DNA from: Squalus acanthias
Lineage: Eukaryota
Assembly: GCA_030390025.1 (NCBI GenBank)
Contig: CM059434.1
Coordinates: 111,166,001 to 111,230,000, forward strand
Direction of reading: 5' to 3'
DNA length: 64,000 bases
This document shows positions 1 through 64,000 of the stretch, in pieces. The translations under genes were made by a program, and so were the position numbers. Position 1 is the first letter of the stretch, and each line of letters starts with the position of its first letter. The notes beneath the pieces are model-generated. The model saw only the letters and a program-made list of their open reading frames with translations. It did not search any database and was not told the DNA's origin.

Positions 1-188
1 AAATTTTGAAATTGTGCCCTGTACACCCACTTCCAAGTGATTAATATATACACAAGTAGCTATTCTTCATAGCTGATCTGACATTCCATTAATTCTGTCT
101 GTGAGTTCCCCAATATTAATTTTGTAAATTACAATGACATTTTTAGTGTGAAATGGGCCATTTGGAGAGAAAATTCACAGCTGGTCAA

Positions 189-334
189 GAATGTTCCCTG
201 TAAGCTGCGCTTTGTTCTGCGCGGCCTGTTTCTTTCAGTGTGCGGTCCCTTTAAATTTCCGCGCATGCGCGGTATTTACAATGGAGAAGCCGCTGAGCGG
301 CCTGCGTGGGACCATTCACTTAGAGGGAACATTG
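189..334. mobile_element. Short non-autonomous DNA transposon (MITE), hAT-like termini
   Basis: Inverted ends AATGTTCCCTGTAAG (190-204) and CTTAGAGGGAACATT (319-333), 1 mismatch; CpG-rich interior with central palindrome CCGCGCATGCGCGG (259-272); no clean TSD. Confidence 0.65.
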
Positions 335-1574
335 ATTGTGACATGTATATACAATAAGTACATGAAGAAACACTGCTCTTTTTTGGTCAACGGTTGTCTA
401 ACATGTGTGCAAACCCATCACCAGGCTTAAGGTACACCAAACACAATTATTTAGAAATCCATATAGAGTTTCTGTTTACCTCATATGGAGTACCTGTTCC
501 CTCTCCACCCTTAAGCAACAACTGAGGCTCTGATACACCCAGATGGGCATCGGAATAGCCCTGGAGCTTAACTAGCTAAAACTATGCAGCATATTAGCAT
601 GAGGCTATGCTTCCCACTACTGTCCAGGTAGGATCACCCTAACTCTTAATGCATTGTTTTATAAGATTATCTGGACCTAATTGGAATGATCCCCATCTCC
701 AGTGATAGCTCTATCCTTGCAGGTACCAATCAATGAGCCAGTTAGTTGTTCAATGGTACCCTGCCTTGTTCCATTATCTGATTACCAAATATGTCATAGA
801 TAATGACTCAGTTCAAATCTCCCATTGCCGAGCATGTCATCTTGGTGCCAACCCAATCCTAAAGAGACCTAAAGAGATGCTTACAGAGAAATACTGCTGG
901 GTGACAGGTGTTCTGAAGTCAACCTGATCTGGAATAAGATTATAATTTAGAAAATCCGAACCCAAAGTGTTAATGCTTATGTTCTTTCTTTTTATCTCTA
1001 AAATGCTTGTGCTCAATTTGCAATGGATGAGCTGTGCCTTCAGGTAACAAAAATCCTGCATTACAAAATTAGTGTCTTTAATGCACAAAATCAATCAGGA
1101 TTCCAATAGGAGTAATTCAGATTTACTTGGATTAATCTGAATCACCAGTTGAATCAGAGTTGTTGCGATTAGAATTCAGTTCAGAGTTCATGCCGATTTA
1201 CAAATCACCACTGCTGAATAGCCTGATGGCACCATTCATTGAAAATCCAGTGTGAACCACCAGAGTGGTAGGATGCAGATTTGAGCTATTAATTGTCCAT
1301 ATTCTGAGCTCCTGATTTTGGCCATTTCACTATGGGGAAGCACTGTGTGAGATCAGGCAATTCCCTGCCTAGGAGAATGGGAGGGCATGTTAGGCTAGGC
1401 AACTCTTGCATGCCCTCCAGCAACCAGTTTCAGAGAAGTCTTTGTGCAAGCATGGCACCAAATCTTCCTCTTAGCCGCCATGGTGGTACATTGGGCAGGG
1501 AGTGGGGTGGGGGGTGGGTGGCAGTTGGGCTCAAGCAAACAAATAATACCTTTAAAAATAGTGTGGGGGTGCTT

Positions 1575-1875
1575 CTCCAGTGAATAGTTAAGCCACATAG
1601 ACCAGGAAGCTGCCAGGGTCAATTCCCAGTCTGGATATCAGTCAGGGTAGCACTGCAATTGGCCATGGGTTAAAGAGGGGAAATGAGCCAGGCTTCCTGC
1701 TTCTGATCACCAGTGATCTCTGGTAGAAGTGCATGGGTGGGGATAAGAAAAGTTCTGTTGTGATGCCTCCTACATTGAAATAGCCTACTCTCTGCCAAAG
1801 CTCGAGCATGAATAATGACCACTTGGGCAAGTACTGGAGGGTACCTGTTGCCTATGGATCCTACCCAATAAGGAT
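1575..1875 (+). mobile_element. Old tRNA-derived SINE, unassigned family (copy A)
   Basis: B-box-like GGGTCAATTCCC; motifs ACCAGGAAG, GCAATTGGCC, CTGATCAC, GTGATGCC, AATAGCCT, GTACTGGAGG recur in the same order at about 8255, 20410 (minus) and 23122. Confidence 0.55.
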
Positions 1876-2112
1876 TCAACACCGAAGATTGGTTGAGAAA
1901 CTTTGAGAAAAAGGAAAAAAAGGCGTAACAAATTAAAAATACAATTACAATTGAGCATTACTCCCCGTATAATTGAAGGAAAAAAGTACAAGAATTTCTT
2001 TTAACAAAATAAGGTGAAGATCGTCCATGGGTACAATGCTGCTTGAACTAAAACAGGAGAAATGATGGCAGTTTATTTTCCAAGTTACAACGTGAACAAG
2101 GTTTCCTCTTAC

Positions 2113-2183
2113 CTCCTTGCTCACACAGCTGCTGAACCAGGGCATCCTTGAATATGATTTGACCCCTCTGTGTAGCCGTAGCC
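2113..2183 (-). CDS. RELN: Reelin coding exon equivalent to human exon 4 (71 nt): (M)ATATQRGQIIFKDALVQQLCEQG
   Basis: Acceptor ttttaccag (AG at 2185-2184), donor G|gtaaga (GT at 2112-2111); peptide near-identical to human reelin [23 protein letters not shown]; phase 2 start completes the ATG begun by the previous exon. Confidence 0.97.
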
Positions 2184-2740
2184 CTGGTAAAATAAGATGA
2201 AAGAAAATGTGTAAGTAACAATTTTCTACACCAGCTGATTACTTCCCTCAGCTGATAATGTAAATCAAAATATAACATTGGTAGGTACTATGCTTAAGGT
2301 TCATTGACCAAGATTGCACACCCCACCTCCCCATATGTAGTCAATAGAAAAAAATGCATCCATCCTTGAAGTAGTGCAGAGAGGGAATTTTGAACTGCCT
2401 CTGATTTACACCTGACCTGCAGATGCTTCTTTGTGACCATTGAGGGGCAAGAGTAAGAGTGGTTCATTTCTCAGCATGGCTTATTATGGACAAAAGACTA
2501 AAGTTGCATAGAACTATTAGCAATGAAAAGTATAATCAAATGCATCCTAACAATCTTACTACTGAACAAGATGGCTGCGATGATATATTATATTTCTTCT
2601 CTAGATTGGGACACTGCAAATTGGTAAGCTGGGAACTGACTAGAGTGAAATGATTTGGCATATCGAAATGAGGGTCCCTGTAGAGATTAATCCAGTAACC
2701 ACAAGCATATAAGCTAGCAGGCAGCATGCTTCTCAGTTTT

Positions 2741-2784
2741 TGTGCGCGTGCATATATATGTGTGCGTGTGCGTGTGCGCGTGTG
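2741..2784. repeat. Mixed (TG/CG/TA)n dinucleotide microsatellite
   Basis: tgtgcgcgtgcatatatatgtgtgcgtgtgcgtgtgcgcgtgtg, alternating purine-pyrimidine. Confidence 0.85.
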
Positions 2785-3323
2785 ATTTCTCTAGCCACTT
2801 TGCACTTTTCATTTGTACATTCCCCACTTCTTCAGTTCTGATTTGCTGCTTTTTTTTTAAACACTGAGCCAATCAACAAAGTACGATGATGAAAATGTGA
2901 CATTAGAGGAAATAAGAGTTAGACAACAGGAAGTGTGCACAGATACAGCTTTTAATATATAGATTATGGATTCCTTACTCCAAAGACCTGTCACTTTTCT
3001 TTGAAGTTTTTCTCAATTAAGTAATTTGATAATTGAGCATTATTGAAAGAAAACACAAAATCTTTACCTTATCTGAAAGTACATCATATTTATCCCCTTC
3101 AAACAATGGATATGATTAAATAGGCAGATTTCAGGGAAACGACTGATCTGAAACTACAGGTTTTTATGAATTTCAATATTTTATAACAAAACACAAACAT
3201 TCCACATCTAACTGAGCTATGCGTAGCTACTGAGCATTTTCAAATGGTCTTTAAATAAACATTAACTGATACCCTTTTAAAGATTTCAGTTCAAAAGTGG
3301 CTGGTCTCTTGAATCATAGGCCG

Positions 3324-3469
3324 GGAATTTCCTTGGGGCTTCTTCCTCTCCGCCACTGTGACTTTGGCGGAAGTTCAGTGGAAACCCCATTTACGAGCAT
3401 AAACGGGATTTCTGACGAACCTCCACCAAAGTTACGGCAGCGAAGAGGAAGAAGTCCTGAGGAAATTCC
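3324..3469. mobile_element. Palindromic MITE (whole element an imperfect inverted repeat)
   Basis: GGAATTTCCT..CTTCTTCCTCT..CTTTGGCGGAAGTTC..GAAACCCC pairs with GGGATTTC..GAACCTCCACCAAAG..AGAGGAAGAAG..AGGAAATTCC; ORFs on the two strands are near mirror images. Confidence 0.8.
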
Positions 3470-4984
3470 AATGGTAGATTTCTGAAAGCTAATGTTTCCA
3501 CAGGGGTACACATTAATAATGGCTCCAGCCTGAACAGAATCTTCTTGTATACAGAATCACCAGTCTTTGCTCACTGTAGGAACCCACTTGTAAGCTCTCA
3601 TTAATTATTTAACAGTCGGCCATTATTTCTAACCACTATTTATAGAGAAGTCCACAAATAATAATTACTTCAAAGAGCTGTTTGGATAATTACAATAACA
3701 CACAATAGTTTAGGATGGCAGGGCTGGTTATTTATGCTGGTTAGATTCTTGGATATGAACAATTAACTGATTAACAGTGATAATTATCACAGTGGGCATG
3801 CCAGCTGCAAAACAGCAAAGAAAAGAAAAATGATCCTTATTCGTTTATTCAACAACGCAGATCGCCATAGTGACAAGCAGTGGGAATTCTGGGCCTCAAC
3901 TAAACTCTGTAAAATGTACTATGTAAAAGGTACATATACAGAACAAATATGTACTTAATATACATCACAAACCTAGGGACAGTCACATTGTGGACATGTG
4001 CAGAATGTCATATAAAGAGAAAAGTAAATATATTACATTTTGGTAATTAAACTTTTGTTCTTAGTTTATTGCTACAAATGGAAAGTGCTGTTTCAAATTC
4101 ATGTTGCACTCATCTATTTTCTAATATTTGGCAACCGGTTTGAGTAGTACTTGAGTTTCATCAAAACCAAATGTTGAAACACAGAATAAGAAGCATATGT
4201 TGCTATGGAGGGTGACTGAGATTACCCATGTACGAATAGTACCTCTTAATCTATCTCCCCTTCTCTCCTACTCTTTTTTTTAATTCAAGGTGGTGTCTGC
4301 ACTATTGACCTATACTTTTGAATAATAAAGCAAACTGAAAAGATACAAAAACCTTCAGTCAAACATTTGAATTATTAAGGCACTATCTGAGGACCACCAG
4401 ATCTTGCATAGGGGAACAGTACTAATGTATCAGTGTGTTGGGATTTACAAATGCATTCATATCAAGGTCAAATCTCAGAATTCCATCAAAAAACTACGTC
4501 TCTTAACTCCTGTGATTTTCTAAATGACAGGATACTGCACTTTTGTCTCATTCATGGCTTTTGCACATGCTGGAATAGAATGATTTTTTAGGAATGTTGA
4601 GGTCAGACTTCCACTGTAAGTTCTTTAAAAATCAGCAGCCTTGTCACAATGGAGCTGCGAGTTGCTTTCTGTTTGAGTTACATCAATGAATGATCCAGAG
4701 TCAGCATTGGTAAAAAATCCTCGATTTTGCTTCACACTAAATTACTGAAGTGACAGAAAACAGTGAACATTGTGCAGCACAATTGGAGAACTATTTGGCA
4801 AAAGTATAGGTTTCAGCATAATTTATATCATCCAGCCTTGTATTTCTAAACAAATGAAAAAAGATTTGCCAAACATTTTTTCATGCTAGCAGTGCCCCTT
4901 TAATTCTGATAGCCGTTAAGAGCATTCTAAGATTACTTTTTTTATCAGTACTGTCATAGACATCGATGGATTGTAACACAGTTG

Positions 4985-5145
4985 TCTACTAATGGCTGCA
5001 GTGACTGAATCCGCAGGCTTTTCTCTGTGATAGGCGTCTGTGAGCTGATTAAAGCTGTGGCCATCAACTCATGCTTTAATCAGCTCACAGTCGCCCTAAT
5101 CCACTACAGAACCTGCATCTTTAGATATCATAGCTACATGTAGGA
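4985..5145. repeat. Long hairpin / decayed palindromic element
   Basis: Perfect 18-bp stem 5038-5055 / 5073-5090, 17-nt loop, extended by GGCG/CGCC and weaker outer arms. Confidence 0.7.
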
Positions 5146-5506
5146 GCATCGTAACTGGCAGCATAGAACAGGTCTCTCCTCAATAGGTGCCGATTATCTC
5201 AATCAGCACTGTCGAACAAAGGCTGTAAAATTTCTGCCTAACATTTCACTGCATTATCATGTATGCTTTCTTTGTCAATCAGATTGCACCCTTTCATCAA
5301 TCTATATACTAATATCCAATTTTATACTTGAATTGTGATATGAAAGCTAAAGGAGTAACATTATACACAATGACTACATTGGTACTATCCTATACTGGTA
5401 GTGTAACATTGTGACATCAAATTAGTACAGCACTTGTACCACACTGGTATTATACTACACTACATTAATACAACACATGAGTCTGATTAAGTTGTTGAAG
5501 GTTTAT

Positions 5507-5837
5507 GAAAAGAACAAATTTGTATTACATAGTACCTTATCACAAACAGAAAGGAGATGAATGATCAATTAATTGGTTTTTGGAGGTGTTGATTGAGGAC
5601 ATTGGGAGAGCTCCCTTCAAACAGTGCCATGGGATCTTTTACGTCCACCTGTACAACAGGAACAGGCAGATGGGACCTCAGTTTAACATCTCATCTGAAG
5701 GATGGCTTCTCCAACAATGCAGCATTCCCTTAGTACTGCAATGAAATGTCTGCTGAGATAATGTGCTTAAGTTTTTCAGCGGGACTCTCAACCTTCTGAT
5801 TCATACGCTACAGTGCTACCAATTGAATCCAGCTGAT
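5507..5837 (-). mobile_element. Deu-domain tRNA-derived SINE (SacSINE1-like)
   Basis: Reverse complement of Deu-core motifs (GTGCCATGGGATCTTTTACGTCCACCTG, TTTAACATCTCATCTGAA); matches copies at 26030, 33835, 52722, 56578. Confidence 0.75.
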
Positions 5838-6302
5838 GCTATAGCTCATTGAGGCTATTACTAGACTTTACTAAGAATGTACCATTTAAAGTACTTACTC
5901 TGACACTAAAGCATTGATGTTGGGGTACATATATTCCAATCCTGACATTACAGGAATTGCACAGGAGTAAACACACCACATTACTAGTACTTACCCTCCA
6001 ATAAAGAATTAATACCTTTATTTAAGGCTTTAAAATGAATATCTCCACCTGTTAGCAGCATACTATAGCTCAATGCTTGACATTCAAGGAACAAGAGATA
6101 TGAAGTTATGTGAATCAGTTGCTTCACATTTCAGGTCTTATTCATTTAACAGAGGACAGACTTCTGTTTGGCTTATTGAATGTTGGTTTTCTGTTATTTG
6201 CAGCACTTGACTGTATGGGAGGGATGGCAATGTGTAATACTTCATGTCCTACCACGACAGGGAAAGGATATTCATTCATAACACAAATAAGCTGCAGTTA
6301 TA

Positions 6303-6981
6303 TAAGACCGCATCTGGAATACTGCATACAGTTTTGGTGTCCATACTTAAGAAAAGACATACTTGCTCTCGAGGCAGTACAAAGAAGGTTCACTCGGTTA
6401 ATCCCCGGGATGAGGGGGTGGACATACGAGGAGAGGTTGAGTAGATTGGGACTCTACTCATTGGAGTTCAGAAGAATGAGAGGCGATCTTATTGAAACAT
6501 ATAAGATTGTGAAGGGGCTTGATCGGGTGGATGCGGTAAGGATGTTCCCAAGGATGGGTGAAACTAGAACTAGGGGGCATAATCTTAGAATAAGGGGCTG
6601 CTCTTTCAAAACTGAGATGAGGAGAAACTTCTTCACTCAGAGGGTAGTAGGTCTGTGGAATTTGCTGCCCCAGGAAGCTGTGGAAGCTACATCATTAAAT
6701 AAATTTAAAACAGAAATAGACAGTTTCCTAGAAGTAAAGGGAATTAGGGGTTACGGGGAGCGGGCAGGAAATTGGACATGAGGCTGAGTTCGGATCGGTC
6801 GAGGCCCTGTGGGTGGCGTAGCGGGCCCAGGGGCTGAGTGGCCGGGTCCTGCTCCTACTTCTTGTGTTCTTTAGATTTGAGGTGAGGATCATTTCAGCCA
6901 TGATCTTGTTGAATGGCGGAGCAGGCTCGAGGGGCCGATTGGCCTACTCCTGCTCCTATTTCTTATGTTCTTATGTTCTTA
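6303..6981 (+). mobile_element. 5'-truncated CR1-clade LINE (ORF2 C-terminus plus 3' UTR), young
   Basis: Open frame RPHLEYCIQFWCPYLRKDILALEAVQRRFTRLIPG...RRMRGDLIETYKI...FFTQRVVGLWNLLP; (TTCTTATG)n tail; possible TTATA target duplication. Confidence 0.93.
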
Positions 6982-7389
6982 TAACATAATCCAGACTCTG
7001 ATCCTTGTCACTCTGCACCTCTGGTCCATTTCCATCTCTGTTACATCTTCCTATCATTTACATTTTGATTTATTTCCAACTCCAGGCCATATATTTGCCT
7101 AATCCTGTTGTATCAACTGCATATATTATTATACCTAATAAATACTATTTTATCATTTAAAAAACAGGGCTACAGACTTAGACCAGAAAGGGACAGCATT
7201 TATGTGCACATATACACAAAGGTCTGCTTACCATTTAAATATTCCTTTATAATTATAATTGTTGTTTCTTTCCAGTAAGGTAAAGATAGGGCTACATTTT
7301 AATTAGCTTCAGAATGATGTTGAAACCGTAACCTTTTAAGTATTAAATAACATTGTCAGTTTTCAAAATAGACAATAGTTCCCAATCAA

Positions 7390-7680
7390 ATTGTAGAAGA
7401 GGGTCCAGAGAAAAGCAACAAGGATGATTCTAGGATTTAGGCTCTAAGTTGTGAGGAAACATTCACAGGAGCTGGACTTGTTATTATCTTGGATTCTGAG
7501 CACAGAACTGGAGAGCATGAACATAAATTAACCAGTTTCAAGTAAGATAAGGGACTAGAAGAAAACTATTGTCCTCACAAAGCAGTGGTTACATGGAACA
7601 GAGTTCCAGCTAAAGCAATTCATGCTTTGTTAGGAAATATCTGTTTGGGATCAAGGTTATAGGCATAAATATAGAGTAAA
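7390..7680 (+). mobile_element. Highly decayed CR1 LINE fragment
   Basis: GAGGGTCCAGAGAAAAGCAACAAGGATGATT (RVQRKATRMI) and later GTGGTTACATGGAACAGAGTTCCA-type CR1 motifs with many indels. Confidence 0.55.
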
Positions 7681-7880
7681 ATGATCAAATACTCTATGGG
7701 ACACAATGGTTACTATACTACTGGGGCAGCAAGCCAAAAATGAATAGTGTAATTGGTTGAATATTCTGGTTTCGGGCTAAGGGAGTACTGAAGAGGTGAT
7801 GGAAACTCAGGTGATGAACGTGCTTAAAGCCATTAATCACAAGTGTGAATTATATGACTGTTCACGTGGACAGTGTATAT

Positions 7881-8098
7881 AAACAGAAAATGCTGGAAAT
7901 ACTCAGCAGGTCAGGCAGCATCTGTGGAGAGGGAAACAGGTTAACTTTTCAGGTCGATGACCTTTTTCTGACAAAAGTTCATTGACTTGAAACGTTAACT
8001 CTGTTTCTCTCGCCATAGATGCTGCTTGACCTGCTTAGTATTCCCAGCATTTTCTGTTTTTATTTCAGATTTCCAGCATCCGCAGTATTTTGTTTTTG
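7881..8098. mobile_element. Penelope-like element remnant arranged as inverted repeat (pLTR-like)
   Basis: AAACAGAAAATGCTGGAAATACTCAGCAGGTCAGGCAGCATCTGTGG... followed by its reverse complement; same sequence at 25531; decayed hammerhead cores at the centre. Confidence 0.75.
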
Positions 8099-8254
8099 TA
8101 CTTATGTAGAATGTTCTCTCAAGAAATTAAATGGATAGGATAAGGTTGATGATCGGATAGTATGCATAGTCAGTGGAAGGAGCAGGCTGATGAGTGAAAA
8201 GCCTTTTCTCATTCCACATGTTCTTATTTGCAAGTGCTTACCTAATGACTCATG

Positions 8255-8600
8255 GGGTAACTGTACTGGTGTAATATTGAGCCATACAGGCAGGAAGATC
8301 TCCGGTTTCATCCCTGGTCTATACCGAGTTGGCTACTGTTCGCCAAGTTTGCTACAATTAGCCTCAGCACCCCAGGTTACAAAGCAGAAAACCTTCCCAT
8401 GATACCACTCCTGCTGGATATGTTCATGTGTCAACATTTGGTGAGGATAGGACCGGACTTGGCTGTGATGCACACATGATCAATCACCTTGCCAACAAGT
8501 CAATGGTCACACATGAACAGCCGCCAATTGGGAAAGGTACTAGAGGGCAACCACTGTCTATGGAACCATGACACTATACTGAGTAAGGAGTCTATGGAAC
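8255..8600 (+). mobile_element. Old tRNA-derived SINE, unassigned family (copy B)
   Basis: Collinear motifs with 1575-1875: CAGGAAGATCTCCGGTTTCATCCCTGGTCT, CAATTAGCCTCAG, GCTGTGATGC, GGTACTAGAGGG, CTATGGAACC. Confidence 0.55.
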
Positions 8601-11600
8601 CAAACTGAGCAAGAAATCGATGGCAGTAGGAGAGGAAAACACATCAAATGTTTTAAATATATTTGTGCAGGAACTGTTACCCAGTGTTACATGTGATCTA
8701 CAGACTTTATCGTGCAAGAGTTAAACGCAAGTGAGAATGGCGGGTTGGGGGTGATCTCACTCATATGTTCCATGGATAGCAGTGAACAAGAATCTAATAT
8801 TGATGCTGTTAATGTCAGTATTGAACAGTGTTAACAAGTCACGAGCAAGTGCAGAGCATGCAGTTTTTTTAAAAGACTATCACACACATAAGCTTCAATT
8901 CATGATTATGGCCAGACAGAATGTTGGAAAGGGTCCTGGTACAGATCATTCTCAGCATCTGTTGGATCTGTGTTTATGACATTTGCCAACAAGAACATCA
9001 GTCACAAGCTGGTTAAAAAAGCGTCATCAACTGTTTTAGATCAATTAGCTGTGTCATATTTGATGATGTACATGTTTTCCCAGCAGGCTCATTATAAATA
9101 CGCCCACCAACTCCCCTTTCTTTTCCCTTGTTCATAGATAGAATAGAAGAAATGAGACATTACAAAATGCAAGGGTTGCAATGTTTTCGCAAAAATAACT
9201 TGGAAAAATTAATTAGGCTTTTTTTCTATCATTATCAAGGAGACGTTTGTGAATGCCAAGCAACATAATCTAAGTTCTGAAACAGCAGAGAATTCAAAAA
9301 GCCCACATGCCTCGCTTTGTGCTGTTCTTCCTGGTAGTGTGTTCACTTCAAATAGAAAAAAAAGTTAAAGGGACAATGTCTTCACAGAAAAGTTTTGGCA
9401 ATCCTCATTTTGCTTAAGGGACTGGAACCAGAAGAATCACGTGTATTCTTATCACGATGATGTCAAATAGAAGTGACACAATAGTGCGTTTTGATGTGAC
9501 TTGTATCATTGCATCATGTGTTAGCAAGAATCAAAAAAGGTTTGCCAAACATTTTTCGCCGAAGACAACCTTCTTTACTGATTAACGCTGAAGAGAAGCT
9601 TACAATTGTTGTGTTCAAGGCTCATTCAGTTGCTGACAGGAATGGGTTGTATGAAATAATGAGTAATTAAAGTTAATAAGAGACTTTCAAGGGGAAGTCC
9701 AGCACCATGCAGCGTGTCATAATACTCTCATTTCAAATAGGGAGTGCCCATTATTAAGACCATTAAACGTCACTCGATAGCCAGGGAAGGGAAGCAGAAA
9801 AACTGTAGTGCAGAAAGTGGATAACCTCCTGAGAAAATGTGGCAGGATTCATCTATTAATATTCTTCTAAACATTTCTGCTCTGTTTATGATTGCGAGCC
9901 AACGTGTGGTCCACTGCTGAGACTTTTCACCAATTAACTGAGCATTCGATTGCAGCAACTGAAAACACAGCAGTTCTGCCTGGCTGTGTCTTTAATGATT
10001 TTAATAGTCTGTCCCTTTCATTTTTTGCACATGGGTCATTATAAATGACAACTACAAAGAAGAGACTGGTGGCGCCAGTAATCACTGGCAGTCACCACAC
10101 GACTTTTCACCTGCTTTGCTGTAGAGTTTAAGCGAGAACAGACATCGGTGACAGAGATAACAAAGGGCACAGTTAAACCCTTTTACCTTCTTAATTTCAT
10201 TTTTATCTTTCGGAACAGTAAAACGGTTTTAACAACTGATGATATTCCCCCCAAAAATTGTAAATCTCTACCTTTTTAATGTTTGACCTATTCCTGAACG
10301 GACTGTACATAAATTTGAATAGCTGTTCCCCTTGCCTAGGCTTAGACCATAGTTGCTCCTCTGTATAATAAAGATCAATGTAAGCTCTGCTATTTATGGG
10401 TCCATTCCCTTTCTCTCCTGCTTTCCTCCTCAACTTTGTAACCAGGACAAAGGTTGATTCTACATTTTAATTTTTTTAATCAGTTAGCAAAAACAAGGAT
10501 AACACCACAGAGCGATATTACCAGTAGCATCAGATCTGCCACATACCACCTCCAAAGGGTCATAAGCAACAGCATCAGAACTGCCTTACAGAGTATTACC
10601 TACCGCACTGGGTTAATGCTACTGCACTCTCCAATCAGGCACATCAGGGCTGGATAAAATGAAAAGCTCCCTTAACTTTGATCTAACAACAGGAGCAGAT
10701 TTCCTCTGAGCTCTATGTGTTAGCGACATCGTAAACATGCTCGTTAAAATAACAAACATAGGAAATCTTCTGACTAGGTTTACAATGTCACTAACACATA
10801 GCAACCATAAGATATTATGCATCAATACAAAGCTGAAACTCCATTGCAACATCACACAATTCAAATTTTGAAACCATTTCACAGACCTTTGGTTTCACAC
10901 AGCCTACAGTGTAACTGCAACTGGTGCAAAATGAACTTTTTAAATGTTAAGCTTTCCCCCCACCTTTTTAATAGAGGATTAGTGACAACGTAAATTCATA
11001 CTAGACTGAACAAAATGAAGGGGGAGGGGGGTAAATCTTGTAGTGTGAATGGGACTCTTGATTGTCTAGTGGCTGGAGCCGATAGTGGCGAGAGGTGGTA
11101 AAACCCAGTGCTATTGCTAGTAATTGACAAATTGTAGAAAATCCTTTTAAACTTATTATGGTCCAGTCAGAATCACATGTGGCAATGGTTACAGTTCATA
11201 TAGCGGATTAACAGTGTGCTCTGATCATGTCCATCTGCTGCACCAAAACAGCTATATCTCAAATCTCAAGATGTTTTTTGGGAAACACATCTCCCATCAG
11301 ATAAATTCTTGCCCTCTTGTAGTCAATATTTCTTTTCAGTTTATTTGGACTGAACTGGAGAATGCATTGTATATTTTTAGGGAAAACAGTAATGTGAGGT
11401 GAGAGAGTTTTGGTCATCTGTGAGTTTCAGCAGACTCTGAGTTAGTGCTAAAGTGGAGCGATGCAGAGGGCCCGTTATATGATTGATGGTCGCACCGCTG
11501 GTTAGAATATCCACAAAACTATGGGAAAAATGACGACACTAGAGAGCTCAGCCAAAAACGGGCAAAAGGGAATAATTATTTTTATTTCAACAGGAGAAAA

Positions 11601-12939
11601 TGAAAAATACAGACACAGTAATAATGGTAAAAGATTCAACTGGTAAGTGAGATTCTCAACTAAAAGAGATCATTTAGAAAACAAATGTCTTCACTGAAAC
11701 AGTGGAGATGGCACAGTTTTAACTAAATAAGTAAAAAAAAGAAATCATTTCAATTAAGGGTCATCTTCTGGAAATGGTCCTGCTAAAAATAAGGATCCAT
11801 TTTCTTCACAGTATTTTATTCCTTGTTTTATTTTTTGTTTTTTAATTCATCTTTTTCCAATACCAGCAGATCTGTTATGACATTGCTCTGGAGTAGTCTG
11901 GGGTGTGGACAATGGTTGTGATGCTAAATTGTCCCATCCCTTGAAGGCACTGCTCAATTACTCCCTATTGGGAAGTGGTGTGAAGAGGCAAATCCAGATA
12001 TCTGTCACTGCTTTTAAACACTTGGGGGTCAATCACAAGACAATTTTAACTGTTGGTAAATTTCTGGCTCTAAGTCAGAAGAATCCAGCAAGGGCTTTCT
12101 GGCCGACTGGCTTTCTTTGTGTACAGTTTCTCCAAGACTGTTTTGAATCTGTGACAGTGTGACACTTTAAAATATGGCATTTGGAGTGTGCTGGAAGTGC
12201 TAGTTTCACGCCTTTTTGATATTGATAGTGTTGCTCACAAGTAGCCTGGGGTCTGGAGCATGGTTACTGAGTTGGCCTGTCTTTATAAAGCCAATGCACC
12301 AGCATTCACTGTGGGAATCCAAGTAATTGTAGGTAGTTTGTAAATTCCTCAGGTCAATTAGAGTCAGTAAAACTGCTCGTAAATTTCAGGCTCCAGAATG
12401 AAATGTCTGGCCTCCTTTCTATTTTTTACATAAAAGATGGTTTTGCATCTGTAATAAAGTGTGATGTGACAGACACACGCTAAAGGCAAGAATTAAAAAA
12501 AATATATATTAGTGGATGTTTCATCGTGATAACCGGTTTTATAAGGACAGGAGTATTGCACCATGTAATGCAGAAAGTATTATTCTGCTACTAAACTGCA
12601 TTACAGCTGCGTGCCCTGGTCCAATTAACCCCTGTCCTCTAACCTTCTTCACCTGAAGAATACACTTGGTCTGAACTCGCTTTGTGTAGCAGATAACAGG
12701 GACTTGATTTTTTTTTAATTGTATAATTGCACGTGAAGTAGCTGACAGTGACATCCACAAATGCACCATTCACTTACTTATCTCTGCATCAAAGCTTTAC
12801 TCCCATCTTCGCAACCCCACTCCTTCTTTAAAGTTCACAAAGTTTTGCTCACTACATTTAATAATTAAATTACTCACTGCATCAATGATTAGTTAAAGTC
12901 CTGCAAGCATTTAGTAATTAAATTGTTCACTAAAGCCTA

Positions 12940-13140
12940 AACGTTCCGAGTCCAGGCGGTGACATGGTACCCTGCCTGCAGACAAATATCTCAACATCAC
13001 AGTGCACTGACCTTGATTTTCCATCCATTGATTGGGATCAGTGGACGCAAAATTGCGGGCATTATACCTGCAATTTTCCAATGCATGATGGCAGTGGGTG
13101 AGATAGCTTGCTGCCAGTCTGAGCTTAGAAAATTTACCAC
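12940..13140. mobile_element. Decayed MITE fragment
   Basis: Internal hairpin AAAATTGCGGG-CATTATA-CCTGCAATTTT and a GAAAATTTACC-type end like other MITEs in the window. Confidence 0.4.
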
Positions 13141-16100
13141 TACATTTAAAACAATCCACACCCCTAATACATTTTATAATTCAGCAAGTTCCTCACTATA
13201 ACTAACAGCATTTTGGTAAAATTTATTCATTTATAATTTCAACTCTGCTATTATAAGCCCATCCATCTTCTCTGTAAGCAATGTCATGGCAGATTAACTT
13301 AGTATATATAATTTATTTTATTTGAAAATTTCATTATTCATCATTTTTACTTAGAATGTTCTGGAACTTTTTTAAACGAATTTTTTCCTTTTCACACCTC
13401 CTCCCCCATTAGTTCTCCTGAATCCAAATTATCCCCAAGGTCCAACCATTGGATATCTCCATGGATCTCTTCAATGCCAGATCTTGGTTGACTGACCAGC
13501 AGGTGTTTCAACAGGGCCTGGGAAGTGACCATCAGAATAATGTTTTTTCTACATTATTGGTAGTATCTTGTGCAATTCCTCGTGCCCCCCTTGCCACTTG
13601 TCCCTATGTTGCCTTGTTATGTAAATAACTTTCCTCCATCCAGAGACTATAGAGAAAAACTCATTGCGGCAGCACGCTCATGTCCTGCTTCTAACGTGAT
13701 TGGGAAGCACAACCTTAAAATTTAAGCATAAGATTGCAACAACATTCCCAGCATGCTACAGCCTCATTGTCAGGCAAATTAGGATAACCCCATCTTTCAT
13801 TTGGAAGACCGAACCTTGTCAACTCTAGCTGTTTGATTACTGTGTCAGCCTTTCGATTACACTACTATTTCTCTTCAGGAAAAGACAGTTCATTTTAATA
13901 GAGGTCTATGCTGGCAGCCCAACAAAATGATTACTTCGCACTGGAAGGATTGGTATTGAAAGAGAACATTAACATGACTGTTACACGACGGCCCTGACTT
14001 TGGTGATGGCACTGCAATGTAAATGAGGCCTCTGGAAGAATGATGAACAAGGGCTTCTCTGAGTGCAGCAGTGTCAGCGAATATAAATGTTGCCATCAAC
14101 ACTGACCACCATTTTTCTAGACCCAAGTGTGCCGAGTGCAGAAATGGCCAGTACAGACCAGGCCAGTGAGATTTTCCACTTGCTGACACATATAGGCTTT
14201 CCTCAAATATCAGAGCACATCCACATCCAGAAATGGAGGTTGCATTTGCAAATTTTAAACAACTGTACATCTGTTGCCACAGGTGCTATCGAATCTGCTC
14301 CACAATGTGGTGAATGGGTTAGGCTCCACAGCACTGGGAGCTCCAGTGTATTAAACATCATTGCTACTTGAAGCAGGTCTGTCATACTAGGGATAAAGGA
14401 TGGTTCAACTTGCCCGTTTCAATTGTTAGACATGTTGATCAGACATGGGACTAACCCACCCGCCACGTGGGAGAGCACAAACTGGAGATCAATTCTTGCC
14501 ACTGGTAGAGAATTGGGCTGTGGAGAGCAAGCTTCAGGAGATCACTGCTAAAAAATAAAATGCAATTCCATACTGCAAAAGAGTGGCCAGCACTGCTGCA
14601 GTGATACAAGAGAAAGGTATGTGGATATTGTGGAAAATGGATTCACCTCTTAAAAGGATCAATTGTGGATATGCATAATAATACACATTTACAGGGGCCT
14701 CTTCTATCTTTTTATGGGGACTGTATTCTTGGCTGTTAGAGCACCACAGTGTTTTATAGGTTGGTCGGTTTATTATTAAATTCTCATCGTTTCCCGGGAC
14801 ATAGTCGAAAACTAGAAAACAAGTTAGTAATTAAAGCACTGTTTAAATTGGTGCAGTTATCATAACACAGAAAGGTGTCTCGAGGACTATAAAATGGGCA
14901 ATGAATGGTTTTGTAAAAGACTAATAGCTATTTTGTTCTAATCTTCCACAAACCAGACTATAAGTACCACATTGTTTGCCTGGATTTAGGCCAAATGACT
15001 CCCTGTGATGGCTGCAGTGCATTAAACAACAAGCAAAGATTTAAGGCATTATAAATGTCTGACCAGAATGCTGCAGCTTATTCACATAATAAAAAGCACG
15101 ACAATGAGGCATGTCTGTGATAGATAATAAAATCTTTTAATTGTTATGTTTCTATGCTTCACTGTTTTCTCTCATTTGTTACACATGTAGACTGCTCACC
15201 ACCTGCTAGGAAGCTAAAGGGGTTGTGAAAAGATAAAAGAATAAAGCTACCACATGAGTATTGAATGTCATCCCCTAGCTACAGATGGTCCTAGATTTGT
15301 CTTCTGGGCAGGTGATATGTGCCAGTCTCCTCAGTGCTTTGGCTCCTCGTGCTTTTTTCCTTTTGTGGAGTCCATTACTTTGCTGCTTTCCTTGGTTTCT
15401 TGGATGCTCTAATGCTCGTCTCTCAGTGGTCCCTTGTTGGTCCCACGTTACTGGTTGTGATACTATCTTTTCCAGGAAATTTTATTTGCTTTTAGGCCCT
15501 TTTTAAATTGAGAAATCTAGTTGAAGAAGCAAGGTTTAAAGGGTAGAAGAGATGAAGTAAATCAGGAAGTAAAAATGAGGTGATGCCAGATTTGGGTTTT
15601 AAAAGCCTGAGAACTGTAGAAGGAAGGGAACATTGATGGAGATAAGGGAGCCAATTTCCTAATTGGAACACCCCATTAGCTCCTTTTCCCAGGATGTCCC
15701 ATGAAGGAAAAATAGCCCAAGACATGACATGGATTTCAGCTTTCTGGGCGGCCGGGGGTGGGGGGGGGGGGGCGGTGAAAGATCCTGCTTCAAGCAGGTG
15801 GGGGGCTTCCCTATAATACAAGTGATGCAAGAGTGCCATTTTCAGTCCTCGCATGTCTTTTCCCACATATTACGCTGTTCCTAAGTTCCATTGTAAATAA
15901 TGCTCATTGTAACTGGCCATCCAGGTTTGCCAGGCAACGAATAGTGCAGGTAAGTAAATTTACAGAGATGCAAACTAAAAACAAACTTTCTGTTGCTTTG
16001 AGACCATTTCTAGCTCATCTTAAATGTTTCTGCTCGAAGGTTCTTATGAGTGTGTCAATTATTTTTCTTTTTTTTTTTGCAGCGCCATCAATGGGTTTCC

Positions 16101-17069
16101 CCAATGAGAATCTCCCAATGTGAGGTGCTGGGAGGAAAAGAAGGATCCTTGAAGGTATGGCAGGTAGCTCATGGTGCACAAGAAGCGCTCTGTGCTCATC
16201 CACTGGTTTCCACAGCACAGCAGCATCTGTAGACGGAGTTGACCGAAGCTCACTTTGGCTGATGATTCGTGCATGCGGATGGTTCTAACTCTCAACAGGT
16301 TGAGGCAACAGCTACTGATAAATGTGAAGGCTTGACTAAACTATATTGGTTCTTCAAAAGCATCCCAATCACAGCATGCCATGCTTTGTGGGGTACTGAA
16401 TGGAAGAAAGCATACCAGGGTGATCAACCAGCAAAGCCCGATAGGCTGCATCAGCCAAAATGCCACCAACCTTTATTTCAGGTATTGTTGCACTGGCAAT
16501 GACTGTGGAGATTTTCTTCACGGAGTCTGGATCGGTAGAGAGCCAGATGCAGAGCTGTGCCATCTGCTCTGAGGACACTTACTGCTAAGCATGCACCATA
16601 GGGCTGACAGAGCAAATGACAGAACCAGTCAGCTGCGGTCGCAAGCCTGTACATTGGGCTTCTATTGCCTTCACTTTTGTCTGTCATTTCTTATCCTTTG
16701 CCTTTTTGCCTTACTGTTAATGGGTTGAATTGTCTTTTGAGCCTTTCTAAATGCTTTCAAGAACTTCTGTCTTCCCATTGTGACACTCCCCTTTAATTGT
16801 CTCCATCACTTTAAATTTCACACACTCAAATTTCCTCTCCTACCACTAATGTACACCCTATATCTGCACCTGGATCTGTGAATAAAGATGCAAATGAACT
16901 GATCCATGAAATTTAAGTGCTATCTAACACAATACCTCTCCGGGTGATTTGGTACTTGTCCTTAATCTTTTAGACACGACTGGCACTAGATGAGGGAAAT
17001 TTTGTCCCAAGAAGTTCCACAGTATTGATCCTCTGGAAAAGAATGTGTTAGAAAGAAGCAAACACAATA

Positions 17070-17274
17070 GGGCTGCTATCACCTACCGGGAAGCCGGCGG
17101 GAGCAGATGTCATTCCCGCCTGGGAGTTTGAGGCAGATGCCTGGCAGAGTCAGGCCCTGACCAATTTAGCAGTGAACCGAACACCCATGCAGATTGGGCA
17201 CGGGACTCTGCCCTGCTAAATTGGTTATCCGTTGTAGGCCCATAAAATAGGCACAACAATGTTAAATTTAGCCC
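17070..17274. mobile_element. MITE (GGGCT...AGCCC ends, PIF/Harbinger-like)
   Basis: GC-rich island with internal inverted repeat ACCAATTTAGCAG (17160-17172) / CTGCTAAATTGGT (17213-17225); right end AAATTTAGCCC. Confidence 0.5.
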
Positions 17275-17478
17275 CAAAATTCCGCCTTAATGAGTCTTGA
17301 ATTCAACAACCAATTGGTGTTTGCTTTTTTACTATTAGAAAATAAAGCGATTAAATAAAACAAAATAATTGAATGCTGCGAATAAGAGATTAAACAGAGC
17401 CAGAGTCTTGTATTCAATTCAGTATATGGAGTGGCCGACTGCATTCACTGCCGCTCCTTACAGCAAATGTTTACTCAC

Positions 17479-17614
17479 ATAAAATTCACGCAGCCTGTTC
17501 CTGCAGGTGGAGCGATCCAGACAAAGCTGAGATTTGTCTGTGGAAGGTGACTGACGTGAGATGCTACAACACTGCACATGAACTGGGATCCGAAAGGTTG
17601 ATCAGACATGAACC
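17479..17614 (-). CDS. RELN: Reelin coding exon equivalent to human exon 3 (136 nt): (G)[44 protein letters not shown](M)
   Basis: Acceptor ttttttgtgttgttgcag (AG at 17616-17615), donor AT|gtgagt (GT at 17478-17477); matches human [45 protein letters not shown]; not in the ORF track. Confidence 0.97.
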
Positions 17615-18689
17615 CTGCAACAACACAAAAAAGGGCATCAGATACTGTAAGTGAATAACATGGCTCATTTGCATTAATGGTCTCTCATGCTGGGTAGCTC
17701 TTCGGAACAGAGATTCTACTGCTTTAACACTATGTAAAGATCAACTTCAGTCAGAAATAACCAGGTTGGGTTAAGGTACCTTGAGACCACATCACAACGT
17801 TTTTCTCTCTTGCCAAATGTTGACTTCATTTCAGATAAGTGTGAGATTTATTAATTGTGGGGAGTGTATAGACTGGTGACAGCAAGTTCAGTAATGATGC
17901 CAGCTGATTTTCATATCATTGCACTAACCTCTCGATTTAGTGTTTAGTTTGGCAAACTCAGCCAGGGATGCCATTAAGTTTGTTAGCACAGGATTTGAAA
18001 AAATTGACCCTAGTGTTGTACAGGATGTTCTTTTGAGGTCAAGGTGGTTACACCTGATCTGGGAGTACTTGATACTACAACCGTGTCGTAAAACTGGTGA
18101 AAAAACCTTCCACCGCTCAGCATCGACAGCTCGCTGCTGACAAAGAAAAACTGACCAAAAATGTTACTATTTTACTGCTACTTGTCGCATGTTTCTTGTG
18201 GCACCTCACTTCAACACTTCAATCCGCTTGCCTCCAATACAGATCTCTTACAGAAAAGCTCTAGCTACAGGTCTGTCGTCTCGGTGCAGCCAAAAAAAAT
18301 GTTTCCGTGTGCCGCAACACGTCACCATATGCTTTGGTGTCATTGCTGTTTGTGAATGAAGTGCAGTGTGAGGTTTCATGTTCCAGGAAAGTGTCTTAAG
18401 TAACACATTTTTAAATACGCTTACTGATTACTAGAGTCGGTCACCCATATGCTTAAGTGTCACTGTGGCTAATATATGCAGTGTTGCATGGGACATTGAA
18501 TCAGACGGCGTTTCTAGATATATACACAAAAACAAAAGCTACAACAGGTGTGTAATCGGAACAGTCATTTCTCTCACTCTCTTGCTGTCATTCATACACA
18601 CGCACACTTGCATATATTTTCCTCAACCCCATGCCAAATACTGCCTACAGCTTTCTCCACCACACCATGCCACACCACAAACCACCTCC

Positions 18690-18790
18690 CGGCCAAAAGG
18701 AAAAGAAAAAGATAGAGAAAGAATTAAAAAAAGTTAAGGAGAAAGAAGCAGAAGAGAAGAGCAGAAAAAGAGATAGAGGCAGAGAGAATC
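18690..18790 (+). repeat. Purine-rich (GA) low-complexity tract
   Basis: aaaaggaaaagaaaaagatagagaaagaa...gagaaagaagcagaagagaagagc; source of the Lys/Glu-rich spurious ORFs. Confidence 0.75.
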
Positions 18791-19074
18791 AGCGCCACAA
18801 AGACGTTGGATACTGATAAGAAAGTGTCTATATTCACTGAAGTACCAGGTACAATGTCAAATGGCATCACCTAGTATTTATATATATCTCTGGCACACTT
18901 CAGGTGTCATCCTTCAAGTGCCAACACTTGACATTCAAAGTATGCAGCACACTTGTACCTGATTGGCTCAAATTTCATTTACAAAAAACAGTAACAGATC
19001 ACAACTGAAGAGGCAGGCAACATATCAACCAAACATTGGAGGAGTGGATAGATAGATCAGTAGTGTTCCTACAA

Positions 19075-19180
19075 TACAACAGTACCTACACTTCAAAAGT
19101 ACGTAATTGGGTGTAAAGCGCTTTGGGATGTCCTGAGGTTGTGAAAGGCGCTATAGAAATGCTAGTTCATTCTTTTCTTT
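19075..19180 (+). mobile_element. SacSINE1-like / L2-type 3' tail
   Basis: CTACACTTCAAAAGTAC...AAAGCGCTTTGGGATGTCCTGAGGTTGTGAAAGGCGCTATAGAAATGC, same as the tail of 52722-53154. Confidence 0.75.
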
Positions 19181-20409
19181 CTTACTACTGCCTATTAATC
19201 CAGGACAAACATTTCACATGGACATGATTAATATCTAATGTCCTGCATGTCAGAGCATTGGGAAGTGTTGCACAGACCCCCTCAACACAAATTAATATTT
19301 AAATTACGGTGGCACCTGTTTGAGGTGGGCACTTCCTATGGCTGCTGAAAATTACAGCAAAAACTGGGAAGGGTGTTAAAGTAGGTGGAAACCCAGCATA
19401 ACAGATCTTTGCCCCATTAGCAGCATGAAGTTAGGCAGAAAATCCAGTCTTTGATATCCTGCTGGTTCCCATTGTGTATTCTGCTTATGCAACATGTAAA
19501 AACAAATATAAGAGAAAACAGCAATTCATGTCATCATTTGTTCTACAGGGATGTTAGAACTGGCAAGAACTAAGCTCAGGAGACACGCAATGGATAATTC
19601 CAGTTGATAGTGTTTCGTGGTAATAACATTTTTATTTTCTGGTGTTGCTGTCCTTACGTACACCATAAATCACATCAATGTGCGACTAAAAATAAATGGA
19701 AGAAACGTTTTATAGAAGAGCTTCTGACTTAACCTTTGGGACCCTATCACGCATGAGAAAGTCCTAAGAAAGTAACCTCTGGAAACTCTCAGTTATGTGT
19801 CTCTCTCACTGGCACAGTGATAACATATGCAGAACACTTTCCTATCATCGCTGTAACCTCTAATTGGAATTTGAGAGTTGGATTTAACCAATTATGAAGT
19901 TAGCAAGCTAAACATTTTTATCACTGCATACAAAAACGATAAACATTTAGAAAATTTTGCTTCACTATCTAAACAAGTTCTGTTTTAAAAATCCTTTGTC
20001 GCGCCTCCACAATCAACAAAGACAGATTTGCTTGGACCTTATGTTATAACAGGACTGGTCGTGCTGGCTCTAAACTACTAGCGTACTCTGAACTGTGGGA
20101 AAGAGCTGAAATACTCTGTAAATAATTAAACATACTGGATTCTTCACTGGGGAGGCCCTGTCAGTGTTAGGAAAGCACAATCATCTTAAGATTTATCTTC
20201 TTGTGTGACTGTAATAGATTTTCAATAGTTTATACAAATATTCCATTTCTAACAACTAGATAGCTTCCTATTGCAAAAGCCACAAGAGAATTGGATTGTT
20301 AATAGGTTCAGTTTAAAACCAACACCCACAATCTGACTTAATCACAAGATCTTCTCTACAATGCTTGCCTGCATTTTTTGAAATTTGCTTTTCCAATTTT
20401 TTTTCTTTC

Positions 20410-20785
20410 CTTCCCTGAAGGTGGTAACTCATTTTAGGGTACAGTCTTATGGGCAGCAGGAGCCTCTAGTACTTCCTCAGTTCACCATTATTCAGATTTG
20501 AGCCTAGAGTGTTGGGCAAGCAACTCGCCAAGTGGCATCACATCCAAGCCTGATTCTACCTTGACCTGACTTTTTAAACAGGGCTCAATGGATTGTGTTC
20601 TGGAGAGGCAACCCTTCCTGATTTTACCCTAACTTAAGGACACCAAGCCCAACCATAACACACCTACCATTACCCTTGCTAAGATCAGCTAATTTAGCAA
20701 ACACCAGGAATCAAATCTGGGATCTTCCTGGTCCATGTGCCTCTATACCACACACTACATTTACCCACTGACCCATCAGGGATAC
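20410..20785 (-). mobile_element. Old tRNA-derived SINE, unassigned family (copy C)
   Basis: Reverse complement of copy A/B motifs (CCTCTAGTAC, GGCATCAC, CCAGGAATCAAATCTGGGATCTTCCTGGTC); A-box-like head near 20760-20783. Confidence 0.55.
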
Positions 20786-22887
20786 TTCATCAGTATTTAT
20801 TAAAATAGATGGCACAGGACATTGCATGTCGACCACTGCTGTCTACATTTGGAAATGTAACAATTCAATCCCATTATTCTTCTGGTTTTGAGCCTTTTCA
20901 AACCAATTTCACCTGAGCTACAGCAGTTAATTGTCAGTTATTGAGCCATCAGAGAGTCCCACCATTGGTACTCCCTATTTTTTTAAAAAATTGGAGCACT
21001 AACAAAGAATGCTTATTAACTTTAACATCCTTCGCCTCATTTTAGTTGAAACCATTTCAACTGTATTTTTGAATCTGTGTTCACCCGCTAGGCTGGAGTT
21101 AATTCAATGATGAAGCAGCTAAATTCTTTGGCAGGGAATGTATTCAACATGGATTTAGCTGCAATTGTTATATCAACTGGTTCAGTGCTGCGGTTAATGG
21201 GATAAAGTTACTGACTAGCATATGCTCCGCCAGAGATTAATTACGCACCTCACTAACTACTACCAATGGTTTTTTAAATAGTCTACTGTCCTGCACTTTA
21301 AACTGCTGCACACTGTGGGGTAAAGGGTGCTTTAAAAATAGGGCAGCAAACTATTTAAAAGCTCAATGTGGTGCTCAGCTGCAGATTTCATTCTCTCATG
21401 TGAAATCGAAATTCTTTCTGATTTTATAACTCAAAGATTCATATAAAAGCTAATACTTTGATTCTCCTGATATTTATCTAGAAATCAGTCATCCAAAGCC
21501 CAGAAATGGATATATCAGTGAATCAGGTTGTATGTATTTACTGGTCTATCTTTTTAAAAATGTTTCCTACTCTCTGGAGCTGAGGTGATGTCCTTGGCCA
21601 TTATTTGAACAGTTAAGTCACTTGAGAGGTACAAAATGAGCATTACTGCAGGTCAGTCCAGATTGTTTGGGTTCTGTCAATAAGACTACGGTAAACTTAA
21701 GTCATTACATTTCTCTTTGCTGTTAAAATAAGCAAATAATGACAAGATTAACACCCTGTTTCTTAAAGCAGAAAACATCTCTTTCCCCACCCCCTGCCCC
21801 CCAGCCTGCGCCAGTATTGAGGCCCCTCAGTATTGCACAACTCGTCCCAGTGAAATCATCGGCACTTGATACTTAAACAGAAATATTCAAAAACTCTACA
21901 GGAAAAAAGAATAGGACATGAAAATAAACCATGATTCTCAGAGTTTTTAAAGGATGGAAAGTACTGCCTGAATTATTGGATGTGTTTGGATTAAAGGCAA
22001 AATAACTTAAGATTTGCTGCAGTGATCGACCATTGGCATTAAAACCAGTTGTATACGTCTCTGTTGTGCACTCCTAATCTCTTTCTGAACAACTATCGCA
22101 GTGTGCAGCTGCTGCATATGATACATGTGCACAGATCCTCTTATCGATGGAGTGCAGATTCAGTACAAGAACTGACTGTACTGGTGCTGGAAATTACTAT
22201 AAAAGTTACTGGGTACGGGTATCTTTTTAGAGAGATTAATTTATGAGAGAAGTGTTTGAGGTCAAAAGGTGTGAATCTCCAAACAATCTTACGTGATATT
22301 TCAGTTACATTCATTCTTTCTCCCCTTCCCACCCCTGTTCTTGCCCCATTCAGAAGCTCATTAACAAAGTTGGTTACCTTGTGAGAAAGAATAAAAGCTA
22401 AATAATCAGATGTGAAAGATGAGACAGCTCCATATAATTATCGGGAAGATCCTGGAACAGTAAAGGAAACAGATCTCTTACTGACAGGGTCCATGACTTG
22501 TAAGCAGCAATCAGGTCATGCTGATTGCCTGGTCCATAACAGACTTCCTGGCTTTTTATCACAGACCTCCAAAGGTTTTCAGAAAGACTTTTGATAAGAT
22601 TAATCTCACATTCTCACACTTTTCATTTACCTGCACATACTGTTTACACAGCCTCAAGCGCTAGAATCACTTTGGTTTATAAACACTTTTAGTGTTGGGA
22701 AAAGTTCAGATGGATGCTGCCACAATGTTGCTATAATGCAAAAACTCAGACAGACATGTAGAATTTCCAGGCCAATGAACTGTGCCAAAGTTTTACTGTG
22801 CAAGTTTCTAACTGAAGAAAATATTCTCTATAATTAAAATCAGACCTTCTGGAGCAATATCAAGATACTAACCAGAAAGGGAGACCA

Positions 22888-23345
22888 GAACTTGAATTTA
22901 TAAAGCACCTTTCACATGCTTGCCTACATGAGTGCACTTCAAAAATAATTCATTGGCTGTGAAGCACTTTGGGATGTTCCGAGAATGTGAAAGGCATTAT
23001 TATAAGTGCAAGTTCTTTCTTTAGGATGTCCTAAAGTGCTTTATAACCAATGAATTACTTTTCTGAAGAGCAGATGCTATTGTTATGAAGACAAATGCAG
23101 CAGCCAGTTTGCATACACCAAGGTCTGGTATGTGCGAAGTTAGCAATTGGCTTCAGTGCACAAGGGCTAGGGAAGGGGGTAAGATAAAATCAGTCAGAAT
23201 CCCCATTTCTGATCACTAATCAGTGACTCCGGCTAGAATGTACATGTGTGAATAGTGGTTGAGGACAAGGTTGGGATCAGCTTTGATGCTCCCCTACAGA
23301 TGAATAGCCTGCTGATAGTGGCTTATACATGAAGATGAGTCAGAG
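22888..23345. mobile_element. Cluster: minus SacSINE1-like tail interrupted by a plus tail, then copy D of the unassigned SINE
   Basis: Minus tail 22888-22917 and 23023-23126 flank plus tail about 22920-23022; 23122-23345 has GCAATTGGCTTCAG, CTGATCACTAATCAGTGACTCC, GAATAGCCTGCTGA. Confidence 0.6.
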
Positions 23346-23445
23346 GCTCCATGAAAGAATGAGGGAAAAAGCCACTTGCTGATTCTTCAGCTGCTGTAAG
23401 AGTGACCACACAGAAATGCACACTCACTCTTTTAACCAGAGGGGA

Positions 23446-23535
23446 ACATAGGAACAGGAGTAGGCCGTTTAGCCCCTCGAGCCTGTTCTGTCATTCAATG
23501 AGATCATGGCTGATCTGTGACCTAACTCCATATAC
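23446..23535 (-). mobile_element. CR1 LINE 3' end
   Basis: AACATAGGAACAGGAGTAGGCC...CCCCTCGAGCCTG...ATCATGGCTGATC is the reverse complement of the 3' UTR at 6890-6980. Confidence 0.85.
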
Positions 23536-25530
23536 AGTGGTAATGTCCGCAAGAGAAGTAAAACAGGAGACATGGGACCACTGAACTGATCAATCAATAG
23601 CGATAGAGGCGTGGGTTACAGACATGCTGACAATTTACAGTTGCACATTTGTTTTAATAGACGAGTTAAAGTATTTCATTTTTCTCTCAGTGAAACAAAG
23701 CATCAAACAGATTTGTGTAAATTAATTTTGACGTACTCGAGCCCCAAATTACACAAACTCAGTGGGATTTCTTTGTGAAGTAAGTGTCTGCAAACTCCAC
23801 CGGTTGCTGGCGATGGCCAAATGATAAAAACACAGCTTACATTTCAATTTTTTTTCCTGTTGAGTAACATATTTTTGCCGGTAAGTGTAATTATTACAGA
23901 CTGTTTTCTCCTGGTAAACCTACATGGAACATCTGCGCGTGTCATGAATTTGTAACAAATACATCAGCAATCCACAGGAGTGTTACCATCATGACTGTGG
24001 GAAAGTAGTTTGTTATAAAGAGATCAGAAACCTTTTACAGAAAACAAATTGCACCACAATGTACTGTAATCTGATTGGTTATCTGAAGGGCAGTTGAACT
24101 CTATTGAGCACACCTAATGCTGTAATAATGTTGCCATGTCATACTGAATTTCAACACAGCCAGCGGGGGAGAAGTTGGATGTGATAAAATGGATAATCAT
24201 CAGTTAATATATACAAAAATGTGGAGTAAACTTAACATTTTAATGCCTATTGTTGGTTCCACGTCATTTTCTTCAGTTTAAGTTGATTTTAGTTGTGTAA
24301 AATACAGTATTCTGATTGGCTGAATGTTGCACATTAAACTTAATACTATGGCTGGCTCTAGGTCTTCTCTTGTCGTAGGCTGCATCACAAACTACACACT
24401 AATTGATAGGATATACTATCGGGTAAAACTGAGGATAGGCAGATTACTTAGTGTACTCAATCTAGACTTTCAAAAACCTTTAACACAGTTCTGTATGAAA
24501 GATTGCTAATTAAGCTTAAAGTGATGGGGATATAAGGTAAAACCTAGAAATGGATAGGAAATTGGGTGAAGGATAGGATGCAGTTTGCACTTGTTAGAGA
24601 TGTGACACTGGGATGGGGATGGGATTACTAACTGAGGTGACGAGTAATGAAAGCTGGGATTACTATTTTGAATGCCACGGCTGACATTACGGATGTCTAG
24701 TTACGGGTGAATTTGAAACCAATTTTGGGGTATAAATTGACTTGTTGCTTAACATGTCCATTGACTGCAAAGCAGCAATGAATAAAAGAAATTGAAAGTT
24801 GAATTACATAGCCAAAACATTGGAGTCCAAGTAAAACTATATAATGCCCTTGGTCAGACTATACCTTGAGTATTGTCTCCACTTCTGTTTACTGAGACAC
24901 AGGGAGAAATTTAAGCACTGAAGGTGGTAAAAGCCACAAGTCTGATCCCAAGAGTCAGAGTACTTAGGAGGAAACTTGGAATTTTCAATCTTGAAATGAG
25001 GCTATTGAAAGGGACCTCAGAGTGAGTATATTAGATAATAAACAGTATAGAAAAAGATGGGTATGATTTTCTGCTGGAGTTACAGCAGTTCCCCAGAGTA
25101 GCTCCAGTGGAATGTGAAGCAAAAATCTTCAGGAGCCAGTCCACCATTTTCCACTGGAAGTGACATCAGATATAAAATACATCTGCCTATATACATATGA
25201 CGTATTCCCATCATTTGCATCTTAGCTGCGCTGGGTTTAAGGAATACCAGTGTGTTCTAGCCGCTAAAGTAACTATGGGTAGTGGGAATAGGTTAAAAAT
25301 TAAAAGTCCAGAAAGCCTATGCGATCAATCATAGGTCATTGATTACATAGATTAAAGTGATGTCCAAAAAATATATAATTTTTTATTTTTATTTTATAGT
25401 CTGTGTCCAGACCCGAGGCTAGCAGCCAAGTTACATTGCAGCAGGTGTCCGGGGCCTGAAATAGCTATTTTCTAATAGCTCTTAGGCAGGCTCTTGAGTG
25501 GAGGTCAGGAAGTCCACCAAAACTATGCAA

Positions 25531-25826
25531 TAAAAACAGAAAATGCTGGAAATACTCAGCAGGTCAGGCAGCATCTGTGGAGAGAGAAACAGAGTTAACG
25601 TTTCAGGTCGATGACCCTTCGTCAGAACTGGAAAAAGCTGGAGATCGAACAGGTTTTTAAGCAAATGTAGGGGCAGGGAAAGGGGGGAGGGGAGGAAAGA
25701 ACAAAAGGGAAGGTCTGTGATAGGGTGGAAGGGAGGAGAGAATAACAGACAAAAGGGATGGTGCAAGGCAAAAGGAGATGGTAATGGGACAAGTTAAGAA
25801 ACAAAAGATGGCTCCAGATGGAAGGC
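25531..25826 (-). mobile_element. Penelope-like element 3'/pLTR fragment
   Basis: Near-identical to the left arm of 7881-8098, plus a purine-rich (plus-strand) continuation; carries a hammerhead motif typical of Penelope pLTRs. Confidence 0.75.
25593..25629 (-). ncRNA. Minimal type I hammerhead ribozyme motif
   Basis: Minus strand AGTT-CTGACGA-AGGGTC-ATC-GACCT-GAAA-CGTT-AACT: intact CUGANGA and GAAA core, stem I AGTT/AACT, stem II GGTC/GACC, palindromic ACGT stem III. Confidence 0.75.
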
Positions 25827-26029
25827 AGGAGAGATTAAGAGACATTATGCAAAATAGCCCGAGCCACACATATTAGTCGAGGCCAAGAGCACAACCATTG
25901 TGTTGGATGGACCTCATGCCATGACCAAGATGTGCTGGCATTCTGCAAAAGTGGAAAATTCCTGCCAATAAATCCAGAACATTACTTCAAAATGGTTCAA
26001 ACTGCCAGAAATAAAATTAGACACATACA

Positions 26030-26434
26030 AAGAATGAAGTTGCATTCTATAGAAATGTCTTAAAGTGCTTCACACCATTTGAAGTGCAGTCATTACCATG
26101 TTGGTAAATGTGGTAGCCATTTGTGACAAGAGTCCCACAAAGAACAAGATGAACGACCAGATCTGTTTTTTTGTTTTCTTGGTTGAGAAAAATGTTGGCT
26201 AGGAAACACAGAACTTCCTGTTCTTCAAAAAGTGCCATGGGATCCTTAACATCTACCTGAGCCAGGAAACAGATTGTGGTTTAATGTGTCATCTGAAAGA
26301 CAACACCTCTGACAATTAAGCACTCCCCCAGTACTGCATCCAAGTGTCATCCTAGATTATGTGCTCAAATCCTGCAGTGTGAGATAAAACCACAACTTTG
26401 TCTCAAAGGTGCTATGAACTAAGCCAAGCTGACA
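26030..26434 (-). mobile_element. Deu-domain tRNA-derived SINE (SacSINE1-like), near full length
   Basis: GTGCCATGGGATCC, CATCTGAAAGAC, CAGTACTGCA, CTAGATTATGTGCTCAA, head AGCCAAGCTGACA. Confidence 0.8.
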
Positions 26435-27289
26435 CAATGAGTGATCGACACATTGAATGGAGTTCCAAATAGCATCCAATTAAAAGTTATGATGGGGGAT
26501 TGTCGGCTTTTTCTGGATGAATGAGCTAAAATGTGCCAAGTGGCCTTCCTGAGCTGTATCTATCTTTTAATCTTGCCCTGTCCTTCAGTCAACCTGCTTT
26601 TCCTCAGTTTCCCAGTAGACTACATGCACTCATCAATTATTGCCTTAATGTGACACAGTTATGAAATTATGACCAGTACAGCCTTCAATCCTCATCCCTG
26701 TTATTTTTTCCAACGATGATTAAATATCATTAGTCTAAATCACTGGAGCATGAGCAACATTTTGTTAATGGTGCCAAATTTAAATGAGTACATTTGAGTA
26801 ATGGCTGTACTCCTGCTTCACGGAGGAGCTGTTTTACTGAAGTTTCTAAGCTATTTTGTTCTCTGTTTCATATCAATCAAACTAATACAGCAAACTCCCT
26901 CAGATCAATAGTGCCTATTCCTTCCCCATCTGATAAAGAAAATGCCTTGAGGATAGAAAACAGGCTAAAAAAAATCCTGTTGTCTCACTCTAAAATGTTG
27001 AACACGTAACAACATAATTTTTCTTGACCATTATGGATGTGCACTCAGGACAGGTAATGACGATAATAGCTTCACAAAACTGTGATACGCTGTTAATCAA
27101 TCTGAAGTGCCACTAATTTTATCATTTATAGTGCTCTTGTGCTGGCCACTGACGGATCTTTTTAGTATCAAGTTAATACCCTTTTTGCACCCTCTTCCCA
27201 CATGTGTAATGTCGTTACTGCTTGTGCTGATAGATATGGTACTCAGATGTTAGTCAGTCCTAAAGATAATCTTCACCTAAAGAACATAG

Positions 27290-28103
27290 CCCAATCCTGT
27301 CAATGTCTCAAATTCTATGTCTTACTACTGCTCTAAAGATATGGTTTCAGCCATCCATCACCAGATCGGGCTGGACCATATCAAATGTTATCGGGCCTGA
27401 CTGCCTAAACCACCGAATACTCCAGGACGATACTGGAGAGCAAAGATAACTCGGCTTCTTTTCCCCACTACAAACTGTCTCCTTAAACTCCTCTCCTCTG
27501 ACCCAACACCCTCATCTCCAACAAGTGTGATAAGCTCATAGACCTCTGTCACCAAGGTTGAGATCATCCGTTCAGTTGCCTCTGCTGCTTCTTCTCCCCA
27601 CCCCCCTCCCCCCGCCCCCGCCCCCCACCATTCCCCTTGGCCAACAAGCCAAACCTCCTTCAAGCCTACCCTTGTCCTAGCACTGAACTCGCATCTTTCT
27701 CTAGTTTCTCTCCTCTCCAAAGTCTTTAAACATGTTGTCACCTTCCAAATTTGTGCCCATCTTTCCGACATCTCCATGTTTGAATTTTTCCAATCAGTCA
27801 TAGCACTGAAACAGCCTGAAACAAAGTCACAAATGATATCCTCTGTGATTGTGGTGTACTATCCTCCTCCTTGTCTTTCTCAACCTCTCAGCAGCCTTTG
27901 ACATAATCAACCACACAATCTTCCTCCAAAATTTGTCCTCAGTTATCCAGCTCAGTGGGACAGCCCTTGCTTGGTTCCACTCTAACCTATCCACTCGCAG
28001 CCAAAGCATCTCCAGCAGTGGCTTCTCTGTCCGCCCCCAAACCGTTACCTCTGGAGCCGCTCAAGGATTTATTCTGGGCCCCTCCTCTTCTTCATCTACA
28101 TGC
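27290..28103 (+). mobile_element. L2-clade LINE fragment (RT region), left part
   Basis: LLVFLNLSAAFDIINHTIFLQNLSSVIQLSGTALAWFHSNLSTRSQ...VTSGAAQGFILGP resembles L2 RT LDLSAAFDT...[10 protein letters not shown]. Confidence 0.85.
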
Positions 28104-28182
28104 TGTCAGGCATGGCTCAGTTGGTAGCACTCTTGCCTTTGGGTCACAAGGTTGTGGGTTCAAATCCCACTCCAGAGACTTA

Positions 28183-28853
28183 GGGCTGGATTTTGATTGA
28201 CCCGTGGAGGCGGGTTTGGAGGCATGTGGGGGTTAAAATTGCGAAAACTGGCAGGCGGGCACAAGTCCGCCTCCATCCCGCCTCCACGCAATTTTCATTA
28301 AATCGTGTCTGCTGGTCCCGACTCCGTCCCGCCTTTAAGAGACGGGATAGGTTGTTAAGGCCCTTAACAAGCACTAAATTGCCTCTATAATACCATTTTG
28401 AAAGGCCTTTGTGATTTTAACCCTTGTTCTACGTGAAGCACGCCTGTTCTGAACCACGATTGTGAATCCTGGCGGGAGCACATTTCGAAAGCTTACTATT
28501 ACAATGGAGTAGTAGGAGGAGGAGTATGTGGGAGTACACCTAGGGCTGCTGCTGCTCATTTTGCCATCAGGTCCTCTGACAGCAAAGGTCTCTCTCTCTC
28601 TCTTGTGCCAGGTCCTCTCACAGCAAAGGCCAGGCAGTCTTTGCAGACCTTCAATGCAGCAGCAATGATGACATCATCAGAGGCGACTTTCAGACTGAAA
28701 ACACTAATTGGTTCATGGTTTCCCACATGCTGGGACTCAATTGCCCAATTAGGTGAAAATTCCATCAATCTCCCACATCCAATTGCAGTCGGGTGGATAA
28801 CACAAAAAGTGGATAACACGACCCCAACCCGCCCCAGTATCAAAATCCAGCCC
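28183..28853. mobile_element. PIF/Harbinger-type MITE
   Basis: Perfect 15-bp TIR GGGCTGGATTTTGAT / ATCAAAATCCAGCCC flanked by TTA on both sides (28180-28182, 28854-28856). Confidence 0.9.
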
Positions 28854-28996
28854 TTAGAGTACAAAATCTAGGCTGATACTCCAATGCAGTAGAGGGAATT
28901 CTGCACTGTCGAAGGTGCTGTCTTTCAGATGAGACGTTACATCGAGGACCCGTCTGCCCTCTCAGGTGGACGTAAAAGAACCCACAGCACTATTTC

Positions 28997-30577
28997 ATAG
29001 GATTACATAGGATATACGGCACAGAAACAGGCCATTCGGCCCAACCAGTCCATGCCGCCGTTTATGCTCCACACGAGCCTCCTCCCATCTTTCCTCATCT
29101 AAATCTATCAGCATAACCCTCTATTCCCTTCTCCCTCATATGCTTGTCTAGCCTCCCCTTAAATGCATCTATACTTTTCGCTTCAACCACTCCCTGTGGT
29201 AGCGAGTTCCACATTCTCACCACTCTCTGGGTGAAGAAGTTTCTTCTGAATTCCCTATTGGATTTCTTGGTGATTATCTTATGTTAATGGCCTCTAGTTA
29301 TGCTCTTCCCCACAAGTGGAAACATTCTCTCTGTATCCATTCTATCAAAACCTTTCATAATTTTAAAGACCTCTATTAGGTCACCCCTCAGCCTTCTTTT
29401 TTCAAGAGTAAAGAGACCCAGCCTGTTCATCCTTTCCTGATATGTATACCCTCGCATTTCTGGTATCATCCTTGTAAATCTTCTCTGCACCCTCTCCAGT
29501 GCCTCTATATCCTTTTTATAATATGGCGACCAGAACTATACGCAGTCCTCCCAAGTGTGGTCTAACCAAGGTTCGATACAGGTTTAGCATAACTTCCCTA
29601 CTTTGCAATTCTAAACCTCTAGAAATAAACCCTAGTGCTTGGTTTGCTTTTTTTTAAAATGGCCTTGCTAACCTATGTCGCAACTTTTAGTGATTTGTTT
29701 ATTTGTACTCCTCTACCCCACCTAGACTCGCACCCTCCAAGTAATAAGTGGCCTATCAAAATGTAATACCTCACATTTATCTGTGTTGAACTTCATTTGC
29801 CAATTACTGTATATGCCCATTCTGCAACTTTATTAATGTCCTCCTGTAATCTGTTGCAGTCCTTCTCAGTATTGACTATCCCCCCAATTTGGTGTCATCT
29901 GCAAATTTAGAAATTGTGTTTTTGATTTCAAAGTCTAAATCGTTAATATAAATTGTGAACAGTGGTCCCAGCACTGATCCTTGTGGAACACCACTACCCA
30001 CTTTCAGCCACTGTGAATAGCTCCCTTTTACCTCTACTCTCTGCTTTCTGTCTTGAAGCCAGCCAGCTATCCATTCTGCTACTTGTCCCGACTCCGCATT
30101 CTCTGACCTTGTTCATCAGTCCTTAGGGTACCTTATCGAAGGTCTTTTGAAAATCTAGATAAATTATATCTACTGCATTACCATTGTCTACTCTCTCTGT
30201 TACCTCTTCAAAAAATTCAATGAGGTTGGTCAAGTAAGACTTTCCCTTTTGAAACCCATGCTGACTATTCATTACTATGTTTTTGGTCTCTAGATGTTCT
30301 TCTATTTTCTCCTTTAGTAGGGATTCCATTATTTTCCCTACCACCGATGTTAAGCTGACTGGTCTATAATTCCCTGGACATGTTCTATCTCCCTTCTTAA
30401 ATATAGGTATTACGTTAGTTATCTGCCAGTCCTCTGGCACTGAACCTTTTTCTCACGAATTATTAAATATGTGTAGTAATGCCTCTGCTATCTCTTCCCT
30501 AGATTCCTTTAAAATGCGCGGATGCAATCCATCCGGACCAGGGGTTTTATCCTCTTGGAGTTTGATTAGTTTATTTA
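28997..30577 (-). mobile_element. 5'-truncated CR1 LINE (RT domain to 3' end)
   Basis: PEDWQITNVIPIFKKGDRTCPGNYRPVSLTSVVGKIMES...QHGFQKGKSYLTNLIEFFEEV...YLDFQKTFDKVP and QRRFTRMIP...RRLRGDLIEVFKI; flanked by ATTTC direct repeats (28992-28996, 30578-30582). Confidence 0.93.
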
Positions 30578-30630
30578 ATTTCGAAGAAGAGCAGGGGAGT
30601 TCTCCCCAGTGTTCTGGCCAATATTTATCC

Positions 30631-31250
30631 ATCTACTTCCAACTTCACAACAAAGTCCATCTCCGCCCCTGCTCATCTGCTGCCGAAACCCTCATCCATG
30701 CCTTGGTCACCTCCAAACTCGACTATTCCAATGCTCTCCAGCCAGCCTCCCATCCTCCACCCTCCATAAACTTCAGCTCATTCAAATTTCTGCTGCCCAT
30801 ATCTTATCCTGCAACTTACTCATCATCCGTGTATTCGCTAGCTTACGGTCCGGTTCCCTAATGCCTCAAGTTTAAAATTCGCATCCTCATGTTTAAATCC
30901 CTTCATGGCCTTGCCCCTCCCTATCTCTGTAACCTCCTTCAGTCCTACAATCCTGAGAACTGTACATTCTTCTGACTCTGGCCTCTTATGCACCGCCCCC
31001 CCCCACTTCCCTTCCCCACCATTGATGGCTGTGCCTTCAACCGTCTAGGCTCCATGCTCTGGAATTCCCCCTTAAACCTCTCTGCTTCTCCACCTTTCTC
31101 TCCTCCTTTAAACCCACTTCTTTGACCAAGCTTTTGGTCAGCCCTCCACGCAGCTCCTTCTTTGGCTCAGCGTCCATTTTTGTCTGATTCTGTGAAGCAC
31201 CTTGGGATGTCTTTCTATATTAAAAGGTGCTATATAAAGCTGTTGTTATT
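30631..31250 (+). mobile_element. L2 LINE 3' part (continuation of 27290-28103)
   Basis: AAETLIHALVTSKLDYSNAL motif; tail TGTGAAGCACCTTGGGATG...GGTGCTATATAAA..TGTTGTT. Confidence 0.85.
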
Positions 31251-33834
31251 GAAATCATTTGGTGTTTTAAGTTGTGGAATGTAGACCTGTAAAATTCTTT
31301 CAACACATTCTAAATATAACCTGTATTATTGTGTTAATTACTAATAAAAAAAAAAGACCTGATGTATTGAAATCACAATTTACAGCACAAAAGTATCACA
31401 CATATATGCTTATACTACTTTCCAGAAGCTACAAGGGATACAACTGCAGTACATTTATACTAAATCTTACTACCCAGATTTGCAGAGCAAGAGAAATCCT
31501 AACTACATACGTTATCCAAACCATTGCTGTTTTCATTAAATTGTGTTTCATTAATCTGAATGACGTTTGTTTCTCTGAACAAAAGCACATCAGAAACAAT
31601 TTCAAAGAAGCTTATTACATGAAGACTAACAGTGTTTTTCTCTCAATGATAAACTTAGAAGTTTTAGATAAATTTTACAAATTTGAACTCCACTAGTGAT
31701 CTTCATATTATCTTTTAGAAGTGGCAGCACCTGGCGTTAATGATGTAGGGCTACCTATAATTACCTCAGTTACTTTATTAAGATCATTTTTATTCTGAGT
31801 GCTTAATGATGTCCTAAACAGGTAGGGCAGCAGAACAGCATGCATCATTCTCTTTGCTGTGACATTAAGCACAAGCAATACAATTTCTGTCACTGCATGG
31901 CATTGTTAAGCAAACAAAGAAAATTCTGAGCTTTGTGGAAACAATGCCCCTCTAAATTATTTTAAGAATGCTGTCACATTTTTATCCAAAAAGATTTCTT
32001 TCAGAGGAGGCAGTTTTAGGATAGCCCTGTGGCTAAAGTGATAGAGCGATGACTGCCAAACCAAAGAGTATGAATTCAAATTCCAATTTTAACCGATAGT
32101 TAAACTAGCCTTTGCTTCATTGAATTACCAGTTTTTGGCTGCAGCGCCAGACAGCAGCACAACCATCCAGTTTACGGGAAGGAAGAAATTGGTAGCACAC
32201 CATCACATGACTACACAATTTTGGAACAACACTGACAGGAGTTACAGCCACTGCTCAAAGCTTCCCATCCTCCTGGCTGAGGGTGGATGTGTAGAGGGGA
32301 AAGCCATTTGAAGGAATAGCATCTCAAAAGAGAGACAAGTGGGCTGAATTTATTTTTCATGACATTCAGTTTCAGATTTCAAGTCAAACATCTACTTATT
32401 GTGAACTACACTGGGGTGTGTTGATGCCTCAACAATTTATATGCAATAACAACTTTTATAATAATAAATCTGCCACATTTAGTAAGAATTCTATATTACA
32501 AACCATTGCTACAGGCACTGTGGCATTTTAGCATCTTTCCAAATCTCCCACTGATACATATCATTTAAATATTTACATCTAATTGCTATTTTGGCTGGGC
32601 AAATCCCTTTATTTTAAGCTTAATTGAAGACATGTGCATGTTGTGCTAACACACCAATTGCTAAGCTACGTTTCCTTTATAACCATTCGTGCATTAGATT
32701 GTGATCTTTGGCCTAGTTGTTTTTATTTTCCCCTCTGGCAATTTTTAGCATAATTGAAAATACTGTACTGCATTATACAGCATTAATAATGCTAACTGCG
32801 CGACTCGCACACAAAACATTAATTAGCACAATGAATCATGGCATGAGGGGCCCTAAATTCAAAAATAAATTATCGGAGCAGGATATATTTAGAGGGATGA
32901 AAATTCTACTATGGTCCTGATTATCTCAGTGGAATTCTTAGCTGTTTTTGTGGAGAATAAAAAGGTAGAGATCAAAATATTTTTCAAACATGAAAGTCAA
33001 GCTTGCACTTGGAGATCAGCAAAGAATGCTAATGAACAGTGATAAGCCCTCTGTAGGCATGATTAGCACAGTTTTATCCAGGCTTTTTGAATGCATTGAA
33101 TGGTGTGAATCTGTGGAATTACACCAATATTTCATTTGTCTGTAGAAATTGAATGAATGAGGAAGAATGTCTTTTTGCCAAGATCGGTGTACAAAGAGCA
33201 ATAATTGGAGATGATTAATTTGTTGCCAATGCACATTGATTCCATAGTAGCTCAGAAATATATTATAAAAAGAGATGTGGCCTATGATTTTTATCAACTG
33301 ACAGGCTGATAATTCAATCCCTGTAGTATTTTTGTGTTGAATTGAATTTTTATCTTTAAGAGAACAAATGAGAAATTGAAATTCAACACTATGAATTCCA
33401 AATTACTGAGTCCAGTGCCTCAGATGGAAAAAATTGCAAAGCTGAGAAGGACATGAATTTAAGATATAAAAATGTAAAATAAACTAAAAACAAGTTACTT
33501 CTGGTGTAAGTAATAAGAATGTTGAGAAACATTCCATTAATCTCATTATTCCATTATTCTCATCCATCATTAAACTTCAAAAATTGTGTTAAATTTCCCT
33601 TTTTATTTCCCTCCTATTGACATTAACTTGGCCCCACATTGAATGTATCCTTAATCGGAATTTGGGGAGCTCTCCAAGGCAGACATGTTCAAAAGAGCCA
33701 TTAATGCTGCCCCTTAACTGAGTTGAGGTGCACTTGTAGGTCTTCCCTGCTTCATGAAACTGACAAAACTAACCCTCTAAGAGAAACCTACAAATATAAC
33801 TCAAGACCGGGATGTGGACTTAGGTGAAGAAAGA

Positions 33835-34222
33835 CGTCCCAAAGTGCTTCACAAGTAAATTAACTTTGAAGCAGTCACTGTTGTGATGTAGACAAGCACA
33901 GTAGCCAATCTGCACACAGCAAGATTCCATAAACAGCAATTAGGTAAATGGCCAATCATTTTTTTTTTTAAAGTGATGTTGGTTGAAGGAAGAATTTTGG
34001 CCAGGCTAGAGAACTTCCATGGTCTTCTTCAAATGATGCCATTGGATCTTTTACATTCACCCGAGGGGGCAAATGAGGCCTTGGCTTAACAACTCATCTA
34101 AACATTGGCACTTCCAACAGTGCAGCACTCCCTCAGTACTGCATTGAAGTGTCATATGTGCTCAAGTCTCTGGAATGGAGATTAAACCCACCTACTCCTG
34201 ATTCAGAGGCAAGAGTGCTACC
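33835..34222 (-). mobile_element. SacSINE1-like SINE
   Basis: CAGTGCAGCACTCCCTCAGTACTGCA...AGAGTGCTACCACTGAGCCAAGG (reverse-complemented tRNA head). Confidence 0.85.
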
Positions 34223-34249
34223 ACTGAGCCAAGGCGGATACCTCAGTCA

Positions 34250-34503
34250 GGAGGCGTCGTCTGCCATTTAGGTGGTTAAAGGATCCCATGGTATTATTCA
34301 AAGAGCAGTGTGTTCATCCCTCAACCAACATCACTAAAACAGATTAGCTGGCCATTTACAGTTTGTAGGACCTTGCTGTGCACAAATTGGCTGCTGCATT
34401 TCCTGTAAAACAACAATGACCACACAGTAAAAGTAATTGATTAACTATGAAGTGCTTTGGGAAGTTCTAGGATACGAGAGTGCTATATAAATTCAAGTTC
34501 TTT
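34250..34503 (+). mobile_element. SacSINE1-like SINE, 3' half, opposite orientation to its neighbour
   Basis: AAAGGATCCCATGG..CCCTCAACCAACATCAC..GGACCTTGCTGTGCACAAATTGGCTGC..GTGCTATATAAATTCAAGTTCTTTC. Confidence 0.8.
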
Positions 34504-35289
34504 CTAGCCTTGAAGTGTTTAGACCTGTAGCCACATCGCACTAAAATTATTTTACAACATACTTAAAAAAGGTCTTTTGCCTTGAGTTACCGTTGAACTT
34601 TGGTGGTATTATTTCTATTGTAATATTTTGAAAGAGCTGGTTGTATAATCTTGAGCAAGGATATACATTGGGAGGGATATATAAGCCAAGCAAGAGTTCA
34701 AAAAGTCAGACCACATATGCCACTTGTGGTTAAGACTGTTTAAAAAGTTAGCACACTTTCTTTATAAGTTACAAAGAGGCCATATAGTTGATAATACTTT
34801 AGCTATAATGTTTTTTTATCCTGTCCAAACTTTGCAGAAATCAATCATCACTACTAATTCTAAACTGACACTTAAATGTGACTCCTTGTTTTCCTTATAG
34901 AGAGTCTCCCCAGTAGGAGTCAAGTCTCATGTGGATGCACGTCTTTCATCACAGGAAGTATTTATTGATGTTTGTTTAAAAGTCTTAAGTATTTGTACAA
35001 TTTCAAAAAGCCCATAAAAATGACAAGCGTACCCAGAACTACTGTTGAAGAGTTTTTGTATTACAAGAATGAGAAATGTGAAAAAAATTCAGAGGAACAG
35101 ATAATAATTTAATGATAATGATAATCATAAGATTCAGGGACAGTTTAATTCTTTGATCAATAGAATTAACTTGAGGCACTCTGTAAAGGCAACACCAGCA
35201 GCTTGTGAGTATTCCCACACCAACAACACCGTGTCAGTATTTCCACACACCAAGACACCTGGCCACAATTGGCCTAAGTCCTCAAGTGC

Positions 35290-35690
35290 AAAGTTCTGCA
35301 CTTCTACCAACCCTGTCTTTGTCAAGCTCAACTGGCTTCTTGTGGCCCAGCAAATTAATTTTAAGATCCTTGCCCAATCGTTCAAATCTCTCTATGGTTT
35401 GCACACACTACTTTCGTGATCACCTTCAACGTACATCCCTTCATATACCCGTCACTCATCTGGTTGCTCTTTCAGTTATTACACCGTTGCCCTCTGTAGC
35501 TCTCTCTGTCTTGCTAACTCCCTTTCTTCTTTCAAAAGCCATCTAAAAATCCATCCTCTTTGACTCTGCTTTCAGCTCCGCCACTTAATTCTTTTCCTTT
35601 TTGGCCCTTCTGCTCAATGTCCAGTTTTTTCCTCTGCCTAGTAAAATGAGTTCAGCACGTGAGGAGTGCTGTAGAAATGTAAGCTGCAGT
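35290..35690 (+). mobile_element. Decayed L2 3' fragment
   Basis: PVFVKLNWLLVAQQINFKIL...FKSLYGL resembles L2 C-terminal LHWLPV..RI.FKIL..FKALHGL. Confidence 0.65.
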
Positions 35691-35719
35691 AGTCTTTCCA
35701 AAGCAATCAGATAACCTGC

Positions 35720-35930
35720 GAGTATTTCCATAAAAATGCTATCAGGAATTCAGTTACTATTTCCATAGTAACACCATCAGATGCTCTGCAGGTGACATGT
35801 TAGACCACCTGTTACTATTTCAGTAGTAACAACATTGGGCACCATGCCAGTATTTACAGCACCACGAGACACCAGATTAGTATTTCCATTGTAACATCAT
35901 CAGACACTGTGGCAGTATTTCCATCATTAC
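35720..35930 (+). repeat. Degenerate minisatellite of about 35 bp (about 6 units); two more units near 37420-37487
   Basis: Recurrent A(G/C)TATTTCCAT(T/A)GTAACA(C/T)CATCAGA(C/T) units. Confidence 0.7.
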
Positions 35931-37895
35931 ATGTACACCAACACAGAAAATGAGCAAAAGCTAACAAACAACTTCAAAAAAGCTGACAGAGCCCCCCCAA
36001 AAGGCTGACAACTCAAAGTGCCCCTGATTATGTCTACAACATGAAAACAAGTAATTGACACTGAATGTGCAATTCAACAAGTTGTAAATTCTGCTGTAAG
36101 TATCCCAACATTCCTTCACTTATATTGGTTGGTAAAAAACCATAAGTACATAAAAGTTTAAAGGGAGAAGAGGTGAAGCTTTATTTTCTAGGGTGGTCTG
36201 AGGGCATGCCCTCCCAGAAAACTTTGATTTTTGACACTTTGGTGCATTTTTCAAGTATTTTGGAATGTATAACGAACTTGGGCTTTGCATTTTTTATATT
36301 GAAAAAGGAAAGGACTTTTGTTCAGCTTTATTGAAAACTATTTTCTAGTTGCCATTTTTGAGAATTAATTATTTTTCTTTCTTTATTTATAAAACGTCTT
36401 TCTCCCATGGGCTCAGTCTAGTCAGAGCAGCAAATTTAGAACTGTTCACAATCATACCAAATGATGTCCCCCCCCTTCCCAACCAGCTGGTGCTGCAATT
36501 CCAGGAGGGTCTGGGCAATGCTTCCCTGGAAAATTTAGAATTTTTGCATTAAAAAATGGGACATTTCAGCAAATTTAAAACATTTTTATATCTCACAATT
36601 GATAGATATTTGGTCTAAAAGGAGGAAAAAATAAGTGACATTTGGGTTTTCAACACATCAATCAGACAAATGCTACCTCAACAGTTACTCTCCCACTTTT
36701 AAAGTACACCTCCTCAGTTCAGAGGCACCCTATCCCCTCCAGACCCAGCTGACGGGCACTGTACCCCATCCAATAGCCTCATCCAGTTCAGAGACATTCT
36801 TCATCTCCCCACTCCTGCAACCCCCACCCAAAGTTCAAGCTGGTATCCTTCGCCCCCAATTTAAGCTGTCACTATTTTCCCTTTCTAAATCCTCCACCAG
36901 TCATGCTGCACTTTCCTTTTTTGCCTCCTCCTAGTTAACGCTGGCAGTCTTCTTTCTTCCTAACCCCAATGTCCACCGCAAAGCATGATCTTCAGCTTCT
37001 CCTCTTTTTAAAGCAACATTCCTTGTTTCTTTCCTTCCTCTTGCCTCCTCCCTCCCTAATGGGCTACTCTTGGTCTCTTGTATCACTCCCCCAAAATGCT
37101 GTTCCCAGCTTCTCCCCCCTCTAAAGTACTGTCTCTTGCTTCGCCCCTCTCTCAGTCCCAAAGAACACTCCTCATACCTCCTGCTATGTGATTGATATTG
37201 CTGCACATGGTGGGTGGAAATTTATGATCTGGTGAACATTTCTACCCACAGTGTGCAGTGACGTCAATCACTTAGAACAGGAGTGCCGGGTGATAGGAGC
37301 TCGGGTGTGGTGCATAGGCAAGATTCTGGTCCCTGCTGATTTTCGGTCATAAACAAGGACACACAAAACAGTGCCTCCAAAATGCTGAATGTCTGTATCA
37401 GGGCAGATGGTTCGCATTAATGTTGTTACACCATCAGATACCAAGCCAGTATTTCCATTGTAACATTATCAGACACTGCTGATATTTATAAACAAACGCA
37501 GTCCTGATCATGTCCTTGCCCAAAATCCGTACAAGTGCACTTTCCAGCAGTGATTATTTGTTGGGGGGTGGGGAGGGGGATGAATTTCCTCTGTGGGTGT
37601 ATGCATAACAAAATTGTACAACTGTTCTTTTTTAAATCATGTTACGATTTTGTTACATGCAGCAGAGAGAGAAAATCCTCCACCTGGAGAGTGATCAAAA
37701 GCTGTAAAATGGACCTTTCATCCTACGATTTGTACATTTTCTAAATTCTATCCTCGCAGAGGTGTGCCCGAGGGGTTAACAACAGTACCATTTACATAAT
37801 CTGCTTATTGAATGTAATGTCGTGTCTCACTACCCTTCTTATAAATGTATATCACACAAATGAAAGGTTTACAGACTAAAGTAACCAATATCTTT

Positions 37896-38019
37896 AGAGT
37901 CAGAGTTATACAGCACAGAAAGAGGCCCTTCGGCCCATCGTGTCTGCGCCGGCCATCAAGCCCTATCTATTCTAATCCCATTTTCCAGCACTTGGTCCGT
38001 AGCCTTGTATGCTATGGCG
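37896..38019 (-). mobile_element. CR1 LINE (or CR1-tailed SINE) 3' end
   Basis: TACAGCACAGAAAGAGGCCCTTCGGCCCATCG...CTAATCCCATTTTCCAGCACTTGGTCCGTAGCC. Confidence 0.8.
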
Positions 38020-41000
38020 TTAATTAGAACTAAAAAGTAATATGAAGCACAAAAATCAGCAAATACTATTGGAGCTACAGAACAGCGGAGGCACAAGATA
38101 CTATATTCCTCTTCCATTTCAGTTTAAAAAAAAACTCAGGCATAAGCAGTAAATAGTGCCTAATGATGCAACTTTACATCGTGATGCAAGCACGTTAATG
38201 CACCAAACTGGCTCAATGTGTTTAGAAGGCCAAGGGCAGAAGTTGCAGTGCTGGCTGCAGATCAGGAGGCCCAGCAAAAAGTGGATTTCAGTTGCCAGCA
38301 ACTGAAAAGGAGTAAGTTTCCATTTCATGGACTGCCATTGATTGCGTGGGATCTGCACATCAGGAGTCAGCAGCACTACATTAATGTAAGAGTGCCTCCA
38401 TTTGGAATAAGCAACACATTTCAGAAGAACTGTTATCCTGTTTCAAACTCCTGCTTTTAACTTCTCAAGTGTCAAAACCAACACTTCTGTTAAATCCTGT
38501 AATGTAGAGATTCTCAGAGAAACTCAAAAATACTTCATATGCACAAGCAATTAACAAGAAAACAGGCGTTACAATTTGTGTCCTGGAAAATATGAGCCTA
38601 CAGTCGATCATACAAAACATTATAATGGAATAAAACAAGTGCTTTACCATCAAAGGAACAATGCTATTAATTAAATCAAGGAAATGGATCACTTTCATCT
38701 TTTTAAGTAAACAAAACAAGCCACTAGGGCAAGAGACTGGAGAGCACCTGCAGAAATGTGCAGGATTGACCCCTTCGAGAGAGGAGAGGAGAAAATGGGT
38801 GAAGGGCAGAGCACCAGTATTACTACTCGCTCATAATACTTTCATTTGCTCTGAGCGTTTATTATTAGTAATCTGAAGTGAATATAAAGCATAAATCCCT
38901 TGTTAACTGATATATTTTCCAGACAAAACACTAATGTTAAAATGTCTTGAGCCAACAAAATTCAAGGAGACAACATTATTGAGGAAAATCTGAATATATT
39001 GATGTGTTATGTATCTTTACATGTGACAATTGGTTGTGTTTTAAGTTCAATTACTTGCACTGAACCCCAAAGACTGTAAACTATCAGAACCTTCAAGCAG
39101 ATCTGACTCACATTGTTCCTAAATGCAACAGCAGTTTAAAAGTGTACTAATTAGCAGTGCATGATACACACATTATCTGGGTGAATTCTGCATGATAAGT
39201 CCTTTTTAAATATACATGCTGGTTGTTGACTTGCAAAATAATGTATTAGTTCAAAGGGTATTTGATACAAACTACAAGGCAGAGAAGCGCCCATTAAAAA
39301 CACACCAACTGTTATAATGAGGGCATGGAGAGCTAGGCCTTGATAGATAACCATCTGTTTGGTTTGAGGCATGAATCTCTTGTGGGAATCACAAAAATGA
39401 TTCAGATACACCTCCCCCCACACCGTCATCACCAGCCCCCACATTATCACCACCACTATCTAAAAATGTCTCAAAAGTAATCCTGAACAAACCTAGTTTC
39501 TACAGAAACAGTGAACCCGGTCAGGAAATATTAGTCAAATGCAGTGTTACAATTAAGAGTCAGGAAAAGACAAATTTACCTCAAATGCCTGGTTCTGAGA
39601 GTGAATTACCAATTTCATTTATGCAATAGTGCATAACATGAATCAGTTTGGTTTCATTATTTTGGTGTAAAACTTTTGAAGAATATATTAATGCTACAGA
39701 TCTTATGCACACAAAAAAATGTAGATCAGATTCCTGCCACAAAGCCATGCCTCAAGTCCAAAACATTATTGCCGAAACATTCATTCCAAAAAATATTGAG
39801 AATATGTTCATGTTTCGGAAAAATCTGGAAGATAAATTAAAACTTTAAAAAAAACGATATGATAAATATAACTCAATTATTAAGTTTTCAAGTGGTGAAT
39901 ATCCTCAATTTCAATAGTTGACTCTTGTACCTGCAAAAATTATTTTATCGTTACATAAGTTGTTAGTAGTAAATATTTACTTAAATCGGAGGATGTGTAG
40001 AGAGCCAGTGAGAAATTCTTTTAAAAGCAGAATTTTCAAGAAGGAAAAAAGTGTTTTATGTATTTTGGTGTCAAATTCTCCAATAGTTTTCAAAGTGTTG
40101 TTTTAAAGTGACAGTGCTGCATACATTAACATTTAACAATCTGTCAAGAGTATCCTCATATCATCTGTTTGACAAATACTTTCAGCATAAACCAAAAACT
40201 CAAAGGATTAATAATTAAAAGATGGAGTTAAATAAATGAACATATCTTTGCAGGTAAAATCAACTGTGCCATTACTCTCAACAGGATTTTGGGTTTTACA
40301 AACCTCCTGCCCTTATTTTAAATTTCTGATTTAAGATTGACTGAGAAGTGGCATCCAAACTGAATCAAACCAGTTCATTATACTATGGAAGGCTACAGGG
40401 ATAAAACATTTTCAGAAATATTAGGTCACTTAAACAATTTGGATGGTGTACATCAACAGTAGCTAATATTCAACATGGTACAGACCACATGAGGTATCCA
40501 GACTCTGTTCATACATGATCTGTAGCCATCCATAGTTCATTTTATCAGTTGTGGGTTTGCTCATCCCTAACTTTCAGATCTATCTCTCTGCAATTACATT
40601 ATTGGTGGTGCTGGTTATAAGTTATTACATTTCATTCATTTCTACAATGCCTTTATAGTGCATTTAAATTGTGCAGTGTGTGGTTATTTGAATTAACTAC
40701 ACATTTTTTACATTCTGATCTGTGGAAGAGTGGCCACTAATGCTGACAGGATCTCACACTCTAAGAATGTAATTTCTAATGCCCTGCACTATCTCCCCCA
40801 GGTTTTGTCCTTGAACATTGGTAGTTGTTAGTCAGTGTAAAGGAAAGACATTATATAGTGCCTTATTTACTGGTCGTTACAGCTGATTTGAGTGAAGCAG
40901 GCTAGTGGTATATGTCAGTCATAGTTACTTACAGTTCTAAATTCTGCTAGTTAAAAAAGAACACTAGGATTCTTCTATGTGTAACGATTTGAGTTGGACT

Positions 41001-43810
41001 TTGACTAATTAAGGACTTTTGAGTATAATTATTCCTGTAATATTCATGTTCTTGTACTTAGTTGTTGCTTCTGGCTTTAATCAGCTCTCTATCCTCAATT
41101 CCAGCATAGAACAGATGGAGATTACTTTATCACCATTATATATACACAAGACAATGTTCTCACTGGAATAAAGTGCATGTGTAGCACCAGTTCTATAAAC
41201 AATACAACTAATTGTGTACATCACACAGGCTTGTAGTCTTTAATTGCTGATATTATTCTGCAAATATCCCAGGCAGCACGTCATACTCTTAATTCTGAAT
41301 TTACAACTTCTGCAGCTTCAGAAGTTTTCTCTTCTCCGGTGCACTTCTGGCCCAAAATAAATAGCCTCCAATATTCAAGAACATTTGTATTAACAGACTT
41401 AGAGCTGTAATTCATTATAGCTGAAATTTTTGTCTGATTCCATCTCTGTGATGCACCTTGGGATGTTTTTCGACGTTAAAGGCGCTAAATAAATGCAAAT
41501 TGTTGTTGAAATATACCACTAACCTGTTTTACCCAATCAGTTGTAAGTAAGCAAAACACTAACATCTTTCCTTTATACTGACTACCAACTACCTCAATGT
41601 CATTTCAAAGATAAATACATATAATGCATGGGTGTCAAAAGATGTTGGCAGATTAACAGAGTAAATTATACATTAAATTATAGAAGGATCAAGCTTGATG
41701 GACTTAATGCCCTTTTTGTGTGGTCTCATTTTCAAGGATTTGGGAAGTTCAGGAAATCAAATGGACAATGAGCATATTGATGCAGCCCAGATGTTATGCT
41801 TTCCTATGCTCAGTAGAAACATATTAAAAAAAAATCTCATTACCTATAATAAAACCAAATCACAGTCATTTTGTAGCTAATCAACACTGGACCTTCTCGG
41901 GAGATTTAGCCTACCACATGCCTGGGATATTTTTCATTCCTTTTAATGGAAGTAATAGATTCATGTAAATCTGTCATTCCGCACTGCAGTGTTAGTAACA
42001 TGCAAACAAATGTTGTAATTGAACATTGAGCTGTGACTAATATTAGCTGTGAATGCCTGTGACTTTTCTGGAATCAACACTCACAGTTCAGTACTTGGAT
42101 AGCCAAATAGACATCTTTGAAGTGCACACTTAATTAAAAGGGGGCTGTCAGCTCTGATTGATTTTAGTGCAGGAATGAATTGTGGTTCCAGGGCGCATTT
42201 GCTCTCTATCCTGAAGACTGATTGGGATATACAGCTACCATATAATTACTGAAATACTAATGCACACAACCAAATTCAATCATCTATGAAATGGGACTGA
42301 TTTTAAAGAGTGTATATGTACCATTCATTTTCTGAAGAGTCTGATGATACCTAATAAAAAAAAGCAGGTTGAGTAATATATGTTAGTGGCTGGGATTTTT
42401 TTTTAGGTCACAGATTAAAGATCCATGGCAATTATGATGCTTTCACACAGTGCAGGAATAGGAATCCTGCATCACTGTTGTACCACATACAGAGACTACA
42501 TGCCAAATTGTTTCAAGTGTCACACTTGCATAGTCCGTAACGCTAATTTTTTTAATGAAACAACTACCCTTACTTGCACAGAAATTACATGACTAGCTGT
42601 CTTTACGTATTCATTCACAGTTACCCTAGCCCATGGCTAGTAAATATCTAGCTGAGAGAATGAAGTTCGCAGCACGAGAGTAATGCTCCCTGGGGCAATG
42701 TGTTTTCAAACATATTAATTATGAAAATGAGGAACTGTAAATAAACAATCACTGGCTTTCAGATGGGAATCTTCTGGCAGCCAGTAATTTTTATTTGCAA
42801 TTTTTCTTTTCCTTGTCCTCTCACTGGTCCCCAAGATGTAATCAACATTAAATCTAATTTCCTATTTTAAAGGTGTATGCATTTAATTGACTATCGTGTG
42901 TCATGACTGGAATTGCTGCCCTCCCCCTCCCATACATTATGAAGTGGGGTGCGGGGAGGGCATGTCACAGTCGGATTTAAACGGTTTCAACTGAGCAATG
43001 TAATGGCTTTCGGTGAGCATGTGTCTTAGGGACACCTTTCATCACTGCAACGTGAGGAAGAAATTTCATTTTCGCAGTCAGTATTTGGAATGATAGCACA
43101 ATGTGACGGACAGAGCAAAAATTACAAGTCAAATACTTTTAAAACAAGCATCAAAACACCCACAAAGCAAAAAAAAGTTTTAAAATATTGCACTCTTGTT
43201 ATTTGACAATGGAGGGAAAAAAAATCAACATTCCACTCTACTATCATGAACAGATTTGAATAGCTTAATCTTTCCAACGGGTTTTCTTGTGGAAGGTTTT
43301 TTTTTAAAGTATTCCTCCCACTTTCCCTTCTGCAGTCTCCCTACACTGTGTACCATCAGGAAAGGGCCATGCCAGAGCAGGTCAGGGTGATTCATCCTCC
43401 CCACACTCCCCCACCCCACCCCATTAGGAAGTTCTCTGTCTTTACTGTGTCATTTCCAAGATCAATAACCCTCTCCATGGGAGGTCATGTTCCTCACTGG
43501 TGTTTTATATCTATTCTTCTACCACAGGAATGGGAAATTTCAAAATCAATTTGCATAATTTATATTTATGAAATAAATGTGAAAATATTTAAGGTAGATG
43601 CTTGGAACTATAAATAACATAAATGAGTGTACCTCACATCCATGTTACTTTTTCTAGTCAGAAAAGTGGAACAATGCAGATTATGAATAGCTCAACAAAC
43701 ATGGCCAATGTCTCTGGTTGATTGATACTTGGAGGTAAAACGGAGTGCTCCTTTCCCTTTCATATATACACAGCTGAGTCTGGTGACACCCTCTAATGAA
43801 GAACCCAGAG

Positions 43811-44282
43811 AGGGTATGGTAGCATAGTGCTTATGTTACTGGACTAGTAATCCAGAGTCCTGGACTAATAATCCGGAGATGCGAGTTCAAATCTCACGGC
43901 AGCTGGGGAACTTAAATTCAGTTAATTAAATAAATCTAGAATAAAAAGCTAGTATCAGTAATGGGGTCCATGAAACTACCAGATTGTCATAAAAACCCAT
44001 CTGGTTCACTAATGGGAAGGAAATCTGCCTTACTTACCTGGTTGACATATGACTCCAGACCCACAGCAATGTGGTTGACTCTTAACTACCCTCACAAATG
44101 GTCTAGCAAGCCACTCAGTTGTACCAAACTGCCACAAAGAAGTACAACAGCACTGTGGGAGTACCTTCACCACACGGACTGCAGCGGTTCAAGAAGGTGG
44201 CTCACCACCACCTTCTCAAGGGCAACTAGGGATGGGCAATAAATGTTGGCCTTGCCAGCGACACCCACATCCCATGAATGTA
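43811..44282 (+). mobile_element. tRNA-derived SINE with LINE-derived 3' tail
   Basis: A-box-like TGGTAGCATAGTG, B box GAGTTCAAATCTC; body GGAAGGAAATCTGCC..GACTCCAGACCCACAGCAATGTGGTTGACTCTTAAC; tail GGATGGGCAATAAATG..CCCACATCCCATGAATG. Confidence 0.75.
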
Positions 44283-44616
44283 TGGGAAAAAAAAATAGCA
44301 GATGAGATTTCGCCTTCAAATCAACAGTCCCAATCTTTGGCATTGTAGCTGCTGGGCAGCATTGAGAAGAATGTGACATTACTGGTTTATTTTAAGTTGT
44401 GATACTCACTTCCATGTATGACCTGATCTGCTTAGAGGGTTTAGGGAATATGGTGTCATATGCTCAATACCACATAATATTAAAAGATGACTTCTACAAA
44501 GAACTTGCCATTGTGCAGTAGGTTGTATTGATGACCTGAGGTGTTGTTCTTCAGTAAAGCAGCCTGTTCTTTATTATAGCTTAGTGCTCTCTCGTGCAAA
44601 AGAAATGATCAATTAC

Positions 44617-44634
44617 TCTCTCTCTCTCTCTCTC
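44617..44634. repeat. (CT)n microsatellite
   Basis: ctctctctctctctctct. Confidence 0.9.
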
Positions 44635-44816
44635 GATTATTGCGTTGGGGAAAGAATCACTGATGTTAGATTGCAGCTACAGCTATAGCACGCAAACCAT
44701 TTTCCAGCATGTTCCATGTCTTTGAATTTCCTCAATTGTTTATGCAAATTTTAATTAAAATCTATTTTTGACATTTGGTGAGAAATAATTGAAGTTTAAG
44801 GTGCCGTGAGACTTAC

Positions 44817-44927
44817 CAAGACCAAATGAGCCAGGACCACTGACACTTTGTGGGGCTTGGATGCTTGTCGATGTGTAGAGACCAGTCACCAGTAAGCCAT
44901 CAAAGTATGTGCTCGTGGAAATAGTCA
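44817..44927 (-). CDS. RELN: Reelin coding exon equivalent to human exon 2 (111 nt): (V)[36 protein letters not shown](G)
   Basis: Acceptor ctttccttttatgtatttcag (AG at 44929-44928), donor G|gtaagt (GT at 44816-44815); matches human [38 protein letters not shown]; phase 1-1. Confidence 0.97.
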
Positions 44928-45659
44928 CTGAAATACATAAAAGGAAAGTAGGTTTGATCAATTAATGATTTTGAGACCAGACGAGGCACATACAATACAA
45001 AGCATAAGGAGCATATTTTTGGGATGCACTGGTATCCTCTACGCCAAATGCAGGCACAATAGTTAACAAATATAACAGTTGATTGTGTGTTCAACCCAAT
45101 AAGATGACAAGACAAATATGATTAACATCATGGGTTGTAACATCTTCTCTCATTGACTGTGTGCTGAACCATTGTTACCAGATTAGCAACACCGCAGTCA
45201 GTGATGGTAACCACGCCACCCTTCAGCATATTATGTAGAGAATACTATAATGAACAAAGAGATGTGGAAAAGATAAATTACTGCCACTTTATAAATGCTG
45301 ATGCTCATTTTAACAAAATCTACAACAGAAATCCTGTGAATAATTGTACTGAAGAACATTTTAGTTGAAATTAAGCGTGAAATGTTCATTAGATAGTACA
45401 ATTTTTATTAAGAATAAATTAAAATCCACATTAAAAAGTGACCATGGGCAAGACCAAAATAGGCTGATTAAAACAGTACCTGCTTGATCAACTATGTCGT
45501 GTTTGCAGAGCGCGTTTTGTTACTTAACCAAGATCAGTTACATCATTCTATTGATGCTTCTTCGTTGTGTTAGTCTGTTTTTATTTTTTTCCTCCTTTCC
45601 CCCCTTTTTCTGATCCGAGCAATATGTTTTCTGTCTTTTTCTTTTAATGATAATATTTT

Positions 45660-45785
45660 TTTCAGTTCTAAGGGTACGGATCTGAAATGTCGGCTTCGTT
45701 CCACAAATGCTAATTGATTTATTCAGCGTTTCTTGCTTTTACTGTTTTGGTTTCAGATTCCTAGCATTTGCAAAAGTTGCTTTTC
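45660..45785 (+). mobile_element. Highly decayed Penelope-like pLTR fragment
   Basis: CAGTTCTAAGGGTACGGATCTGAAATGT...CCACAAATGCT...TTTCAGATTCCTAGCATTTGCA parallels the right arm of 7881-8098. Confidence 0.45.
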
Positions 45786-45982
45786 TAATTCTTGAGCAGG
45801 TGTCCACACAGCATGTGGGTTTCTGGGGCTGGGAGGAGCAGTCATGGTGGCAAACCTAGTAAAGAGTGCATGGTTTTTGTGAACGAGCCATAGGGCTCAC
45901 GTGAGGGAACTAACCGGGGAGGGAGGTGGGTCGTGTTTCTGCATTTTTGTTTAAAAAAAACTAATTTTTCCACAGAAAGGAC

Positions 45983-47110
45983 CCTTGTATTTAAATTCCT
46001 CCATGGCCTCATCCCTCCCTATGACTCTAACCTTCTCCAGGGCTACAACCTCCCCTTCTCCCAAACTTCCTTGGCTTTGACTCCAGCCTCACGTGCATTC
46101 CCCATCCCTTCAGCCCATTTGTGGCTGTGCCTTCAAGCATTCCCTCCCTAAACCCCTCAACCTCCCTCTTCTCCTTTAAGACCATCCTTAAAACCTCTTT
46201 GACCAAGCTTCCTAAACTCTCTTTCTTTGGATAGGTGCTTGTTTTTCTTCATGCCTCTGTGAAGCATCTTGGGGTTTTTTTTATGTTAAAGGCACTGTAT
46301 AAATGCAAGTTGTTATTGACTGTGAAAGACTGCAGCGGGACATAGCAGGATGGGCAGATAAGTGGCTGATGCAGTTCAATATCGACAATTTAATACATTT
46401 TGGAAATAACAGGGGAAGGAAGTACATCTTAAGTGGCAATATTTTAAAAGTAGAGGAGCAGAAGGACTTAGGTGTACAGATACAAATGTCATTAAAGGTA
46501 GCAACAAAATTAGATAATGCCATAAAAAAGCAAAATCCTTGATTTTGTATCTGGATGCATACAATATAAAGGCAAGGAGGCAATGTTGAACTTGGCTGAA
46601 CTTTACACTCTGTAAACTTAGACTCATCCAAAACTTCCCATATCCTATCCCGCACCAACTCCCATTCGCCTATCACCCTTGTCCTTGCTGATGTATAGTT
46701 GACTCTTTGTCCCCCAGCACCTCAAATTTAAAATTCTCATCCACGTTTAAATCCCCTCATAGCTCACCCCTCCCTAACTCTGTAACCGCTACCAGTCCTA
46801 TAACACTCCCCCAGCACCTCCCCCCCCCCACCAACCTCATGCTCCTTTGACCTCTTGTGCCCACCCCTCCTCGCCTCACCCCACCATTGGCAGCCGTGCC
46901 TTAAGCTGCCTAGGCACCATGGTCAGGAATTTCCTCCCTAAACCCCTCCATATCTTGCTCTCCTCCTTTAAAACCTACCTCTTTGACCAAGCTTTTTGGT
47001 CACTCCTCCCAATAACTCCTCCTTTGCTTGGCATCCATTTTTTGATTATGCCTCTATAAAGTACTCTGGGATATCTTTCTATGTTTAAGGTGCTATATAA
47101 AAGTTGTTAT
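45983..47110 (+). mobile_element. Two L2 3' fragments (45983-46317, 46612-47110) with a CR1 RT fragment (46318-46600) between them
   Basis: L2 tails ending TATAAATGCAAGTTGTT and GCTATATAAAAGTTGTT; CR1 peptide CERLQRDIAGWADKWLMQFN...EEQKDLGV. Confidence 0.75.
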
Positions 47111-47117
47111 TTGCTGT

Positions 47118-47550
47118 CAGTGGCGAAGGCAGGATTTTTAGTTCGAGGGGTGTTTGGGTATGAGCTGGCAGACCAATAGGTCTATTTTTCCAATTAGGAA
47201 TTTCACAACAAGGTTCAAATAGGCACATTATTACTTCTAACAATACAAATAAAGCAAATCAAAAGACAGTCTTGTTGGACAAAACTCTAAAGCACAAAGT
47301 CCAAATGCTGGTTACATATCACTAGTCTATCAATAACATTGCTAATACTCAGTGCAATATCCTAGTGAACATTTAGAAGCACAAGTCCAGCTAACTGGTC
47401 AAATTGTGGAACTGATTAGCTCGAGAAGAGCATCCGTTATTTCTGTGTTCAATCAAATAATCTGGGGCATGTTCTTTCAAAAGAAGTAGTGGTCCTAGAG
47501 ATTTGAGGGGTGCCTGAACACCCTGAACACGCCCCATACCTACACCCATG
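47118..47550. mobile_element. Non-autonomous hAT-like DNA transposon
   Basis: Ends CAGTGGCGAAGG / CCTACACCCATG; flanking 8-mers TTTGCTGT and ATTGTTGT (6/8) fit a decayed 8-bp TSD. Confidence 0.55.
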
Positions 47551-47569
47551 ATTGTTGTGGTAGTTGCAG

Positions 47570-48023
47570 ATATACTGGGATGTTATCGGGGATGAGGGGC
47601 TATAATTATGAGATTGACTTGAGAAGTTAGGTCCTTTTTTTCCACTAAAGGTGAGAAGGTTAAGGAATGGCCTGATAGAGGTACTCCAGATTACGAAGGG
47701 TTACAGTAAAGTAAATAATGATAGATTGTTTCCATTGGTTGACAAGACGTTAAAGAGATGGCATAAATCTAAGAAAATTCCAAAAATAATTAAAGGTAAA
47801 GTTAGAAAACATTTATTTACACAAAAGATGGTTAAAATGTGGAACTGTCTTCCACAAATCGAGTTCACAAAAGCAAATTCGATAGTTGCTTGAAAAAACA
47901 AAACATTAAAAGGTATGGGGAGGGAGCAGGAGAGTGGGATTAGACTAGGTGGCTCAAGTGGAGAAAAACACCAGTGCAGACTTGATGGATCAAATGGCCT
48001 GTTACCATTTTGTAATATTCTAT
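47570..48023 (+). mobile_element. CR1 LINE 3' fragment
   Basis: RRLRNGLIEVLQITKG...RLFPLV...HLFTQKMVKMWNCLP; 3' UTR ATGGCCTGTT..GTAATATTCTAT. Confidence 0.8.
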
Positions 48024-48145
48024 GGGGTAGATCTTGACTTTGTGTGATTGAGATCAATAGAAATAAAAATCGGGAGAGATGTAAAACGGGCTGCTGACTT
48101 GCTTTCACCCGTTTTACACTGTTGCGCGAAGTCAGGATCTACCCC
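48024..48145. mobile_element. 122-bp MITE with 3-bp TSD (PIF/Harbinger-like)
   Basis: TIR GGGGTAGATCTTGACTT / AAGTCAGGATCTACCCC (1 mismatch), TAT on both flanks; inner hairpin TGTAAAACGGG / CCCGTTTTACA. Confidence 0.85.
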
Positions 48146-48146
48146 T

Positions 48147-48405
48147 ATAGAATCACAGCACAAAAGGAGACCATTCGGCCCATCGAGTCTGCGCCAGCTC
48201 TTTCGAAGAGCAATCCAGTTAGTCCCACGCCCCCGCTATTTCACCATATCCCTGCAATTTTTTCTCCTTCAAGTATTTATCCAATTCCCTTTTGAAGGCT
48301 ACTATTGAATCTGTATCCACCACCCGATCAGGCAGTGCATTCCAAATCCTAACCACTTGTTGCGTAAAAAAGTTTTTCCCCATGTCGCCTCTGGTTCTTT
48401 TGCCA
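48147..48405 (-). mobile_element. CR1 LINE 3' fragment
   Basis: ATAGAATCACAGCACAAAAGGAGACCATTCGGCCCATCGAGTC...; same subfamily as 51883-52506. Confidence 0.85.
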
Positions 48406-49681
48406 CTCTATTACCAATCACTGTATTAAAATTCAGAAACATGTATATTTTCCCTGGCTCCCTAACCTTTTCACTTTGCAACAATTTATGTGAAAAAAAC
48501 CTGCTAGCATTAGCAAATTGCCAATGATCTTAACTCGCCGGCACGGCTGTTACCATCGCTATTATTTGCAATGGTGTGTGAACACAGTAGACAATTTCAT
48601 TGCTCAGTGTCACTTAATAACTAACATGAATAGTGTGAATATAAAGTGAAGGAGCATTAATATTCCAGGTATGGTGGGAAAGTGATACTTCAGAAGTGTA
48701 AGCAACATGGTTTGAGATTAATGTAAATGCTGGCAATCTCTCTGCTATTCTTCATTTATTATGCATTTGCCCACACTAGAATGACAGAGCACTTTCAGAC
48801 GTTTAGATTTTCACACTAACATATTGGGACTTGTTCCGCAACAGTAACCTGGGTGAGGCAGCAGGAAGAAAGTATAGGAGTACAGTGTTCTCACACTTAT
48901 GTTGCCAAGCTAAAGCTACCAAATTAGATCTGAATGAAATTTTGCCAATAACTGGGCTGATGATTCAGACAACAGGTTCCACTGTAGAAATTGATGAAGA
49001 GTCACTAAACAGATATTGGAAGACGACATATGAAATGAACCACGCGCAATCAACTCAATAACCCTTAATGCAACTTTGCTTAAAACAGATGCAGTTAAAC
49101 ACCATCGATGCAAAGTTGTGAGAGGTAATCAGAGATTATTCCTCGTATTAAGACGTCAGCTCTTCCATCGACTATGCTAATGAAATAATACCTCATAACA
49201 GAACTTCGGTGACAGTCATTATACACAGAATCTAAAGTTGCATAAATCTTGTCTAGCTAACAATACTACCATGAGAATGGGGTGAAAATGTACCCTGCAG
49301 TCTGTGGGTTGCAGGACGCGTTAATGCCAATACCATGTAATGTTTAAACAGCGTGAAACAAGTATTGTCACATCCTGCTAATCTTCATGGTTTGCAAAAG
49401 GTCACTGTCTGTATGCAGCTTTTGTATTATAAATCTGCATTCTGTCACCCAATTTCATTATTCTCCTTAGTTTTGGGCTCCTTTGCCTTTCAAAATATTC
49501 CCCTGGCTGAGAGGTAAACCAGGTGAGCTTTGGTAATTCCAGTTTGTAACCAGCTGTTAAGATTTCTGAGGGGTCGCAGAACAACTCACTTCATAACTCT
49601 CTTCCTTATTTTGTCTGGGTAAATGCTATAATGCTGCCCCATTATTAGGTCAGACTTTTGAAAACTGCAGCAATCCAACTT

Positions 49682-50348
49682 GAGCTGGGATGTCAACTTT
49701 CGTTTCACGTGCAGAACAGGTGGGGTGGACGGGGCGCCTGCTCCACCCGCCCGATAACTGTGGCAGGAGGCCTGATCGATTTTAGTAATTGGGTCTCATT
49801 TAAATATAATCAGCGAAATGCCAGCACTGAACGAGCGCTGATAGGCAGCTTGCCAATGGGAGGGGGGGGGGGGGGGGGGGGGAGGAAATCTAGCGTCACC
49901 TCTGTGGAGCCGAGCCAATCGTGGTAAATAAAGGCAGGAGGAGGTGACCAGCTATGGAGGGTTGGGCATCAGGGCAGGGGATTCAATCTTTGTGGGGCCA
50001 GTAGGAGCATTCTCACCTGTGAAGTTTTTTGGAATAGCCTCCTTTAAAGGGACCGCTGGTTAAACCGCTCAATGCCAAGTACCAATGAGTGGGGCAGCAT
50101 GGCACACGCTGCGTCCACTGGAACTTCAAAATTGCATTGGGTTCCTATTGGCATCATAGAACCCCGATTTACAGAGACTAATAAGGTGCCCGCCTGTTTC
50201 CAGTAGGCACCTGGTTGCCCATTTCAAGACCACCACCAAAATGGTGCAGCTGAAGCAGCAGCAGCAACAAGGCAGTAAGGACTTCGTCATGTTTTTCATC
50301 GCGCTCCCACTCTGTTCCCGCCCGGCAGTGAAGATGAATATCAGCCCC
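49682..50348. mobile_element. Decayed GC-rich MITE (Harbinger-like) with a poly-G run
   Basis: Right end GAATATCAGCCC, left end GAGCTGGGATGTC; internal short inverted repeats; G run 49862-49882. Confidence 0.5.
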
Positions 50349-51882
50349 TGAATATCCAAGTTAACTTACCACAATTTCAAACAATTTTCTTCTACTTGCT
50401 TTTACTTTTCTTTTTGAAATTCTCAAAAAACTTGAATATATCCCAGGGGTTCAAGCACACTTGTGAGGCGAATCCTGGAGTAAGGGCTTGAGTTGTAACT
50501 TGGCTCTAATCCAATCCCTAAGTGCTGTAAACCAAATTGTGCAGCATTTTGCAGTCTCAGAATGGGACCTTTTAGTTACTTAAGGGTATTCAATGGCCCC
50601 TGTGCTTGATTCCACTCTCTTGTTTGAGGAAGAACACTAGTCAAATCTTTATAACAGTATTGCATATTTCCACAAAACGCCCCAACAGACGTCTTGGTAT
50701 AATTTATGCTCCATTGCAACTCTGCATATTAAAGAAGAGGCACTTTGCACCTGCGACTAGAGACTGGCAAATGTTCTGAAAAATTACAACAAACAAATGA
50801 GATTGTTTAAGCTACAATTCAGCAACAAGTACTTTTTAATAATCATAAACAATCTAAACTGCTGAGCTTTTCACTCAATGTTGAAGAAAAATGAACAAAA
50901 CTCCATTTAGTTATAGTGGTAAATAGTTGAGCCCAACACATATATAACAAATAGAGCCAATCAGCTCCAGTTGTACAAGACAAGGCCAAATTTTAACAGG
51001 GCTTCAGAAAAATAAACTGCATACCAAATACAGATAGAGTATGGACAAAAATATTTTACCTGAAATTAGTTAAGAAAAATATAAAGTACAAGTAAAATTG
51101 TTAATGGTAAATATACTCAACAAATCTGAAATCTCTATAAAGATTCTCCACAAAGTCCAAGTTTCATACTGTTTTCATACCTGGGAAGACTCTTCTATCT
51201 TCACTCACACAAAAAAACAAGCTTGTTATCTGATCAATGATTCTTCTCTTACCTCTAGCTTTTAACCTTGCTCTATCATAATCTTTCTTTTCTCTTTATT
51301 TCAGTTAACACTAGCATGGTCACTGCACCTCCAAACTTCCCTCTATTGGCGCTCCTAAGTTCCAAACAAACTGCTCTGCCTTCTCCCCGCATTTCTGTTG
51401 AAACTTAATTCTTCATCTGGACCTCAAATCTGTTGAAGTCATCACCCCGGGTCTTTCCTTCCTCCCAAAGACTGCAGACATTTAAAATCCAAACTTAGTG
51501 TCACCTAACCACTGCTTGCTGATTTAGCTGGCCTTCTCTTCTACTTGTTAGCCAACACTGTTGGTGTCTGCACCATGGGCCTTGGTGTATCCCCATGGTT
51601 TCTCAATAATAATTTTTAAAAATGTAGACTGCAAAACTGTACAACTGTGATCTTATAAAAATAATCTCCACACAAACCTGGAAGCTCTGAAACCTTTTTT
51701 CTCCAATATTGAAGTGGCACAGAAGCATCCTCTTATTATGCAGTTTAATTTTAATTTTCACATTTAAAAAAAAAGCTTCAGCCACTCAGTTCATGTTTAA
51801 TTCTGGGTGACAGGGATGATGGAGCGGTCAGAGGGATATTTGCCTCTCACAGCTAAAAGAGATTGCATGACGATTATTGGAT

Positions 51883-52506
51883 TAGTCATAGTCATAACGG
51901 CACAAAAGGAGTCCATTCGGCCCATCGAGTCCGTGCCGGCACTCTGCAGAGCAATCCAGTCAGTCCCATTCCACTGCTCTATCCCCGTAGCCCTGCAAGT
52001 TTATTTCCCTCAAGTGCCTCTCCAGTCTCCCCTTGAAAACATTGAGTGTCTCCGCTTCCACCACTTCTGTCGACAGCGAGTTCCAGGTCCTCACCACTCG
52101 CTGCGTAAAAAGGTTTTTCCTCACATCCCCCCTGTATCTCTTGCCCAAAACCTTAAATCTGTGTCCCCTAGTCCTTGTACCATGAACTAGTGGGAACAGC
52201 CTTTCTCTGTCTAGCCTATCCAAACCCGTCATAATCTTGTACACCTCTATCAAAGTACCCCTCAACTTCCTTTACTCTAATGAAAACAAATCCAGCTTCT
52301 CCAACCTGTCCTTGTAGCTAAGATCCCCCATCCCCGGAACCATTCTGGTAAATCTCCTCTGCCCCTTCTCAAGGGCCTTCACATCCTTCCTAAAGTGTGG
52401 TGACCAGAACTGGACGCAATACTCCAGTTGTGGCCTAACCAGTGCTTTATAAAGATTCAGCATAACTTCTCTGCTTTTGTACTCAATACCTCTATTTATG
52501 AAGCCC
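51883..52506 (-). mobile_element. 5'-truncated CR1 LINE
   Basis: GFINRGIEYKSREVMLNLYKALVRPQLEYCVQFWSPHFRKD... and RGTLIEVYKIMTGLDRLDRERLFPL...FTQRVVRTWNSL; (TATGAC)n tail. Confidence 0.93.
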
Positions 52507-52721
52507 ATTTATGATTATGGAGGGAAATAAAGGAGAAAATCAGGAATAAAAGTAAAAAGCTCTACATTAATGTTAGGCTCCACAATTAACTAACAAAATA
52601 ATAAGGTTGTTACAATAATAATGATTTGTATTATTTACCCGAGGATTGCATAGCACTTCCTGTAACTTTGTCGCAAAATTTTAATTGCTTCTTTCAGTCT
52701 CTTAAAGAATAGACTATATTA

Positions 52722-53154
52722 GGTGTCAGCCTTGGCTCAGTAGTAGCACTGTCAGAAGGTTGCAGGTTCAAGCCCCATTCTTGAGCACAATCTCAGCTGA
52801 CACTTCAGTGCAATACTGAAGAAGTGCTGCACTGTTGCAGGTGCCATCTTTCAGATGAGATGTTAAACCGAGGTCCCATCTGCTCTCTCGTGGACATAAA
52901 TGATCCCATGACACTTCAGAGAAGAGCAGATGAGTTCTCCCAGTGTCCTGGCCAACACTTATCCTTCAACCAACATCCCTAAAATAGTTTATTTGGTCAT
53001 TTATCAAATTGCTGTGTGTGGGACCTTGCTATGCGCAAAGTGACTGCCACATTACTATAGTGACTACACTTCAAAAGTACTTCATTGGCAGTGAAGCGCT
53101 TTGGGACGTCCTGAGGATGTGAAAGGTGCTATATAATTACAAGTTCTTTCTTTC
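52722..53154 (+). mobile_element. SacSINE1-like SINE, near full length
   Basis: A box TGGCTCAGTAGT, B box GGTTCAAGCCC, Deu core TTTCAGATGAGATGTTAAACCGAGG..GATCCCATG, L2-type tail. Confidence 0.88.
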
Positions 53155-53224
53155 GGTTTTACAACAAATTCACCAACTGGCAGGAAATTGGCGCTCCTTT
53201 GCGACTCAAAAGTGTACCTGTGCT

Positions 53225-53745
53225 GATGGACTGCTTGGGGCTGAACAGGATGACGAGATTTTGAAGAATCTGTTTTAGCTTGTTAGAGTGATCGGGGAGA
53301 GAGATGGAGTCAGTGGCAAGGGTACGGAGTTCGTAGCAAGGGCCAAAGATGATGGCTTTGGTCTGCCCAACTGTTAGCTGGAGGAAGTTACGGCTCATTC
53401 AAAGCTGGATGTCAAACATGCAGTCTGATAGTTCAGAGGCAGTGGAGGGTTTAAGAGACGCAATGGAGAGGTAGAGCTGGGTGTCATCAGCGCACATTTG
53501 GGAGCTGACCTTATAGCTTTGGACGATGTCACCAAGGACTTGCTTGTAGATGAGGAAGCGGAGAGGGCTAAGGAGAGACCCTTGGGAGACTCCAGATGTG
53601 ACCGTGGGGAGGTTGGAAGAGAAGCCATTGTTAAAGATGTTCTGGCTATGATCAGATAGGTAAGACTGGTACCAAGCAAGGGCAGTCCCATTAAGTTGGA
53701 CAATGGAGGAGAATGGTGCAAAGAGGTCGAAGAGGACAGTCACAG
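53225..53745 (-). mobile_element. L2 LINE RT fragment
   Basis: GTALAWYQSYLSDHSQ...VTSGVSQGSLLSPLRFLIY...CADDTQLYLS (YADD-type RT motif). Confidence 0.88.
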
Positions 53746-54574
53746 TAGTATACTGTTGCCAACAGAGAGAGTTCATATTCAATGCTTATAAAACAAATGA
53801 ATATCTTAGACTGCAATATTTTTTTATTAAACATTGCCGTTCCATACTTAACAATGCAAATTAATTACTTTGGGATCACACTGTTACTCATGAAACTAAA
53901 AATAAAACATTATTCAAAAAGAGTAACAGACAAAATGGAATTTATTGCCTCCCCACTGGAATGTTATATATAAAATCAACATTTCACAATTTTTTTTGAT
54001 TATTGGATTCTGTGTCGATGTCACCATAGTGCAGATCTTGCATACTTTGTCTAACAAATGCAATAAGTTCCAGGTTAATAGATTCAGGATATGTTCTAGA
54101 ATACCAGCAGCATTCAATCAGCTGAACAATATTAAACATTGCTGATTTTTTTATTAAGTGAAATTGCCCCAGGCGGTTTCTGCCAAAAGCTAATAAAACT
54201 CTTCACAGAAAAATTGTTCTCAACACACTAATCATATCAGGATCCTGCAATAAGTACTGTAAATCTCATCGATTTGATGAAACTCAAATTTTTGTATGTC
54301 TTTAATAAATATAATTTGTTGAAATCATAAAGGTTAATTATTCTTGAGGGAGTTTAGCTTATTGGAATGCTTAAATAATAAAATGAATGAGTTATGTCAA
54401 GAACAAATTAAAATCAGTCCAGGTTATTTCTAATTTAGATATGGTTATGCTGGGCCCTTGTAATTAAGATAGATAGAGTGCTAATGAATTACTCGGATGT
54501 CAGATTATATAGGGGCCTTATAACTGGGCAGAAATAGGTCACAAAAGGGTGATTGAAGACACTTTGGCTGTCCC

Positions 54575-54675
54575 TGTGTCCCCTTTATCCCCAAAAGTTT
54601 TGAAAATCAAATCTACCGTCACTTTTCTACAGTGGATTTGAATTTCAAAACTTTTGGGGGACCAAAAGGGACACA
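54575..54675. repeat. Long hairpin (31-bp stem, 28/31 paired, 9-nt loop, plus outer TGTGTCCC/GGGACACA)
   Basis: 54589-54619 CCCCAAAAGTTTTGAAAATCAAATCTACCGT versus 54629-54659 ACAGTGGATTTGAATTTCAAAACTTTTGGGG. Confidence 0.85.
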
Positions 54676-56164
54676 ATTACAACATTTATGTCTGTTGTGA
54701 ATTTCTGGATCAATCCAAACCTGCACAGTTTCAGAGCACATGAAAACTTTTGTTAACTTCTGCATCCTTGCAAATGAACACAAAGAACTATGAATTTCAG
54801 ACCATTCATTTCATTAATACCAGGAGGCAAAGTGGACGTTCAGGCATGTTAACCTAGAAATGTAACATTTTGTAAATTTCAAAGTAGTATGGATGACTAA
54901 TGGTATAGTAGGCTGATATACCAGCTTGCTGAGTCACAGTACCTCGGCTGCCCGTGCACCTCTGGGTAACTGCTTGCAGAATGGCTTTGGCAGAGGCCTT
55001 GAGCTTCCTGTCCTGTCAGTCAGGGGATAGGCACAGAGGAGAGGAGCTGGGCAAACCTTTTTAATGCCAATATTATAAAACACAGTTATTTGGACGCAAT
55101 AAGATAAGCAGACTTTAAAAAATGAACTACAACCTGTTAAAAATCAAGTAAATACATGATGACATTTGCTATGGTTAAGAAAAAAAGCTGTCAGACGGGA
55201 AATATCACAGAGCAGAGGATCATCAAGAGTGTTGAAAACTGCTATTTTTATCTGCATCTTTCTCCTCTGCTTAAGGGCTCACACCCCAAATGCTTCAGAT
55301 ATGATGCAACACAAGGCTCATTTGTGGAAGTAAGTTTTAAAAAGGGCCTTGATTTTGCAGCCTGGTAATATTGAGACCTCCATCAACAGCCCACATGGAT
55401 ATTTAATAAAGAGATGATTGAATTTTTAACTAATTCTAACTCAAAGGCATCCTTTTCATAAAGTCACAGGATTAACCACAAACCAAGATGAGTGGTAAAA
55501 TAGATTAAGACAGTGAGTTGTACTCTCTCTCTAACAACTAGAGGCTCAGTCCATTCCAGAAATGGAATGAGCAAATTTCTAAATAAAAGGCATACTTATT
55601 TATTTATGGATGTAGCCTTGTAAAATATTGTGAAATGTATCTCTTTGTCATGACTAAAAGGTTCTGATGACGTTATGGATTACGAGAATAAAGCTGGAGT
55701 GGTTTAAATGCCAACTAGATTGCATTACATTCTCCGAGCTACCTTTTATTTCTAATAAAATATACTGCAATTGGTGAGCTATTCCCTTTCAATGACATCG
55801 GGTTTATACCCTACATTATTGTAGTAAAAACACTATTTAGACACCGGGGGGTAATATTCACCATCACCGCTTGGGTGGTAAACTCGCCCGTTATAGAACC
55901 CACCCAATTTATATTTCCAATGAATTCATACGTGACAGGAAGAAGTTATTTTACAACAAAATAAAATGGCTGTACTTATTACATGACAGGAAGTGATGTT
56001 CCAGCAGGATGGGCAGGTCCTCAATATATATTATATATGTACCCTTCCCCCGAACAGGTCATGTGATAATTTTACTTTTTAAATGTTTATAATAATATAC
56101 ATTTATACAGTGATCCTCATGCGGGTGAAAGTCTGAGTATTTTACTGGGGGGGGGGGGGGAGAA

Positions 56165-57590
56165 GTGGACAATGAACAAGAAGGAATTTAACAAGGGAAG
56201 AGAAAAAGAAACACAAGGCACGGTTAATGGCTGTTGAAGGCTATTATAGCAAGATAAAATGGCTTTGGAAGAGAATTCTTGAACGTATGCATAAGCGCTG
56301 TAAGATCGGTGTCCAAAGGTGGGGAACAGAGTTGGGGATGTAGGATAGAGAAAATTTCCCAGATAGACTGGAGTTAGGCCATGGAAGGCTTTAAACAAGG
56401 ATTAGGACCTTGAAATCAATTTGCTCGGGCACAGAGAATCAGTGGAGTTTGGCAAAGGATGAGGAGGAGGGCGGGGGAAACATAAGTTTGCAAGATTTTG
56501 AGTAGCAGAGGACTGGCCGCAGAGTTCTGGATTAGCTGAACTTTGTGAAGGCAGGGATGGGGAGGCTGGTAAGAGAAAAAAGAAAGAACTTCCAATGATA
56601 TAGCTCCTTTCACAACCTCATGATGTCCCAAAGCGCTTTACAACCAATGAGGTACTCTGAAGTGTAGTCACTGTTGTAATGCAGGAAGCACGGCACCCAA
56701 GTTGCACACAGCAAGGTCCACAAACAACAAGCGAATAAATGACCAGATCATCTGTTTTAGGTGTTGGTTGAGGGATAAATATTGTTCAGGATACCGGGTT
56801 AACTCCCCTGCTCTTCTTCAAATATTGCCGTGGAATCTTTTACGTCCATGGGCCTCGGTTTAACATCTCATCTGAAAGACGGTACCTCAGACAGTGCAGC
56901 ACTCCCTCAGTACTGCATTGAAGTGTAAGCCTAGATTATGTGATCAAGTCTTTGGAGTGGGGCTTGATTTAGAGGCAAGAGTGTTACCACTGAGCCAAGG
57001 CTGACATCTTGAATTTGAGAAATTAATGCTTGATGTGATAAAGGAGGGTGAGGCTTCAGGAGCTGTTGGTTTAGGGAAGGGCATAATCAGGCAATGTTCA
57101 GGAGGTGAAAGAAGGCAATCTTCGCGCTAGGCTATACTAGATGTGGGGCTTAAACCGGCGTTTGGAATTAAACAAATTGCTGAGACTGTGCACCACTGGG
57201 TTTAGCCTGAGTGAGCAGCCAGGGAGAGTGACAGTCAAAGCCAAAAGTGTTCAAGGTGTGGGCAAAACGCTGAATACGGCTTCGATGTTGTTGACATTAA
57301 GCTGTAGGAAATTTACTCTCATACAGGAGTGTTGGACGGATAATTGAATAGTACAGAAACAGTGCTATTCAATGGTGGTGGCAGGGAGGTACAGGTTAGA
57401 TGTTATTGGCATACATGTGGGAAATGACTGTGCTTGCAGATGTAGTTGCTGTGGGGCAGCACATAGGTGATAAACAGGAGGGGACCAGGGATTTAGCTTT
57501 GGGGCACACCAGAGATGACCATGTGAGTTGGAGATAAAGTGAATGCATAGGGACAAGTAAGAGTGAAACTGAGTGGCGGCAAAGAGGAGG
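56165..57590 (-). mobile_element. Decayed L2 LINE interrupted by a SINE
   Basis: FKAFHGLTPVYL and LHKVQLIQNSAA peptides; RT-like remnants at 57365-57556. Confidence 0.7.
56578..57006 (-). mobile_element. SacSINE1-like SINE, near full length
   Basis: Reverse complement of 52722-53154, ending CCACTGAGCCAAGGCTGACA. Confidence 0.88.
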
Positions 57591-57804
57591 CATGGTAGCT
57601 GGAATTCCTACTTCTTTCACTGTACAAGGAAAATATTCCAACCAAACCCTGGCCACAACTACATCAGTGGTCCCTAAAAACTCCTGATTATGAGCAATTC
57701 TGCTCTTCATATACTCGTTGCACAAGACCAGATGCAATTGCACCAAAGTGTCTCATAAAACCTTTGTCTGCCGGAGATGTGATATATTTCCAAAAGAATT
57801 AAGA

Positions 57805-58022
57805 GGGTAGTTAGAATGTGAAATTCCCTGCCACAAGCTGTTGTTGAAGTAGAGTCCATCTATACTTTTGAAAAGGAATTAGATGCTTGCAAAAGAGGAA
57901 TATTGAAGGGTATGGGGAACAAGCAGGAGAATGAGATTAGACTAGGTGGCTCATTTGGAGGAAAACACCAGCGTAGACTTGGGTTGTACAGCCTGTTTCT
58001 GTGCTGTAACATTCTATAATTC
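57805..58022 (+). mobile_element. CR1 LINE 3' end
   Basis: AGAGGGTAGTTAGAATGTGAAATTCCCTGCCAC...GGGTATGGGGAACAAGCAGGAGAATG...CCTGTTTCTGTGCTGTAACATTCTATAATTCTA. Confidence 0.8.
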
Positions 58023-59739
58023 TAAGTTTCCGTTACTGTGCAACCAGTAGTCTCGTATCTTACAGCTGCACCACAGATCCTCTTGAAGATCAGCAGTTGT
58101 TGGCTTTGTGACCCACTTGCCAGATTTGAAACACCTAACCTCTGTGTCCTTGTTCTTGTGTGTTCTGCTTGGCTGTACCAATACAGGCTCACAGCTGGTT
58201 CAGTAAGTAGCTCACCGGCTGGACGGCTTGGGTATTCAACTTCCCTCCCAGTTGAATGTCTTGCTCTCCCAATCAAGCAATACTCTCAAATCATCTCTAA
58301 CTACTTCCAAAAACCGATCCTTTAACATTAATTGATGTGGTCCCTCATAATCAGTTAATTGTTCCTCATCTAACCACAATTTCTGAATAGCCTCCAGCTC
58401 TATGGCTAATTTGCTACAAGTCCCATATGGAGTTTCTGTAGTTATTTAATTCTTCACCTGCATGTTTCAGGCATTAAACCATAAGGAGTAAGAATAGCAC
58501 GTTTTGTCATTTCATAGTCTGCACTGTCTACTGGATCCACTTGTGAAAATGCGGTGAGCCCTTTATTGCCGATTGATAGTTAAAGCCGGCCTGCACAAAC
58601 CTCTGTATTCCAGTTATGATGGTTCGCCAATAAGTCAAACACCCATACAAATCTATCTACATCACCTCCCTCTTTAAAATGTGGTATGGGCTAGATCAAC
58701 TCTACCCTCACTTACCAGCCTTGCTGATGATATACTTTCCTCCGCCAGCTCAACTGCACATCAGTGCGCCTTCTCCTTTTATCTGCCTCAAATTTGTGCC
58801 GGCATTCTTCTCATCAGCCTTGACTTGAAACAGTCCTTTTTCTCCTCGAGCTTGCACTGTTCCTTTCTCTCAACTTTTTCCTTCGCAGTCTCCAATTACA
58901 ACACTTATAACTGGTAGATCTTTTCCTTGTTTCCCCCCCCCCCCCCCCCCATCTGCAGCCATATGAGATACTTCCAGCTCTCTTTCCAAGTCCTTCTGAT
59001 GCATTGTATTCATTTTTTTTTTAAATACTACCATTTACTACTGTTCAATTAATTTTAAATTAAAACATTTGAATAGCCTTTTAGGTCCCAGTGACACTCA
59101 ATCTCACTGCACTGCCACCACTGGATATTCTCCTTGAGTTCTGTCTCACCACCGCTCCCATAAGTGGACCTCATGTCTCCTATGAATCAAAGTGTGGCTT
59201 TACCTGCCCAATATCTAGATAAATGTAGCAAGACTCAGCAGTCAAACAGAGAACCTTTGTTAGTGTACACTGGTATGTATCATGTGATCTTCTTGACTTT
59301 GGAAGATGAAATAAGATGCACTCTTATCAGACTATAACTTAGGCTAGAAAGCAAAGTTTATTTAACATTAGATAGTTCATTTAACATTATACAAGTAACT
59401 GAATAGTATTTAGTACAAACAGTAATTAGAAACTCTACTATTCCTCTTGAAATACCAAAACACCAAAGACGCTTCTCCTACACAATTCCTCATCATTAAA
59501 ATTGATCTTTGAACTGTTTCTTGCTTCTTACAGGGTGAAATGCTACCATGGAGCCTTTAAACAGCTTGAGGAGGAATTTCTCCCCCTCTTTCTCTCAACT
59601 ATATTAGATGATAGGTTGTCAAATACACAAGGGCCTGTAATTTGCAGTCAGCAGCAAAGCAAAGGCGTTCGCCACTGGCTCGAAGTAAGCTTCCCACAAA
59701 GATCTCACAATCTCTGTGGTGAAAAGTTTGGCTTTTCCG

Positions 59740-60237
59740 ACGCTTAATTGAAATCAGCGTAGTTTAGTGGGAATCCCATAGTGCGAGCTGCTGTGACATC
59801 AACAAGCTGTCTAAGCAGCCAATCAAAATGCAGAATTCTCAGACAGATGAACCAGGAAGTGGGTAAGCTCCTTTGATTCTAAATTTTTAAAAATGTTAGA
59901 GAGAGCAAAACAAAGATTGGGGCTCTCACATGGGGAAAAGTCAAACCTGAAATAAAGATGAACAAACTTTAAAAAAAAATTATTAACTGCGAAAGAGCCG
60001 AAGTTTTCGTCAGTTTCCATGATTTGACAGATTACACTGATTGCCAGCTCTGGGGGGAGGGGGGCGGCGGCACAGTGCAGCCTGTGGAGGAGCAGTGAAT
60101 GACAGACCGCAACTTCAGGATTTTCGAGTTAGGCTGCTCATGCGCTAAATCCTGATCCTGAAGTTGCGGTCAGTTTCAAAGGCGAAATGTCGGCGAACGC
60201 TGCAGTTTGCTGTCATCAGGACCGCAAGGTCCGGGCC
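59740..60237. mobile_element. MITE-like element (partial) with 17-bp internal stem
   Basis: GACCGCAACTTCAGGAT (60105-60121) / ATCCTGAAGTTGCGGTC (60155-60171); CpG-rich; left boundary uncertain. Confidence 0.5.
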
Positions 60238-62598
60238 AAGATGTTTGAATTGAATAGAATGGCTTGGTCCATTGACCTGTGTCAAATAATTTGAATAACC
60301 AGTTGGGTGGATTTCCATCCAAGTACAATGGCAGCAATCCAACCACACAGAGCAAAGCCTTTCTGGGCAATTCATGTCTCTGCCTTTTCCTGAGGTATAA
60401 AATTAACCAGACTGTAATGTATATTCTATGCAATTTGCAGAAATAGATAGCAATAATAGGCCTTAACCTGTGTATTCTGTGACCAACATGAAAGAATCTA
60501 ACAGACAAAAATGCTTCATTGCTGTTATACAGCGATGGAACTGGACCACTTCTGGCCGATTTGGCTGAGTTCCACACTGGGCAATGTGCTTACTAACTGA
60601 ACCAAGAGGGAAAACTTTTAAATTAGGACAGTATTGATACAAATACATCAGGATAAGTGAACAATTGTAGTTGATTTAATTGAGCTGCTTGCTCAAGATC
60701 TATACAAGTTAAATTTAATTTTACTTTGGAAGTGATACCCATCTCCTTTTTTGTATGGGCCCTCTTGGCATCAATTACTGTGCTACTGGCAGTACAGAAA
60801 CATTTCCAAGTACTCCTTCTGCTCCCACTTGCCAGCCAAAAAAAATCAAGGGATATGCTAAAATTAACAATCCACTGAAACATTATTTAAAAAATCTCAA
60901 ACTCCTATGAGAGCAAAATGCTGCAACCAAGTTCCAGGGTTCAGATTCAGGATATAAATGACTGAAGTTTAGCTCCCATGGTTTGCACTGGACTTAAACT
61001 CTGGGATTGGATCGAACTCCCTCCCAGGTGCGTGTTAAAAGTTTTTTCATTATTATGAAAGCTTAGGTAAACCAAGAAAGAATATATTTGACAAGAATAT
61101 CTAGTATAGCATGATTTGTTTTTAAAAGTATAGTAATTGATTATTAAATAAAGGAGGTAAAATATTTTCAATGCCTTCCCTTGTGCAGAATTTGCTTTAC
61201 TTTGTTATCCAGATTTTTTTGCCACTTTATATCTAAAGACACTTATTGAGCACAAATGCAGTCCTCCAATTACACCGAATGTTCTTTGCTATAAAAGTAA
61301 AATGGAAACTTGAAATAAAGCATTGTTCATTGTGCTGCAGCAGCATTTCTGGCATTCCTGTAGGTGTTTTGTCATCAGTTTACAAAAGCCTTGTACTTGA
61401 ACCACTCCACTTTCCTGGAAGTAGCTTTGCATTTTTCTGATAAACTTACTGGGATTGTCATTAATGCAAAGGGACAGGAGACTGAATATTTAGGACTCAT
61501 GAAAAGGACATCAGTTTGGTTCACAGAGACTTCTGGGGTTTGCATTCAATAAAACAGTAAAGTGAACTGACAAGCTTTGCAAATTGCTGAAGATGTGAAC
61601 ATTGATTGAGTCGACAGTCGCTGTGCACGTCAGTATTTTAAAATAAAAGAGAGTTAATGCTGCTCCAGGGTCACCAATCTACTGTTAAGGACTGACTGGA
61701 ATAATGTAATTGATGCATAACTGGCACCAAAACAAACCACCACCAGATAAGAGGCTGGTGACAGTGGGTTGTTAAAAGCAAATTCATGCAGACACTCCGT
61801 TATTTAAAACATATATACAAAATGCAGCAATGTAAAGTTTTTGTTTCAGATTTCCAGTTTTGTTTTCTTTTTATATTTGTATAGCAATGTAAAGACAAGT
61901 TGAAAGCAGTCTGCTTTCTATACAGTGAGTATAAAACTTCTAGTTTTTATTCGGGTGAATGGAAAAGAGTATAGTACCTTCACTAGCCCCATATTACACA
62001 ATCTAACTGAGCTATGATATGTTAACTTTTACAGAGAGGCTGTCGAGAATAATTTTCACTAAAATGAGAACAAAACTGAGGGGGAGATAAAGAGGTAGAG
62101 ACCTAAATATGCCTCGGGCTGCAAATATTTTTGAAGATTTATCAAATTGGACAAGCGGATAGCCTGATGAGCAATAAAAAGTATAATTTCAACCTTAGTT
62201 GAGGTGCTAAATTTAAAGAGGCATTGTATTCATTAAAAAGGTGCTGAGAAAACTATTTCACATAGGGATGGAGAAGAGCCAGAACATGAATTTGCATATT
62301 TTCATCATAATATCATGTATAAGTGATAAGTTTGAAGTGATTGACATCATTTCATTGTTTATAAAGAAAAGCAAATGTTTGCCAACACTCTTGCAGAAGC
62401 ACTGTACTGCTCCTGGAACATAAACAAAGCATGGAAGAAAAAAAGGCATTTTGGTCCATCACGTTCATTTCTTCCACAGACCATGTACAATTCACTATCA
62501 TTGACTCCACCCAACCTATATAATTTCCTGAGCAAAAATTCTACAAAGCTTCGCTCTGTCCCTCACAAAAGGTAAATCCACCAAACTTCCAGAATAAT

Positions 62599-63350
62599 GG
62601 CCCAGATATTCTGATCGTAGGCCTCCCGCGGGCGGAGGACTGCAATCTGGAAAAATCTGCGCCCTTACCTGAGAGCTCCCGGGACGCGCACAATTCCGGT
62701 GCTGGGCCTCTCCAAACTGCCAATGTGCAGGGCCCACGTATCCCAGAGGCGCAGGTAGTTCGCAGCGTCCCTGGGATCACGTGGGCCATGGGGAGCCAAT
62801 CACAGAAGGGAATCTCCCTTCATACATTTGACAGGAAGACCTGTCAAATATATGAATGGAGATCACCCCCAAAACATAGTAAAACTTTAAATAAATTTTA
62901 AAAAATCACATTTTTTAAATGACTTGAAAGTCCAATAAATTAACTATTTTAAACAAATATTTAAATTTTTGAAAAAAATTAAAGTTTTTTACGGGGCTAA
63001 AAATAAACTTACCTTTTCTAAAGTATTTTTAAATGATAAATCAGTGAAAACAATAAAAAAAAACAAAAACATTTTTCAACTCTTATCCTGGTAAAAGCAG
63101 GCCTTACGCCTGCTTTTACCAGGCGTAAGAATTGCAACGGTTTTCTGCGGGCGGAGGGTCTCCAAAAAGTGGAACTATCTGCCCTCAGAGGCCCTTCTCC
63201 AGGGCAGCCGGAGAATCTGTCAAGAGCTTTCTTGACAGATCGGAAATGCCGGTTTCCAGCGCATGCGCATGCCTGAAACCGGCATCTCCGATGTCCCTAC
63301 GGGTGGGTACACAGCGCGTACCCACCCGTAACGATCGGAATATCCAGCCC
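62599..63350. mobile_element. Harbinger-like MITE with six internal stem-loops
   Basis: TIR GGCCCAGATATTCTGATCGT / ACGATCGGAATATCCAGCCC; CpG-rich arms around an AT-rich core; appears inserted in a decayed minus-strand CR1 end (about 62415-63600). Confidence 0.8.
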
Positions 63351-63632
63351 ATTGACATCCTAAGTCCTATCGTTCCAGCAGCTCAGGAATCATTATATTC
63401 CACACAACATTCAACCAGTTCTATCTAGCATCTAAGCTCCAAATATGTTACCTTCCACACCCTTCCTCTTGCTTACATCTTCAATATATCGAAATAAGTA
63501 CTGAATTTCCCTCCAATTTAATTATCTGATCTAACATTATTCTAGCCGATCTACCAGGCACAAGTTTTTGATTCTAAATGCATGCTCAATATTCCTCATG
63601 ACTTTTGTTGTTCTCTAGCTATACATTGATAC

Positions 63633-64000
63633 TATAGGCCTCCAAACAGTAGTGGTAATGTAGGGGATGGCATCAAACAGGAAATTAGAGATGCATGTAA
63701 CAAGGGTACTACAGTAATCATGGGTGACTTTAATCTACATATAGACTGGCCAAACCAAATTAGCAATAATACTGTGGAGGATGAATTCCTGGAGTGTGTA
63801 CGAGATGGTTTTTTAGACCAGTACGTTGAGGAACCAACTAGAGAACAGGCTATCCTAGATTGGGTATTGTGCAATGAGAAGGGGTTAATTAATAATCTTG
63901 TTGTGCAGGGTCCTTTAGGGAAGAGTGACCATAACATGATAGAATTCTTCATTAAAATGGAAAGTGAAGAAATCCAATCCGAAACTAGGGTCCTAAATCT
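63633..64000 (+). mobile_element. CR1 LINE ORF2 apurinic endonuclease region, open to the window edge
   Basis: Uninterrupted frame from 63633: YRPPNSSGNVGDGIKQEIRDACNKGTTVIMGDFNLHIDW...FLDQYVEEPTREQAILDWVL...PLGKSDHNMIEF (YRPP, GDFN, SDH motifs). Confidence 0.93.

Follow-up and report, generated by a model that had tools for sequence, protein, structure and literature searches.

The window, by which we mean the whole 64,000-nucleotide stretch of Squalus acanthias contig CM059434.1 analyzed here, carries exons 2-4 of the reelin gene, RELN, on its minus strand. A splice-site scan of that strand gives 20 candidate exon frames, 3 of them reelin-like (111, 136, and 71 nt), which we take to be reelin exons, with the gene context supporting the 111-nt one. 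The 136-nt frame has a sub-threshold match to the Reeler family (E = 0.003), and an 11,846-nt contig from a probable RNA run of another organism includes it as letters 593-730, as expected of a third exon. A genome search with the Reeler family missed the RELN 5' exons; splice-site scanning found them. All 21 of the 21 reelin-subrepeat matches in the genome are just downstream of the window on the same strand as the RELN exons, and exon 1, encoding the signal peptide, starts 12 kb upstream of the window, at a distance of 317 kb from the C-terminal exon. Because exons and subrepeats are on the minus strand, the hammerhead motif considered below is in RELN intron 2 (27,202 nt) and sense to the pre-mRNA, just where the initial annotation had put it, 19,220 nt past exon 2 and 7,982 nt ahead of exon 3.

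The motif is read from minus strand 25629-25593 as AGUU CUGACGA AGGGUC AUC GACCU GAAA CG UU AACU, 37 nt, and has all of the hammerhead core positions, C3 U4 G5 A6 N7 G8 A9 / G12 A13 A14 A15.1 / U16.1 H17 (Table 1). It had been described as an intact minimal hammerhead, and its letters, core, stems, and GUU cut site are all as described; what the description overlooked is that stem II closes with G10.1-U11.1 in place of the canonical G-C, although the positions still pair. Helix III is absent, while the palindromic 15.2-16.2 permits a dimer, and since there is no loop, a helix III needs a second molecule. A search with the Rfam hammerhead models had been proposed as a check; the Rfam scan of the window gives 7 matches at E ≤ 5, none of them to a hammerhead family, which we would expect for a motif without helix III. 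Matches in the window to the bare pattern CUGANGA..GAAA do not exceed chance, with 12 versus 7.15 ± 2.76 in shuffles. Even so the motif is not a chance occurrence, because the exact 37-mer is present 4,744 times in the 3.7-Gb genome (2,275 + 2,469) versus 0 for the reversed control.

Table 1. Features of the window, in order of position
Feature	Position	Strand	Remarks
RELN exon 4, 71 nt	2113..2183	-	Splice-site scan; identity presumed
Inverted (head-to-head) pLTR stub pair of the same family, RELN intron 3	7877..8067	.	Junction inside hammerhead
RELN exon 3, 136 nt	17479..17614	-	Splice-site scan; sub-threshold Reeler match
Direct repeat TTGCATA, second copy, 3' junction	25524..25530	-
pLTR stub, the 3' end of a 5'-truncated Neptune-like Penelope element, noncoding	25529..25847	-	Genome matches
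Splice-acceptor-like tract in pLTR	25575..25598	-	Branch-point-like UUAAC over predicted cut, pyrimidine tract, CAG ending 25575
Minimal type I hammerhead motif	25593..25629	-	Whole motif, read from sequence
U17	25597	-	Predicted cut 25597/25596
Palindromic ACGU (A15.1-U16.1)	25601-25598	-
GAAA	25604-25601	-
Stem II, 5/5 bp, 3-nt loop	25617-25613 with 25609-25605	-	Closing pair G10.1-U11.1
Extra A between A9 and 10.1	25618	-
Core CUGACGA	25625-25619	-
Stem I, 4/4 bp	25629-25626 with 25596-25593	-	AGUU/AACU
Direct repeat TTGCATA, 7 nt, 5' junction	25846..25852	-	Overlaps element end by 2 nt
RELN exon 2, 111 nt	44817..44927	-	Splice-site scan; reelin identity presumed, supported by gene context

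The window has 2 more pieces of the same family, joined in RELN intron 3 as the inverted pair. Of these, the minus copy (7965-7877, sense to RELN) begins within stem II and is without CUGANGA, and the plus copy (7966-8067) carries an altered G8 and a broken stem II but keeps the 30-40-nt tail, so that neither has an intact core, in agreement with the earlier statement that the other copies in the window have lost it. Elsewhere in the window, long imperfect hairpins at 3324-3469 and 54567-54683 give sub-threshold matches to miRNA families and are likely small inverted-repeat transposons. A dispersed SINE-like repeat family is present in both orientations (5600-5841, 26208-26374, 34012-34243, 52786-52890, 56801-57009, and others), and there are LINE reverse transcriptase or endonuclease frame fragments at 6104-6778 (+), 63630-63998 (+), and 53785-53402 (-), presumably CR1/L2-like.

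The stub carrying the motif is ~320 bp long and differs at 8/261 positions from the majority consensus of 30 family copies, with the 37-mer unchanged. The other 39 top genome matches to it are 95-97% identical. The paired TTGCATA is likely a target-site duplication. The first 31 nt of the stub (25847-25817 minus) exactly match a segment from inside the pLTR, of which the stub itself has an altered version further on, and this looks like a template jump or a mini partial tandem. Across the family, insertions have variable 5' ends and coinciding 3' ends, with or without a tail of about 30-40 nt, and an opposite-strand pLTR piece is found at 10/30 loci. The family has the 5' truncation, partial tandems, inverted 5'-truncated copy, and optional tail of the EN+ Penelope-like element (PLE) insertion structure, a pattern described in the part of PMC8557442 used here.

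Every long family copy read has a broken ORF. It contains a YIDD reverse transcriptase (RT), with an RVT_1 match at E = 4 × 10−7 in 1 of 3 fragments scanned. ESM Atlas places the C-terminal part with GIY-YIG proteins (0.96-0.97); Pfam and NCBIfam give no GIY-YIG match for that part, and a PDB sequence search with the endonuclease part gives no significant match. Related long copies have a CKRRRCNTC linker and a VYC..LYIG motif with C..C and 2 later H, and hence all of the features of Neptune, namely an RT followed by a C-terminal GIY-YIG, a CX2-5CxxC linker, and a CCHH motif. A CX4CxxC linker is missing from Penelope/Poseidon according to the sections of PMC8557442 that treat it. The CKRRRCNTC linker points to Neptune as the clade rather than Penelope/Poseidon, a placement made by linker.

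At 4 of the 6 near-full-length loci read, 2 motifs flank the RT/GIY-YIG region, 3,207-3,224 nt apart, which bears out the proposal that this is the minimal type I hammerhead of a Penelope-like retroelement. Such a layout, with a motif on both sides of the ORF, would allow a double hammerhead. In this family the ORF apparently starts ~170 nt past the motif, and the window stub ends ~115 nt short of that start.

Alongside the PLE minimal hammerheads of Cervera and De la Pena (2014), as given in the sections of PMC4209133 compared here, the window motif shares the type I topology, the lack of helix III and loop 3, the palindromic 15.2-16.2, the extra nucleotide between A9 and 10.1, the 4-bp stem I, the position in both pLTRs, and the occurrence mostly as single dispersed copies from truncated elements. 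It departs from them at G10.1-C11.1, which those sections call "highly conserved" though it is no descriptor requirement; in our set of 87 core-intact copies, which is biased to the window's subfamily, the pair is G-U in 73, A-U in 13, and G-C in 1, and the palindrome CG is kept in 80. Copy number is also higher here, at 53,963 versus ~9,000 in Xenopus tropicalis and 4,000 in the coelacanth, with search patterns that differ, and the same sections do not name sharks. The Anolis carolinensis Poseidon element PAc (Frangieh et al. 2024; relevant sections of PMC11167929) has the same pLTR-ORF-pLTR layout with a hammerhead near the ORF start, an RT plus GIY-YIG protein, and a tail of 30-40 nt in some copies only; the window's family differs in having the Neptune-type CX4CxxC linker and an apparent ORF start ~170 nt past the motif, and the window copy in being a stub without an ORF. 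By all of these traits except the family-wide G-U closure, the window motif is a PLE minimal hammerhead, with cleavage as a prediction. Our literature search turned up no publication that treats a hammerhead in reelin or in shark PLEs, and the supplements to PMC4209133 and to a bioRxiv preprint with one chondrichthyan genome may list the family.

How singular the window copy is can be judged from counts. Core-intact motifs, searched as the core pattern with the family's spacing, number 53,963 genome-wide versus 21 in the control, or about one per 69 kb. The RELN gene body has 5 sense and 4 antisense core-intact copies of the family where 2.3 are expected per strand, a density about 2 times the genome average on both strands, and a second exact copy of the 37-mer lies further along RELN, also sense. 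Being one among 53,963, and one of 5 sense copies versus 4 antisense, the motif is no special feature of RELN. Of 11,417 flank-anchored matches, the first 30, a sample that leans to young copies, include 10 exact and 25 core-intact ones. A control that adds 11 downstream letters is matched by 5,759 of the 11,417, but we set it aside because these letters differ between subfamilies. RELN introns also contain a second minimal-hammerhead family, outside the window at contig positions 110939724-110939732 and 110966356-110966359, and this family recurs at 111257422, upstream of exon 1. It has stem I UCAC/GUGA, G-C closure, and an AGCU palindrome, and it forms back-to-back inverted pairs, with 2 motifs sense to RELN.

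Both a GUU triplet and a non-G-C pair at 10.1-11.1 would be expected to reduce hammerhead activity. Folding predictions for the 37-mer alone put the core into an extended hairpin at -9.1 kcal/mol (z = -1.3), no better than shuffles, and the monomer fold having stems I and II is predicted at p = 0.0007-0.002 over 25-37 °C (0.002 at 37 °C). In longer context stem II would persist, with pair probabilities of 0.59-0.99 in 3 contexts, and stem I would not. The double hammerhead is predicted to cost 11-13 kcal/mol more than two monomers and 14-16 more than the best dimer, in nearest-neighbor energies that leave out tertiary contacts, Mg2+, and proteins. For the second RELN family, with its G-C closure, the predicted dimer cost is lower, at ~5 kcal/mol.

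Related ribozymes have been tried experimentally. The consulted parts of the respective papers describe a PLE minimal hammerhead that was inactive as a monomer and weak in cleavage as dimers (PMC4209133), an anole PLE hammerhead that cleaved only with the PLE protein, was dispensable for insertion in vitro, and had no RNA-seq read ends at its site (PMC11167929), Xenopus retrozyme dimers of which 1/9 cleaved (bioRxiv 2026.07.22.740005), and GUU among the cleavable triplets (PMC3138052); those of PMC544870 give no rate. For the window motif, the nearest core-bearing sense partner is 33.8 kb downstream, past 2 exons, with a mismatch in stem I. The suggestion of the initial annotation that the intron could be cleaved via a dimer or in trans is not borne out as a likely event; on its own strand the motif has no partner within 34 kb. 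Family contigs in the probable RNA runs cross the predicted cut, though contigs reveal neither strand nor ends, and among the contigs listed from four probable RNA runs none that is unique to RELN adjoins the stub.

Whether selection acts on the inserted motif can be approached through its paralogous copies. Private substitutions, those seen once, which we take to be mostly post-insertion changes, are equally frequent in the core (4/300) and the flank (18/1339, p = 1.0), and similarly so in the RELN region (3/160 versus 28/912, p = 0.61), all of these being small counts. A core no better conserved than the flanking pLTR had been named beforehand as the outcome that would speak against function, and for the private changes in paralogous copies that is the outcome. 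When all differences are counted, the core has 6/300 versus 52/1339 in the downstream pLTR (p = 0.12), and in the 16 RELN-region copies it is better kept, 3/160 versus 62/912 in the flank (p = 0.012). Because the difference is gone among private substitutions, we read it as selection in the source elements. The shared variants fall in three places, namely loop II, N7, and 10.1, where the G-U and the A-U form both pair, and subfamily-wide changes leave the core untouched. From these small counts we infer that the fold is kept by selection in active source elements and decays freely once inserted. At a divergence of 8/261, the neutral probability is 0.17-0.30 of finding the 37-mer intact and 0.51-0.62 of finding the core plus palindrome intact.

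The insertion has some age. Contigs of related organisms B and C bridge the 5' junction of the stub, running from unique flank 40-41 letters into the element, and D is borderline at 31 letters. Flank divergence from the window ranges from ~3% (B) to ~5% (D; 31/642). These junction reads suggest that the insertion is likely common to the three related organisms and predates those splits. In the four DNA runs, the locus-specific contigs of B, C, and D stop short of the motif, and no empty-site joint is present among the 15 joints listed (of which there are 497 more). The shared insertion is the sole result that leaves room for function.

The window motif is thus, in our judgment very probably, an inactive and neutrally decaying passenger at the end of a truncated Neptune-type Penelope copy in RELN intron 2. 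In the full-length element, pairing of the ACGU palindromes would join the 2 pLTR motifs, 3.2 kb from each other, into a double hammerhead, which the element's own protein probably helps to process the retroelement RNA, and selection would preserve the core only in such active elements. In the window copy, reverse transcription apparently halted after ~320 nt, leaving one motif and no partner. A lone motif would be unable to close helix III, and its core is predicted to fold into a hairpin, from which it follows that RELN pre-mRNA would be cut rarely if ever. Should a cut occur now and then, it would fall 8 kb and 19 kb away from the exons on either side and would likely be of little consequence. 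Set against the passenger reading are that the insertion is not brand new, its junction being bridged in B and C and borderline in D, that the 37-mer is unchanged in a stub that has itself diverged, that the all-difference count has the core better kept (p = 0.012 in the RELN region, 0.12 otherwise), and that RELN has about twice the average load of core-intact copies (5 and 4 versus 2.3).

The rival that survives best, though we consider it unlikely, is bystander cleavage, in which the protein of an expressed element and its pLTR RNA pair in trans with intronic copies, so that small fractions of RELN and numerous other pre-mRNAs are cut as a side effect, without selected function. Partners with a compatible ACGU exist in the tens of thousands genome-wide, the probable RNA runs contain family RNA (4,059-6,264 contigs per run over the whole stretch), a PLE protein activates a PLE hammerhead in vitro (as reported in part of PMC11167929), and retrozymes are under-represented in Xenopus introns (from part of bioRxiv 2026.07.22.740005). 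However, all long copies read have broken ORFs, many family RNA contigs run through the cut site (contigs not giving the strand), and sense copies are not depleted in RELN, at 5 versus 4, which are small numbers. The protein-binding site of the anole element is in the first 172 nt of the ORF, according to the same part of PMC11167929, whereas the window stub ends ~115 nt before the apparent ORF start. A grander version, to which we give still less credence, would have the Neptune-like family as ~54,000 mutually compatible core-intact half-ribozymes, with an unusual G-U/A-U closure of stem II, that form a transposon-switched system of transcriptome-wide RNA cutting. Once the protein of the element is expressed, sense copies in introns would serve as both trans partners and substrates, with the five RELN sense copies included. 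If it were true, introns should hold too few sense copies, and RNA from gonad or brain should contain cyclic-phosphate ends.

A domesticated intronic ribozyme controlling RELN processing, like the hammerhead in the amniote RECK intron, we hold to be very improbable. Its attraction is an intact core in sense orientation, in an insertion apparently common to four organisms, and conserved intronic hammerheads do have precedent. The amniote type I hammerheads of RECK and other genes, as described in the sections of PMC6155905 compared here, share with the window motif the intron position, the host-sense orientation, and a presumed derivation from retroelements, but they are conserved across birds and mammals and have tertiary contacts, whereas the window motif is minimal and one of thousands of identical repeats. 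It is the same as 4,743 other copies, including the second sense one later in RELN, with neither a helix III nor tertiary loops gained, and neutral decay suffices for its intactness. Unlike the RECK type, it has no sign of locus-specific selection. An architecture of that type able to cut as a monomer was considered and rejected: helix III, impossible for a lone motif, has no loop here, and the active-like monomer fold is predicted at p ≤ 0.002.

Equally remote is the notion that any effect of the stub on RELN comes from a cryptic 3' splice site rather than from a ribozyme. The tract, called from the splice-acceptor consensus, has its UUAAC 21 nt ahead of the CAG and is sense to RELN, and 2 contigs of one probable RNA run terminate precisely at 25574, which would fit splicing into this AG at one of the family's copies. 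Spliceosomal introns are known in PLE pLTRs (by the portion of PMC4209133 compared), and the tract may be that pLTR intron. Against it, the AG is kept in 59/70 scored copies and is GG in 11/70, no good donor lies downstream, no RELN contig with the stub is among the rows listed, and no stub-exon 3 joint is among the joints listed (there are 32 more). Full-length copies have a second acceptor-like tract, which is cut off in the window stub.

A regulatory ribozyme specific to RELN would, if true, matter for brain development and for ribozyme domestication, and the evidence is against it. Under the passenger reading the gain is small: one more Neptune-like family, from a shark, joins the Penelope elements already known to carry minimal hammerheads, and the load that such a family places on a genome becomes visible. 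Its tens of thousands of copies make possible a comparison of sense and antisense intron insertions as a test of whether PLE hammerheads cut host transcripts in vivo.
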